A DNA stretch of 63,846 nt, the filler included, from Calcarisporiella thermophila CBS 279.70 (Eukaryota > Fungi > Calcarisporiellomycota), in assembly GCF_041956535.1 (NCBI RefSeq). It is 7 parts of 7 records of this genome, joined end to end, with 100 filler letters (N's around TTAATTAATTAA, not from the genome) between each part and the next. Parts side by side here need not be neighbours in the genome. Positions count along the whole stretch, not along the records: positions 3,078 to 30,407 come from NW_027192219.1; 6 more parts are not named here. The stretch is one strand, 5' to 3'. The position numbers were made by a program, and so were the translations under genes. Shown here one piece after another: positions 1 to 63,846 of this stretch. The notes below the pieces were generated by a model. The model was not told where the DNA came from, did no database searches, and saw only the letters and a list, made by a program, of their open reading frames with translations. Numbering within the stretch: the stretch's first letter is position 1; every line of letters begins with the position of its first letter.

Positions 1-1216
1 AAAGCCAAGATGTCAATATCTTGGCTTAGAGAGGCATATCTCGAAAGGCTTGTTCCGTTTCCACAGATCTGCAATATTTAAATACATATTTTTGGAAATA
101 AAAAGCTACTCAAAATATTAAATATAGCACAACTAGATGATAGTAATTTATTTAATATTTTAATCGAAATATAATGCTTATTACAAAAGCTAAAAATCGC
201 AAAAATAACCAATTCTGTTTTCTCTGCCAAGTTGATCGGTATGACAATTTTTCCACCCTTGATTCGCATACCCGATTGCCTCTCACATATATGGCCTTGA
301 CCTTGGAGTCCATTCACACCATATTCCGTTTATTTTTCCACTATTCCTTCCATTTTTATCCAACCATTTAAAACATGCTTCGACTTGACTCACTATCACC
401 CGAATCCCTACAAAAAATCTTCTTAAGGAATTCGCATAAAAATCTTAGCGAAAATTTAAGGCTCCAATTAGAAACCATTTAAAAATGCGAACAAATTTGA
501 GGTGTAGATGTAAGAAAGCTGATAGGTGGGTATATAGGAATATTACGTGACTACATTGTTTTGGTCAAGAACTCGGCCTTAAAAAAATTTTGTGGAATTT
601 TACTTGGCCGTTTTTTTCGGCCGGAATTAACAGCAAAATATCTCAAATTAAATTAGATCTCTAACAAAATGTCGTTTAAAAGGATAAACTACTATGAAGA
701 GGGTATTTATTATAATCATATTTAAGATATGATTTGGTATATTTTATAGCTACGGTCACCACAGCATGTCTGTAAACAATATGTACAAAGAGCATTAGTA
801 TTAAAGATTAATTGCCAAAGGTATGATTAGCAAAATGTTCCTTGTCAATGACATAAATCTGCCGCCCTTTTTGAATCCACCCAACACATCTATCGAGTAC
901 TCTTACATCAACAAATTCCTTTCCTCCTCGAGTGGAAAAACTTCTTAAATCATACACATCATTACTACAATTACCTGCCCTGATTCATTCTGGAAACTCC
1001 CAAATGAGGAAATTTCATGATGACGTAACTATGAAATCAAGAATAGTAATAAGCCACCCCTCCTGCAGAAAATTAAAATTCTATACGTTGCCAATTTTTT
1101 TGAATAAAAAATTTTTCAGACACTTTTTCCCAATGAATCCTTTACCATTAGATATCAATAAAAATATCTCTGATTACCTAGAAAAGTATACAAATGAAAT
1201 AAAAATGCTTAAAAAA

Positions 1217-1921
1217 TCAAATACCCAATCGAGTAAGTTTCTTAAATCCACTCTCCGAATACAAAAGTTTTCCATTGTAGTAGCCAAGAATAAAAATGAG
1301 AGGATATCTCAAATGAAAGTATAAAGGAAAGTCAATCGCGCCAAAGTAATCAAAGTGGCATGCCAGTGAATAGCAAAGGAAGTTGCATGCCCCATATACT
1401 AGCTCATTAAGAATTGCGCTGATCCATATAGCGGTTTTACCGGTATAACGATCGGTAATGAAATAATTCGTAAGCGAGCCCATGGTGGAACCCATTCCAA
1501 TAGTACAGAATATCATAGTCCAAATAAACCTTATGTGAATGTCACGAAAGCCAGAAAATGCTATGATTGAAATAACTAGTAATATCAGCTCACCCAACCC
1601 GGAATTAAAAGTATACAATATAAAAGGTCGAAGATAAAGGTTTCTTCGCTTGATGACTTGGGCAGGAGTATCTGGGTTAATCAATATGATTTCTTTGTCG
1701 ACTACAAGGTATACATTGTTCAAACCAATGATTTGGTCGACACTATCGATTACATTTCCATTTTCATCCTCTAACAGAAAGTTATTATTACAAACAATCC
1801 CCAAACCCTCCGCAACGTCTCTGATTACTTGCTCTATTTTAGAATTGTAACTATAGTGTATGCGAGCCGATGGTCCCGGAAGACCTGAGAAACTTGCTGT
1901 AACTGTTCCTGACATGACCAT
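1217..1921 (-). CDS. Hypothetical intronless membrane protein (soluble ~90-aa N-terminal domain, possibly ubiquitin-like, plus ~4 TM helices)
   Basis: Uninterrupted 234-aa ORF in AT-rich context; hydrophobic segments from ~aa 95 onward. Confidence 0.6.
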   Translation of the reverse strand: MVMSGTVTASFSGLPGPSARIHYSYNSKIEQVIRDVAEGLGIVCNNNFLLEDENGNVIDSVDQIIGLNNVYLVVDKEIILINPDTPAQVIKRRNLYLRPFILYTFNSGLGELILLVISIIAFSGFRDIHIRFIWTMIFCTIGMGSTMGSLTNYFITDRYTGKTAIWISAILNELVYGACNFLCYSLACHFDYFGAIDFPLYFHLRYPLIFILGYYNGKLLYSESGFKKLTRLGI

Positions 1922-2977
1922 AAACCGAAATATATCAAGCCAAAAGAATGCTATAATTTGCTAATAGAAAGTGATTTAGTGACACTTCAAAATTCTTTTA
2001 GATAATTGTAAGCAAAAAGCATTGTGTATTAACAACAGGATTAAATATTATAAAGAAAGTTCCGTCATCCGGGCATATTACCTAAGTTATAATTAATTCA
2101 TGTGAGCAGAATTGCAATTTCATTAGACATCAGTCAGAAAAAGTATGAATTACGCCCAATTTTGTATCAAATTTTGAGACCCCGAGTAATTGAGAGATTT
2201 ATTAACTTTACTATATATGAGCGACAACTATAACAGGAAAAAAATTTACCGGTTTTACCAGAAACATTATAACTTTAATAATCCGGCAGAAATATCTAAA
2301 CATTTACGCCAAATGTTTTGTGCCTTTTAAAAAAGGCACAAAACCACACTTGGTTTACTCAATATTCGAAACTATTACTCGGAAAAATCATATTTTGATT
2401 AGTATCCATTAATTATGCCGAGTTAAACGATGCTGATAAATCTCTAATTATCAAGAAATCTTGTGAAAAAGAATTTTCAGTATTTCCATCATTTATAATT
2501 GTTGATTACACAAAATTGATCGATCGGCTAAAGGACAAGCTCATGGTACCAAGGCGCCTAAGACTCGGGGCATCATCATATCTTTTATAAGCCTCTGTAT
2601 ATACATGGATATTTAATACTCTGAGAGTTTTGACTTTGACAATTTAGCAACCTCTACTATCTTATCCCTTAAAAACTTGCATCACTTATAAAATCATGGT
2701 GCAAAATACTACTGTCATTTTCAAAGCCATCCCTCAACAAGTTCCTGTTATTGATGAGCATCTCGTCGTTGAAAGACGCGAATTTGGGAGATTCCAAGCC
2801 TGAGCAGACATACTAGATTTAGAAATTGTAGAATCAGGGTTTCAGAAATATCTGCAACTGTTAATATATCTTTTAAAAATTCGTTAATAATTCTCGAAAA
2901 TTTTTGCTTTGCATTCTTCATCCCAACATCAAAAATTGTATACCGAATTTATACCGACTTATATACCAATTATATCG

Positions 2978-3077
2978 NNNNNNNNNNNNNNNNNNNNNNN
3001 NNNNNNNNNNNNNNNNNNNNNTTAATTAATTAANNNNNNNNNNNNNNNNNNNNNNNNNNNNNNNNNNNNNNNNNNNN
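2978..3077. other. Artificial contig linker (44 N + TTAATTAATTAA + 44 N)
   Basis: Fixed 100-nt N/TTAATTAATTAA/N block with stops in all six frames; repeated at 30408-30507, 33737-33836, 36957-37056, 47476-47575 and 62472-62571. A plain N gap lies at 52798-53329. Confidence 0.95.
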
Positions 3078-3083
3078 TTCACG

Positions 3084-3126
3084 TCGGAAAGGGTAGTGTC
3101 GGAAAGGGTAGTGTCGGAATGTGTAG
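3084..3126. repeat. Short tandem repeat, 15-bp unit GTCGGAAAGGGTAGT, ~3 copies, next to a gap
   Basis: gtcggaaagggtagt gtcggaaagggtagt gtcggaatgtgta read directly. Confidence 0.8.
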
Positions 3127-3250
3127 ATAGTATGGCAGAATGGTATGACCATATAGCTGGTCGGCCCCATTCTCGACCTACAACCCCAAAGGGAAATTTT
3201 TTGGTAGCATGTCTAATTGATATCGGATAAAATGAAAAAATTTTCAACAA

Positions 3251-3323
3251 GCCCGGCTAGCTCAATCGGTAGAGCGTGAGACTCTTAATCTCAAGGTTGT
3301 GGGTTCGACCCCCACGTTGGGCG
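3251..3323 (+). tRNA. tRNA-Lys(CTT)
   Basis: Cloverleaf GCCCGGC...GTTGGGC-G; anticodon loop CT-CTT-AA; T-loop GGTTCGACCCC; downstream T-run (Pol III terminator). Confidence 0.97.
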
Positions 3324-3957
3324 CTTTTTTATATTTCTCTAGACATTCAAAGATCTTAGTCTTACATCTAGTTTTGACTGTTCATACACAGCTTGAGAAT
3401 GATGGCAATTTTGAGATGTAATTTTGAATTGTCTAGGATTACGTATATCATTTATCTACATACAAATCCAAATCCCCCGCACCCAGTTTTCTGTGCAATT
3501 TTATTATACATGTTTATGGAGATGCTGTCGGTTGTAAAAATGATGTATTGACTGCTTTTGTAGATAATAGCGCTTTAGTCTTATATCAACTGGGGAATTC
3601 TTGCCTTCTAATTTTCTTGTAATTATGGGAGCTACATTAATGTCCTTTTTTTTAAGGCGTGAAGTTATCACGGTGGAGGTGGAATAGATTGGTGAAGTTC
3701 TTCTTTTTCATATCAGGTGGAGTTACCCATGATAATTATTTGTTATTTATCCTTCCATTCTGTGTATTTCTCGAACTGAAGTTTTTGTGCAACCGTGAAA
3801 ATCTAGCAGCTATAGGGAAAACAAATCCTTACTTTGACTCTCTCCATTCCATCTCTCGCTGAATTTCTTCCTTAGCTAGCCCCATTCTTTCGCTTAGTTC
3901 TCCCAGCTGCATCATCAACTTAATCCCCTTGTCTTGTTCTCAAGATCTTTCGGTTTA

Positions 3958-4959
3958 ATGCGCTCCTCACCCTCGAACCCAAGGCGCCCTCCCCTTAAAG
4001 CTCCACCCTCCCTACAAATCCCCTCACAGCGTCACCTTGTACCACCCTCGCCAGTAGCTCCAGTGGCTGCATCGCGAGTACGCACCCTTTCATTTAACTC
4101 ACATTCACATACGAAAGATGATCGTTCGGACTCCGATTTAGAGAGTACAAATGGGAGTGTATTGAGCAATTCTTTTGGAAGCGATTGGAGTCTATCGAGA
4201 GGCGAACGATTAGGAGGCAGCGGGGATGTAGAGATTAATGCTGGTGCAAATGGTACAGGGAGAATTCGTGTGAAAGCCTCCAATATTCTCAATGGCAAAA
4301 TAAGAGATACTCCTGGGAACGGTAAATCCAGTGGGAGAGGTACTGAAGAAGCAAGAAACAATCGAAAAGTAAGATGCAGCGGTCTTGGATTGAACTGGAA
4401 ATAACCAATTACTGACCATTTTGCACATTGTTTTGATAATATGTTAGATGCTGGATCTCGAAATTTCAAATAAATCGCTAATGGCTATCAACGAGAACCT
4501 GGAGGCACTGGTTAGGAAACAAGCTAACGAAATCTCCAGACTAAAAAAACGAATCGCTCGGTAATTTAGGATTTCCTAGCTGTTTCCACTTCTTGCCTAC
4601 CTCATCGCTTTCTCATTTCCTTTTGTAGTGGGGATTCATATAACAGTTTAGATACTCCTTTAAGTGAAGATACCGAATTCGATTTCGACCTCACAGAAGA
4701 TGAGCAAGACGAAGATTTCCGTTTCAAGCGCTTATGTATAACAATAGACACACTTATTAAGGAATGCAAGAGTGCGCTTGCACTAGAGAGAAAGGCGGGA
4801 GGCGGAAAAGTCTTATCACCCTTCGATACATGTATTTATTCACCTTATTTTCTTCTTAACCGCCCTTCGTACTAACCCTTATCTTCGGTCACTTTAGTGG
4901 ATAAAGACCCGCTCGACGAAGCAGTATCAATAGAGTCTACTTTCCAACCCATCACATAG
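3958..4959 (+). CDS. Conserved fungal hypothetical coiled-coil protein (4 exons, missed as a whole by the ORF track)
   Basis: Splicing ~3958-4368, 4448-4560, 4629-4831 and 4898-4959 at GT-AG sites gives EEARNNRK-MLDLEISNKSLMAINENLE...LIKECKSAL...GGKVLSP. This matches a motif I recall from conserved fungal proteins (RK.LDLEISN.SL.AIN). Start codon uncertain. Confidence 0.7.
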
Positions 4960-5282
4960 GAATTCCCTTCCCCTCTCTTCTCTAGCTAGCTTCGTTTACC
5001 CCTTTAATTTCCATCCAATTGCTTTTATCTATATATATATAATTCATCGTTGTGATTGCTATTTATTCCCGCTTCCTTCCCCTTTTCCCTCCCCTCCTTC
5101 CCTCTTTTCCTCTCCTAAACCTTGCACCAGAATGTTTTTTCCTTTTCTCTCATTTTATAGGATATTTCCCAACTTATTCTCAAAGATATACTCCTTGTTT
5201 ATAGTTTTACAAAAGAAATCACCATACCCTTCGCCTTAATCTAATAAATATAGCACTTAAATTCAAGCTCGAAGGAAAAAAA

Positions 5283-7025
5283 TTAAGCTCGGGCAAGGCG
5301 GCGTGCAAATTCGATCAGAGACCGAGTTGGACGTCCGGACATGCCCTTCACATGGTATCCAGAATCGGAGGTAGTATCCATCACACCAGCAATATCTGTT
5401 TAGGAGTTCATGGTCGAAAGGGGAGAAAGTGAGTCGGGTGTAAATAAGAATAGTTCAAAGAAGAGAGAAAACATAGGTGAAATGATACTTACCGATATGC
5501 GCGTAACGGATCTTGTCCTCGAAGCCAACCTCGCCCTCTTCAACAGCGCCCTCTACCCCCTCGTCTTCGGGATTGAGTCCGTGTACGAATTCTTTCAAGA
5601 AGATCGCCGCGGTGCACGAGCCACCGGCACGGCCAGCAGAGTTGATCAAGTCGGCAGTCGTGGACTTGGTGATGAGCTTCTTGTACTCGACATTAAGAGG
5701 CATACGCCAGAATGGATCGGCCTCAGCCTCTCCCGCAGATTCAAGCTCCTTATATAGCGAGGTCGAGTTGGTGAACACACCAGAATAAACACCGCCGAGG
5801 GCAACCGCCATGGCGCCGGTGAGGGTAGCGACGTCGATCAGAGTGCGGGGTTTGAATGTGGAGGATGCGTAGTAGAGGGCATCTGCAAGGATGAGGCGGC
5901 CCTCAGCATCCGTATTGTCGATTTCAATGGTCTTGCCGTTCGAGGCGCGGACAACATCTCCGGGTTTGTTGGCGGTGCCGGACGGAAGATTCTCGCACAA
6001 TGGAATAAAGGCTTTGACATTGAGAGGAATTCCCACATGGGCAATGCCGTACATCGTACCAAGTACGGTGGCAGCGCCTCCCATATCGCCCTTCATGGCA
6101 GACATACCAGCAGCAGGCTTAAGCGAAATACCTCCGGCATCAAAGGTGATACCTTTGCCCACCAGCGCCAACGCAGTCTCATCAGACTTGGCGGCATCGC
6201 CGGTATAGTGAATCTCAACGAACCGAAGAGGCTCTGCCGATCCCTTTGCAACTGAGAGGAATGAGCCCATATTATGGCTCTCAGCCCACTCTTTGTCGTG
6301 GATGAATACCTCCACACCTTTTACACCCTCAAAGCATTCCTTTGCGCGCTCGGCAAAAATAGTAGGCGTCATCAAGTTGGCAGGGGTCTCCATCAGGCGG
6401 CGGGCCAAGTTTTGGGATTTGGCGTAGATAACACCGGTGTTCCAGTTGAGCTCGCCCTCTGAAGATGGGTTGAGCGGCTGCAGCTCCACGGCGGCCTTTT
6501 GTGACTTGGTGGCTTTGAGCTCATCAAATCGGTAGAGCGCGAGATGAGCACCCTCTGCGGCAGCGTGAGCACTCTCCATATTGTCGATCTGGATAGTGGT
6601 AGCTCCCTGCTCGCGCAGAGACTTGGCTCCAATTGCGGCCTAAATTAGAGAGAGTTAGTCCCACGGCCAGCTCGCCCTAGATGGGCACAGAATTATCTAC
6701 TTACAGCAAGCCTCGTGCTCTCAGCGTCGCCCTCCTTTACCCCCATCACGGCAACACGTGACCATTGCTCTGAAGGATATACGATGCGGCATTCCCCAGG
6801 CTTGCCCTGGGCACCAGAGGATTTCCACTGGTTGAAAACTTGCGGGTGGAGCTCTGAGCCTGCCGCGCGCAGAGAAGTAGCATTGGGCTTAATGCTAGTA
6901 ATGAGCGAGGGGAGCTGTGGAGTAGTAGCTTCGGAGTGCATGTTAGTTCTCAAAACCGATGATGCAGCGGAATGGGATGAGGATAAGGTTATGCGACGAG
7001 AGAGTTGTGCAGTGATGCGGTGCAT
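5283..7025 (-). CDS. M17 leucine aminopeptidase (3 exons; possible mitochondrial presequence)
   Basis: VGKGITFDAGGISLK, MKGDMGGA, NTDAEGRL, DVATLTGA; HI|DIAG reconstructed across the last intron; Arg/Ser-rich N-terminus. Confidence 0.95.
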
Positions 7026-7408
7026 AGCCTAGCTAAGGTTTCTAAGCTGGTTAAACAGGTCGCAGTTAAATTTATTTATTTATATATTGCTTGGGCCAAT
7101 AATGAAATATATTCTAGTTTAGCGTGTGAAAATCTAGTGCAAAAGATTATGATTGATCCAAGAACCAATGTTTGGGCTCCTCATCCTTATTAATGAGCCG
7201 AGAAATATAAAAAAAGGAAAAAAGTTTCGAAGGGGGATACGAGAACGTAGAGGAAAAATTGGTGATGTCACACACAAAAGGTAGGGAGGGAAGCCTAATA
7301 AACATCTCGCAAAAAATATAATATATATAGCCAGCATTTTACCGTTTATGTTTATATATCAAGAGTAAAGATATATATGTTTCAAGAAATTGGAAAAAAA
7401 GTTCACTC

Positions 7409-9499
7409 TTAAATTTCGATGTTATTCTCCTGGCAGTGCGCACGAACGCTTTCAAATACCTTGAGCATCTTTCTTCGGGCACCTAAGGCCGCCACTCCTT
7501 TAGCCTCTAACTCCTCGTCGCTCATTTTAACCATTTCACGCCAATTCACCCCTTCAAAATTGGGAGTGTACTTATGCAACCGCAGACTCCTTAACCAGGC
7601 AGGAATATCTAAGCAGAGAAATATACAAAAAATGGGGAGGAGGGGGATTAGGCGTATTGTTTCTAATTATTTCATACGGCAATAGGGAAATACCATTCAT
7701 CAGATTTAGATCTATGGATTCGGGCTTCTTTTCTTTGGATTGAGAAACGGGGCTCGCCGACCTCTGTCGAGATCGATCGTTGTGGTCACTCAAATATGCT
7801 TCGTGATCATCACCGGCAGACAAGAAATTTTTCCCACCCACCGCACTACCTCCACCACTATTATTCTGGTTAACTCGTTTTCCAGGCAACCGCATTTGAC
7901 CAGATCCAGGCTGCTGGCGATAGGGTGATGGCGATCGTGAGTGATGCGGACTTGCAGACGGAGGATAGCGTGGCGACGTAGGCGTAGGTGATCTACGGAC
8001 TGGATGCTGCACCCTATCTAACACAGTAGGCTCATCACCTTCATAAGTGGAAAGGACAATATTGGTAGTCGTGCTAGACGCGGCGGCATCGTCAGCTTGA
8101 GGTTTACGTCGCCGCCAGTTGCGAGGATCGCGGTCCAATAATACCCCGCTCCCGCTTGCACCCATGATCCCTGAACGAACACTTGCACTGTTTGACCATG
8201 GCTGGAGCTTGCTGGGTTGATCACCGCCCGCCCATTCGCCAGCAGCCATTCTCTCTCCGAAAGAAGCAAGACTTGTTGGCGAGAGGACACCCCAGGTTGC
8301 CAAAGATTTCATTGAGTCGCTCTCTACATACGAGCGCGGGCGATCCTGGTTATTTGAATTTCCGTTATTATTATTACCGACTTCGCCACCTCCCGCAAGC
8401 AACGTTGGGGGCACAAGGGAGGTTACATCTGCAGATTTCGGTCGCTCTTCCAGATCTCCGGATGCACCAGATGGATATCGCGGTGAAGTTTCTGTCACTG
8501 TCGTGAGAGTTCGTGGGAACCACTTCGTTGCAAAAAGGGATTCACCCTCTGCAGCAGACTTGGGCCTTCCCATCATGAACGTCGGATCGCTAGCACGTGC
8601 GTTCTTGAGGTTCTGCTCCTCAAGCAAGTTATTGTGACCAACACTAGCGGGACGAGCATGCGCAGAGAGAAACTCTTGCTTGCTAAATCTATTGGCAGAG
8701 GAAATTGAGGGGTCTTCGTCCTCTCCACGCTCACTCAGCGCCATTGAATTGCGGCCGTAGATTCTACGTCCACTTCCTATGCCTCCTTGTTGTGGTTGCA
8801 GAGACTGCCGTTGCTGGAACGATCGATTATCGGCCTTTGACAAAGCAATATTTAGCTGAGCCTGCATCGACTCGCGTTCTGGATTTGCGGGCGACATCAA
8901 AGAGCCCATGTCACGCCGATCCATCTGCTGCAGAACCGCAATAAAAAAGCGCACCTGCACAGCATTACAATATTGAAGCAGACTATAGAGAGCGGCAGTC
9001 CGCTCAGCATCTGAAAGTGCACCGAACCACTGGTCGATTGCGCTGAGTTCCTCTTTAAAGGTTTGGTCTAGACTAGCCTGTGCCATCTCCTCAATAGTTT
9101 GCTCATATTGCTGCAATTCTTTGAGCCATGACTCGAGAGCTTGTGCTAAAGGCCGAGATTGTAGTGTAAGGTTAATTTCATCTAGGAGAAAGTGCAAAGT
9201 ATACTCTATTCACCTTCAGGAGAATTGAAAGCGCCCTTGCTCTGCCGTTGTAGCACTTCTGAGTTTGGACGACGTACGGAGCTTGGGGGAGCAAGCCCAA
9301 TCATATCGGACATGTGCCTCATCCCCACTCCACTCCCAACACTCCCCTTATTACCAGGGACACCAGAGCTATTAAGCCCAAATCCTTGCGATTTTTGGGG
9401 GGTAGCTTTCCCAGTCGATGAATTAACACCATTCCGTTCTTGCCCAGAAGGATTAATAAGTGAATAAGCAGTTTCGGAGGCGGCTCGATGAACTGACAT
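7409..9499 (-). CDS. VTS1: VTS1/Smaug-family SAM-domain RNA-binding protein (3 exons)
   Basis: N-terminal [30 protein letters not shown] block; C-terminal SAM exon [20 protein letters not shown]...[15 protein letters not shown], stop at 7409-7411. Confidence 0.92.
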
Positions 9500-10332
9500 T
9501 ATATTATTGCGGCTGAAGAGATCAAATTAGTAAATCCAAACGTTATCAGAGATCAAATCTTGAACTGAAAGAAGAGAAGAGTAAAATATTCACACCTTTA
9601 CAGATAAAAAAAATTGATTCACGAGAATAAGAATTCAACGGTCCAGCCGCAAATAATTGGCGGATCTACCAGTATAAAATGCTTTAAGATGATATGTTAT
9701 CTCTTCAAGAGATGTCTGGATGGAAAAGGAAGAGGAAACAAAAATAAGAAATTAAACGATCGCTGATCGTAATTTGTTTATTTACTCCCAATTTCCGGAA
9801 TGTATCTGAGAAATGGAAAAAAAAGGGAGAGAAAGAAGGGTGAGAATGAGGAAATAGGAGAACAAACAATGAATCTCCACAAGGTGTTACAAGGTAACTC
9901 GTGAATTGCATCAAGAAAATTCCTCGATAAAATAACCCAAGAAGAGGCAATTGGTTGAATAAAGTACAATACCCAAGTGATGCCCTTGATCCTAATAGTT
10001 AACCCAACACTGTGCAAGGCAATCATCACAAGCTATTTAAAACTCCTCATACCTACATATTTCCTTATCTTTGTTGTATCTCACAGGGGTGGAACCCAGG
10101 ATTCTTCTAACTGCTTTCTATGCGGTAAAATGCTTGAAGCATATTTGCCACGATTTCTATGATGAGCGGTCAGACAATATGATCAGTCGATTAACGTGAC
10201 TCTAAACTCCTATTCTTGTGGCCATCTTTCTGGTGGTTTTCAACAAATCCAGGATCGATATTGCATTATTACATCCATGTTTTATTTGCAATTAGTTTCA
10301 GATATACGGGACAAAAAAATTTTCGACTTGAA

Positions 10333-14118
<3,786 letters not shown>

Positions 14119-14310
14119 TTCGCGATTATCATAGAGTACGTAAAAAAAAAAAAGGAGAGCAGATGCAAATTGGACTGCTCTTTGCCACTCGTTCTCGAAA
14201 CATATAAAATTTTCTGACCAAAGAAAACGTTTGGAAAGCAAATAACTAACAAGGCTTTGGACAAAATGGCAATACTCTCGTTTATTATTGGATATAAAAA
14301 TTATTAAAGT

Positions 14311-14383
14311 CGCCCAACGTGGGGGTCGAACCCACAGCCTTGAGATTAAGAGTCTCACGCTCTACCGATTGAGCTAGCCGGGC
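14311..14383 (-). tRNA. tRNA-Lys(CTT), second copy
   Basis: Reverse complement matches 3251-3323 except one variable-loop base (AAGGCTG vs AAGGTTG). Confidence 0.97.
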
Positions 14384-14464
14384 TTATCAAAACTGTTGCG
14401 TCGAATAATAGACTAATAAGGTCTATCCTGACAATCCTCTAGCTATCCAAGCCTCCTTTCCTCC

Positions 14465-14801
14465 GGGGGAGGGTTAGTGTAGTGGACTATCCCTGGGATG
14501 CCGATGAGAACGGCGTGGGTTCGAATCCCACTTCCCCCACCAGCACTTACTCTTAGTTTGTGACTGCTATCCACTTGATCAGAAGTTGAGTCTTGATTAT
14601 TGAAAAGACCGCCCTTACGATAAGTACAAAAGATTACATCGGTTTCACGTACATGCTATACACGACAACTGCGATACACGCATATCGATTGAAAGTCTAT
14701 CGATCAAGGACCTATATCTCGTCATGTTAAGTCCATTGACATTAACTTCATGTAATATATGGAAATTAAATAAAAGTTTCCATTGATTGATCAAAAAAAA
14801 A
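14465..14801 (+). mobile_element. tRNA-derived SINE, family A, full length with poly(A) and TSD
   Basis: A box TAGTGTAGTGG (14475-14485); B box GGTTCGAATCC (14518-14528); acceptor stem GGGGGAG/TTCCCCC + A + CCA (to 14542); AATAAAAG then A11 (14793-14803); direct repeat AAGCCTCCTTTCCTCC at 14449-14464 and 14802-14817. Confidence 0.88.
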
Positions 14802-16817
14802 AAGCCTCCTTTCCTCCTACTGCGCCATAATTCCATATTGTGCCAATTCTCCTCACAACAAAACTACCATTGAAAAAGAATTACTTTAATGCATCATTTC
14901 TGAATTTGAGCCAATTTTTTTTTGGTCCAAAAAAGCGTAACAAGGGCAGGCCATCATATTCTACTTTCCTCTCTTCTCAAAAAAATAGGAAAGGTAAGCA
15001 CACTCTCTGTACACTCCCCAAATTTTGCATGGATTTCTTGTTTCTGAGGACTATAAAGTCACTTAAGAACGAAAAAATATACTTTTTAATAAAGATCCTC
15101 CTCCTAACAAAAAAAAATAACAGGGGTAGACCATGTGTAAAACCTGAGCGATTTTGTTGTAGTAGTCTCTCCACATCTATTAACTACATATTGTTTTCAA
15201 TAAAGTGTTCATATTCGAAAAAAACATCATCCTTGTGTTTTTTCTTTCTTCAAGGTAAACCATTACCTTTTTTTATGGGCAATTCTTGATAATAGACACC
15301 ATTTTTTAACAAGATGGAATGCTTTATATTTTTCAAGCATCATTTACCCTATTTTTTTAGTCTAACCAATATTTAGTACACCAGTATTAATATAAAGTAT
15401 TCCTTAATCCAGATTAACCTAATGGTCCATTCCGTATCATATCAAAAATAACTTGCTTTAATCAATCCTCTTTTTTTACTCCTCTTTTTTATTACATCTA
15501 TCCTCGATCCAGCGCTTCTGGTAATGGCCACGATTTAGATCAGTAAATTTGTTTAACCTCAATTCCACCTTTTCCCTAGAATAGCTTGAATTAAATAGGA
15601 GATCTTCCGGGGATATTATAGCTGGGTCTGGATCCATTCCTTTCCATGGCATCATTTCTCGTATCGACCTTTCCTGGTTTTACTTTATTCCAATGTTGCT
15701 ACATATATATTAATCCGATACTGTGCAATCTTGCCCTATTCAGGATAGACTAGGTGCACCATCAGCAAGATATGCGAGTAGTATTTTCCCTCTTCTGTTA
15801 CTCATGGTTGACGTGAAAATAATGGGAACAAGAGCAATGGTCAAGGAATGGCCCAGGATCACACATAGATGCAACACCCATATTGGTTAATAGCAAAATA
15901 GCGTAATCTCAAAAGGCAAAATCAGTATTTCGGATTTCTAAAAGAGCGACCCGAGTTAAACAGGACCGTCAACATCGCAACCTCATTACGTAGAGTGCGG
16001 AAGAGCGTACTAATGGGTTCTGACAATGCGTAATATCCCAACCGGATATGAAATGTCAACCTCAGTTCTATTATGCTCAAATCAAATTGAAATTGGAGCA
16101 ATTAAACCCCTTAGGGTATGGGCGAGCGAGCGTGCGAGCGCTTGTTCATAGCGGCTTTATCGAGCTATCGGTCCCCAAGCCCATGCCTCTCCATTAGACA
16201 GAGATAGCGAGATATGAGGGAGGGCTCGTTCGCCAGGAGCAATTTCTCCTGCATCCCTGCCAGCAGCGAGGCCAGGGCGGCCTGGGATTGGTTCAGGGCG
16301 TATAGCGGAGAAGACGGGCTGTGATAGGTTCGTGGCGATTTTTAATTCATAGAGTTAAAGCATTATTAATGTTTCAGATAAAGGCGGCCCCGCTCCTATC
16401 TCAGCAGGGAAGAAATAGGAGGCGCGATTGGGAAGAGGGGCTATCATCACTTGACGATAAAAGATCGTGACGCTCCGTCGGAATTCAGACTCAACCGTTG
16501 GTTATGTCTCGATTCTCTATTATTCATGGAAGCCCCGTGACATGGTCTGAGCACGGCAGAGGGTCACAGAATAATTGCATTAGAGGAATCAAGCTCTATT
16601 TACAGTTTACTCTTCTTCAGCTTTTGAACTTGTTCTCTCTCTCCATCTGCGAATTGCAAATAAGGCCAGTCGGTATCCCCATCTCTTCTCTATAAATATT
16701 TTTCATCCTCCCATTTGCATTCTCAGATTTATACTCCCTAATATCTCTGCATCTTATTTATTTCTTATATAATCCTTTCTATATACCTGAAATATACTAC
16801 CATCTTACATCAATAGA

Positions 16818-19800
16818 ATGGCCGCTACCGCTACTCAGTCGCAACCCACTAATGATGCTGTCCAAGATCATCTTTTCTTTGCTAATCTCAATCCTGTTCC
16901 CTCCTCCGCTCCTTTCGACCAGCCCGCACAGCCAACTCGCACCTCCAGGAACCGCTCTAAATCAATATCGCATACACTTGCTTTTGGCAATCCAAGGTGG
17001 AATTTTCTGATGAGCGCCCCTTTGTCTGTCCAGCCTTCCGCTTCTACAAAGATTTCGTCGTGGGAGCCCACCCTCGAGCGCGCCATCAAATCTATTGTGT
17101 CGATCAAAGCAAATCATGTTCGCAGCTTTGATACCGAAGTTTCTGGTATGTTCCTTAATTCTACTTATTTGGTGAAATACACTTCACTAATATCGTTCCA
17201 TCTCCAGGTGCTTATACGGCCACCGGATTTATCGTTGACGCTAAGCGTGGTATCATTCTTACCAACCGTCACGTCGTCTCTCCTGCTCCTATCGTCGCTC
17301 AAGGCATCCTAACCAATTACGAGGAGGTTGAGCTCAAGCCTATCTATCGTGATCCAGTGCACGATTTTGGATTTATGCAGTTTGATCCCACTAAAATCAA
17401 GTTCATGGAGTTGATCGAAATCCCTCTCTCCCCTGAGCGTGCCAAAGTTGGACTCGACATCCGTGTCGTCGGAAACGATGCCGGAGAGAAACTGAGCATC
17501 TTGGCTGGAACCTTGGCTCGATTGGATAGACCGGCTCCCGACTATGGTGTTGGTGAATACAACGATTTTAACACCTTTTATCTACAAGCTGCATCGAGCA
17601 CTAGTGGAGGTTCCTCAGGAAGCCCTGTTCTCGACATTGATGGCCATGCAGTTGCGCTCAATGCTGGTGGAGCGAGCAAGGCTGCCTCAAGCTATTACTT
17701 GCCATTGGACCGGGTTAAGCGCGCTTTGCGCTTCATTCAACAGGGCCAAAGTGTTCCCCGTGGCACCCTTCAGACCGAATTTGAATACATGCCCTACGAT
17801 GAGGTCCGCCGCCTTGGTCTCAGAGTTGGAATTGAGGAGGAGGTGCGTCGAAAGTTCCCAAATGAAAACGGTATGCTGGTTGTGCGTATGGCATTGCCGA
17901 AAGGTCCCGCTGATGGGCTTTTGATTCCTGGTGATATCGTGATTGCACTCAATGGAAACATGATTACCAATTTCAATCATCTGTTCTCTGTGATCGATGA
18001 CTCTGTCGGCTCGGACATAACACTGCGGGTGTGCCGTGGTCGCTCGATTGAGGAGGTTGTAGTTCGCGTGCAAGATCTTCACTCAATTACGCCAAGCAGG
18101 TTTGTTGAGGTGGGAGGAGGAATTCTCAACGAACTCTCATATCAACTTGCGCGCTCATATCAAATCCCCGTTGGAGGAGTCTATGTTGCTACGAGTGGTC
18201 ATATGCTCGCGAGTGCATCCGCATGGCGCAAGTCGATTGTAGTGAGCGTCAACAATATCCAGACCCCCAACCTTGATGCGTTCATTGAGGCAATGAAGAC
18301 CCTTCCCGACGGAGCTCGCGTCCCTATCCGCTTTTATTCTCTGACGAAACTTTATAAGGAGAAAGTGATGATCATGCATGTTGACCGACACTGGCATCGA
18401 TTCAGGATTGCGGAGCGTAACGGTAAATAGAATTAGGTGTAAACGCAATTGTATGAAGGAGAGGCTCTAACGCTGCTTTTATGCCACCATTTTAGACACG
18501 ACCGGCGTATGGGATTTCGTTGAAATGCCGCCACCTCCCAATACTCACTTCTATACTCCTTCGACGGCTTCTTTCCCTGATTTGGATCAGTCTCTGCATC
18601 CTGCAAATCTACTCATGCCCTCCTTCGTTGCAGTGGATTTCCACCTGCCCTACTTGGTTGATGGCATGAAAAACATGCAATTCTACGGGTTCGGTGTGAT
18701 AGTCTCGACCAACCCTCCGCTTATCGTGTGCGATCGCGACACTGTTACCATCACTATTGGAGACATCTTTATCACTTTTGCAAACAGCATTATCATCCCT
18801 GGAAAGTTGCTCTATCTACACCCCGTGCATAATTTCGCCGTCCTCACTTATGACGCATCGCTCCTGGGAAACACTCCTGTGCGAGCGTTGGAGTTCTCGG
18901 ACAAGATGCTCTCGCAAGGCGATGAAACCATTCTGGTTGGAACCGGAAGCGATTACACCCCGGTGGTGAAGCGTACGGTTGTATCAAGCGTGAGCAATAT
19001 TGGGACCCGGGAATGTTCCCCACCGCGCTGGCGAGCTATGAATGTCGAAGGCATTAAGCTGGATGATCCTGGGAGCACCCAGGGAGGTGTTCTCTGCGAC
19101 AAGGATGGAAAGGTTCAAGCACTGTGGCTTAATTTTTCAAGCCAGAACGAGAAAGGGAAGGATGTATCCTTCATGGCCGGACTGCCAGTGTCACTGCTCT
19201 GTTCAACCTTGGAGCCTCTCTGCCAAGGCTTGCAGCCAAATTTGCGAGGCTTGGACATTGAGCTCTGGACCATGCGCATTGCAGCCGCTCGAACTCTGGG
19301 GTTAACGGACGAGTGGGTGCGGAAAATTGAAGCCAGCCAACGAGGAAGGCATTCGCTTCTGTATGTGCTCAGTATACTTGATCCTACGTCTCCGTGTGCG
19401 CAGGTCCTGAATGTGGGCGACATCATCCTGGAAATAAATGGGCAGATAGTGGGACGGATGTCGGATCTTGCACTTGTTGAGCACGTGGAGGAAGTGGACA
19501 TGGTCATTCTTCGTGACGGAAAAGAATTACGTGTCAAGGTGCCTACTGTGCCGCTTAATGGCTATGAAACAAAGCGTATCATCGGGTGGCAAGGAGCCCT
19601 TTTGCAAATGCCATACAAGGCAGTATTGGAAAATATACGCGAAGCTCCAAAGGGGGTGTATGTGTCATGTACCCTTTACGGATCACCAGCAAGTGTGGCT
19701 CTGCGCCCTGGAGTATGGATTACGGAAATTGGTGGCAGGAAAGTGGAGGACCTGGATTCCTTTTTGGAAGCGGTTGGCGAGCGACCCTCGCGTCCTCGGT

Positions 19801-20012
19801 TGGAGGAGGATGGCGCCAAGGCTAGCCATGATGGAGAGGTGGAAGGCGATGGAGTGGAAGACGGCTATATCCGAATCAAGACCATTGCACGCAACGAAAC
19901 CGTTAAGGTGATTGCGATGAAACTCGATGATAAAGGATATTGGGACGCGTGGCAGCTGGTTGTGGACGACGCTGCTGTGAGCGGGTGGAAGTGTATCTCG
20001 GCCAAATTGTGA
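16818..20012 (+). CDS. NMA111: Pro-apoptotic HtrA-like serine protease NMA111 (3 exons; tandem protease/PDZ modules)
   Basis: ATGFIVD..GIILTNRHVV, YRDPVHDFGF, VVGNDAGEKLSILAGTLARLDR, YNDFNTFYLQAA, GGSSGSPV; second degenerate protease module HPVHNFA. Confidence 0.95.
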
Positions 20013-20355
20013 TATGCCTTTCATGTATTTTATTCGAAGTGTATTTTCCCTCCTTAACAGCACTTTCATAGAAACTTTATCCCTCATTTCGTTTTATGTA
20101 ATTTCGTAGATTTTTATCCTTTTATTTCAATATCATAGTAAATAGATATTTTATTTTCATATTTGTTTCATCTTGGTTTTTTTTTTTCATTGCGAACGAA
20201 TACAATCAAACCCTTTTTTATTTTATTGTTTTTCCCGATGGGCTTCATCTTCTATTTTGGTATATATTTTTCATTTTCACCTCTATATAAGATGTATTTC
20301 CTTATTTCCTTATTTTATTTTTGAATGAGCAAATAAAGTACGTAGATATACACAA

Positions 20356-23300
20356 TTATGTCTCCTCCACAGCCCCGCTCTCTTTAGACGCTAGATCAAA
20401 TCGTTCTGTTATGTAGCGTTCTAATGGTATGCGGACGCGTAGTTCCTTCTCCAGCATCAGGTGGTATATTTCCTCCAGTATTTCACGCGAGAACCACCTC
20501 GCGTTCTTCAGTGGGAACATGTACAGCTTCTTGCTCCACGGGCATTCCCTAACGGCCCGATAGAACACACCAGGCAGCCGGTCATAATGTCCACATCTTG
20601 CTTCGAAATGCAGGTAAAGGAGCCAGAGTCCGACGGAATGGCGCGCTCGAGGGTCGTCTGTAGCACGATCGAAAAGGCTGCGCAACGCATCCTGGTTCAG
20701 ATGCAATGCATGGTGTGCCTCGGCGTAGATGGCAAAAAGCCATCCCACGAAAGAAGACGAGTTTTTCTTCAAAAGGTGCTGGTCAATCAACCTGCGCACC
20801 CGGTTCTCTATCCGGGTTCGAACTTCGTTCGACAGGTAGAGTCCCCAAAACACGGTATTTCGCGGAAACTTTTCTAACGAGCGCTCTAATACAGAGCGCA
20901 TAGTGCGTGGCTGGAAAGCTTGCCCCGATATAGAATGGCGATGGATGAGGTGCGCGCGGGCCATTAGGAGTTGCTCTGCTTCGACACTCTGAGGGTAATC
21001 CGATAAAAATTCCAGTGCCTTGTCATAAACAGCAAGAGAGGCATCAAGCTCCTGCCGCCCAGAGGCAAGGTATTCAAAGAGCGCATGGGAAATGGCATAG
21101 TGCAGGGCATTACGCTTTAGTTTGAGTTCTTGCTGCTCTGGAGCGAAGGCCGAGGCAACCAGTTGGGTAAAAGTCTAGACAGTGCCAGAAGATTAGTGCA
21201 AAGGAGTGAAAACTTGGCACATTATTCCTACCTTTCTTGTCTTAAGGACCGTGGAGGTTAACGGAGCTACTACATCCGCTTGTGTCATCAATTCTCCCAC
21301 CTGGCTACTTTCTTCCGTCAGCATTGTTAGGATACGGAGCGCAGCATTTGGCCGGCCTTGCTCAAACTCAAGCTCGGCAAACATGCGATAGAGTAGGGGC
21401 GCGTCGAGCTGATGCTCTGTTGGAAAAGATCGATGCATTGATATCGCGGTGGCGTAAACTTTCCGTGCCTATGATAAAAAGTGGGGGGTAATGAGCAAAA
21501 ATCAAGGGGGAGCTAAATTTAAACGTACCTCGTCAATATTTCCTTTAAGTTTTTCTGATTGAGCATAGCCGTTCCAGAGCATGAGATTCATACGATCAAT
21601 TTTGAGCAAGCTCTTTGCAAGTTTCGTTGATCTGTTGAAGAAATATGAAAGGAGTAAGTAAAATATAAATTGGATATTACAAATCACAGTCTAACCCCTT
21701 AGGAGATACAAGCGTTTCTAGCACCAAATGTTGTAATGCTAAATCGTTGTCTTTAATGACCTCTCGAAGTTGGGTCAAAGCGTTCCTACCGGAAGCATAA
21801 TTGTCCAAAAGTTTACCAGTGATTATCGAAAATAAATTGTGCTTACCTCGCAAACCCCACATTAACTTCCTTTAGATCAGTTTCATCAATAACCCTGAAC
21901 CAGTGCCCTCGTCTCGCAAACATAGTCTCCATTGTAGCGGGAAATGCTCGCACCGGGAATCCAAAAGGATCCTTCAAACCTGCCTCTCGTCGAGGTTCCA
22001 TCGCAATTCCGTGTACGTACTCTATATTCTTCTCCCCTTCACCATTAAATGCTGGCCAAAAACTATTTGCATACACATGTTCGTTTGACATTTCATGGTG
22101 AACAAATGGATCAACTGTAAACTGGGTTGTAGTGGGAATATTAGGCGGCATGAATGGGAGTGCAAGAAATGTCAATAGCATATATATAAGATGTTGTCGG
22201 GGTTCTGGGAGCCAAACTTCAAAAAGTAAGCTGCGGATATCATCAAAGAGGATAATACGATATGGATCGTCCTCCTCGGTAGAATCTTCGTTGACGCGCC
22301 CTGGGAGAAGATACGAGGTTTCAAGAGATGATTCCGCGTCAGCCCAAGTCTGAAAGCCACTTGTTACTTCATTAGCATCCTCAGATAGGGGGTCTACATG
22401 TAACTTGTTTGCTATTGCTGCTATTGTCGCTGTTGTAGTTGCGATCGATGCGTCACCTTCTGTAAAATTTCTCCAGCCTTTCGCATTCTTTTTAAATACC
22501 GGATAAACACGCATAAATATACGTGGCAAGCAATTGTTAGATCAATATGCGTTATCAAAAAAAAACTGATATATAAATATACCTTTTCTCCGAAATGTGC
22601 AACGTCCGATTCCCAAAATATTTCAAATTCCTGCAGTCTTACATCCAGCTCTGCCTGCTCTTTCGCAGGCGTCTGTGAATATTTAGTTGATCGAAAAAAA
22701 TTCATCTCTATCAGTGCTTGGAAGGCGGCATACGCTCTTTCAGTATATCCAGCCTGCTTCAAGAGCAAGCACGCTCGTAGGAAGACGTAGAGAAGATTAT
22801 GCTCAATTCCCTCCAATTCCTCCATTTGATTTTCCCTATGAGCTCTGAAAGCTGCTTCCCGCAAAACCTCTAACCCTTGCTCAAAGCACTCCAGACATGT
22901 CTGCACTCCAAAAGACGCAAAGCTCGTTTGCCGAAAATTCAGATATTCCATCCATAATATGAAACGATGGGGCCACGCGCGAAGCGTCTCAATCCACTTG
23001 TCCAAAAGAGAGTTGGTATCCAGTACTTCAGTGCATTCCCGGAGATATGCTACAAGGAGTTGATCGTTCCCTGGGTTTAGAGTGAGGGCACGTTCAAACA
23101 TTGCGATTTTTATCTCACTCAGCGCAAGTCTACCAGAGCGGGATGCGTTTTTGCCAGACGAGCGCCATCCACCTTGAAGATCGGCGGCTTCCTCTTGAAA
23201 AGCAACGAATTCTAACCAGAGATTGATATCTTCGGGGTGCTATAGAGTATCAAGTGCAGGTATATTAGGTGAATTGTTCAGATAGGTTGAATTTTATATA

Positions 23301-24671
23301 TTTTAAATCACCTCTTTCAAACGTATATCATAATCACGTGTACGCTTTTTAACATATTCATCTAGCGATTCTTCATTTTCGAGATTTGGACTCTCAGCTT
23401 CTTGCCCCGGAATTTCTATATCGACTAATCGGTACTCTTCAGCAGGTATAATTTCCTTTCTTTTGGATTGCTCTTTCTCCGTAGTACCCTTCGCATCCCC
23501 AAGAGGAATGAAGTTTTCTCGAAATGCAGAGGATTTTTCTATTATTGAATGTGGATTGACTATCATTCTGTTCAAATCTGAAGAAATTAAAATTAAGCCA
23601 TCTAATAAATTGAGAAGAGTACAATTTTACCTCTTTACGGATTTATCATCGGCTTGGTACTTCACGTCCAAATACCGCACATGCTATATAAAAGCGAAAT
23701 CGTAGATTACGGTGTAAAGTGGAAGAAAGTATAGAACTTACTTGTCGGTGAAATATAGGAACCACTTCGAGACCTTTTCCCGTCTTACTACTTGCAATTG
23801 TGATTCTCCAGCTAGAGGGTAAGCCTAATACACTGCCTCCTATTGTGAAGAGCAATAGATATTTAATAAAGACAACCAGTTAGAGTATCCTAAGCATAAA
23901 TTATATATTTACTCCCTGCCCGATAGTATCTTGGTATATCATATTTGTTTAACCCCTCATAAACGATATTATTGTAATCGCCTCTGGAATCGAAAAAATA
24001 ATTATTGCGCTGTGTTGAAGGTGGATTGTATTCTACAAGTTCGTGCTAATAAAAAGAAATACTATGTTAGCCCTAAAACAAATTAAATGAAAATATAGAT
24101 TATCAACTACCTTTGCTTTTCTCCCATCTCTTGAACGCGACCGAGATCGTTTTCGCTTCCTTTTTTCTGGTGATCTCGATCTCCGGTTATGGCGGTGATG
24201 ACGAGACTGTCGACTCTTTGACTCAGATCCTCGAGAATAAGATTCTTTACCGCTAATAGGGCTTGAGCTTTCTTCTTCAGATAACGAGCTATAGTAAGTA
24301 GCACTATCCCTATGTCTTTTCGATTTCTCTTTTCTTCTCGAAATTTTGTGCCGTTCTGTTCCGGTAAATTAAGTTAATAATAGTAGTCGTTTTAATGAAT
24401 ATCCAATTAAATTGATTTTTATAGCCGTAGAAATACCTGCTGGTGAGGCGGATCTTCTTGTCCTGGAACTATCCTCAATCAACAGCGGCTCTTTGTGTTT
24501 TTCGATGTCAGGGAAAGAAGAAAATTGAGGTGTCTTCTCTACTCGTGTGAGAGGTCCGGCCAGATCCTCGGGGAAAGAAGAGAAACTGGGTGCATGTGAT
24601 GGGAATGAAATCGTAGATGCCTCTTTCTCACGCGTCGAAATCTTCGTGCTTTTCGAAATCTCTTGTGTCAT
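20356..24671 (-). CDS. NRDE2: NRDE2/Nrl1-family HAT-repeat nuclear RNA-processing protein (multi-exon)
   Basis: PEDINLWLEFVAFQ, AMFERAL, QAGYTERAYAAFQALIE, DPYRIILFDDI, RAVRECPWSKKLYM, EKELRVR. Confidence 0.88.
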
Positions 24672-24928
24672 TATAAAGTTGAATCACGGAAGAACTAAAA
24701 ATGTTCATGTAGAGCTGGAGTAGGCTAAATTTTCAACTGCTGTTTCCAGCTAGATACATAACCATAGTCATAAGAGAAGGTGTGACTTTTTTCACTTAAA
24801 ATGGTGTGACTAGCTTTTTGATAAGAGAATCAACTATCATATGTCAAAAGCTTCCCCGCAACCAACATTCATTACTCTCAATATTTTATATCATTTATCA
24901 CTCCTAACCTTAGGAAGTAATCATAATC

Positions 24929-26445
24929 ATGGAGTTTATGAGCAATTTAGGCTCGGCGTCAACCGATGTTTATCGCCCCTCTCTTTTTGAATTAATCGCG
25001 CAGGATAAAATGTGCGAGTTGTTACAGATGGCTGTTCGTTACGGGATATCGGTGAAGAGTCTTAATTATTACTATTGAATACGGCCTTAATCTCATAGAA
25101 TTTGCACGCTTTAGATTTATGCTCAGAGGTACCCTAGGTTACTATTGCCTCTTGTGAACCGTCATGATGAGTTTTACGCGATTTTGAGATTGATTATTGA
25201 ATGGCACTACTTAAATGATTGGGGTAAATTCACCATTTCTAAATACCGGCAAGCTATTTTCTAAGCATTTCATGTGTAGGTGCTTCATTTGCGGAAAATT
25301 TCTATGGATTGAAACGTGTACGGAGCAAAGCGGTCAAACAAATGAGCGAAATTGTCTCGCAACATCGTACACTTCTTTCCTCCTCAGCCACTATCGCTGA
25401 CCAACAAAAAAAGCAAAGACGCGAAGAAAAATTGAGGCCACGCGACATCCGATGGTCACTTGTCTTTTTGGTACTTTGTCCCCTTAATGTTTGTTCTAGT
25501 AAAAGGTTATTAACAGCAAAATAAAATTTTCAAAGGTCGGACTTCCTTACACAAAGTCAAAGCTCGACGAACTTTACGAGCGTATTAGTGGTGGGGCGGG
25601 TGCTAGGCTTTTTGGAGAGACATTTTCACCAGATGAGCAGGAGGAAGAAGAACTCCTAGATCCTCAGACCACAGCTCGAAGACGTCTGTTGATTCAGTTG
25701 AAGCGTGTGTTCCGGCTCGTCTACCCCCTAATTAACGCCGCTTATAACGGGTTGATACTGATCCATTATATTGGCTACCTTTTCAACAAGACGGATTACT
25801 ATCAACCGTGGTTAAAATGGATTGGAATAGAGATAAAGCGAATGAGTTTTGCTGACTATGTAAGACGAGCACGATAGATGTTTGATTTGCTTAAGTAGCT
25901 GATATTGACTGCTCTTCCATTTTAGCTTGACCGTATGATGCAAAAAGCTCAAACCGCAATATCCATCACTAATCCTGCTGCAAGTCCTTCTCTTATCCGC
26001 TGGGCATTTCGAGGGACAATGTGGACACTCTCACAGACTTTAGATTTACTGAAAGTTGTTTTGCCGATGTCAATATTCTTCTTTAAATTTTTAGAATGGT
26101 GGTACGGCAGCGAATTTGCACGCACTGGTCTGCGTGGAATGGGTGCAAATGGCTCTGCGACTATCCCGCCACCAGAACCGATTAAAGTATATCGCTTCCT
26201 TCCCTAGTATTCATTGCCTATTAATCTCATTCTCTTAATAGCCTGACCCAGAGGGAACCTCCCTTCCCTCTACACCAAATACCTGCCCTCTTTGTCTTAA
26301 GCGGCCTATAGTGAACCCAACGGCACTACCTTCTGGCTACGTGTTCTGCTTTAATTGTGCGTTCAGGCATGTAGAAAAGCATTTCACGTGCCCTGTTACA
26401 TTGATGCGGATTGATGGAGTTGATCAGCTGCGCAAAGTTATGTAG
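24929..26445 (+). CDS. PEX12: Peroxin PEX12 (Pex2/Pex12 N-terminal domain + RING; multi-exon)
   Basis: [47 protein letters not shown]...[15 protein letters not shown]...CPVT. Confidence 0.93.
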
Positions 26446-26727
26446 CTTGAATAGATCTTTGTTATTTCTCGATCGATTTTTCTCATAATTTATAAATTAT
26501 TAGTTAATTTTTCTTGACCGTTTTTTTTCGTGTTTAAAAAAAATATATATGAATTTCTATTTCGATTAGGGTGACTATTAACGCCACCTGTCGAATAATT
26601 GATTTATTTTCGGAGACTTTTCTTTTAATATTCGAAAGTGCACTGAGTCCCTTTTTCTTCCTTTCCTCATCTGGTGCTATTCTTCGTCATCATCCGCGTA
26701 TATGTATAGAAGTTTACAACATAAATA

Positions 26728-29338
26728 ATGAGTGCGCCAGTGTTGCCGCCAAAGTCGGCCCTCCGGGCATCGTTTTACGTGATTCCTGCCTCAAGCGACA
26801 CTTCCTCCTCGCCCCCTGATTCTACCCCACGGACACCTAATATGTTTCCCTCACCCACTTCGCCCAATCATTCCCCCCAAAAATCTCAGCTCGCTCTTCC
26901 TAAGTCTGACCCATTTAGTTCTCTTGCCAATAATCCACCACTTCATCCTGACCATCGCCCCGCTTTTGAGGCGCCGACTCACTCGAAGGAACCGCAACCG
27001 CAAGAAAATGGACCACAAGTCCAGGCAAACGAGCCCCCGCCGGTTAGACCTCAGAGGTCCAGCATGCGCCCCCAGCAGCCTCGCACGATTTCTCAACAAC
27101 TTCCCAAGGCATCCTCTGTGGGCACCATGCGGTCATCCAATACTAACTCGATGCCTCCTACGAAAACCGGTAATTTGCGAAGCGTGAAGTCTTTGCTACT
27201 TCCTTCAGGCAAAACTTCGTTGACTCAGACGTTTATATCCTGGGCTACTTCACCAACAAAAACCGAGGGTCGACCCAGTGAGGAAATGGCTACGAAATCA
27301 AGGTCCTCTCCTACTGTTGATTTAGGAGGAAACACGACTGAAGAACCACGCTCGAGGCGAACGTTAAAGAAAGTTCTCTCTACATTTGTCGGAAATTTCG
27401 CTGGTAATACCTTTATTTATTATCTTTCATCAATCCATTCTCTAAACAATGATGTATTGATTCCTATTAACAGATATGCTTACGCTTGATAAGAAAACTA
27501 TACCTTCAGTTGAAATCTCTTCGCCCTTTAATGCCGTGCATAATGTTCACGTCGGATTCGACAATAACACCGGAGAATTCACTGTACGTTTCTGACTATT
27601 TTCAAAATGGACTTTTGTGCGTATTCTTTACAGATCATGATATTTTTAGGGCCTTCCCAAAGAATGGCAGATACTTCTCCAAGCTTCGGGCATTTCTAAA
27701 CAAGATCAACGCGCCCACCCACAGGTTAGGAAATCAATTACCTGTTGATATTGATGCATTTCTTATATTTCTCCTTCCAGACTGTACTTGATATCATTAA
27801 CTTCTATACGGAATCTCAACAAGAGAAAGATGAGTCAATTTGGCACAAGTTTACACACATGCAAAATAAACTACCTGAGTCCCATCCGCCCTCACATAGC
27901 GAGAAGGTAAAGCCTATAGCTATAAGATTGAAAATATTTCTCTCTGATGATACGAATTAATTTAATAGAAGCCCGCACCAAAATCTCCCCCAGTGCCTGC
28001 AAGGCTGCCACCAGGCCCGGTAAATATTCGCTAATGAATTATTATTTTTGCTCCGACTCATATCAATAATATTACAGTTGCCCTCACGGTTGCCTCCCAA
28101 ACCAAAGCCCGCTGTGCCCAAGCGTATGGATCCATCCTCTAAAGCTAGCACTCCACACAAAACTTCTACGACTAAACATGCGCATCGTATTGAACATGGC
28201 CAACAAGGCAAAGGGCCTACACCCCGCCGTCGAGAGTCCCGTAAGCACGATGAAAAGAAGGAGCAGGAATTGCTCGAGAAGCTACGCACGATTTGTTCCG
28301 ATGCCGACCCATCGAAATTGTACCGTAACCTGACGAAAATTGGACAAGGCGCCTCCGGTGGTGTCTTTACTGCATATCAAGTTGGCACAAATATTTCAGT
28401 GGCGATCAAGCAGATGAAACTAGAGCAACAACCAAAGAAAGACCTGATAATCAACGAAATCTTAGTGATGCGTGAGGCGAAACATCCGAATATTGTGAAT
28501 TTCATTGATTCATTTCTTGTTAGGGGGGAGCTATGGGTTGTAATGGAATACATGGAAGGTGGGAGTTTAACTGACGTCGTAACATATAATTTAATGAGCG
28601 AAGGGCAAATCGCCTGTGTTTGTCGGGAAACATTGAAGGGGTTAAGCCATTTGCACTCTAAAGGTGTTATTCACCGAGACATCAAGAGTGACAACGTGCT
28701 ACTCTCCTTGAATGGAGAAATCAAGCTGAGTCCGTTCTCTTCGTCCGCGCATTTTATACCGTTATTAACTCTCTAACTAATAGCCGATTTTGGATTTTGC
28801 GCACAACTTAACGAAAATCAAGCAAAACGGACCACTATGGTCGGAACTCCTTATTGGAGTAAGCCACAGTCTTTTTTCTTTGACCACATTATCATATTGA
28901 AATCTCTCTTTTTCATCTTCTTGGTAGTGGCTCCAGAGGTGGTGACTCGCAAGGAATATGGCCCAAAGGTGGATGTTTGGTCATTAGGAATTATGATGAT
29001 AGAAATGGTTGACGGAGAGCCGCCATATCTCCAAGAAATTCCTTTAAGAGTAACTGTAATCATATTCTATCCTCACCTCTCCTGCTAACAAAGTTGTCTC
29101 CCAGGCCCTCTATTTAATTGCGACTAATGGAACTCCCAAACTGCAAAACCCTGGTGCACTCTCAGCCACCTTCAACGATTTCTTCCACCGCTGCCTGGAA
29201 GTCGAGGTCGACCGACGTCCGACTGCAGATGAGCTCTTAAAACATCCATTTTTGCGGCGGGCAGATCCGGCAACCTCACTGGCACCTTTGATTAAAATGG
29301 CGAGAGAGCAAGCAAAGAAGCGAAGTGCTTACGAATAA
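26728..29338 (+). CDS. STE20: p21-activated kinase, STE20 type (CRIB + kinase, no PH domain seen)
   Basis: [20 protein letters not shown]...GLPKEW; kinase [41 protein letters not shown]|APE. Confidence 0.88.
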
Positions 29339-32300
29339 TTAGAGTTTTGTATGCCCTAGGAGATCTTTATCGAATTATTTAGTTTTAGTTAGTTTTTCAC
29401 ATACCATTATAATTCATTACACCTTTTTTGCCCCGATTTTATTTTAATTTCATTTCCCTACTACTCACGTATATGCTCCGCGATTCAATGGTCTACAAGT
29501 ATATTTCACACTTTCGCCACACTTCATATTTTCATCTTCATGCTTATTATTCGCCCGCATTTTTAAATTTCTACATTTTTAATATTCGATACGTTTGAAA
29601 CAGAGTACCAGAGTTTATTCTATTTTAAAAGAAAAAGGTTTTTTTTGTATTTACTTCCTTCCCTCGATAACTAATATAATGCTCTACTCAAACTATAAAT
29701 ATACCAATTCAATAGTGATACAACTTATAATCTAGTTGTTCAGAATATTACCCTCACTGGCCCAAGAACCATATCAGAATCAAATTCTCAGGCATGTACG
29801 GACAATAAAAACAAAAATAGAAGAGCTAACTTGTTACAGCTAGTATGGCCATATTTTTTACTTATTTTCTGATACCGTTGTGTTTGCACCGGTGCATATT
29901 ATCAGTCTAAATTGACAACAGTACAGAAGAATGATATCAAAACACAACACTGGCAAGCGTTATCACATTGCAGATCATTTCCTTAGATGGCCTTATCGTG
30001 CTGCAGCTCTTATTGCACTTCTCATTTATAGTTAGTATAGTAAAGTAGTACTTATCAGCCATAAAATTGTAAGCTAATTTGATTGTTATTCACTCAAAAT
30101 AGTCAATATACAAGTCAAAAAATAATATTAACTAACATATATATATTGCTTTATTATATAAACAGCTTATAAATTATCAACTGTCTAATCATATTATCTA
30201 GTTCCTATACTTTTGTCTTTTCACATTAAACTTTCCTAAGATAGCTCATATATTAATAGCATATCTTAAGGAATTTCTTATGCCCATTTGATAAGTCAGA
30301 AGGACATGCCCTGTAAGAAGCCACCGTAAGGAAATTATGCGGAAACCTTTTGGGGGCTTTTTTGTGGAAATGCCACGATTACCATTGGTTCACGTGGATT
30401 TTTAGCGNNNNNNNNNNNNNNNNNNNNNNNNNNNNNNNNNNNNNNNNNNNNTTAATTAATTAANNNNNNNNNNNNNNNNNNNNNNNNNNNNNNNNNNNNN
30501 NNNNNNNCCTAACCTTGTGATTCTTCTCCTTCTGTGGAAATCCTGCTCTCTCTTTTTTGGTACTTCCAGGATCTGTGCCTCCAAAACTCTTCATCCAACC
30601 AAATCGCCCTAAAATTGCCACTTCCCTTTTCAGGAACATCCAATCATACCTCGAGAGGAAAAAGCCACTCTGACGTATCTATTTCATTATGTCACTCATC
30701 ATATTACGTCTACAAAATGACATCAATCAAAAGACGTAACAACCTGCGCCGCAGTCGCCTTGCGTTGTGCGACCGCCGCCGCGCTGTCGCTGGTCGCCGA
30801 TCGCCGGTCGTCGCCGCCATTTCGAAAAATTTTTTTTTATTCCATTAAATAGTTATATATTGTATTGTAAAATCCACAATACTCAACTATGTGTTTATTC
30901 ATACAATGTACCCTTTTTTCCTCGATTTGTTGTTATCAATTGAATTTTCTCTATTCCATTATTCTTTTAAGATTATTATATACTACCATATTTTATTTCT
31001 CCTCAAAAAAAAAAAAAATTAATTCCACTACTTGCTCTCATACAAACTTTCGATTAACCCCTAAATACCATTCGACTCTTCACCGAACTGGAATCAACTA
31101 TTTCTCTATGCTCAACCCCCACTATTGCTTGTAAAATCAATAGAAACATGCCTTGAACACTCTAAATACATAAATTAATTTGCGAGAAATTCGTCACCAT
31201 CATTGTACCTATCGACATTCATTTTACATAATATCATTAAACTGATTTTCCGTTAAATTTATTCTTGCTATTCATTGAAATATCCATTCCCACCCACTAT
31301 TGAGCCTTTTGAAATTAATACGAAATTACTCCCTATATAAAACTGTCTCCCCACTTTCTCTTTGAATCTTCATCTAATACTACATTACAATATACTTCAA
31401 TTTTAAAAATTACTGTATTAACTGATATTTCCCTTACTCTCACTTTCTCATACAGTATTATTGATCCATAAACTTTGGATATCCTTTGAATTTTTCAAAA
31501 TCTGTCATTTACTCTGCTCAAAGATTAAATAAATTCAGCCGCTGACCTCGGAATTCTACTATGTTTTGCTTCAAACATCAACCTAAATACCATTTGTATT
31601 ATGGATCTGTATATTGATTTTATATGCACCACTCTCTATGCTTTTAGAGTACTGAAATTTATTATAACCTATATCAAATTGACAATCCACTTTTATCATT
31701 ATTCCTCGTAACGTTAAGATTCGTAAGACCTGTACCGGGATGAACCACTCAACCTATACTTCTCTAAATCATACCATTGACATATAATTTTTCCCGAGCC
31801 GATTCGAAGAATGGCAATATTATTTTTACCTTTCTTATTTTTACTACCATTTTAGCTTAGGTTACTGTATGTCATTTGATTTTTACATCACCAGATCATT
31901 TTCTTCGACTATTTAATTCCTCTGTCTTTGTTTGGGCTTCCTCACCATTTTGCTATATTTATTACGTCTACCTAAGAAGATCACTATAACTCCACTGCCT
32001 TTGCTCTTCTCCATACACAATCAACAAAATAAATTAGACAGTACTGTACTAATGCAACACTCAACTCATTTCATTCAATCATTATCTACGAGCTTTCTAG
32101 TTTATGCAACTAGAAATCCGCAACTTTACTACAAACTTGCCCTGACATTCAGAAAGCTTGCTCTATTTTTAGTGGGAAATATACTTTATAAAGATAACCC
32201 TGGGCGACATGGTAATAAATAAAATTAAAATCACTAATGTTGCCAACAACCCATTCATTTATCTGAAGCTATTATTACAATGCCTATTAAACAACGTACG

Positions 32301-33836
32301 AGGATTCACTGTCTCTACTAAGTTAATAACCTTCAGCTTAATGCCTTGGAATCACAAAAGCTTGATATGTATTCCATGTCATTTCGTACCAATCTCTGTG
32401 AATTTCTTTAAAATAGCGCTAGCTTATTTAAGTGTATACATTCATGTTGGGTTTAAATTAAAATATCTTGCAAAAATTTTCAATGAATGGAACACTCTAA
32501 TTCCTAAAAAAAAGCTTCATAAGAAAGCAAGTGGAAGCAAAAGTTTAAAAACGCTCGCCTTTAACTAGATTTACTCCGTTTTTCCACATACTTCTTTTTG
32601 TTTACCCTGTTAAATTAAAATTACCCAGTAATACTATATTTTTTATTTTACATATATCTGCTAGTAAAATATTAATAGCAGTGATAAAAATAGGCTTTTT
32701 CTAGCGGATTTTCTGATAGGTAAACATGACTTTTTTTGTTACTGAGTAAAATGTTTTCATATTTATATTTTAATAAATAAAATTTTTTTAAGAATGAAAA
32801 GAACCGAATAATTTTACTCTATTACTCTCCTTTTATTCCTTTTTGCACGTAATCACTTGTGTCCTGTGGTTTATTAAAATGTATTCTACAGGTGATGGAT
32901 GCTTCCGAGAAAGTTTATTAAGTATAAGAAATCAAGAGATGGAGTTTGAAAGGATTCATGCTTACAACCATCAATTCTGTGTATTTTCTGCTTCCTAGAA
33001 ATATAAGAATACCCCCCCCCCCAGCTATCGTGGATTCGGATTAGCGTGGCGTTTTCCTATTTGTGCTTGAATCTAAATGCTTAGCCCAAAAACCTTCTGC
33101 TGTTGAGATTATACTGTATGATATCACTGAAAGACTGTAAGTAATTTGTTTTTTTTTGTCTTGTGCAATCTACTTAGTCTACAATTCATTTATTGCCTTT
33201 TAATAAAAAGCAATAAACGAAGCATATTTGGAGTGAAGCTGTTTCTCTACATTAACCGCAATGAGACTACCAAAAATTTTTACTCAGTATGCTCTAAATC
33301 ACTGTTTATCAAATAGCATCACAATGTTTATATCATTACAGTATTTCAATGGAATTAGCACTGTTAGCTGTCAGTAAATGAATGTTAGATAATACTAAAT
33401 CTCTAACACTAATCAGCTTTACATGTCATCCTTCGTACTTATTTATTGATTCATCACTTATTTTCTAGACTAATCTAGCCTGTCTAATCCAATATCATTA
33501 TAAATTAAAAGCATTAAACTGCCCTCGGAATGTGATCGAATAATTTTTATTTTTCACATCATTTTCCCTTCTTATCCTCAAATCTAGCTATACTAAGTTG
33601 CGCTACGAAAAGCAAACACAGCTATCCATATCACAACCATCAATCTACATGGACTTGCAAAATACCTTTTATGTCGTGAGTTATACAATAAAAATGAAAT
33701 TTCAATTATCGAAATTTCGCTATGATGCCCTGTAACNNNNNNNNNNNNNNNNNNNNNNNNNNNNNNNNNNNNNNNNNNNNTTAATTAATTAANNNNNNNN
33801 NNNNNNNNNNNNNNNNNNNNNNNNNNNNNNNNNNNN

Positions 33837-36800
33837 AAAGCAACGGAAAAGGGTCTATAAGAATACGCGAGGATAATCGGGATGGTCGCGAATGCGAAGC
33901 AAAACAAGGGTTGAGAGGAAACTAGATTAAGAATTATGCCGCCCAGTTATATTGTCTGTAATTTTTAGCTTGTTGTATGAGCCACCTAAATAATCTATTT
34001 CAACAAATTAGACAGTGATTTGTGTAAGAGGGCATCATACGACCCTTGGTAAATTGTTTATTAAGGATGACTACAAGACTGAAATTGAGAGGTTAAGTGG
34101 ACCGTATGATTTTGTTAAGCCAATCGAGAGGACAGTTATCGGCCCATTCTGCGATCTCTAGATAGCTTGACGAGATAGTTGAGCTGAGAATAAAATAGAC
34201 CAGTGTTGTAATAGAGGTTGGACGATGGGGAAGGACCGAAAATCTGCTTGTACTCTTAGGAAATCAAGACTGGAAGGAAAAAATTGACTAAATCCGGTGT
34301 CGCCAAGACCACGTAAATATATATTCAAAGGTCGAATGAAGGTCCCAGTAGAGCATTATGCTTAAAGAACCTATTTTCCGTGAACAGTCTCTACGCGTTC
34401 AAACCTCCGCTTGTTGCTTATCCCTAACGACATCAGGTTGCATGGCACAAACTTGTGAAGCATCCAGCGGAGATAAACAGCATTATCTATTTATCTATAC
34501 ATTACAAGTCAAAGCCAACAGTTCGGTACGAATACAGAACTTTTCTCTTCTGAACTAGGACGGTTCCTGATTGCAAGTAACAAGGTAGAGAGGGAATGGA
34601 AGATTGGACCGCCGAGCCTCTAGTAGAGAGATTAGTTCCAACACTTTAACCATTTCAATCTAGGTATTGTAAACCTATTTCGGAGTGTGCTCTGCGTTCA
34701 GCAACAGGTTCCTGTCAATTAACGAGGAAATTGCGGGCTTGTATTCATGAAATTTATTGGAATACGCATAAGCCGCATGTAGATTTGTGATAGAAAATTA
34801 CGATCGCAGATGCTCTAATCGAGTTTGATAGCGCATTGTTTGCAGGAAGAGTCTCGACTTATTTCATCAGAATGGTCACCACTCTCTGTGCCAACACACC
34901 ATCTCGTTCTAGTGCTACCTGGTAACGTGGATCCTATTCGCAAAATATACATGAATTCAATGCATACGTAGCCATCAAGAAATCTTCGATGAATGCTCTT
35001 GTATCTCCGTCGATTCTGAAGACTAAAAAGAGCTACAATCATAGAAAAGCGACATCCAAATGCTCTAATTGAATTGGTGGACTTCAGTCGGTGAGATAGG
35101 ACAGAAGAAATGATACTCTTAGTCACTTTAAAATCTATCAATAGGAGACATCCCGTGGGATCGTCTCCTTATGCAAATAGAGACTAAATCACTCTATTGA
35201 GGTAGCATTTAAAGCACTCGTTTTAAAAGACATTATCTTATGATGTAGCAGCTCTAACTTTTAAATGCACCAGCCGAAACAAGTGAGCGCAAATCTTACT
35301 TTTGAATGGAAGCCATAGAAATAGTCAAATAATTGGGATGGAAAAAAAAGGCGATAAATATATGTAATGCTGAGTCCTGATAAGATGCCCGTGCTGGCAA
35401 TAAAGCTGTTTGATATGCACCTGTTTTTCAAAAGTATTGCTCAAAGCGAAGGAAAGAAAATGGAATTGCTCAGAAACATGAATACATGGGCCGGCAGATG
35501 TAAGTATTTTGTGCATTGACTAGCCTCAAGGACTTGGCCAATCCATGTTAGCTAATTCGATCAGATCTCGTGCTTAGCTTGACAGCGTTAACATTTCGGC
35601 GCTATGTTAAGCTTCAATTGAAGTGTCATGCGGGAGAGAAGAGCTTTGTTAACTTAGGATTTGCCCTCGGTAATAAGAAAGCCGAAATCCTGCAATCTTG
35701 TCAAAGGGGTGTCAGAGTTTAGATTGAATATATGAGGTTGCATTTCAAGAGGGCCAAGGGCACTTGGTCGACTCATCCAATACACCTGACCTCACGCCCC
35801 TCTGAATCACCCTCCAGCTTACTAACAAGGATTCTCTCCTTCTAAATCGTATGAAACAATTATAGCTTCGCTCTTGCACCTTACACCACTCCCTTGTCCA
35901 TCGAAAATGCTACGGCTGTAATTTCCGTCTTACAAGCGAGAAGTAAGCTAGCAAGCTTGAGGCTTTTTACTCCTGGGAAAAAAAGATAAGATTCGGCCGG
36001 TATGCATCTGGGAATATTAAATTAGTGCCTTTGGCTAAGCTGAAGTTCGAGTTGGGCTAGCGCCTTGCTAATGTTTCTCATCACAGTTTGGGTTTGCGAA
36101 CGCCACGGTGATAAATCTGTAGCTCCTCAAAGCGCACTTCCAAAGCTTCCGCTAATGGAATGGGGATAAAGTCTATAGGCGTGGTGAGGAAAAGAGCCTT
36201 GCATGTTTAGACTGTAGAGGCTCAGCATTGTTGAGATAATTGATTGGTTTTGTAGGTCTCCAATTCTGCCATGGGCCTGAAGTTGGCAGTTGACAATACC
36301 AATTAATCAAACACCATTTACACCTCTGAATTGACAATAGACGGCTCGATTGCGACTTGCGCCAACCCTCTTTGAGCCGCTAATGGCTTATTAGCCAAGG
36401 CTTAGAGACGAGAATGAAGACCTTGGGTGGTCTTTAGTGGAGAGCGTAATCTATGGGATCGAAGTTGAGAAGATAAAAAAGGGATGGCGAAAAGGGTGGC
36501 GCTCCATTGGTGGATCCCGGTTCTGTCAAATCAAAATAACTTCAGATAAAAAGGTTGGGAATTGGTGGTTCAAAACCTTCTTTTTAAGATAGCTTGGGGA
36601 TTGGCATTTATGATTTCATATATAGGGTTTTTTTAGCGCTTCTGTGTAATTCCCTCCCCACCTTTTCCTCATTTTCCCAGTCAATTTGGGCCGGAGCACC
36701 TAATGTTGGGGGAGAAATTTGGGTCGCTTAGAAGGGGAGCCGTGGCATTGAAGAAGATAACCGAGATCGAAAATAAAACTTTTGGGGCCTCCGATTTATC

Positions 36801-36956
36801 AACAAATCAAATCTTTATAATCAATGCACAACAAACGGGAAAATAAGGAGATATAGCTTACAAGGACGCGTTGCTCTCTTTCTTCTCGTTTCGCTTCTCA
36901 CTCGCGGCCATCCTAATTATCCTCGCGTATTCTTATAGACCCTTTTCCGTTGCTCC
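33837..36956. mobile_element. ~3.1-kb degenerate element bounded by ~85-bp terminal inverted repeats (putative decayed DNA transposon)
   Basis: 33837-33922 is the reverse complement of 36870-36956, with a 39-nt perfect core AGCAACGGAAAAGGGTCTATAAGAATACGCGAGGATAAT; the interior has no intact long ORF; both ends abut gaps. Confidence 0.65.
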
Positions 36957-37277
36957 NNNNNNNNNNNNNNNNNNNNNNNNNNNNNNNNNNNNNNNNNNNN
37001 TTAATTAATTAANNNNNNNNNNNNNNNNNNNNNNNNNNNNNNNNNNNNNNNNNNNNAATATTAATGTATATTCCCTCTTTAGGCTTAAACTTTTGTAGTC
37101 TGTTCATTCAATGGATTAATTTTGACTATGTAATGTTAACAATATTGTGGCAATAGAGGTTATTAAGACCAAATATATCACATCATTTATATCACATCAG
37201 CCTCATATTTCAATATAAAAATCTGGCATCTGTCGCGTTATACATAATTTATCTACAGTTGTAACCATGGTTAAAAG

Positions 37278-40200
37278 ATGTCACAGAATTCAGAAACGAA
37301 TATAACGCCATCAGAATATGGAAATATGGAGGGAAAGCTGAGAAAGCGAGCCATGGAAGAAAAAAACTGTGATCCAGATTCAAAGAAGTGTAAAAATACA
37401 TACAAGGAGCTTGATCCTCTTATTCACGTTTTCAAGTCACTCTGCACTGTATACACATTCTGCTCAACGAGAAAGCATATACCTGTGACGTTCAACACAA
37501 TTAAATCATCGGTGGAAAATCTTATAAAGAGGTAAATAATAATTACCAAGCAATAATTTGTGCAAGGCCATCCTAAATACTATTATATATTTATATTTAG
37601 AGAATTTACATTAAATGATCTTTTTGCGATTAAAAGCCTTATCCCTGACTTGATCTCTGTTGAATTTACTAACACTGAACAAATACGTTTGAGACGAGAT
37701 GGCATTTTAAATCACACCGACCCCTTTGAACCGAAATTTGCTTGCGACTCGAACCACAACTCAGAACTCCTTATTGAATTCCTTGATATAAAAAATGATT
37801 CGAGTGCGAAATCGAAGTATAATATGGTTCCAACATTGTTGAAATCACACGATTTTAAACAATTAACATTGTCTTAATTAAGAAAAAAAAATATAGGTGG
37901 CATCAAAGATACTACCAGATTAATGAAAATAATCGAGCGCCGTAACAGGTTATTTCACGATGCAGTCGAGCAATTTTATGATCGATGTATAAAGGAGGTA
38001 TTTATATTGAGATATTACCTTTATATTTATTATTTATTCATTATTTCTACCCCAGGAAAGAGAGCCGGTTGATCTATTACGAACTTCCATAGATGCTTTA
38101 TTGCCATCATTCCCAGAAATCTTAGCAGACAAGGACCCTTTGGAGGAATCGGAAATACCTAGCACAACTGCACTTGAGATTGTTTTTGAAGAGCTGCTTC
38201 GAAGTGAATTATATACCAACCAAATAGTGCCAAACGGAAGACGTTTTTTTCCTTGTAAATCTGCGGAGTATGGTTAGTATTCCTTCTTGTTTAATTATTT
38301 GCAATATGTATATACGTCATAATAAATGTAGGGGAGCTTGATTCCACCATCTCAGAAGAGCTCTTGGAAGTAATCAAAAGGACTAGAGGAATTTCAAGAC
38401 TATATTCGCATCAAGCAAAGGCAATCTGTGATTTAAAGGTCAACATATACATGGATTATTTCATGTAGTTAATAATCTTATCAATTTTACTCACTGCAGA
38501 ATAGCAATGTTATTGTATCCACCGCTACAGCCAGGTAACTGCCTATTTTTCAAAGCTGACCTTTTTGTTTTGATATGCTAAATATGTTTATTCAATGTTG
38601 AAGTGGAAAATCTCTAGTGTACAATCTGCCTGTTTTAAATGCTCTACTTTTGGATCCAACCATCCGAGCACTTTATATTTTTCCTACTAAGGCTTTAGCG
38701 CAAGATCAGAAACGGTGCCTAGAAGAGCTCTTATTCGACTGCTCTAATTTGCGCAATATCAAAGTAATGTTATTTGCTATTATTTTAAAGTCTCAAATTT
38801 TAATTCTCTTTAAAGATCGCATGTTTGGATGGAGATACGGAATACTCCTTTCGTCGTGATATATGTGATGAAGCTAACATAATATTTACAAATCCCGGTA
38901 TTTCGAATTAATTACAATATATATTAGCTATACAAAATTTTCTTAGTATTAATATCATTTACATATTTCAATAGATATGCTCCATGCTTGGTTTTTGCCT
39001 AATTGGAAGCGCTGGCATAGTTTTTTCTTAAATTTGAAATTTGTTATTTTAGATGGTAAATGATCTATACCCTTCAAGGTTTTGCGTTAATTTGTGATAC
39101 TAAAAATATATTACAACAGAACTTCATGTATACACGGGACTATTTGGATCACACTGTGCAATGATTATGCGAAGATTAATTCGAATCTGCTCATCTCTGG
39201 GAAGCAAAGACGACATAAGATTTATATCTTGCAGTGCTACAATTACTAAACCATTGGAAGTAAATGTCAAGTTCTTAGTTTTGCAACACAGCCTATTTTA
39301 TAATCTCTATCCGTCAATAGCATATGCAGTTATTGTTGGGAATTGAAAATATTTCCCTTACTTCCATCGATGGATCACCGTGTGGTCAAAAGGTAAAATT
39401 TATATTGAATTCCAAAACGAATCTTAACAATATTCTTTTATAGCAATTCATACTTTGGAACCCGCCATACATTGATGAGAAAAACACTAGCCTTGGTCGT
39501 CGTAGTTCTATTATGGAGACTTCTCTTTTGCTAGAATTTTTAATCTCTCGAGGCATCCGAACAATAGTATTCTGCAAGGTATATTGCTTGTTAATCTTTT
39601 TTTTTTTCAGAATATCTCGCCAAGCCTTTTTTTTTGTTCTATAGGTCAGAGCTACTTGTGAGTTGTTATTAAGACAAATAAAATCAAACTTACAATCCGG
39701 GAAAAACAGTCGATTATTGAACCGTGTCATGTCCTACCGCGCTGGGTACACCCCACAAGTAAGCGAGTTCATAATATATCTTTTTAACATGGAGTATTGA
39801 TTTCAAATGATTTTAATAGGATCGAAGAATGATTGAAAGAAAAATGTTTAAAGGCGATTTGCTTGGCATAGTTGCAACTTCAGCTCTTGAACTAGGAATT
39901 GATTTGGGTTCATTAGGTTAGTCCAATATATATATTGCTTTTGTTATACGCATTTAATTAGAATGTTTGATTTTAGATGCTGTAATTATGCTTGGTGTTC
40001 CCTGGTCTATTTCATCAATGTGGCAGCAGTCTGGCCGCGCTGGGCGCCGTCAGCAAATGTCCCTTACTATTTTAGTGGCAGACTCTGGCTCTCCTTTAGA
40101 TCAGCACTACATGAGAAACCCTGATGATCTTTTCCAGAAGCCTCATGAAAATGCTGGCGTTGATACCCAAAATTCTTTAGTACTCGAGGCACACTTGCAA

Positions 40201-41558
40201 TGTGCAGCAAGCGAAGTTCCCATTACTCTTCCATCTGACACTCAATTTTTTGGTGGAAAACTGCAGGAGATTTGCGAAGATAAACTTTTGAGGGATATAG
40301 ATGGGGTAAATATAACCTGTTACCGTTTTGGCTATGTTTTTTATATTGTTATCTGATTTATATAGAGTTACCGGACTCATCCAAAATTCAAACCCTATCC
40401 ATCCAAACACGTAGCCATCAGAAATATTGAAGAAGATTCCTTTTTTGTTATTGATACTGAACACAACAAAATCCTAGAGGTAGCAGATGCATATCTTTAG
40501 CGTCTTTTCTGTTTGAGCTCTTTAATGAAATAATTCTAATTGTTTCTATATTTAACTAAAGGAAATTGAATTGTCGAGGGCAGTATTTACAGTATATGAA
40601 GGTACAGATTATGTTGTGCTATATATCTCTCGGAATATATTGATATAATTATAAACTTCAGGCGCAGTTTTTCTTCATCAAGGAAGAGCCTATCTTGTTA
40701 TCGAACTAAACACCTTTGGAAGATATGCTAAAGTTCGTGCAACAAACGTCGATTGGAGGACTAGACCTAGAGATTATACAGATGTTGATATAGTAGCCAC
40801 GAAACAAACTATCTGTTTATCCCCTATAAAAAAAGCGTTTGCTTGCTATGGTCAAATCCGCGGTAATCACTAGTTTGGCTGCATTGTCATTCCTTAACTG
40901 ATATTTTTGAACACTATGACTTTTTAGTTACAACCAAGGTATTTGGATATTTTCGTATCGATCGCAATAATCAAATCCTGGAATCAGTCGATATTGATAT
41001 CACCCCCATTGAGATCTCAACATTTGGCTGGTGGATTGATGTTAACCCCAGCGTATTGGAGCAAATTCGTATGCTGGATGTCAGTACCGAAGCAGCAATA
41101 CATGCAGCCTCACATATTCTCCTCTCTCTATTACCGAGTTACACTGGATCACACTCGGGAGATGTTAAAACGGAGTGCAAGTCCCCTTTGGCCAAACGAC
41201 CTAGGCCTCCAAGGTAAACTCTAATATAAGTTCTATTGTAATTATTATTAAAGTGGAAAGGGTCATTTTTCTTGGATGCTTCAGAATAATTTTATACGAT
41301 GCACAAGGCAATGGCTCAGGAATAGCCGCCAAAGCCTTCGATCACATTAAGGATCTATTGAAAAAAGCACACCAAGTAGTCGTAAGTTGTTCCTGCATAG
41401 ACGGATGCCCTAAGTGTAAGTGTTAGCATTTGTAAAATAGCTTAATGCTTATATTTTTAAAAATATAATTAGGCATCAATATACCAAATTGCAAAGAGTT
41501 CAATTCCATGTGTAACAAAGAAGGTGCGAGAATCATATTGGATTCATTCGTAGATTAA
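37278..41558 (+). CDS. HRQ1: RecQ4-like helicase HRQ1 (many exons; C-terminal DUF1998)
   Basis: LYSHQA, TATASGKSLVYNLPVL, YIFPTKALAQDQ, ILD|ELH, CSATI, SYRAGY, ATSALELGID, QQSGRAGRR, C-terminal CSCIDGCPKC. Confidence 0.92.
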
Positions 41559-41647
41559 TATTTTATTACGGCTGGATACAAAATAAACATAGTTACATTG
41601 TCATGACATTCATACAATATTTTATATACAAATGCTATTCAACAAAT

Positions 41648-44373
41648 TTAAGCCTTATTTTTCGCAGACATTGCATTAAGAGCACTGCCTGCTTTAAACC
41701 ATTCAAACTGACCCTTATTTATAGTATGCTTCACTGGGATGTCAATAGTATGGCCATCTTGTTTTTTAAGTCGGAGAGTAAGCGGTTTACCTTCTGCAAA
41801 TTCATTAAGTCCGATGATTGAAACACGGTCTGACGGCCCAATCTTATCGTAATCGGCTGGGTTGGCAAAAGTAAGAGGAAGCACGCCTTGCTTTTTCAAA
41901 TTTGTTTCATGAATGCGCGCAAATGATTTGGTTACGACTGCAATGCCACCAAGATGGCGAACTTCCAAAGCAGCATGCTCACGAGATGAGCCCTCCCCGT
42001 AGTTGTCATCCCCAATAACTACCCATTGTATGCCACGCTTTTTGTAGTCACGAGCTACAGCAGGGACGGCATCATATTGGTTGGTGAAAACATTTTTGAC
42101 TCTGTTGGCCTCATCATTTTCAATGTTTATGGCACCAATAAGCAAATTATTGCTAATATTGTCGAGGTGTCCACGGTACTTGAGCCACGGACCAGCCATG
42201 GAAATATGATCGGTAGTACATTTACCCTTAACTTTGATTAGAATGGGAAGATCCTGGGGATCTTTGCCATCCCATTTAGCAAACGGCTGGAGAAACTGAA
42301 GCCGATTGGAATTGGGGGAAACTGCAACTTGAACAGATGAACGATCTTGTGGTGGTGCCTGATAGGTATTTTGTCCGGGATCGAAACCACGAGGAGGGAG
42401 CTCTTCGCCTGATGGCTCTTTAAATTGGAAAGTTTTACCATTTGAATCGACAAGAGTGTCTGTCATGGGATTAAATCGCAAATCGCCTGCAAAAACCATA
42501 GCAGTAACTAAATCAGGAGAAGCCACGAAGGCATGCGTAGCTGGGTTAGCATCGTTACGTCCTGTAAAATTGCGGTTGTAAGATGTAATAATTGAATTTT
42601 TTTCGCCTTTCTTCACATCACGACGATCCCATTGGCCGATGCATGGTCCACAAGCGTTAGCGAGCACAATGCCACCTGCCTTCTCGAAGATCTCCAGCTG
42701 GCCATCGCGTTCGATGGTTGCACGCACTTGCTCTGAACCAGGGGTAACTGTGAATTGAGATTTAACTTTGAGCCCTTTGTCCAATGCCTGCTCTGCGATA
42801 TTGGCGGAACGGGACAGATCCTCGTAGGAAGAATTCTATATATATTCAGACTATTAGTGTGTTGAAAGCAATTTACATTTAAAATAAATAATACCGTGCA
42901 TGAACCAATTAAACCAACTTTGAGCTCGGAAGGCCAGTTGTTCTTCTCAACTGCGTATTTAAATTTGCTAAGAGGCGTAGCAAGATCAGGAGTAAAAGGC
43001 CCATTGACATGGGGCTCCAGCTCAGAAAGATTAATTTCTATGAGCTGATCGTATTCGGCACCTTTATCTGCACTAAGATTGTGAGAGAAAGATTCCGCCA
43101 GTGATGCAATTTCAGGACGCTTCGTGGCACGTAAATAGTCTCCCATACGTTTGCTGAATGGGAAAAGAGAAGTGGTAGCGCCAATCTCGGCACCCATATT
43201 ACATATCGTGGCCATTCCCGTACAGGATATAGAATCGACACCAGGGCCAAAGTATTCAACAATAGCTCCAGTGCCACCTTTGACTGTGAGGATACCAGCT
43301 ACCTTCAAAATAATGTCTGAAAGAAAGTACGCTTTAACTAATCTATAAATTGATATTAAAAAAAAACACTACCTTTTGGAGCAGTCCAGCCAGAAAGTTT
43401 ACCGGTTAATTTTACACCTATAGTCTTGGGACATTTGAGCTCCCATGGGATATCTGCCATAACATCAACCGCATCAGCACCACCAACTCCAACAGCAACC
43501 ATACCCAGCCCACCGGCATTAGGTGTGTGTGAGTCAGTGCCGATCATGAGCCCACCGGGGAAGGCGTAATTTTCGAGAATAATTTGATGGATAATACCTG
43601 ATCCTGGCTTCCAAAATCCGATTCCATATTTGGCACATGAGGTTTGAAGAAATTCATAAACTAATAGAATGAAGATTCAGCTTCTTCAAAAATATAAATA
43701 TTAGGTGATTAACATACCTTCTCGGTTAATGTCAATAGCGCGTGCAAGATCTTTTGCACTGCCGACTTGCGCTTCTATTAGATGATCACAGTGTACTGTA
43801 GTAGGAACTGCGACGGTAGGAAGCCCGGCAGACATGAACTGGAGCAGAGCCATTTGTGCGGTAGCATCCTAGGGTACAATTGTTTAAAATACATATTATA
43901 ATTCTAAAAACTCCAATATATCACCTGACAGGCGACTCGATCAGGGCGCAATTTAAGGTACGATTTCCCACGTTCAATTTCTTGCCCGTGAGCATCATCT
44001 AAGTGACCGTACACTATCTTCTCGGAGAGCGTGAGAGGGCGGTTAAGGCTTCAAATTGATACTTGAATTATTAGAAATGATTCGAAATTCACGTGAATTA
44101 GCAATTTAAATACCGTTTCTTAATAATTTCAATATTATCCTGAATCCGCTGGTAATTTATGTATTTATCTTTTTCAAAATTGGACATAGCGACATTTTTA
44201 TGGTTTACTGAGCCTACTACTTGAGCAAAATGGCGAGCAGTTATTCTTTGGGATAATTCCGGTATCAGAGCCTTCTATTAGTTATATTGGAATGAGAATA
44301 GAATTAAACTATAATAAATAGAATAATAGAATTGTGCTACCCTAGTGGCTCTAAAAAAGTTGACTGAGAACAT
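41648..44373 (-). CDS. ACO1: Mitochondrial aconitase
   Basis: LRPDRVACQ|[25 protein letters not shown]|[44 protein letters not shown]. Confidence 0.97.
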
Positions 44374-44663
44374 TATGCTAGTCTATCTTAATGAATAGCA
44401 ATAAAAAAAAGTAGAGAGCGAGGATAAAGCTGTTATCATTGGAGAGGAACTAGCATGGAAACGAAAAAAAATAGCCGCGACAAGGGTAAAATTTAAGTAT
44501 CCATTGGTGGCTTCGCTACTTTCAGAACTTGCATAATTCCATTACGTGTCGAAAGTGATGGAAGATATTGCCTCTCTTACACTTGCCACATAATCTCCAA
44601 AAGCTAAAAAAATATCTAACGCGGCTCCCGCATATACACGTTAGTTTATACTCCCTACTTATT

Positions 44664-45702
44664 ATGGCTACAGCACCTCTCACAGACCGGATGATCGCAC
44701 TGGTCAAGGTACATTATAGTAACTATGAATTTTAGATGACGAGATGTTTATATAATCATATTATCATTGAACTCTGAAATCTACCACAAAATCAAAACAG
44801 CACTCGCAATTCATCTGGTGGGTCGGCCATGTGATAACGCTTATAACTGCGCTTTTCTACTATCTTAGCGTGATGACCTTCCGTCCCAATCCAACCTATT
44901 ATTATCGCGCGTATTTAGCATCCTTGGTTAGTTACTTTGTAGTAGTCTACCATTCATATAAGGTAAGCTAGACATTTAATAGAGATGGTGAAAAATGAAC
45001 CTAATCACTGACTTACATATTAGGTACCTCAATTCAACCTGTCGTTTGCGCGACGATTTCTCGCCGATGAAAACGTCCAATATTTATTTTTAGCTTTTTA
45101 TTGGTACAGCACATCTCCAATTTTTGGTATGGAATGGAAATAGTTCATTATATGTTGTTTTTTAATAGAACTAATTTTTCCGTTTAGTTACTCTTATTCC
45201 TTTTGCCACTTTTTCCGTCTTCCACACACTGGGTTACATCCGCTCCAATGTATTACCCACTTTCTTCCCTTCACTCATTTCTAATCGCACTTCCGCTGGC
45301 CCTAATACTGCTCAAACGGCTAACTTTCCAAGTTGGCTTGTTCAAGCAATCAAACAGCTAACTGATAAGCACTATGCTCCTGCAATGCGTTTCGTAGCTG
45401 TGGTTGAAGTGTGCCTTATTATGGGAACTCTGATACTCGGTGCGATCACTTTCCAGACGTCCTTCCTTGCACCAATACTTTATGCTCACTTCTTACGTCT
45501 ACGATATTTCATGAATCCTTATGTGCGCAATACTTTTCACGAAGTTGGCGCGCACCTTGATAAATTACTTCTACCGCCTACCGCAGATCCCAGAATCCCC
45601 CCAGTGATTGGTAAAATATATTCACAAGCCAAAACCCTGATTGTTCGATATGCACAGAGTGCTATTCAACAACCACAGAATCAATCACAACCCGGTCGGT
45701 AA
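44664..45702 (+). CDS. TMEM33/Pom33/Tts1-family ER/nuclear-pore membrane protein (4 exons)
   Basis: QFIWWVGH, YYRAYL, DENVQYLFLAFYW, LIPFATFSVFH, YAHFLRLRY. Confidence 0.85.
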
Positions 45703-45987
45703 CTTATTAATATTTTACCGAATTGCTTTTGCTAAGAGTTGTGTTTCTTTCAAGGGTTATTTTGCAGAAATAAACAGGATATATGTATGATGTAATAAAT
45801 GAGACAATTCACTTAAAAGAAGCAAATTATATGTTGGAGATAAAAATCAAAATAATATTGACACCGGCTATATATAGAAATAAAATATTCTTGATATTTG
45901 CCATTGAAATAGTATAGCGGCCTAGATACCATTTAGCATTGAAATCAAGAAAATATTATTTGAAATTAATTTTAAAAATATGCGCGA

Positions 45988-47475
45988 TTAGCTCAGTTCT
46001 TGAGGCTATTGCTGCTCAAGTCCATGAAAACAATTGTCACAAACACGATGGTACATAGAAGTTTGGAGACCAGATGGGGGCGCCGTAGGATCATGTACAA
46101 TCTGATCTGGACGTAGCAACATCTTTGAGGAGGAACATTTATCACAAATAACGCGACCACATCGACTAAGAATAAAAGGGATTATCTAGCACATGTTAGC
46201 CCGTAAATTAAACAGTAGAAAAGTTACCGGCAATGGTGACGTCTCAACCACAAATTAAATTTTCGTGTGCATAAACGGCACTCGTGCACATTATGATCAG
46301 ATTCCCATACTTTATTTCCTGACACAAGCGAAGTGTCACTTGAAACTGCATCGTTCACACGAGCTGAGCTGGTATCCTCTAATACAGTTGAATTCTGAGC
46401 TGTATTACCATCCTCATTTGGACGAATTCCATAATTTGTCGCTTCTAGGGAAGACCTCACGAAGGAAGTAGAGATATTAAGATTTTCATTGCTTTGAGCA
46501 GAAGACTCTTCAAAATGTATTGTAAACCTCGGCGACGATGATGGGTTGATCGAATTAGTTGATCTTCGTGATAATTCTTGACTTGAAGAGAAGGAATTTC
46601 GGTTCTGGCGGTGGAAATTCTCGGGTTGAACTCCGTCTGAAACGGTATATCCAGTGCTTGATGACCATGGATTGCCTAATAATTCTTCTTGGCCAATTGC
46701 TGAGGGTAGAGCAATTGTATTCGCTGCAGAAGAAAATTCTGATGCTTGATGATCATGCTGTAAGTCCTCTCTGTATACATCTTGGGAACTATTCACAGGA
46801 TTCTCAGTAGCCAGATTCCCTTGTACTAATAGTTGTTCAAATAAAAGTTTAATAAAAGAGCTTTGCAAAAAATATATCAACAAATTAGCGAATTACCAGC
46901 ATCAATGAATCCTTGGCTAGGTAGCCCCTCAATTTCATCCGGAATGCTCATTTGTTTCTTCAATACTCGGAACCAACGCCGTCTTCGCACCCAGTTTCCT
47001 CCAGAGCTAGGTTGGTGTGGTGACCACATTTTATCAGGATCTTCAAAATTTTTTGAATACTGCCACCCATCAATGCCTGCACGAGGATATTTGTAATCAA
47101 TTTCCCAGTCCGATAACCAGAACCAAGAGAGTGAGGAAGTAGAAGAGGAATGTGATGGCAATTGCACATCTTCACGGCGGCATGGTTTCCCTGAGGGATG
47201 AAGGGACCATGGGCCCCTGGAGTCTTGTTTTGTGAGAGCAGAAGCTGTAAATTTGGGCTGACCCAGTGCTAGCGGAAAGGAGGAAATAGATCGTTGATTC
47301 TCGTGTACAAATATAATAGCAGTATTGTGTAATTTTATAAGAGTATACGGTTCATCAGCTGGCCCGAGGAAATCAATTTGGTTATCTGTTAAAGTACATA
47401 TCTTAAAAATTCTAGAGAAATCTAATAATAAAATGATATGAGCTTACCTTTTTGATTCAGTTTCTTTTTACCCTT
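45988..47475 (-). CDS. DysF (dysferlin/Pex24-type) domain + C-terminal FYVE zinc-finger protein; 5' end lost in gap
   Basis: WFWLSDWEIDY...DGWQYS...WVRRRRWFR (DysF); WESD...CRLC..KFNLWLRRHHCR|RCGRVICDKCS...RVCDNC (FYVE). Confidence 0.8.
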
Positions 47476-47575
47476 NNNNNNNNNNNNNNNNNNNNNNNNN
47501 NNNNNNNNNNNNNNNNNNNTTAATTAATTAANNNNNNNNNNNNNNNNNNNNNNNNNNNNNNNNNNNNNNNNNNNN

Positions 47576-47814
47576 TCGACTATGTTGCGGAGGAGCTCAT
47601 TCAACAATCGGTACAGAAGATTTGTAAAGACAAAACCTGTCTGATAATTGCGCATCGCCTGAAGAGCGTTCTCGATTTGGATAAGGTGCTCGTACTGGAT
47701 GCAGGTCGCGTGGTAGAGTTTGACACTCCAAAAAATCTGTTGGATATCGAAAACGGCCATTTCAATCAAATGGTGAAAAGGACGAATCTTGGGATAACTC
47801 AATCCGAAGACTAA
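47576..47814 (+). CDS. C-terminal fragment of an ABCC/MRP-type ABC transporter (remainder in gap)
   Basis: Frame not in the ORF track: DYVAEELIQQSVQK...TCLIIAHRLKSVLDLDKVLVLDAGRVVEFDTPKNLL...FNQMV, containing the H-loop. Confidence 0.85.
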
Positions 47815-49078
47815 GCAGTGCATGGACGAGAAACATTTTAGAATTTATAATAAATGAGAGTTTGATGATATTTAAATAAAATTTCAATAATGCTTGGTAG
47901 TTGAACAGAATATTTGAAGCAAATATACAGTGCCTATACCATATTCAGAGATACATTCCTCCCATACGTGAAAGAGTAAAATTGTAATACAAGAGTGGTT
48001 GAATAAAATAATTACGTACACTATGCCACTTTTGATTTTTTGAGCAAGAGTCGTATTGTAGAGCGTCAAGCCCATTATCGAAACGAAACAAATGTCAAAT
48101 ACTACGATCAATAGCGCTGCCCCACACCATCAGACCATTCCGACATGTTTCATTGTAGGTTGAATACGTCTACTGCTAAGAAGTTTTCCCTTGTGTCTGA
48201 AGTAGAATTGCTCTTGTTACATTCATTAACGTCAAATTTTATCTCATAAGAAAAACAATGCTCGCTTGCAATCTGCAGTCTAATTAAAGTGCTTTAAGAA
48301 TTCCATCATCTGTGGTGCACAATTAGAAATGGGGATTCTTCACGCGCATTAAATTCAATATATCTTCTAGCTGCATCACTCTCCTACGACATTGACTGCC
48401 ACATCTCTGTTGTATTCCGCTTTGAAGTATTTTCTCATGTCAGGAGTTATTACATTGACAAGAAGTCGTCAATGTAACTATCTTTCCCTCTTCTCCCTTA
48501 CTCAGAGCACGAGAACGGCCAGCAAGTGGCCTAAAGTCCTGGGAGTCGCCTTCCCTTTTCGTTAGTATTTCTAGCAGGTGTTGTGAAATGAATGTACAAG
48601 ACCGGCGATTTGAAAAGAAAATTTCCTCTCTCGGAAATTGAAAAATGTTAGCGCGAGTCTTTTTGAAAAGCGGCCTAACTTAACACAAAAACGGCTGAGC
48701 TGCTTTCATAAACGAGAAAAAGGAGCAAAGTAAATATATAAATCTGCAACAAGCTTTCAATTTCAATTTCAAGTCCAAAAAACTATCCGTTGAATGTATA
48801 GTAGATTAGCAACATATTTTTCAATACCCTGGTGTTCTAATTTCCCCTCTATTAGCCAGGGATGCAAATAGCCCTGAATATTGCGTAGGGGTTGTAGTTT
48901 CAACATATTTCCATCATTCTCCTGCAAGAAAAGTATTAATTGATATTTAAAAACATCCTGGGTATGGTGACATTTCAGGCTAGTAAGTATAATTTTATTT
49001 TGAAGATTAGGTTGAATCAAAATAATTAGAAAAGAGTGATAAAATATAATGTATAATCCATAGATGGTCGTATCAGCA

Positions 49079-49788
49079 TTAATTCATGTTGGAGTACTCT
49101 AACTTAGTATCTTTGTTACGCTTTAGATGTTTAGCGTAGGATGAGAGCACCATAGAGAAGTGAATCATCAATAGGATCACAACGGCCCCGACTCCACCTA
49201 CAACTCCTAAAGTCAATCCTCTTCCGTATTTGCACTCGCCCAATAAAAATTGAGCCTCTTTGTCCAAAACCATCCCCTCAATGTTTTGTCGGCCGAAATT
49301 CGCCTGCAAACAGGCATTCTGATAGTTAACGCCAATAATTATCATCACAATCACGTAGCCTATAATGGTGATCACGGTGTCGATCCACGAAAGGGTGGCA
49401 AATAGAATAACAAGTGCGCGTCGTTTAGTAATGGCGCCAATCATCCCGCACAAGCCAACGATTGCCATGAGTATGTTAATGCCAAGATAAACATAAGAAG
49501 CGATGCTAGAATTTCCAGGGCTCGCTGAAAGTTACAAATAAAAATTCGACTCCATTGTTAGACAGATTTGGACGTGTAATCCTTTATTTAAGTGCTTACC
49601 TCTCCCCAATAAACCATATAGGACTGCATTTCCTGTACCAATAATCTATTTGCGTTATAACGAGGCAATTAATGATCTGCCACTGTAATTCAAGGACACC
49701 AAACTGTAATAGTACTTACAATGTAAAAGAGAGCAATAACAATGGTTGCAGCACGAGGCGGGATACAAAGACAGCAATTAATAGCCAT
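49079..49788 (-). CDS. Small four-TM membrane protein with N-terminal CCxCIP motif (tetraspanin/LAPTM-like; 3 exons)
   Basis: MAINCCLCIPPRAATIVIALFYI, two GT-AG introns, four hydrophobic helices, Cys pair in the last loop. Confidence 0.75.
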
Positions 49789-50929
49789 TATGTGAAATGT
49801 GGGAAAGAATGCAAAATTAAAGAATATTGAATCTGATTGAAAATGAAGTAAATTTTGTTTCGGTGAAAATACGAATTTAAGAATTGTCTTTATATATAGT
49901 CCAGAAATTCTAGAAATTCGACTTTAGGGCTAAGCATAAGCCATTTTGTACTCCGCTTTAATACCACTTAAAATTCGTTCAGAAATTCAGAAGGTTACTT
50001 GGCATTTGGTATCACTTAACGGGAACTTTCGTGAGCACGGTATATGCCGATATTGTTTTGAACACGGCAAGGATAAGTTAACTCTTTCGCGGGCTTTGGC
50101 TATGAAATCGCTTATGGTATTACCCAGCTTGATTTTTGATTTGTGAAGTTTTTAAATTATAGAATGAGAGAGTATAAAGATGACGATTATATGATGAATA
50201 GCGATCGTTTTAAAACCAATTAGTGTATTGGATCGTAATCTAGCTTAGATTCACAGAAATTCTTAACAGTGGAATCTTTAACAGTGGAACGGCAGGAGCC
50301 GATGATAGAAGGCTGAGTCTTAAACCCTTTTAGCTAAATTATGAATGACATAATGTGGCTTGTTATATTAATATCACCACTTTAACTGGTTTACGAAGCT
50401 TTAAATTTCTGAATCGAGATAAGCCACATGTTTTTGAATGGTTTAGCAAAGACATCATTTAACTCGCAAGCTTCTTGGATATGTGGATAACGTTGATCAC
50501 TCACAGGCCAAGAAATCTCGCAAAGTTTGAGAGGATTAATAGGGATATTTGGATATTATAATAAAAGTGCTCATACAAGAAATTCTAACTTACTATTGAA
50601 ATTACATGAAAAGGTAGAATGAATCATGCGATTATCGTTACTTGATGCTAATAACTTGAAAATTCCGCCAGAGATCTATTTAAGATATTCTTTCGGATAA
50701 TAAAAAGCTGTCCGTGCTGCTGCTAATTAATTCCCAATAATAGACTTTACTAATTGCTTCTTTAGCAATTCAGTAACGAGTATATTTTCATGATCGATTC
50801 TTATAAGAACAAAGTGTAATTGATGAGATACTCTTGTGTTCTATTTTAGATCGTAATAATTTTAATATAGGGTGATTCGTGATTTTAACCATAGATATCG
50901 TATGTCATAAGGATTACAAAATTAATACT

Positions 50930-52750
50930 AAGGCCCTTGAAATCCCTTTTGGCATTTTTATCGAGTCTGGTCGTCCCAGTAAGGACGAAATTCTATTATT
51001 GAACATGGACATCAAGCCATTCCTGGACAAACACCGCAAATAATGTGGAAGAAATTGAAGTATCTGCTGCTACAAGATCCAAAACTGGGCCATCGCCACA
51101 AAGAGTAGTAACATCTAATGCTTTACCTTCCAAGAATGCTAGCAAATTCTCTATTAAATAACATAAAGAGTTAAAAAAAGTATTATATTTAGCTATTAAC
51201 GATAAAAGGTGAGTTGACTTGTGAAAATTATTTAATTTTCAAGGTTATATAGCACTTAGGACTTATTACTTATAAAGATGAGCAGATTGTCCCATTTATC
51301 TATTTTATTATAGCATTATCCATGCTTTAATTTAGAAAATATTGAATATTAGAATAAACTAGGTATTACGCCTCCCACCAACGTAAGTATATATGCCATT
51401 ATTGAGATACCACTTTTCTTTCGGAAAAGTTGTCCCAAACTCGTCACTTCTACTATAGCAGAAGATAAGTGGAAATTTTCCAATAATATCCTAGGCAAAT
51501 GGTTCAGTTTCACGAATAGATATGGCAAGCGTCGTGGTTGCAGCTAATTGTGCTTGCTTGAATAATCTAATGTTATCTTTAGAGTTGAATACAATATCAG
51601 TCGACATTTCCAATGACAAATGGAGATCTAACAGGTCGAAAAACAATTTTCTAAATTTCTGGAAAATATACTTCCAATCAGTCAACTCGTGTAAAACTAA
51701 AGAATATTCGCAGCGATCAATAATGCTGAGTCTATTGTATAGATACAGTATGCTGCACGAATGTATATGAAATTGAGGTGTTTTACTAAACACATTAATA
51801 TCTATTTTATTTATCTAAACTAATACTTGATACTTCATTGATATAAAATAGAAGGTCTAGCCTTTCCATCCATGTATATATCGAGAATGTTTACAAAAAA
51901 AATATCCGAAACACAGGGGGTTGAAATTGCCAAATATGTATATTTGACTTTTGCAATTTTTCCAACAAATCGATCCTTTTACTTTTCTCCTTTATCACCA
52001 AGCTAATCCCTATTATTTAGTAGAGGCTTCTCTGATAATACATATAGAAAAGACTTACGACTGCATACTTCCGAGAGGTTTTTCAACGAATACTTGCCTA
52101 ACATCTTGTTAAGATGATTTAGTTCAGACCCAAAGTTCGTCCTTGTTCTTAAGCCTTCAAGACTAATTATCGAGATAGAGTTATACAGTACTCCACAAGT
52201 TTTCGATGGAAAATTGTTCCTAAGGCAGGAAAGGCCACTACCATGCTTGTAGCTTAAATACCCTTCAACAAAATTTTGAATTTTTGGCCGTTTGCTTATT
52301 TTCATTGTCTGGTTAGAATATATTCCTCTACTTGCCCATGCCATAGCATTAAAAAGTGCCTATGAAGTTATCGCGAAGAACAGTGTAGCTAAGTAATGCA
52401 CCCATTTCCCTATCTTTTTTCACAATTGGACAACATTATGTTCACTGATACATCTTTTGCACACCATTGACTTTCCACAGTTACTCACCAGGGGCCGTGT
52501 TTGATTATCCCGGTGCTGTTCATCTTCCGCGTTTTATAATAATATTTCATCACTGTGTTCCTGAAGATACCGTATTTACAGATATTTGACCACACCGTAG
52601 TCATCTGTTGCTGCAAACTCTAATTGATGTGTATTTTGGAGAACCCGTCTTCTTTCAATCAAGTTCCAATCCAAGGAGAGGCTTTCTTTTGGTGACCTTT
52701 GCTGATAAATAGAATCTATGCTATACTCTCCTTACGATATCAAGAGATGT
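50930..52750 (-). pseudogene. Possible decayed gene of unknown family
   Basis: Several protein-like minus-strand ORF pieces (51491-51793, 52003-52344 and ~50960-51140) that do not join into a clean model. Confidence 0.3.
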
Positions 52751-54554
52751 TTTGATACCTTACACGTTTTTGAGGGCTGTTGTTTGCCTTAATTTCTNNN
52801 NNNNNNNNNNNNNNNNNNNNNNNNNNNNNNNNNNNNNNNNNNNNNNNNNNNNNNNNNNNNNNNNNNNNNNNNNNNNNNNNNNNNNNNNNNNNNNNNNNNN
52901 NNNNNNNNNNNNNNNNNNNNNNNNNNNNNNNNNNNNNNNNNNNNNNNNNNNNNNNNNNNNNNNNNNNNNNNNNNNNNNNNNNNNNNNNNNNNNNNNNNNN
53001 NNNNNNNNNNNNNNNNNNNNNNNNNNNNNNNNNNNNNNNNNNNNNNNNNNNNNNNNNNNNNNNNNNNNNNNNNNNNNNNNNNNNNNNNNNNNNNNNNNNN
53101 NNNNNNNNNNNNNNNNNNNNNNNNNNNNNNNNNNNNNNNNNNNNNNNNNNNNNNNNNNNNNNNNNNNNNNNNNNNNNNNNNNNNNNNNNNNNNNNNNNNN
53201 NNNNNNNNNNNNNNNNNNNNNNNNNNNNNNNNNNNNNNNNNNNNNNNNNNNNNNNNNNNNNNNNNNNNNNNNNNNNNNNNNNNNNNNNNNNNNNNNNNNN
53301 NNNNNNNNNNNNNNNNNNNATCTCTCGGAAAATTTTCGTTTAAACTTTTGTGATAATTATGAAATGTTATTGCCTTTATGTTGTACTATTATAATATAAA
53401 TCATCATTGTTATACTTCATGGGATAAAAGAACAATAAGAGCAATAAGAAAAATACTTTAATTTCACATACCTTCGTGCGGCATACTGTAATATTACTAG
53501 CGTACGGTTTATCAGCCCAATGTTTATTGTCTCTATTATGCAACGGTAAACTTTGAATACCACATAGTACTGTTTGTTCATAAAATAGCCCGGGAAGTGA
53601 CTATGAAGAACAAGATATCTGGCGTAAAATAAGTGACTATGGGAATTCTACGGGAATTTGTTTGACATCTCCCTGCTACTAAATTGAGGTACCCAGCTTA
53701 AAAAACTCTATGAAACGTGGAGTAGTATAATGGTATCATGTCAAATACGATCTTTCAATTTATTTATACATTTATTAACCTATTGTTCGCAATATTTAAA
53801 GCGTTGTGATTGAGCACATTATTTTATATATATACTCTAAGATTCCGTACTTATTAATACAAAATAAAATATGTATATCCTGCAAAATAGCCCAGCTCTC
53901 AGTATTTAAATGGGTCTATAGAATGGGGCAACACGCACAAAATCGTAGAGTGACGATCATGAGAAATTTCACTAAGTCGTTTTCATAGGTGTAGAAAATA
54001 AAATATGCGAAACCTAGAGCAATAGACTGATGCAAATCTGTGATGATCCAATGCATTCGAAGAATCATTTATGTGAAGTGCAAGCAGAATAGATACAGTA
54101 TGCTTACCTTCGTTATGTGATTCTTGAATGTGTTTCAGTTGCCTAATATGCGTCATTGATTCAGGGAAGGGTTCTTGAATATATTCAAGCGTGAGAATCG
54201 ATGCTTCTCGGTTGCCTAACCAAATTGTAGGTAGGGTAAGTTCTATAGATTGTACAGGTTTCAACATGAGCGGCGTTAATGAATACTTCATACTATGAAT
54301 AGACTTTTTCACTTATCTGGACAAGGAAGTGAAGCGAAAAGACCAGGGCATTTTTTTTTTCGATGTCAATCAGCCAATACCCTGATTTCATTGCGTTCAC
54401 ACGACCGCTTATCTTTTATCCATAAACGAAAATTTTATAGAAATATACTCTTCACCAATTACCTATAAAGGAGCTAAAAAACGCTATAAAATCTGCAAAA
54501 GCCGTAGTATTCTCTCTCTAATAAAAAAAGTCTAACATTTATACTCAAGTAAAG

Positions 54555-55921
54555 ATGAACGCTTATAAAATTATCAATCGCGTTACCAATTTACTTGGAA
54601 TTACCCAGCCTCCTACATTCAAACGCGAGATTCCTCTCTTCACTGATGAGGGAGTTACTAATGCAGAGAGAACTTATCACACTTTCATCACAGGTGATAA
54701 ATTACGATTATCCCTAACTCGCTTCAAACGAGGGGCCGGAACTTGCAACAATGTCGTTATTTTTATGCATGGTTTAACTACATCGAGCGATATGTTCATT
54801 ATGCCTGAGCAGGAAGTCAACTGTGTCAATTATTTTCTGGATAATGGCTACACTGACGTATGGTGCGTCGACAATCGCATTTCAATGCGCTGGCCCTACA
54901 ATCTTGAGGTCCACGAGTATACACTCGATCATATAGCAAAATATGATAATCCCAAGATGATTGAAACGGTGCGCAAGGTTGTTGGAGATGGGCCAAAAAT
55001 TCATGTCATTGCTCATTGTGTCAACGCTATGTCGATCCTAATGAGCGCTGCGGCAGGTAAGATTTAATCTTTGGCGTATAACTTAAATTAGGGCTACATT
55101 AGCAAATTATATGCAGGTGTTATTCCAGATGTCAGTACTATTACTGTCAACTCGACTGGGCTTACACCCCGTGTTACCTTGGGTGCATGGCTTAAGATCC
55201 AGTTGGCTCCTTTGCTTGTGAATTATACCATGGAGCATATTTCACCCAAATTTAGCCGAGAGAGGATGTATACATATCGCAGGTTATTGGGCAATCTAGT
55301 TTCGCTATTTCATCTGGAGTGCGAAATTCCTGAATGCCATATGGTCTCATTCATGTGGTCAGTAGGTTTTCCAGGGGTATGGCAGCATAAGAACTTGGAG
55401 CCCAAAACTCATGCTCGTACCGGAGATCTATATGGTGCAACGTCATACAAATACGATTGGCATATCCGTAAATGCCTTAATGCCGGTAAGATCGTCAAGT
55501 GGGATCCCAACGACAGACAATTTTCAAACATGCCTAATGACTACCTTGACGCCGCTACCAATATCAACATTCCTATTTTCCTGGTTACGGGGAGCAAAAA
55601 TGGGGTATTCCCAAGATCCAACGATACCCTCTACAACCATATGAAGCTCAGAGGCAAGCAAAACTTTCATTTCCATATATTCCAAGAATATGGCCATCAG
55701 GTATGTTGTTCGGCTATATTGATAGCAGAAGAAATTTGCCTAGATAATATCGCAGTGGTGGAAACTCTTCACTAACCCATTTCTTAATGACATTGCATTT
55801 CTAGGATGTGTTCATGGGTAAACGTGTACATAAAGACGTTTTACCTGTATTGAAGAACTTTATAACTATGCAGAGTTTAGATAAAAAGAATATAGCAAGG
55901 GCTGGCAATATTGAAGAGTAG
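54555..55921 (+). CDS. Alpha/beta-hydrolase-fold protein with Cys at the nucleophile elbow (resembles the hydrolase domain found with some bacterial cholesterol-oxidase/esterase proteins); 3 exons
   Basis: HGLTTSSDMFIMPE, GYTDVW.VDNR, HVIAHCVNA, YGHQ|DVFMGK across the last intron; stop at 55919-55921. Confidence 0.8.
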
Positions 55922-56893
55922 TTTGACCACTGTGTTCTCTGTTCACTTTTTTGTGCTCCTGACCGAATACTTAATGCATCGAGAGATGCTCTGTATGAAT
56001 GAAATCATTGTAGTTAGCAAAATATGTTAATCTCAATATTTTCCGTAGTTCATATAGTCTATTTTACTCTTCCTGGACCCTTGAATTTATCAATATATAA
56101 AAAAGTGTCCTGATTGCATATATATTGAAATGGCTCTTAGAAGGATCAGATCTTTGGTTAAATATCAAAAATCTTGGGGCTCTCAATTTTCACTTATTTT
56201 ACCATTTACAATTTGTGTTGATTGCTATCGTATCTATTTCTCTTTTGATCCTCTTCATTTTGAGGTTGCAAGAGAAGGGTTGGCTATCTCTTCTACTCTG
56301 TTTCCCTCTTGTTTAAATTCTTTAATTCATTTTTTGCTGTTTAATCTTTCTGTCTATCTACCTGTTTTATTTTCTTTTTCTCTTTATCAATTAATCACCC
56401 TCGGTAGGCATCGTAGATATTCTTTTTATTTTATTCGATAATTGACTCCGCTCCTTCATTTTTATATCATTTAATTTTTATTTTCATTACAAGTTCAATT
56501 CAAACTGACGATTCAACATTTATTAATTTGTGTAGAATTCGATCGTTTAGAAATTGCAATTTTATTAAATTATACCGAGAATGAAGTGTAGACAAAAACA
56601 ATAATCGAAGATTGAAATACTTATTATTGTTCAACTGTTTTGAAACTCATTTTCTATTTATTAAACTGCATTTATTTAAATAATGGGCCTGTTAACCTTA
56701 GGACTTGGGTCTGCTCTATTATTCAATCTGGGAAAATTATTTACAACCTTGGATTGATTAATTTAATTGGCCACAAAGTATTCCATTGAAATAATGATGA
56801 TGCAACAAGGGTTCCGAGCTCCTTAGCTCAGACTACTTATTCGCGATAGTCGCTTGATTTGATAGTGTACACTTGGATGCTTGTAAAGAACAC

Positions 56894-59780
56894 TTATTGA
56901 TCCCACTTGATTTTTGTACTCTTTAAGGCAGAAATCATACCTAGGGGTATCAGTTCTCGATTCATGAAGGCTATCGAGCCAAACTCCTGCAAAAGCTGGC
57001 CGCCATAATGGCATAACATCCACTGCCAGTAAGGCGTTATCTCATTCCAAACAGCTTTTATCGGCGATTGTTGTTGCAATCCTTCATTCAGTTGCTCGAG
57101 GGCAGAGGATAGTATAGACGTGCAACTTGGCCGAGAAGGTTGTGGCACCTCGAGCAACTTTACATACTTTTCTCTCCAATGAGACAAAGAAGTCTCGCGG
57201 CCTTCGCAGTATTCCTCGAAGAGCATGAACGCTTTGCGATTACTCTTCTTTCGCTGAACTTGCGCGAAATCATCTTCGTAGGCAAGCTTGGCTGCTTTCC
57301 ATTTTGCCTTGTCCTTCAGCACAAGCTCTTGGAAAAAGGTTTCTTTTTCCACCTTTGGGATGGACGGTATTTTTGTTGGTTTGAGCTCAGGCTTGAGAGT
57401 AAGATGCACCGCATATGTATCAACGATAAAGTTTTTGACGCCCAGCCCACCCGTTACAATAGGCCAATGTATCCAAGCATCCAAAATATTTTCATCTTTA
57501 ACCATCGGAAACCGCTCCTGAATAAGTTGAGCCAAGCGATGTAAAGGATTCCCTCCAACAGCAGCAAATAATTCACGCTGAATTCTTTCGAGTGCTTTGA
57601 TAATCTGTTCTGTGTGTTGATGTCCAAAGACATTCCCCGGCTCACCGAAATTACTCACGAAGAATGACATATATCGATTGTACACTCCTATCCAATCGAA
57701 AATACTGTTGGTGGCATCCAACTGTCTCGCCATCTCATGGATGTGTGTGGTTACTTGCTCTTGATCTATTCTAAAAATAGCGTCTGAATGAAAGATGAGG
57801 AAGCCCCATCGAACTGTGCTTTGAGGGAGTGGTGGCTTCCCAAAAATTACAGGGAAGTTTTCAGATTGCTTAGATGCCAATTCGTCATTCTCCTCTGGTA
57901 ACACGGCGATAGAGCCGCTTTTTTCCTGATTAAACTTGATCCCAACAAGTTCCGCATATCGCTGCATACACTCCCAAGCCTTGATCACCTTCTCTTCGTC
58001 AATATCCCAAAAATAGATATCGTCATGAATGCGGTAAAGAAATATTTCAGTTTCGCGATTCACCGCAAAGTCCATCACAAAAAGTAGCATCTCAGAAGCA
58101 CAATTGGAGAGTGTGTGAGAGATGGGAACACCGCACTCGCGGACGCGAGTAACAGCCTCACTATTCGAAGAATCCGGTGAGAAGCGAACAGGTGCACGCA
58201 GAAAACGCTGAAAGAATTCGGTCCATACAGTGGGTACGCAGAAGAAATCAAAGAATTCTAAGATGGTGTCATGCGGGATCGACGGACCATACCACTCCAG
58301 ATCGGTCCGCACAACAGTAAATTTCTTATCCGGATACATCGCCTGTGCAAGCCGGGATTCAACTGAAAGTAGATGCAGGATATTTACAGGGTTATCACAG
58401 ACTTTTGGTAGAGTTTGCCCTGATATCGGTTTGGTATCATAGCCTCTTTCTTCTTCATCTGTAGGTTCATACTGCTTCAATTCATCTGTAGAACTGGGAA
58501 GCAAGGTCAAAAAATATTGCTCTCTCTGAATCCTGCGACGATATGCTTCGATCGAGTATGAATCTGCATGTAGAGGATCAAATTGTTCGTGAAGCATTGT
58601 CTTCCTACGCTCTCTCACTTTTCTCGAAGGCATCTTGCGGCGTTTCCACAGGTCAGAAGTGAAAATGCGGATAAATTGATTTTTAAAATGAACGGACCAC
58701 CGAACGCCAAGATACTGTAAGAAAAGGGCAGTTGTAATATTTTCGTCCATGAAGGATCTATATCTACCATTTAGCGCACGTCGCATCTGAATTGTAATTC
58801 CTTCTTCTGGCCATTGCCAAGAGCGTAGCCGCCCCAACATAATAGTAAGAACCGATGCAATCTCTTCTACAATCAAATAATTATCCTTGACCTCTTTCAG
58901 AGTTCCACGTTTAGCATCCGTCAGCAAATCGGTAGACAGCAGGCCTTCAATCGTCCAAATGACTTCTTCTGATGTAACCTTAGACCGAATCAGAGACTCT
59001 CCAAATTCTTTGGTATCTTTCTTGATATTCTCAAAAAGTTTTTTATCGGCATCTTCCTCGAAGGAGAAGAGTTGGTTCAGGTAAGCTCGTAATGCGAGTC
59101 TATCCATGGCACCCTTTTTGAAAATGATTTGTTCCAGTTTATCACGCTGCTCTTGCTTCTCGGGACGGCCTTCCCGTACTGTTGGGCTAGGAGAAGAATT
59201 CTCATCCGAGGTTCTCATTTCCACATCGACCCATGTTTCGTTGACAGGATTTTTGGATTCATTCTGGAGCCACTCATTTAAGACACAGCCAAAAAGATAG
59301 GCATATTCGCATCGTTTCTGACCAAATTTGATTTCATCGGTAAGTTTGTCTATCCAGTGCTGCAGCAAATGCGCTGTTACTGAAGGATCAGTGGTAACTT
59401 GTTGAACAAACGCTAAATTATATGCAAATCATTAATGAGCAAGAAAATTTAAGCGTAATTACAATTAATTACCGTGAACATTTTCAAGGTCGAGGTGCAT
59501 TGCATTTTGAGCAACGGACAAATCCTTAATGCCATTGTAGAGAATGGCAAGTTTTTTTCGCAAATCGAAAGTCTTTTCAGCTTGCTTTAACACACCAGCG
59601 TAGTGTTCTTCTAATATTATTTTTTGAGCCTTAAGTTCATTTAACTTGATATCCTACATGTGTATGAAAAAGATTCAATGAGGGTTCTAAACTAATAGAA
59701 TATAATTCATTTACAGTGACGGCATATAATGTCTCCTTATATGGGGAGAACTTTTGATTGCTATTGGCGCCTAGCATCAT
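56894..59780 (-). CDS. rvt: Reverse-transcriptase-related cellular protein of the rvt family (3 exons)
   Basis: N-terminus ETLYAVT|DIKLNELKAQK (coiled coil); MRRALNGRYRSFMDE; YLGVRWSVHFK; RT motifs VVRTDLEWYGPSIPH, GVPISHTLS, YRIHDDIYFW; FNQEKSG; WGFL; GGLGVKN; no endonuclease, RNase H or integrase. Confidence 0.88.
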
Positions 59781-61705
59781 ATATAATAATGAAATGGTTA
59801 TGTGCTTGTAGTTAAAAGTAATTTTTAACAAATTATCCCCGAGTGCAATAGCTTTTTCTTATATATTCAGTGGCAAGTATGCTAAGCCTTGTTATTACGT
59901 ATCGATTAAATAAATTATTCCTAATTAAGTAACTTGAGGGTGGATGAAAAGGGTACATTGGAAGCGTCATGCCTGGTCAGTGTATTTCGCACAATGTGGT
60001 TAGAATCAACAAACTAATAGTAGAGACCCAACAATTATTATATGCGAGTTATAGTATTCGTATCAATTCCGCAGCCATAATTATGTGCTAGGTTCTTGAC
60101 TGGTTAGATCACTAGATCACTAGAAAAAACCGATGTGATAAAAAAATCTATATTTATATATATTTAAGTGACGGATTCTTAAATTGTGCCTGAGGCTTGA
60201 TTGGCTGAGTCCACTGGTATCTATTGTCTAAGAACCATAATAAATGTTATAATTGAATTCAAATATATGTCCAAAGCGAAAGGCTCAGAGGATTGATTGA
60301 GGAAGTGTTAACTTGTTTTTGGTATTGAGTGTCAAAATCAAATGATATTATTGTGAAGCAGAGTTATTGAGCAGCTATTTGGCTAATATAATTTTATCCT
60401 CACCTAAATCCATCTCATTAATGTTATTTTGCCAGGGTTAAGTTGGCTAAATCGGTACACATTTTAGTCGTATCGTTTGCAGGGGACGAGGTTTAATATT
60501 CATTTATTAATATAATTCCCCTGCAAATGTAACTCGTAAACAAATATTGTGAACGATCCTTTACCGGAATATAACATGACCATACAAGATTTTAAATGAG
60601 CGAGATCAGTATGTGATTTCTAATAAAATAATACAATGACCAATTTATGTATGGAGATACATTGGAGGTGCATGCTTAATCGAGTTCCAACTCTCCTTGA
60701 TATTTCCAAACAATTGATATCCTACATCGTCGTTAAGATAACATACCCATAGATTTTAAAAAGCAATATCACGCTCTGGCTGTCAGTTCATTTTGTAAAC
60801 ATGAAGATGCATAGTATCATCATATGATTTCCGTCCTCAGCAAAGTAAAACGAATTGCCCAATACCAACTATATATTGTATTAACATTAGAAGTAAAATA
60901 TGTTGAATGCATAATGATTTCCTGATTTTACAATTGATTTTTATTCGATGTATATATATTCTCAATTTCAATATCATACATTCGAATGTAAATGATAGTA
61001 TCCCTTAAATGTTGTATTAATAACAAGTTGGATGCAGAATGCCCCTGTCAATTTAATCAATATGTACATTATTTCTCCCGCTACATTGCCAACCGTGAAT
61101 TTTGTAGCGAGATTGCAAGTTAAAACTTTATCATAGCAAGAAATCAAACTTAGCAATGTATGCTAATCTTAAATGCTGTAGTAGTAGCAACAAAAAAACC
61201 GAAAGGTTCAAAACCCTATACTCTAGTTTTTACTATGTAGATCTCGAATAAATATTCTCCCTACTAATCAATGAGAAGGTATTTTGGACGTTTATTTCAA
61301 GGGTAGATAAAAAATATCAAATATTAAAATATTGTTTTGATAAATTCTAATGGACTCGATATAGTTTAGTCTTTCCAATTATTTGTTTATATTTTGATTC
61401 TCAGTAAGCAAGCTGGGATTGATGTAATAAAAAATAAGTCTATCCGCATAGAAGTTCACTTTTAATGGAGGATTGCTATAGTGCCTAGATAATTCATCTT
61501 GTCAGTTATGCATTTATTATTGTAGCGATTTTGTTATTCAAAGTTCACCAGAGTAAATTCAAGGTGAAGGGTCAACTCATTTGATCTACAGCCAAGACCC
61601 TGGCTTGCCAAAATACGTCATTTGCCACCGTTTCAAGCCTTGATATAAAATAGGAGATAAGACAAACAAAAAATATTATTTTTGAACAATCCTAGTTATA
61701 CTAAT

Positions 61706-62471
61706 ATGAAAATCACCTGTATAGTTATCCTTTATATATTTTTTCTCACGGTAGATTTAGTTTCTGCTGCACCTTTTCTCTTTGGGCTATTTGGGAGTAA
61801 GCCCAAAAGCTCCTCAACTAGTATTACTCCTGCAGCAACTGATGCCGCATTAGCATCCCCTACCGGCAAAACGTCCAACACACCAACTGGAAACACCAGC
61901 AAAACGCCAACCTCATCCAAGAAGGGCTCGTCTGCTAGCGCATCGCCTAGTGAAAGTGTGTCAGAAGTGGAAGTAACTGAAACCGTAACTCCAACTGCTC
62001 TCGCTTCCCCAGGTGCTTCTCCCAACGTACAGGGCACCAGTATTAATACGGATGAATATGAAGTCGTAACAGAACTCGCGACCGTAACTTCAAAACGGCC
62101 CAGCAATACTTCGCCTCCCTCAGGCGATTCATTAATACCCTCCGGAAGTACACCTATATCCTCTGCTACTTCGCCTCTCTCTGACGGTGCGTCGTCTATA
62201 CCCTCCGGAACATCATCGTTGCCTTCGGATACATCAGCTACACCAACTGGAGCTTCACAAATGCCCGCTGGTGAGTCACCTATGTCATCTGGTGCCTCGC
62301 CTGCTGGTACTTCACCTGCTGGTACTTCACCTGCTGGTGCTTCGCCAATGTCCGCTGGTGAGACACCTATGCCATCTGATGCCTCGCCTGCTGGTGCTTC
62401 TCCTGCCGCTACGTCCCCTGCTGGAGCCTCGCCTGCTAGTGCTTCATCTATGCCTGCTGGAGCCTCTCCTT
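61706..62471 (+). CDS. Secreted Ser/Thr/Pro-rich mucin-like/cell-surface protein with SPAG(A/T) repeats; 3' end lost in gap
   Basis: Signal peptide MKITCIVILYIFFLTVDLVSA|AP; low-complexity body; 15-bp-unit coding repeats ~62260-62471. Confidence 0.78.
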
Positions 62472-62650
62472 NNNNNNNNNNNNNNNNNNNNNNNNNNNNN
62501 NNNNNNNNNNNNNNNTTAATTAATTAANNNNNNNNNNNNNNNNNNNNNNNNNNNNNNNNNNNNNNNNNNNNGGACTACTCCGTCCCCCATCTCTTTCCTC
62601 AGTAAATTTTTCTTTATAAAAATTATAAAACCTACTCACGTGATAAGGAT

Positions 62651-62723
62651 GGTCACTTGGCTCAGTTGGCAGAGCGTCTGCCTAGTAAGCAGAAGGTCAT
62701 GAGTTCGATTCTCATAGTGACCA
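62651..62723 (+). tRNA. tRNA-Thr(AGT)
   Basis: GGTCACT/AGTGACC acceptor stem; anticodon arm TCTGC-CTAGTAA-GCAGA; GAGTTCGATTCTC T-arm. Confidence 0.95.
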
Positions 62724-62970
62724 ATACAATAGCGTAAAATTTTTTCCTATACTAATGAATAGGAATACCGATTGTATTCTGGTATAAGTATTTGCCAATT
62801 TAGAAAATAGAAATAAAGATTTAACATTAAGTGAAAAAATTCTAAATATTTTAGATTCTGTTGCAGTTGAAAAAGCTAAATTAATTAAAAGTGCATAAAT
62901 AAAATCACAAAAGTTAAGTTTTAATCAATTTAAAAAGAATATAGATAATAGCTGAATAGGTAAAAGTAAA

Positions 62971-63043
62971 TGGTCACTATGAGAATCGAACTCATGACCT
63001 TCTGCTTACTAGGCAGACGCTCTGCCAACTGAGCCAAGTGACC
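62971..63043 (-). tRNA. tRNA-Thr(AGT), identical inverted copy
   Basis: Exact reverse complement of 62651-62723. Confidence 0.95.
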
Positions 63044-63126
63044 ATCCTTATCACGTGAGTAGGTTTTATAATTTTTATAAAGAAAAATTTACTGAGGAAA
63101 GAGATGGGGGACGGAGTAGCTTAGTA

Positions 63127-63440
63127 GCCGTCCCTGGATGGCACAGTGGTTAAGAGCCCCGGGGATTAACCAATGTGTGCTGGGTTCGATTTCCGGCGAC
63201 GGCACCTGTACTAGAGATGGGTCCGGGACATACTCTAGGAATTGAGCTATAAGCTACTTCGTTCTTAATAATTGGATATTGATCGTCCTCAGAAAACAAA
63301 GAAATACGTTTAATATAGTGACTTGTCAGAAGAAACACACGTAAGCAATGGTTGAGCGTTAGAAATAGTGTGCAAATCTTTTCATTTAACTTGTATAGGA
63401 GACTTTTCAATAAAAGATCCTTCAATCTCAAAAAAAAAAA
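63127..63440 (+). mobile_element. tRNA-derived SINE, family B, full length with poly(A) and TSD
   Basis: A box TGGCACAGTGG (63139-63149); B box GGTTCGATT (63183-63191); GCCGTC/GACGGC acceptor-like stem; AATAAAAG then poly(A) 63430-63441; TSD ACGGAGTAGCTTAGTA at 63111-63126 and 63441-63456. Confidence 0.9.
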
Positions 63441-63539
63441 ACGGAGTAGCTTAGTAACCTAATATTTGCAAGCGGTGCACAACCAACGCAGTGGAAACCA
63501 TTAGTCATGCTTACCTGGAATGCCCGGCCATAAACCCTA

Positions 63540-63785
63540 CTTTATCGAAAAGTATCCTATACAAGTTAAATGAAAGGATTTGCACGCTATTTCTACCATT
63601 GCTTACATGTATTGCTTGTTTACTGATGGATACCAATATCAAATTATTAACGAAGTAGCTTTTTGCTCGATTCCTAGAGTATGTCCCGGACCCATCTCTA
63701 GTACTGGTGCCGTCGCCGGCAATCGAACCTAGCACACAATGGTTAAGCTTCGGGGCTCTTAACCATTGAGCCATCCAAGGACGGC
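63540..63785 (-). mobile_element. Second, diverged copy of SINE family B (no poly(A) or TSD visible)
   Basis: Reverse complement GCCGTCCTTGGATGGCTCAATGGTTAAGAGC...GGTTCGATTGCCGGCGACGGCACCA-GTACTAGAGATGGGTCCGGGACATACTCTAGG... aligns with 63127-63416, with substitutions and indels. Confidence 0.88.
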
Positions 63786-63790
63786 ACCCG

Positions 63791-63839
63791 TATGACTAGT
63801 TCTTAAATTTTATTTTGATCAATCATATGACTAGTTCTT
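63791..63839 (-). mobile_element. Putative extremely 5'-truncated retro-insertion (21 nt) flanked by a 14-bp TSD
   Basis: TATGACTAGTTCTT at 63791-63804 and 63826-63839; the insert reads TGATTGATCAAAATAAAATTT on the minus strand, matching the family A 3' end TGATTGATC-A(n). Confidence 0.55.
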
Positions 63840-63846
63840 TTTTTTT

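Follow-up and report, generated by a model that had tools for sequence, protein, structure and literature searches.

SINEs and L1-like LINEs of the fungus Calcarisporiella thermophila insert by position upstream of tRNA genes, pointing away from them

Inserting next to Pol III genes gives retrotransposons of compact genomes the 'safe haven' known from textbooks. UnaSINE1 and UnaL2 form a 'stringent' pair, in which the SINE has a head derived from a tRNA, complete with A and B boxes, then a unique body and the 3' hairpin tail of its partner LINE; to our knowledge, tail-sharing pairs of this kind insert irrespective of Pol III genes. TRE5-A of Dictyostelium discoideum, an L1-type element with APE and RT, integrates 40-54 nt upstream of tRNA genes (PMC5911963). 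NLTR-B of Polysphondylium pallidum is found 39-64 nt and NLTR-A of D. purpureum 2-6 nt upstream of tRNA genes, and since both are independent L1-type lineages, the tRNA-upstream habit evolves repeatedly (PMC5006619, PMC5911963). Ty3 of S. cerevisiae (sigma solo LTRs), Tj1 and Tyl6 are Ty3-type elements located at Pol III start sites (PMC5911963). For TPRT elements, such targeting has so far rested on one amoeba clade, to which the fungus described here adds a second system.

The DNA analyzed, referred to as the window, is a stretch of 63,846 nucleotides (filler included) from the thermophilic fungus Calcarisporiella thermophila CBS 279.70; the locus was read directly from the sequence. The original prediction placed a SINE with A and B boxes, AATAAA, poly(A) and a TSD 81 nt upstream of a tRNA-Lys gene in divergent orientation, with the proximal TSD edge ~65 nt from the tRNA. 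All of these parts were read in the window, and the element belongs to a family that we call SINE-A:

3251..3324, plus strand: second tRNA-Lys(CTT) gene of the window, an unoccupied gene for comparison (ARAGORN; Rfam)
14311..14383, minus strand: tRNA-Lys(CTT) gene, the Pol III target (ARAGORN; Rfam RF00005, 66.4 bits)
14394..14860, no strand assigned: TGTTG...CAACA element, split by SINE-A (direct reading)
14449..14464, plus strand: tRNA-proximal copy of the TSD, 15-16 bp (perfect repeat of 14803-14817)
14465..14802, plus strand: SINE-A copy, made up of a tRNA-like head, a unique body, a tail resembling that of LINE-2 and poly(A) (direct reading and copy search)
14465..14542, plus strand: tRNA-like head of SINE-A, by sequence a putative internal Pol III promoter (fold and tRNA-clan match)
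14475-14485, plus strand: A box of the head (direct reading)
14518-14528, plus strand: B box of the head, perfect, GGTTCGAATCC (direct reading)
14540-14542, plus strand: terminal CCA of the head (direct reading)
14740..14792, plus strand: 3' tail in common with LINE-2 (84% identity over 62 nt, hairpin)
14759-14783, plus strand: hairpin in the tail, followed by TGATTGATC (stem kept by paired changes)
14769-14774, plus strand: AATAAA, in the loop of the tail hairpin (direct reading)
14793..14803, plus strand: poly(A) of SINE-A, 11 A, the final 1-2 ambiguous with the TSD (direct reading)
14803..14817, plus strand: distal copy of the TSD (perfect direct repeat)

The minus-strand tRNA-Lys(CTT) gene has its 5' end at 14383, and the first base of the SINE-A copy, which is 338 bp long and starts with GGGGG, lies 81 nt from it with the two units divergent. 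The TSD is a perfect direct repeat of agcctcctttcctcc at 14450-14464 and 14803-14817 (16 nt counting the preceding A), and the measured distance from the tRNA gene to its proximal edge is 65-66 nt, in agreement with the prediction. Upstream of the second tRNA-Lys gene at 3251..3324, for which 173 nt of upstream sequence are present, no insertion was seen.

The window copy of SINE-A is nested in a solo-LTR-like element at position -10 of the tRNA, which the original prediction had missed. This TGTTG...CAACA element measures 114 bp once SINE-A is subtracted, begins 10 nt from the mature tRNA-Lys 5' end and has a 4-5-bp duplication on its two sides (AAAC/AAAAC; 14389-14393 and 14860-14864). TG...CA termini, a TSD of the 4-6-bp class and a Pol III start-site position, all of them Ty3-like traits, are present, and the element at 14394-14860 is most simply read as an internally deleted solo LTR. 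A version of the repeat of ~460 bp abuts a tRNA-Lys gene at C8:942099, related copies stand between tRNAs and SINE-A at other loci, and related LTR-like ends sit 10-17 nt from other tRNAs. The genome also has RVT_1 matches of the LTR type.

A genome search returned at least 185 candidate copies of SINE-A, 40 of which were scored and showed 94-100% identity. Copies deviate from the majority base by 1.8% on average and differ from each other by 3.1% in pairwise comparison. The head adopts a cloverleaf-like fold (-34 kcal/mol) ending in CCA and matches the tRNA clan over the T arm, acceptor and CCA (E 1.5e-5), a match that falls short of the Rfam threshold. With a tRNA-like head containing A and B boxes, a short non-coding and dispersed sequence, TSDs of its own, an A-rich tail and a LINE-related 3' end, SINE-A has the features of a SINE2-type element, and by sequence it is classed as a young, high-copy, tRNA-derived SINE. 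A scan of metagenomes with the SINE head gave no match. Among 30 copies inspected, 25 have their own TSD of 11-19 bp (mode 16); the TSD sequences are unrelated to each other and enclose the SINE alone, never the tRNA.

The genome is compact (28 Mb). Direct reading covered 20 stretches of 10 kb, ~1% of the genome, and genome-wide counts come from pattern and family searches. A divergent tRNA gene was found 77-98 nt from the head in 19 of the 30 SINE-A copies (94-100% identical), where chance would place one in the same distance range and orientation at no more than ~0.007 of 30 copies. The targeted tRNAs represent 11 identities (Lys, Ala, Gln, Leu, Ser, Thr, Asn, Cys, Arg, His and Asp). For a genome-wide test, a 17-mer from the SINE head was used as an anchor (91 occurrences), and the expected strand was searched for the B-box pattern GGTTCRA at 128-158 nt past the anchor. 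The B box was present at the predicted distance for 38 of the 91 anchors, with ~0.3 expected by chance and none in the reversed-pattern control, showing that the distribution of distance and orientation is not random, as had been predicted. Starting instead from the tRNA genes, the 5' junction of a poly(A) element was detected 60-95 nt upstream in 18 of 32 genes sampled, and in three further genes an assembly gap begins at 76-88 nt. All except two of ~75 element segments upstream of tRNAs are directed away from the tRNA. The position of SINEs and LINEs relative to the tRNA spreads over ~20 nt. Because of the 19 of 30 copies, the 38 of 91 anchors against 0 in the control and the 18 of 32 tRNA genes, the spacing is a genome-wide rule and not a coincidence. 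Both a fixed distance at many tRNA identities and a fixed orientation, the marks of TRE5-like behavior, were thus observed. Taken together, these data confirm that SINE-A and the L1-like LINEs insert ~65-80 bp upstream of tRNA genes, pointing away from them, by position. The claim that the specificity is positional and not sequence-based holds across the 19 copies, the 11 tRNA identities and the unrelated TSDs.

No tRNA gene is adjacent to the remaining 11 of the 30 copies; in seven of these, a contig end, a gap or nesting accounts for the absence. Within ~0.5-1.5 kb of the copies at L003, L007, L019 and L026 no recognizable Pol III gene was seen, and an Rfam search at the tRNA-less copies L003, L004, L007, L012, L019, L022, L024 and L026 revealed no neighboring Pol III gene. 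No SINE-A or LINE match was found near the three good 5S rRNA genes, a result that is neutral on a TFIIIB tether and on type-1 Pol III promoters as targets. At L011, a 20-N scaffold gap has duplicated flanks, so scaffold gaps account for at least part of the N runs next to tRNA genes; most of the long ones we take to be ordinary assembly gaps in repeats.

The same tRNA-upstream site serves at least three families of SINE heads as well as three families of L1-like LINEs. As anticipated, SINEs with different heads occupy it in the same geometry: one at tRNA-Ile (C3:394564), with its head ~85 nt away, and one at tRNA-Asn (C7:829930), 82 nt away with a 16-bp TSD. Successive elements reuse one TSD in arrays, namely SINE-A and LINE-2 at L011 and LINE-1 and LINE-2 at L046, and at a tRNA-Gly locus a 17-mer TSD is present three times. 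The tail of SINE-A is 84% identical to the 3' end of LINE-2 over 62 nt; the hairpin within it is kept via paired changes in the stem and is followed by TGATTGATC. SINE-C and LINE-3 likewise have a common 3' tail and hairpin. LINE-2, which matches in the tail and has the same TSDs and orientation, is probably the predicted L1-like LINE that shares its 3' tail and insertion site with the SINE.

LINE copies range from ~90 nt to >900 nt, with a variable 5' truncation, a common 3' end, poly(A) and TSDs, and at tRNA sites they end at the same TSDs as the SINEs. Variable 5' truncation is typical of LINEs. The C-terminus of ORF2 is present in at least 134 copies in the genome, and profile searches of the genome gave 92 zf-RVT matches (110 candidates) and 86 RVT_1 matches. 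In LINE-2, the ORF2 C-terminus carries zf-RVT, and only zf-RVT and the C-terminus are visible, the long copies lying in assembly gaps. An open frame of 1372 aa at C3:773.7-777.7 kb encodes APE (PF03372), RT (PF00078), zf-RVT (PF13966) and the C-terminus of the family; it represents a sister family, whose C-terminus is 67% identical to that of LINE-2. The RT of a related LINE fragment has human L1 ORF2p as its best solved relative (E 1e-47), compared with E 6e-9 for R2. Scaffold-gap sizes hint that the LINEs may be without ORF1. Exhaustive and word-based protein searches with the ORF2 pieces returned C. thermophila fragments only.

In our reading, SINE-A is probably copied in by LINE TPRT at a fixed site upstream of the tRNA gene, with a LINE protein positioned by the Pol III complex. 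The L1-like LINEs of the same genome would supply the APE endonuclease, the reverse transcriptase and the zf-RVT cysteine motif. Since the hairpin and TGATTGATC tail is common to SINE-A and LINE-2, a SINE RNA made by Pol III would be copyable in trans, the LINE reverse transcriptase probably recognizing the 3' hairpin together with the TGATTGATC and poly(A) that come after it. By analogy to TRE5-A, a LINE-encoded protein most likely binds to the pre-initiation complex of Pol III (TFIIIB/TFIIIC) at the tRNA gene. Two staggered nicks, ~66 nt and ~82 nt upstream of the 5' end of the mature tRNA, would then create the 16-bp TSD, and the 5' end of the inserted element would always come to lie toward the tRNA. 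The standard geometry of TPRT would place the priming nick at the proximal site, in the sense strand of the tRNA. The contact between a LINE protein and the Pol III complex, the assignment of this contact to a particular LINE protein and current activity of the system are what we infer.

Real targeting might also be achieved by reading chromatin or DNA shape near active Pol III genes, such as the first upstream nucleosome's edge or TFIIIB-bent DNA, with no direct contact to TFIIIB, TFIIIC or Pol III. The usual TFIIIB footprint ends short of nick sites at ~66-82 nt, Ty1, which prefers nucleosomal DNA on the upstream side of tRNA genes, offers a loose parallel, and the ~20 nt spread of insertion positions would fit as well. 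The nicks are also farther out than the 40-54 nt of TRE5-A (PMC5911963). We nevertheless regard this explanation as unlikely, since the strict single orientation and the reuse of an identical nick site in arrays fit a protein ruler better, and sites in unrelated sequence, LTR-derived or otherwise, act alike. Another alternative is an endonuclease reading the DNA sequence upstream of tRNA genes, for instance in LTR-derived repeats. LTR-like targets are indeed present in the window and at L004 and L022, and a group of targets of the type cagtcac...actcgagag is formed by L002, L018, L021 and L025; yet no consensus emerges among 25 TSDs, many flanks are unlike any repeat, and where the target is LTR-derived, its spacing from the tRNA is conserved for either orientation of the LTR, which leaves such sequence recognition very improbable.

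Random insertion with survival only where an element is harmless, beside tRNA genes, deserves equally little credence. Strong selection against genic insertions is expected in a compact 28 Mb genome, but selection cannot yield a peak 20 nt wide, a single orientation or identical TSDs in successive elements, and the SINE-A copies are young, only 1.8% off the majority base. Least probable of all is the copying of tRNA-SINE units together by segmental duplication, with the spacing inherited. Clustered tRNA genes, many of them of identical sequence, and paralogous upstream flanks in some cases would be in its favor; the 11 tRNA identities, the differing spacers and TSDs that change from almost every copy to the next argue against it, as do TSDs that bracket the SINE only and leave the tRNA outside.

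C. thermophila offers a second system in which to study what places a LINE ribonucleoprotein on chromatin, and its several LINE families with tail-matched SINEs constitute a natural experiment. SINE RNA has only the 3' hairpin in common with the LINE, so that the site would be chosen by protein in trans; the targeting module would then reside in the LINE protein or proteins, possibly of a single-ORF element, and not in the RNA. Mobilization of Alu needs only ORF2p. Should ORF2p alone suffice for SINE mobilization here too, the tether would differ from the ORF1p-TFIIIB contact of TRE5-A. The same machinery may retrocopy pre-tRNAs beside other tRNA genes, a direct route by which tRNA genes and SINE heads could arise anew; a candidate chimera of a tRNA-Asn retrocopy and LINE-2 lies at a 4.5-kb gap at C7:1153.2-1157.7 kb. 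A position-specific LINE that nicks at a defined site, ~66 nt from a target gene both small and portable, is attractive for the design of programmable insertion tools. For the genome itself, LINE and SINE targeting explains assembly breaks beside tRNA genes, and a consequence for annotation is that many C. thermophila 'uncharacterized proteins' are LINE fragments.

Compared with the known systems, that of C. thermophila resembles TRE5-A most in being a poly(A) non-LTR system in a compact genome, with a fixed upstream distance, the 5' end toward the tRNA and independence of sequence (PMC5911963). It differs in its distance (~65-81 nt versus 40-54 nt), in its host, which is a fungus and not an amoebozoan, and in the tRNA-headed SINEs riding on it, for which we found no counterpart described for TRE5. 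The tether of TRE5-A consists of ORF1p with TFIIIB, and a counterpart in C. thermophila is suggested by analogy. Both NLTR-A and NLTR-B carry an RNase H domain where the C. thermophila LINEs have a zinc finger; they are confined to dictyostelids, insert at other distances and have no described SINE partners. Lying 10-17 nt from tRNAs and flanked by a 4-5-bp duplication, the TG...CA element (14394-14860) and related copies fall into the Ty3 position class (PMC5911963). This likeness is limited to the LTR element, whereas the SINEs and LINEs use TPRT, have 16-bp TSDs and insert at a site ~55-70 nt farther out. Precise tRNA targeting by poly(A) retrotransposons has earlier been described from social amoebae only, and we found no description for fungi or for SINEs. 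We lean toward the view that this is the first non-LTR system outside dictyostelid amoebae, and the first in a fungus, with fixed distance and orientation at Pol III genes, and also the first whose targeting is passed on in trans to tRNA-headed SINEs. SINE-A and LINE-2 are like UnaSINE1 and UnaL2 in the tRNA-derived head, the unique body and the hairpin tail copied from the partner LINE, but the C. thermophila pair also inherits the positional targeting of its LINE.

The window, which encodes ordinary fungal genes, comes from strain CBS 279.70, whose assembly comprises 116 scaffolds and 28.2 Mb; transposons and tRNA genes are not discussed in the paper describing this assembly. One protein encoded in the window matches a Calcarisporiella thermophila protein with 100% identity. 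The original prediction described a SINE divergent from, and 81 nt upstream of, a tRNA-Lys gene. Its anatomy, spacing and orientation proved accurate:

14311-14383, minus strand: tRNA-Lys(CTT) gene (ARAGORN, Rfam)
between the tRNA-Lys(CTT) gene and the next element: 10-nt spacer (base-by-base reading)
14394-14860: TGTTG...CAACA element with a 4-5-bp duplication on both sides (base-by-base reading)
14465-14802: poly(A) retroposon, 338 bp, of the family termed SINE-A, inside the TGTTG...CAACA element (base-by-base reading)
14449/50-14464 and 14803-14817: perfect target-site duplication (TSD) of SINE-A, 15-16 bp (base-by-base reading)

The distance was counted from the first SINE-A base to the 5' end of tRNA-Lys. 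SINE-A begins with a 78-nt tRNA-like head, containing an A box, a perfect B box, a terminal CCA and a cloverleaf-like fold, and ends with a hairpin with AATAAA, followed by TGATTGATC and 11 A. TGTT... ends of LTR-like repeats were found 10-17 nt from the 5' ends of many tRNAs in either orientation, the repeats being flanked by 4-5-bp duplications (for example 14394-14860 and, given as contig:position in the assembly, C8:942099 (locus L039), C5:1174946, C7:1125378 and C23:426958). The window element at -10 and these similar ends look like Ty3-type insertions, or a Ty3-like position class. SINE-A is frequently located inside such repeats, its distance to the tRNA being unchanged. A second tRNA-Lys(CTT) gene in the window (3251-3324) has no insertion in the available 173 nt upstream, and the sequence flanking it shows no relation to the flank of the occupied gene.

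The genome contains at least 185 candidate copies of SINE-A; the 40 scored ones show 94-100% identity, and the 30 that were fetched differ pairwise by 3.1%. An own TSD of 11-19 bp (mode 16) is present in 25 of these 30 copies, and an opposite-strand tRNA gene lies 77-98 nt from the head in 19 (distances were taken to the base aligned with window position 14466, from which 1-2 nt have to be subtracted for an extra 5' G). Since these 19 copies adjoin tRNAs of 11 identities (Lys, Ala, Gln, Leu, Ser, Thr, Asn, Cys, Arg, His and Asp; two with introns) and the TSD sequences are unrelated, the specificity is positional and not sequence-based, as had been proposed. Counts of a B-box pattern (at most 596 in the genome versus 180 for the control) give a chance expectation for the divergent arrangement of about 0.007 of 30 copies. 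Eleven copies lack a tRNA: for three the contig ends there, for three an assembly gap begins 32-235 nt upstream, and one (L024) is positioned behind a LINE, within an array leading to tRNA-Gly; near L003, L007, L019 and L026 (4 of the 30 copies) no Pol III gene was recognisable.

Distance and orientation were also checked genome-wide. Of 91 occurrences of an exact 17-mer of the SINE-A head, 38 have GGTTCRA on the expected strand at a distance of 128-158 nt beyond the 17-mer; with the reversed pattern as control the count was 0, and chance would give about 0.3. Because the GGTTCRA pattern detects approximately two thirds of the true cases in the fetched loci, the real fraction of tRNA-adjoining heads is about 60-65%. 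At C38:117560-117651 a pair of SINE-A heads point towards each other with about 52 nt between them, which leaves no space for a tRNA, and at C41:82075-82112 the head's first 21 nt are repeated in tandem. A weak 5S rRNA match (C5:1186735-1186848, plus strand, 47.8 bits) begins about 9 nt from a SINE-A head (C5:1186706-1186967), and a B box lies in the same region at C5:1186957 (plus strand); contigs carrying the three good 5S genes (two on C31, one on C53) show no SINE-A or LINE matches.

The tRNA genes came from the 63 best matches of an Rfam scan, disregarding repeats, and 20 stretches of 10 kb were fetched, resulting in 32 distinct genes including the window; the letters read cover only about 1% of the genome. 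A poly(A) element has its 5' junction 60-95 nt upstream of 18 of these genes, and an assembly gap begins at 76-88 nt upstream of three more. Four have poly(A) elements further out (217-675 nt); in the sole case examined, tRNA-Thr at C11:40769, a later LTR-type insertion adjoins the tRNA. No element was seen upstream of the remainder. The TSDs span roughly -66 to -82 (starts 60-80, ends 76-95), and all but two of roughly 75 upstream element segments are oriented away from the tRNA. In the Rfam list, tRNA genes are strongly clustered (C8:936-1123 kb, C29:5-151 kb, C10:204-287 kb) and interleaved with LINE/SINE arrays. Many copies are identical (at least 16 tRNA-Lys(CTT)-type matches of one score, 12 tRNA-Asn-type), and some form inverted pairs with identical upstream flanks (C41:103130/104320).

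Several SINE families share the site, as predicted. Besides an 88% variant of SINE-A, these are SINE-B, about 85 nt from tRNA-Ile (C3:394564), and SINE-C, 82 nt from tRNA-Asn (C7:829930; TSD 16 bp), each with an unrelated tRNA-like head. At a site paralogous to the latter, tRNA-Thr(AGT) C11:40769 (L050), the sequence of the SINE-C TSDs is found as an 11-bp tandem duplication (cgacgcaagtg) about 72-93 nt upstream with no insert, which may represent either a footprint or an integration that was aborted. Truncated LINEs, whose 3' parts are coding, occupy the same position with the same TSDs. Lone truncated LINE-2 copies lie 75-80 nt from two tRNA-Lys genes; at tRNA-Lys(TTT) C10:205384, 5'-truncated LINE-1 and LINE-2 are consecutive with the same 15-nt TSD between them, and at tRNA-Thr C17:674111 one TSD is common to SINE-A and a truncated LINE-2. 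Apart from a positioned endonuclease, little would account for such exact reuse of one staggered cut. In arrays SINE-A is usually tRNA-proximal, consistent with SINE-A having been active more recently than the other families; an exception is the tRNA-Gly array, where LINE-2 is proximal. There (L037:4854-5213 / L024, C7:1152557-1158032) three copies of the 17-nt TSD CTGCTACACGTAGAGGG are present: one 68-84 nt upstream of tRNA-Gly(GCC), one following a LINE-2 poly(A) and one following a SINE-A poly(A). The inserted material adjoining the first TSD copy opens with a 17-nt leader, after which come a perfect tRNA-Asn(GTT), a trailer of 67 nt terminating in T7, and A14; beyond these are a 4.5-kb assembly gap and the LINE-2 3' end. 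This material could be a retrocopied pre-tRNA fused to LINE-2 by template switching, comparable to U6-L1 chimeras; in that case, new tRNA genes and new SINE heads could arise in this way.

A LINE sharing the SINE tail was indeed found: over the final 62 nt of SINE-A, identity to the 3' end of LINE-2 is 84%. Both tails form a hairpin with an AATAAA loop followed by the identical TGATTGATC, and paired changes from U-A to C-G between the stems keep the pairing. SINE-C and LINE-3 have a different tail in common. Such sharing is the usual signature of SINEs borrowing the reverse transcriptase of one LINE.

Open frames at the LINE 3' ends encode a zf-RVT cysteine motif and a family-specific C-terminus, which has at least 134 occurrences in the genome (one group 89-100% identical to LINE-2, another about 65-70%). 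The genome contains 92 zf-RVT matches (110 candidates) and 86 RVT_1 matches, including long LINE-style ones. A 1372-aa open frame (C3:773.7-777.7 kb) contains Exo_endo_phos, RVT_1, zf-RVT and the C-terminus in the correct order, and an annotated 579-aa fragment of the LINE group matches human L1 ORF2p with E 1e-47 versus E 6e-9 for R2. Domain order and the L1 match therefore indicate that the LINEs are probably L1-like and APE-type, in agreement with the prediction. Database relatives of the ORF2 pieces are all C. thermophila proteins labelled 'uncharacterized', and dozens of such NCBI models are LINE ORF2 fragments (e.g. VTP21DRAFT_10274, _8845, _9075, _1804). No full-length LINE-2 copy is visible in the assembly. 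Beside several tRNA genes, scaffold gaps of about 3.7-4.9 kb start at the target position, a pattern that assembly breaks caused by young, near-identical LINEs would produce. The apparent full length of 4.4-4.8 kb leaves little room for ORF1, the gap sizes being estimates. Assembly breaks are systematic at these landing pads: L031, L033, L034, L042 and L047 have gaps of 0.4-4.9 kb starting 76-125 nt upstream of tRNAs, immediately before two such gaps stand the initial 12-15 nt of a SINE-A-type head, and a gap of 20 N, its flanks duplicated, is present at L011:1900-1919.

The insertions thus bear hallmarks of target-primed reverse transcription (TPRT), at a fixed position and in a fixed orientation, independent of target sequence and with several RNAs at one site. 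These data support the original interpretation, in which a LINE would be tethered to Pol III complexes and mobilise SINEs. A recognised sequence motif as target is contradicted by the unrelated TSDs, and the data, with single cuts exactly reused and 11 tRNA identities, likewise contradict random insertion with subsequent selection and co-duplication of tRNA-SINE units. The targeting may instead read a chromatin feature. Under Pol III tethering, the transcription complex at the tRNA gene would position the LINE protein. Standard TPRT geometry would then place the priming nick about 66 nt upstream, on the sense strand of the tRNA, with the second nick a further 16 nt away from the gene. As the tail is all that SINE RNA has in common with the LINE, it must be the protein that selects the site.

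In reviews (including PMC5911963) only the dictyostelid TRE5, TRE3, NLTR-A and NLTR-B count as tRNA-gene-aimed non-LTR retrotransposons, the corresponding yeast elements being LTR elements; we found no fungal LINE or SINE with tRNA-gene targeting in the literature searched. The C. thermophila system resembles Dictyostelium TRE5-A in side, orientation and sequence independence, but lies at about 65-81 nt instead of 40-54 nt (PMC5911963), in another host kingdom, and carries SINEs. With its Ty3-type-looking ends at -10 to -17, C. thermophila parallels Dictyostelium and yeast in the stacking of LTR and non-LTR elements at Pol III genes.

Follow-up and report, generated by a model that had tools for sequence, protein, structure and literature searches.

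A probable tRNA-derived SINE with a perfect 16-bp target-site duplication lies head to head with a tRNA-Thr gene

Introduction

Under the SINEBase definition, a tRNA-derived SINE matches a tRNA at 60% identity or more across a stretch of 60 nt or longer (PMC3531059). Fungi in which SINEs have been described include Magnaporthe, Blumeria and Aspergillus, the described examples including MgSINE (472 bp, ~100 copies), SINE2-1_BG and the AfuSINE2 families (PMC5063351), and the class is therefore not unexpected in fungi. Among elements that sit beside tRNA genes are the TRE5 retrotransposons. TRE5-A inserts at distances of 37–90 bp and Dictyostelium fasciculatum TRE5-A.2 at 31–98 bp (PMC5006619, Table 1); TRE5 elements lie strictly head to head with the tRNA gene, and most TRE5-A copies are found at 47 ± 3 bp (PMC5391098).

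Here we analyse a locus at which a young SINE, inserted by target-primed reverse transcription (TPRT) next to a tRNA-Thr gene, had been predicted from the sequence of the window, that is, the whole 63,846-nt stretch of DNA. The analysis covers the piece at window positions 62572–63846 (1275 bp).

Results

Two identical 16-mers, at 63111–63126 and 63441–63456 on the plus strand (16/16 bases), enclose 314 nt. They constitute the longest exact direct repeat in the piece and exceed the longest repeat in every one of 500 shuffles of it (at most 14), in full agreement with the perfect 16-bp target-site duplication of the original prediction. The enclosed element, copy 1 (63127–63440, plus strand), has the predicted length of 314 nt and the predicted poly(A) end, an A-run at 63430–63441 in which the pure A tail itself occupies 63430–63440 (11 A, or 12 with the first base of the duplication). 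A tRNA-Thr(AGT) gene, detected by Rfam (72.2 bits) and by ARAGORN, lies at 62971–63043 on the minus strand. The element is upstream of this gene and head to head with it, and the distance from the first base of the tRNA to the first base of the element is 83 bp with the 5′ duplication counted in, exactly as had been proposed; relative to base 1 of the tRNA, the 5′ copy of the duplication spans −68 to −83. Copy 1 is a genuine element with clean insertion marks. Its tRNA-like head, A tail and long duplication, together with a 5′ boundary fixed by a second copy, uphold its description as a SINE inserted by TPRT. Its description as young is borne out only loosely: the 32 duplication bases carry no mutation, which by simple arithmetic limits divergence to ~9% per copy at the 5% level, and the two copies of the element have diverged by 9.5% plus indels.

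The second copy, of which the prediction made no mention, lies inverted at 63541–63789 (minus strand), 84 bp past the 3′ duplication. It is identical to copy 1 at 220 of 243 aligned bases (90.5%), lacks three stretches of 3, 32 and 8 nt as well as the last ~26 nt including the tail, and stops after the equivalent of AATAAA; no target-site duplication was found around it. Copy 2 is older, truncated or interrupted. Similarity between the copies begins at the first base after the duplication, so the 5′ boundary of the element is fixed independently of the duplication. Because copy 2 has 3–4 further 5′ bases, which give it a terminal stem of 9 bp compared to 6 bp in copy 1, the latter is probably slightly 5′-truncated, 3–4 nt short relative to copy 2. 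Slight 5′ truncation is a usual mark of TPRT (PMC5391098).

The existence of a second, inverted copy means that the element is repeated, and it weakens the possibility, named in the prediction as the finding that would speak against a SINE, of a single-locus host ncRNA gene. The known copies number two, both in one 1.3-kb piece, and SINE sequence accounts for 44% of it. The copies are non-tandem, and two within 1275 bp compare with the 100 or more that are usual for SINE families. From their sequences, a divergence of 9.5% with indels suggests an established family with subfamilies. The 84 nt between the copies (63457–63540) have a GC content of 49%, above that of the flanks, and may come from a different element or represent another version of the 3′ part of copy 2.

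The tRNA-derived head of copy 1 (63127–63207, plus strand) has a class-I tRNA layout, which was found by counting back from the T loop. Its first six bases (63127–63132) pair with 63198–63203, corresponding to tRNA positions 67–72, to form an acceptor-like stem. Position 73, the discriminator, is an A (63204), followed by CCT in copy 1 and CCA in copy 2, and the A-CCA that closes the copy 2 head is the end of a mature tRNA. The Pol III box A (63139–63149, plus strand) starts at +13 and box B (63183–63194, plus strand) at +57, a spacing of 44 nt, the same as in the neighbouring tRNA-Thr. Shuffling produced a pair of boxes at tRNA spacing once in 10000 elements and never in 10000 heads. The head also departs from a tRNA in several respects. 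There are 5 extra nt between tRNA positions 7 and 8, position 61 in box B is T in copy 1 and G in copy 2 and so is not the canonical C in either, and the anticodon arm no longer closes, its bases pairing with the D-loop side as a long hairpin. The copy 2 head folds with z = −3.3.

ARAGORN at an 80% threshold called the two true tRNAs of the piece plus exactly the two SINE heads and nothing further, and at 90% it called both heads after in silico removal of the 5 extra nt. Rfam did not score the heads as tRNA, because of the extra bases, the absence of C at position 61 and the re-paired anticodon arm. Identity to tRNA-Thr, the sole tRNA compared, is 57% and 54% over 66 nt for the two heads, against the 60% of the SINEBase definition, and is mostly confined to the boxes. 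Thus, tRNA-Thr is not established as the parent, and the neighbouring gene is unlikely to have been the source of the head. At the anticodon position, the heads carry ATT and CTT followed by AA, which we take to suggest a Lys or Asn parent tRNA. One 35-aa ORF of the head gave a weak Pfam match to BmKX (E 0.06), which fell far below the cut-off and was dismissed as chance.

Downstream of the head is an AT-rich body unrelated to tRNA (63208–63429, plus strand; 33% GC) with an AATAAA at 63409–63414, so that copy 1 displays the full arrangement of head, body and A tail. T-runs in the body are never longer than 4. Some hosts need five or more T for Pol III termination, and in such hosts Pol III could therefore read through the body. 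The element is short (314 nt) and non-coding, well inside the SINE size limit of <700–1000 bp. No Pfam family scored above the cut-off in six ORFs, no stable stem-loop was found at the 3′ end (z > −0.4) and no tandem repeats were found in the piece.

The tRNA-Thr(AGT) gene has no encoded CCA. This, with the anticodon AGT, presumably points to a eukaryotic host. Its upstream region (63044–63110, minus strand) contains TATA-like elements at −27 and −36, and these suggest, by their sequence and position, that the host may use TATA-assisted Pol III promoters. The same region holds an 8-bp palindrome at −8 to −15, which is E-box-like (region 63051–63079, and its mirror).

A second, identical tRNA-Thr gene, absent from the original prediction, lies at 62651–62723. 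It belongs to the left arm (62575–62723, plus strand) of a perfect 149-nt inverted repeat whose partner is 62971–63119. Each arm consists of the tRNA-Thr gene and 76 nt upstream of it, 9 of the target bases included. Identity between the arms ends exactly at the discriminator base of the tRNA, and the downstream flanks of the two genes, which lie tail to tail 247 bp apart, are unrelated, each with its own T-run. We suspect misassembly, a chimeric template or gene conversion behind this perfect repeat. The simplest account would be that there are two true, identical tRNA genes and that one upstream flank was copied onto the other; the problem leaves the SINE itself unaffected. The first bases of the piece (62572–62575) differ from the right arm and, read outward, match positions 4–7 of the SINE head, as if a further copy began 7–8 bp nearer to the left tRNA. 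The three differing bases are insufficient to call a second insertion.

The right end of the piece contains a 14-bp direct repeat (63791–63804 and 63826–63839, 35 bp apart) and a run of 9 T (63838–63846). By sequence, these may be the duplication and A tail of a third, minus-strand element, placed ~48 bp upstream of the copy 2 head.

Searches for relatives used exact patterns and covered collections dominated by prokaryotic, viral and metagenomic sequence, so empty searches are no proof of novelty. Neither the SINE nor the tRNA turned up when metagenome contigs, viral contigs and bacterial and archaeal genomes were scanned for exact patterns, blastn against plasmids gave no match, and one 16-nt word had no match in the papers searched. 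A sequencing-run index returned one soil metagenome (0.05 share) and no RNA run; the metagenome matches were to the tRNA only, with none on the SINE. On one of its contigs, 195 nt long, tRNA-Thr is matched exactly over 76 nt but is followed downstream by a different, AT-rich flank, and from this exact copy it follows that a related organism lives in soil. The spurious ORFs of the piece had no protein match in the collection and no homologue among proteins of similar length. The sole HMMER hit, to an ORF in a satellite array with a period of ~155 bp, showed no DNA similarity and was rejected as chance; the array (contig positions 1–10534, ~68 copies of ~155 bp) is unrelated.

Set against described systems, the element most resembles SINE2 elements (PMC3531059). 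It shares with them a length <700 bp, a head with boxes A and B, an unrelated body, an A tail and the lack of coding capacity, as well as dispersed, non-tandem repetition, seen here in two copies, and a long target duplication, and it differs in its rearranged head (5 extra nt, anticodon arm re-paired, no C61). By its length, internal boxes, head–body–tail structure and target-site duplication the element is a tRNA-derived SINE; none of these features failed. Like the fungal SINEs, it is tRNA-derived, of similar size and flanked by target duplications (4–14 bp in AfuSINE2), but its duplication is 16 bp, its tail is pure A and it has an AATAAA; this comparison is by description only. The candidate family is probably uncatalogued. 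The mammalian B2, Dip and Ves SINEs also have an AATAAA shortly before the A tail (PMC8466645), but in our element no Pol III terminator lies between AATAAA and tail, and there is no sign of common descent.

Two further groups share some traits with the locus. TRE5-A, -B and -C and NLTR-B of dictyostelids likewise occupy sites upstream of tRNA genes in head-to-head orientation and end in an A tail (PMC5006619, PMC5391098, PMC5911963). However, they are LINEs or deletion derivatives rather than tRNA-headed SINEs, their modal distance is ~47–50 bp and their targeting was shown on many copies, as opposed to the one here; the element is not a TRE5 member. Helenus (TRIMp3; PMC10886601) is a short mobile element with a tRNA-derived promoter that is found in fungi, but it is of LTR type with 4–5-bp duplications, whereas our element is A-tailed with a duplication of 16 bp, and is not a Helenus LTR.

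Discussion

The reading we favour, and consider likely, is a tRNA-derived SINE of SINE2 type that was mobilized by a LINE through TPRT and placed without dedicated targeting of the tRNA gene. What is observed is the product; for the enzyme and the individual steps we infer the course below from the standard TPRT model (PMC10886601, PMC3747384). A source copy would be transcribed by RNA polymerase III by means of its internal boxes A and B, giving an RNA that would keep the tRNA-like terminal stem and end in an A tract. The ORF2 protein of a LINE would nick the bottom strand at the end of the duplication nearer to the tRNA gene, 67/68 bp upstream of that gene, and reverse transcription would be primed there on the A tail and would halt 3–4 nt before the 5′ end of the RNA. 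A second nick, 16 bp further out, would then generate the duplication. The AATAAA, A tail and 16-bp duplication fit an L1/Tx1-like partner, which we propose by analogy; no partner LINE is present within the 1275-bp piece. Mammalian L1 nicks at a T-rich site. The first nick at our locus falls between a G-run and a single A and is not T-rich, so the partner would be unlike mammalian L1 in its choice of site.

An origin that involves no self-amplifying family seems improbable to us: the copies would be retrocopies (processed pseudogenes) of a host Pol III ncRNA with a tRNA-like 5′ domain. Only two copies are known, and the head does retain a long hairpin and a terminal stem that is still paired, over 6 bp in copy 1 and 9 bp in copy 2. 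On the other hand, no Rfam family matches, a difference of 9.5% with indels of 3, 32 and 8 nt between the copies is of the kind found between SINE subfamilies, and the order of head, AT-rich body and A tail is SINE anatomy (PMC3531059). We regard it as very improbable that the element is a solo LTR containing a tRNA, of the Helenus (TRIMp3) kind, or an artefact of assembly. Helenus LTRs, which are found in fungi, carry boxes A and B of a tRNA (PMC10886601), but their duplications of 4–5 bp contrast with the 16 bp and A tail here. The suspect perfect inverted repeat lends the artefact some colour; however, an assembly error would not put a duplication exactly at the 5′ boundary of the family and again after an A tail, and the copies, being 9.5% different, are not a duplicated read. 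Slimmer still is the chance that the SINE RNA helped to choose the site by pairing with the duplicated target. Positions 63250–63262 of the body are the reverse complement of 13 target bases (63111–63123) at 12 of 13 positions, the odd pair being G-U, and such complementarity was reached 5 times when the element was shuffled 10000 times and 47 times in as many shuffles of the target. This match was, however, picked post hoc among 34 inverted repeats and is a single case, and there is no inversion of the twin-priming kind; most likely it is due to chance. After the antisense match, a second, colinear 11-mer likeness is seen (63286–63296 and 62596–62606). The empty site was also considered as a decayed relative of the SINE, and was rejected as the alignment was not significant (45 of 500 shuffles).

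Whether the insertion was aimed at the tRNA gene bears on the placement part of our reading. SINE sequence makes up 44% of the piece, so a SINE adjoining a tRNA gene is not unlikely, and the most likely reason for its position is that the neighbourhood is dense in SINEs or the chromatin open, not dedicated targeting. It is unlikely, in our estimate, that the SINE was carried by a LINE that targets tRNA genes via Pol III factors in the manner of TRE5, at a set distance upstream and with 5′ ends facing. Consistent with such a carrier, the orientation and 83-bp distance of copy 1 are within TRE5 ranges, the insertion site lies just past the TATA-like elements at −27 and −36, and the G-rich nick site suggests that position and not sequence selected the target; the four bases at the left edge that match head positions 4–7 are too short to count. 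The case for targeting nevertheless rests on one insertion, and one site cannot demonstrate it, the accepted test being several copies at a like distance (PMC5006619). The TRE5-A peak at 47 ± 3 bp is well short of 83 bp. Copy 2, moreover, was ~168 bp upstream until copy 1 inserted, and its orientation is reversed, with its 3′ end toward the tRNA, the opposite of TRE5 geometry. Every tRNA-targeted non-LTR element listed in PMC5911963 comes from a dictyostelid, with no SINE among them, the literature searched contained no report of a SINE with TRE5-like tRNA-gene targeting, and the piece has no APE-RT LINE coding sequence. The case of a tRNA-headed SINE family that a TRE5-like LINE guides to sites upstream of tRNA genes in a lineage outside the dictyostelids, perhaps a fungus, is, if anything, slightly less likely than such a carrier as a whole.

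Read as a LINE-mobilized SINE without dedicated targeting, the locus would represent a plain new SINE family that adds to repeat catalogues and offers presence/absence markers, and, should the host be a fungus, few of the SINEs described from fungi are as clean. If the family were aimed at tRNA genes, safe-haven targeting of Pol III genes would have arisen independently once more, a SINE would be shown to take over the aim of the LINE that moves it, and this genome would be expected to contain a targeted LINE that has yet to be described.
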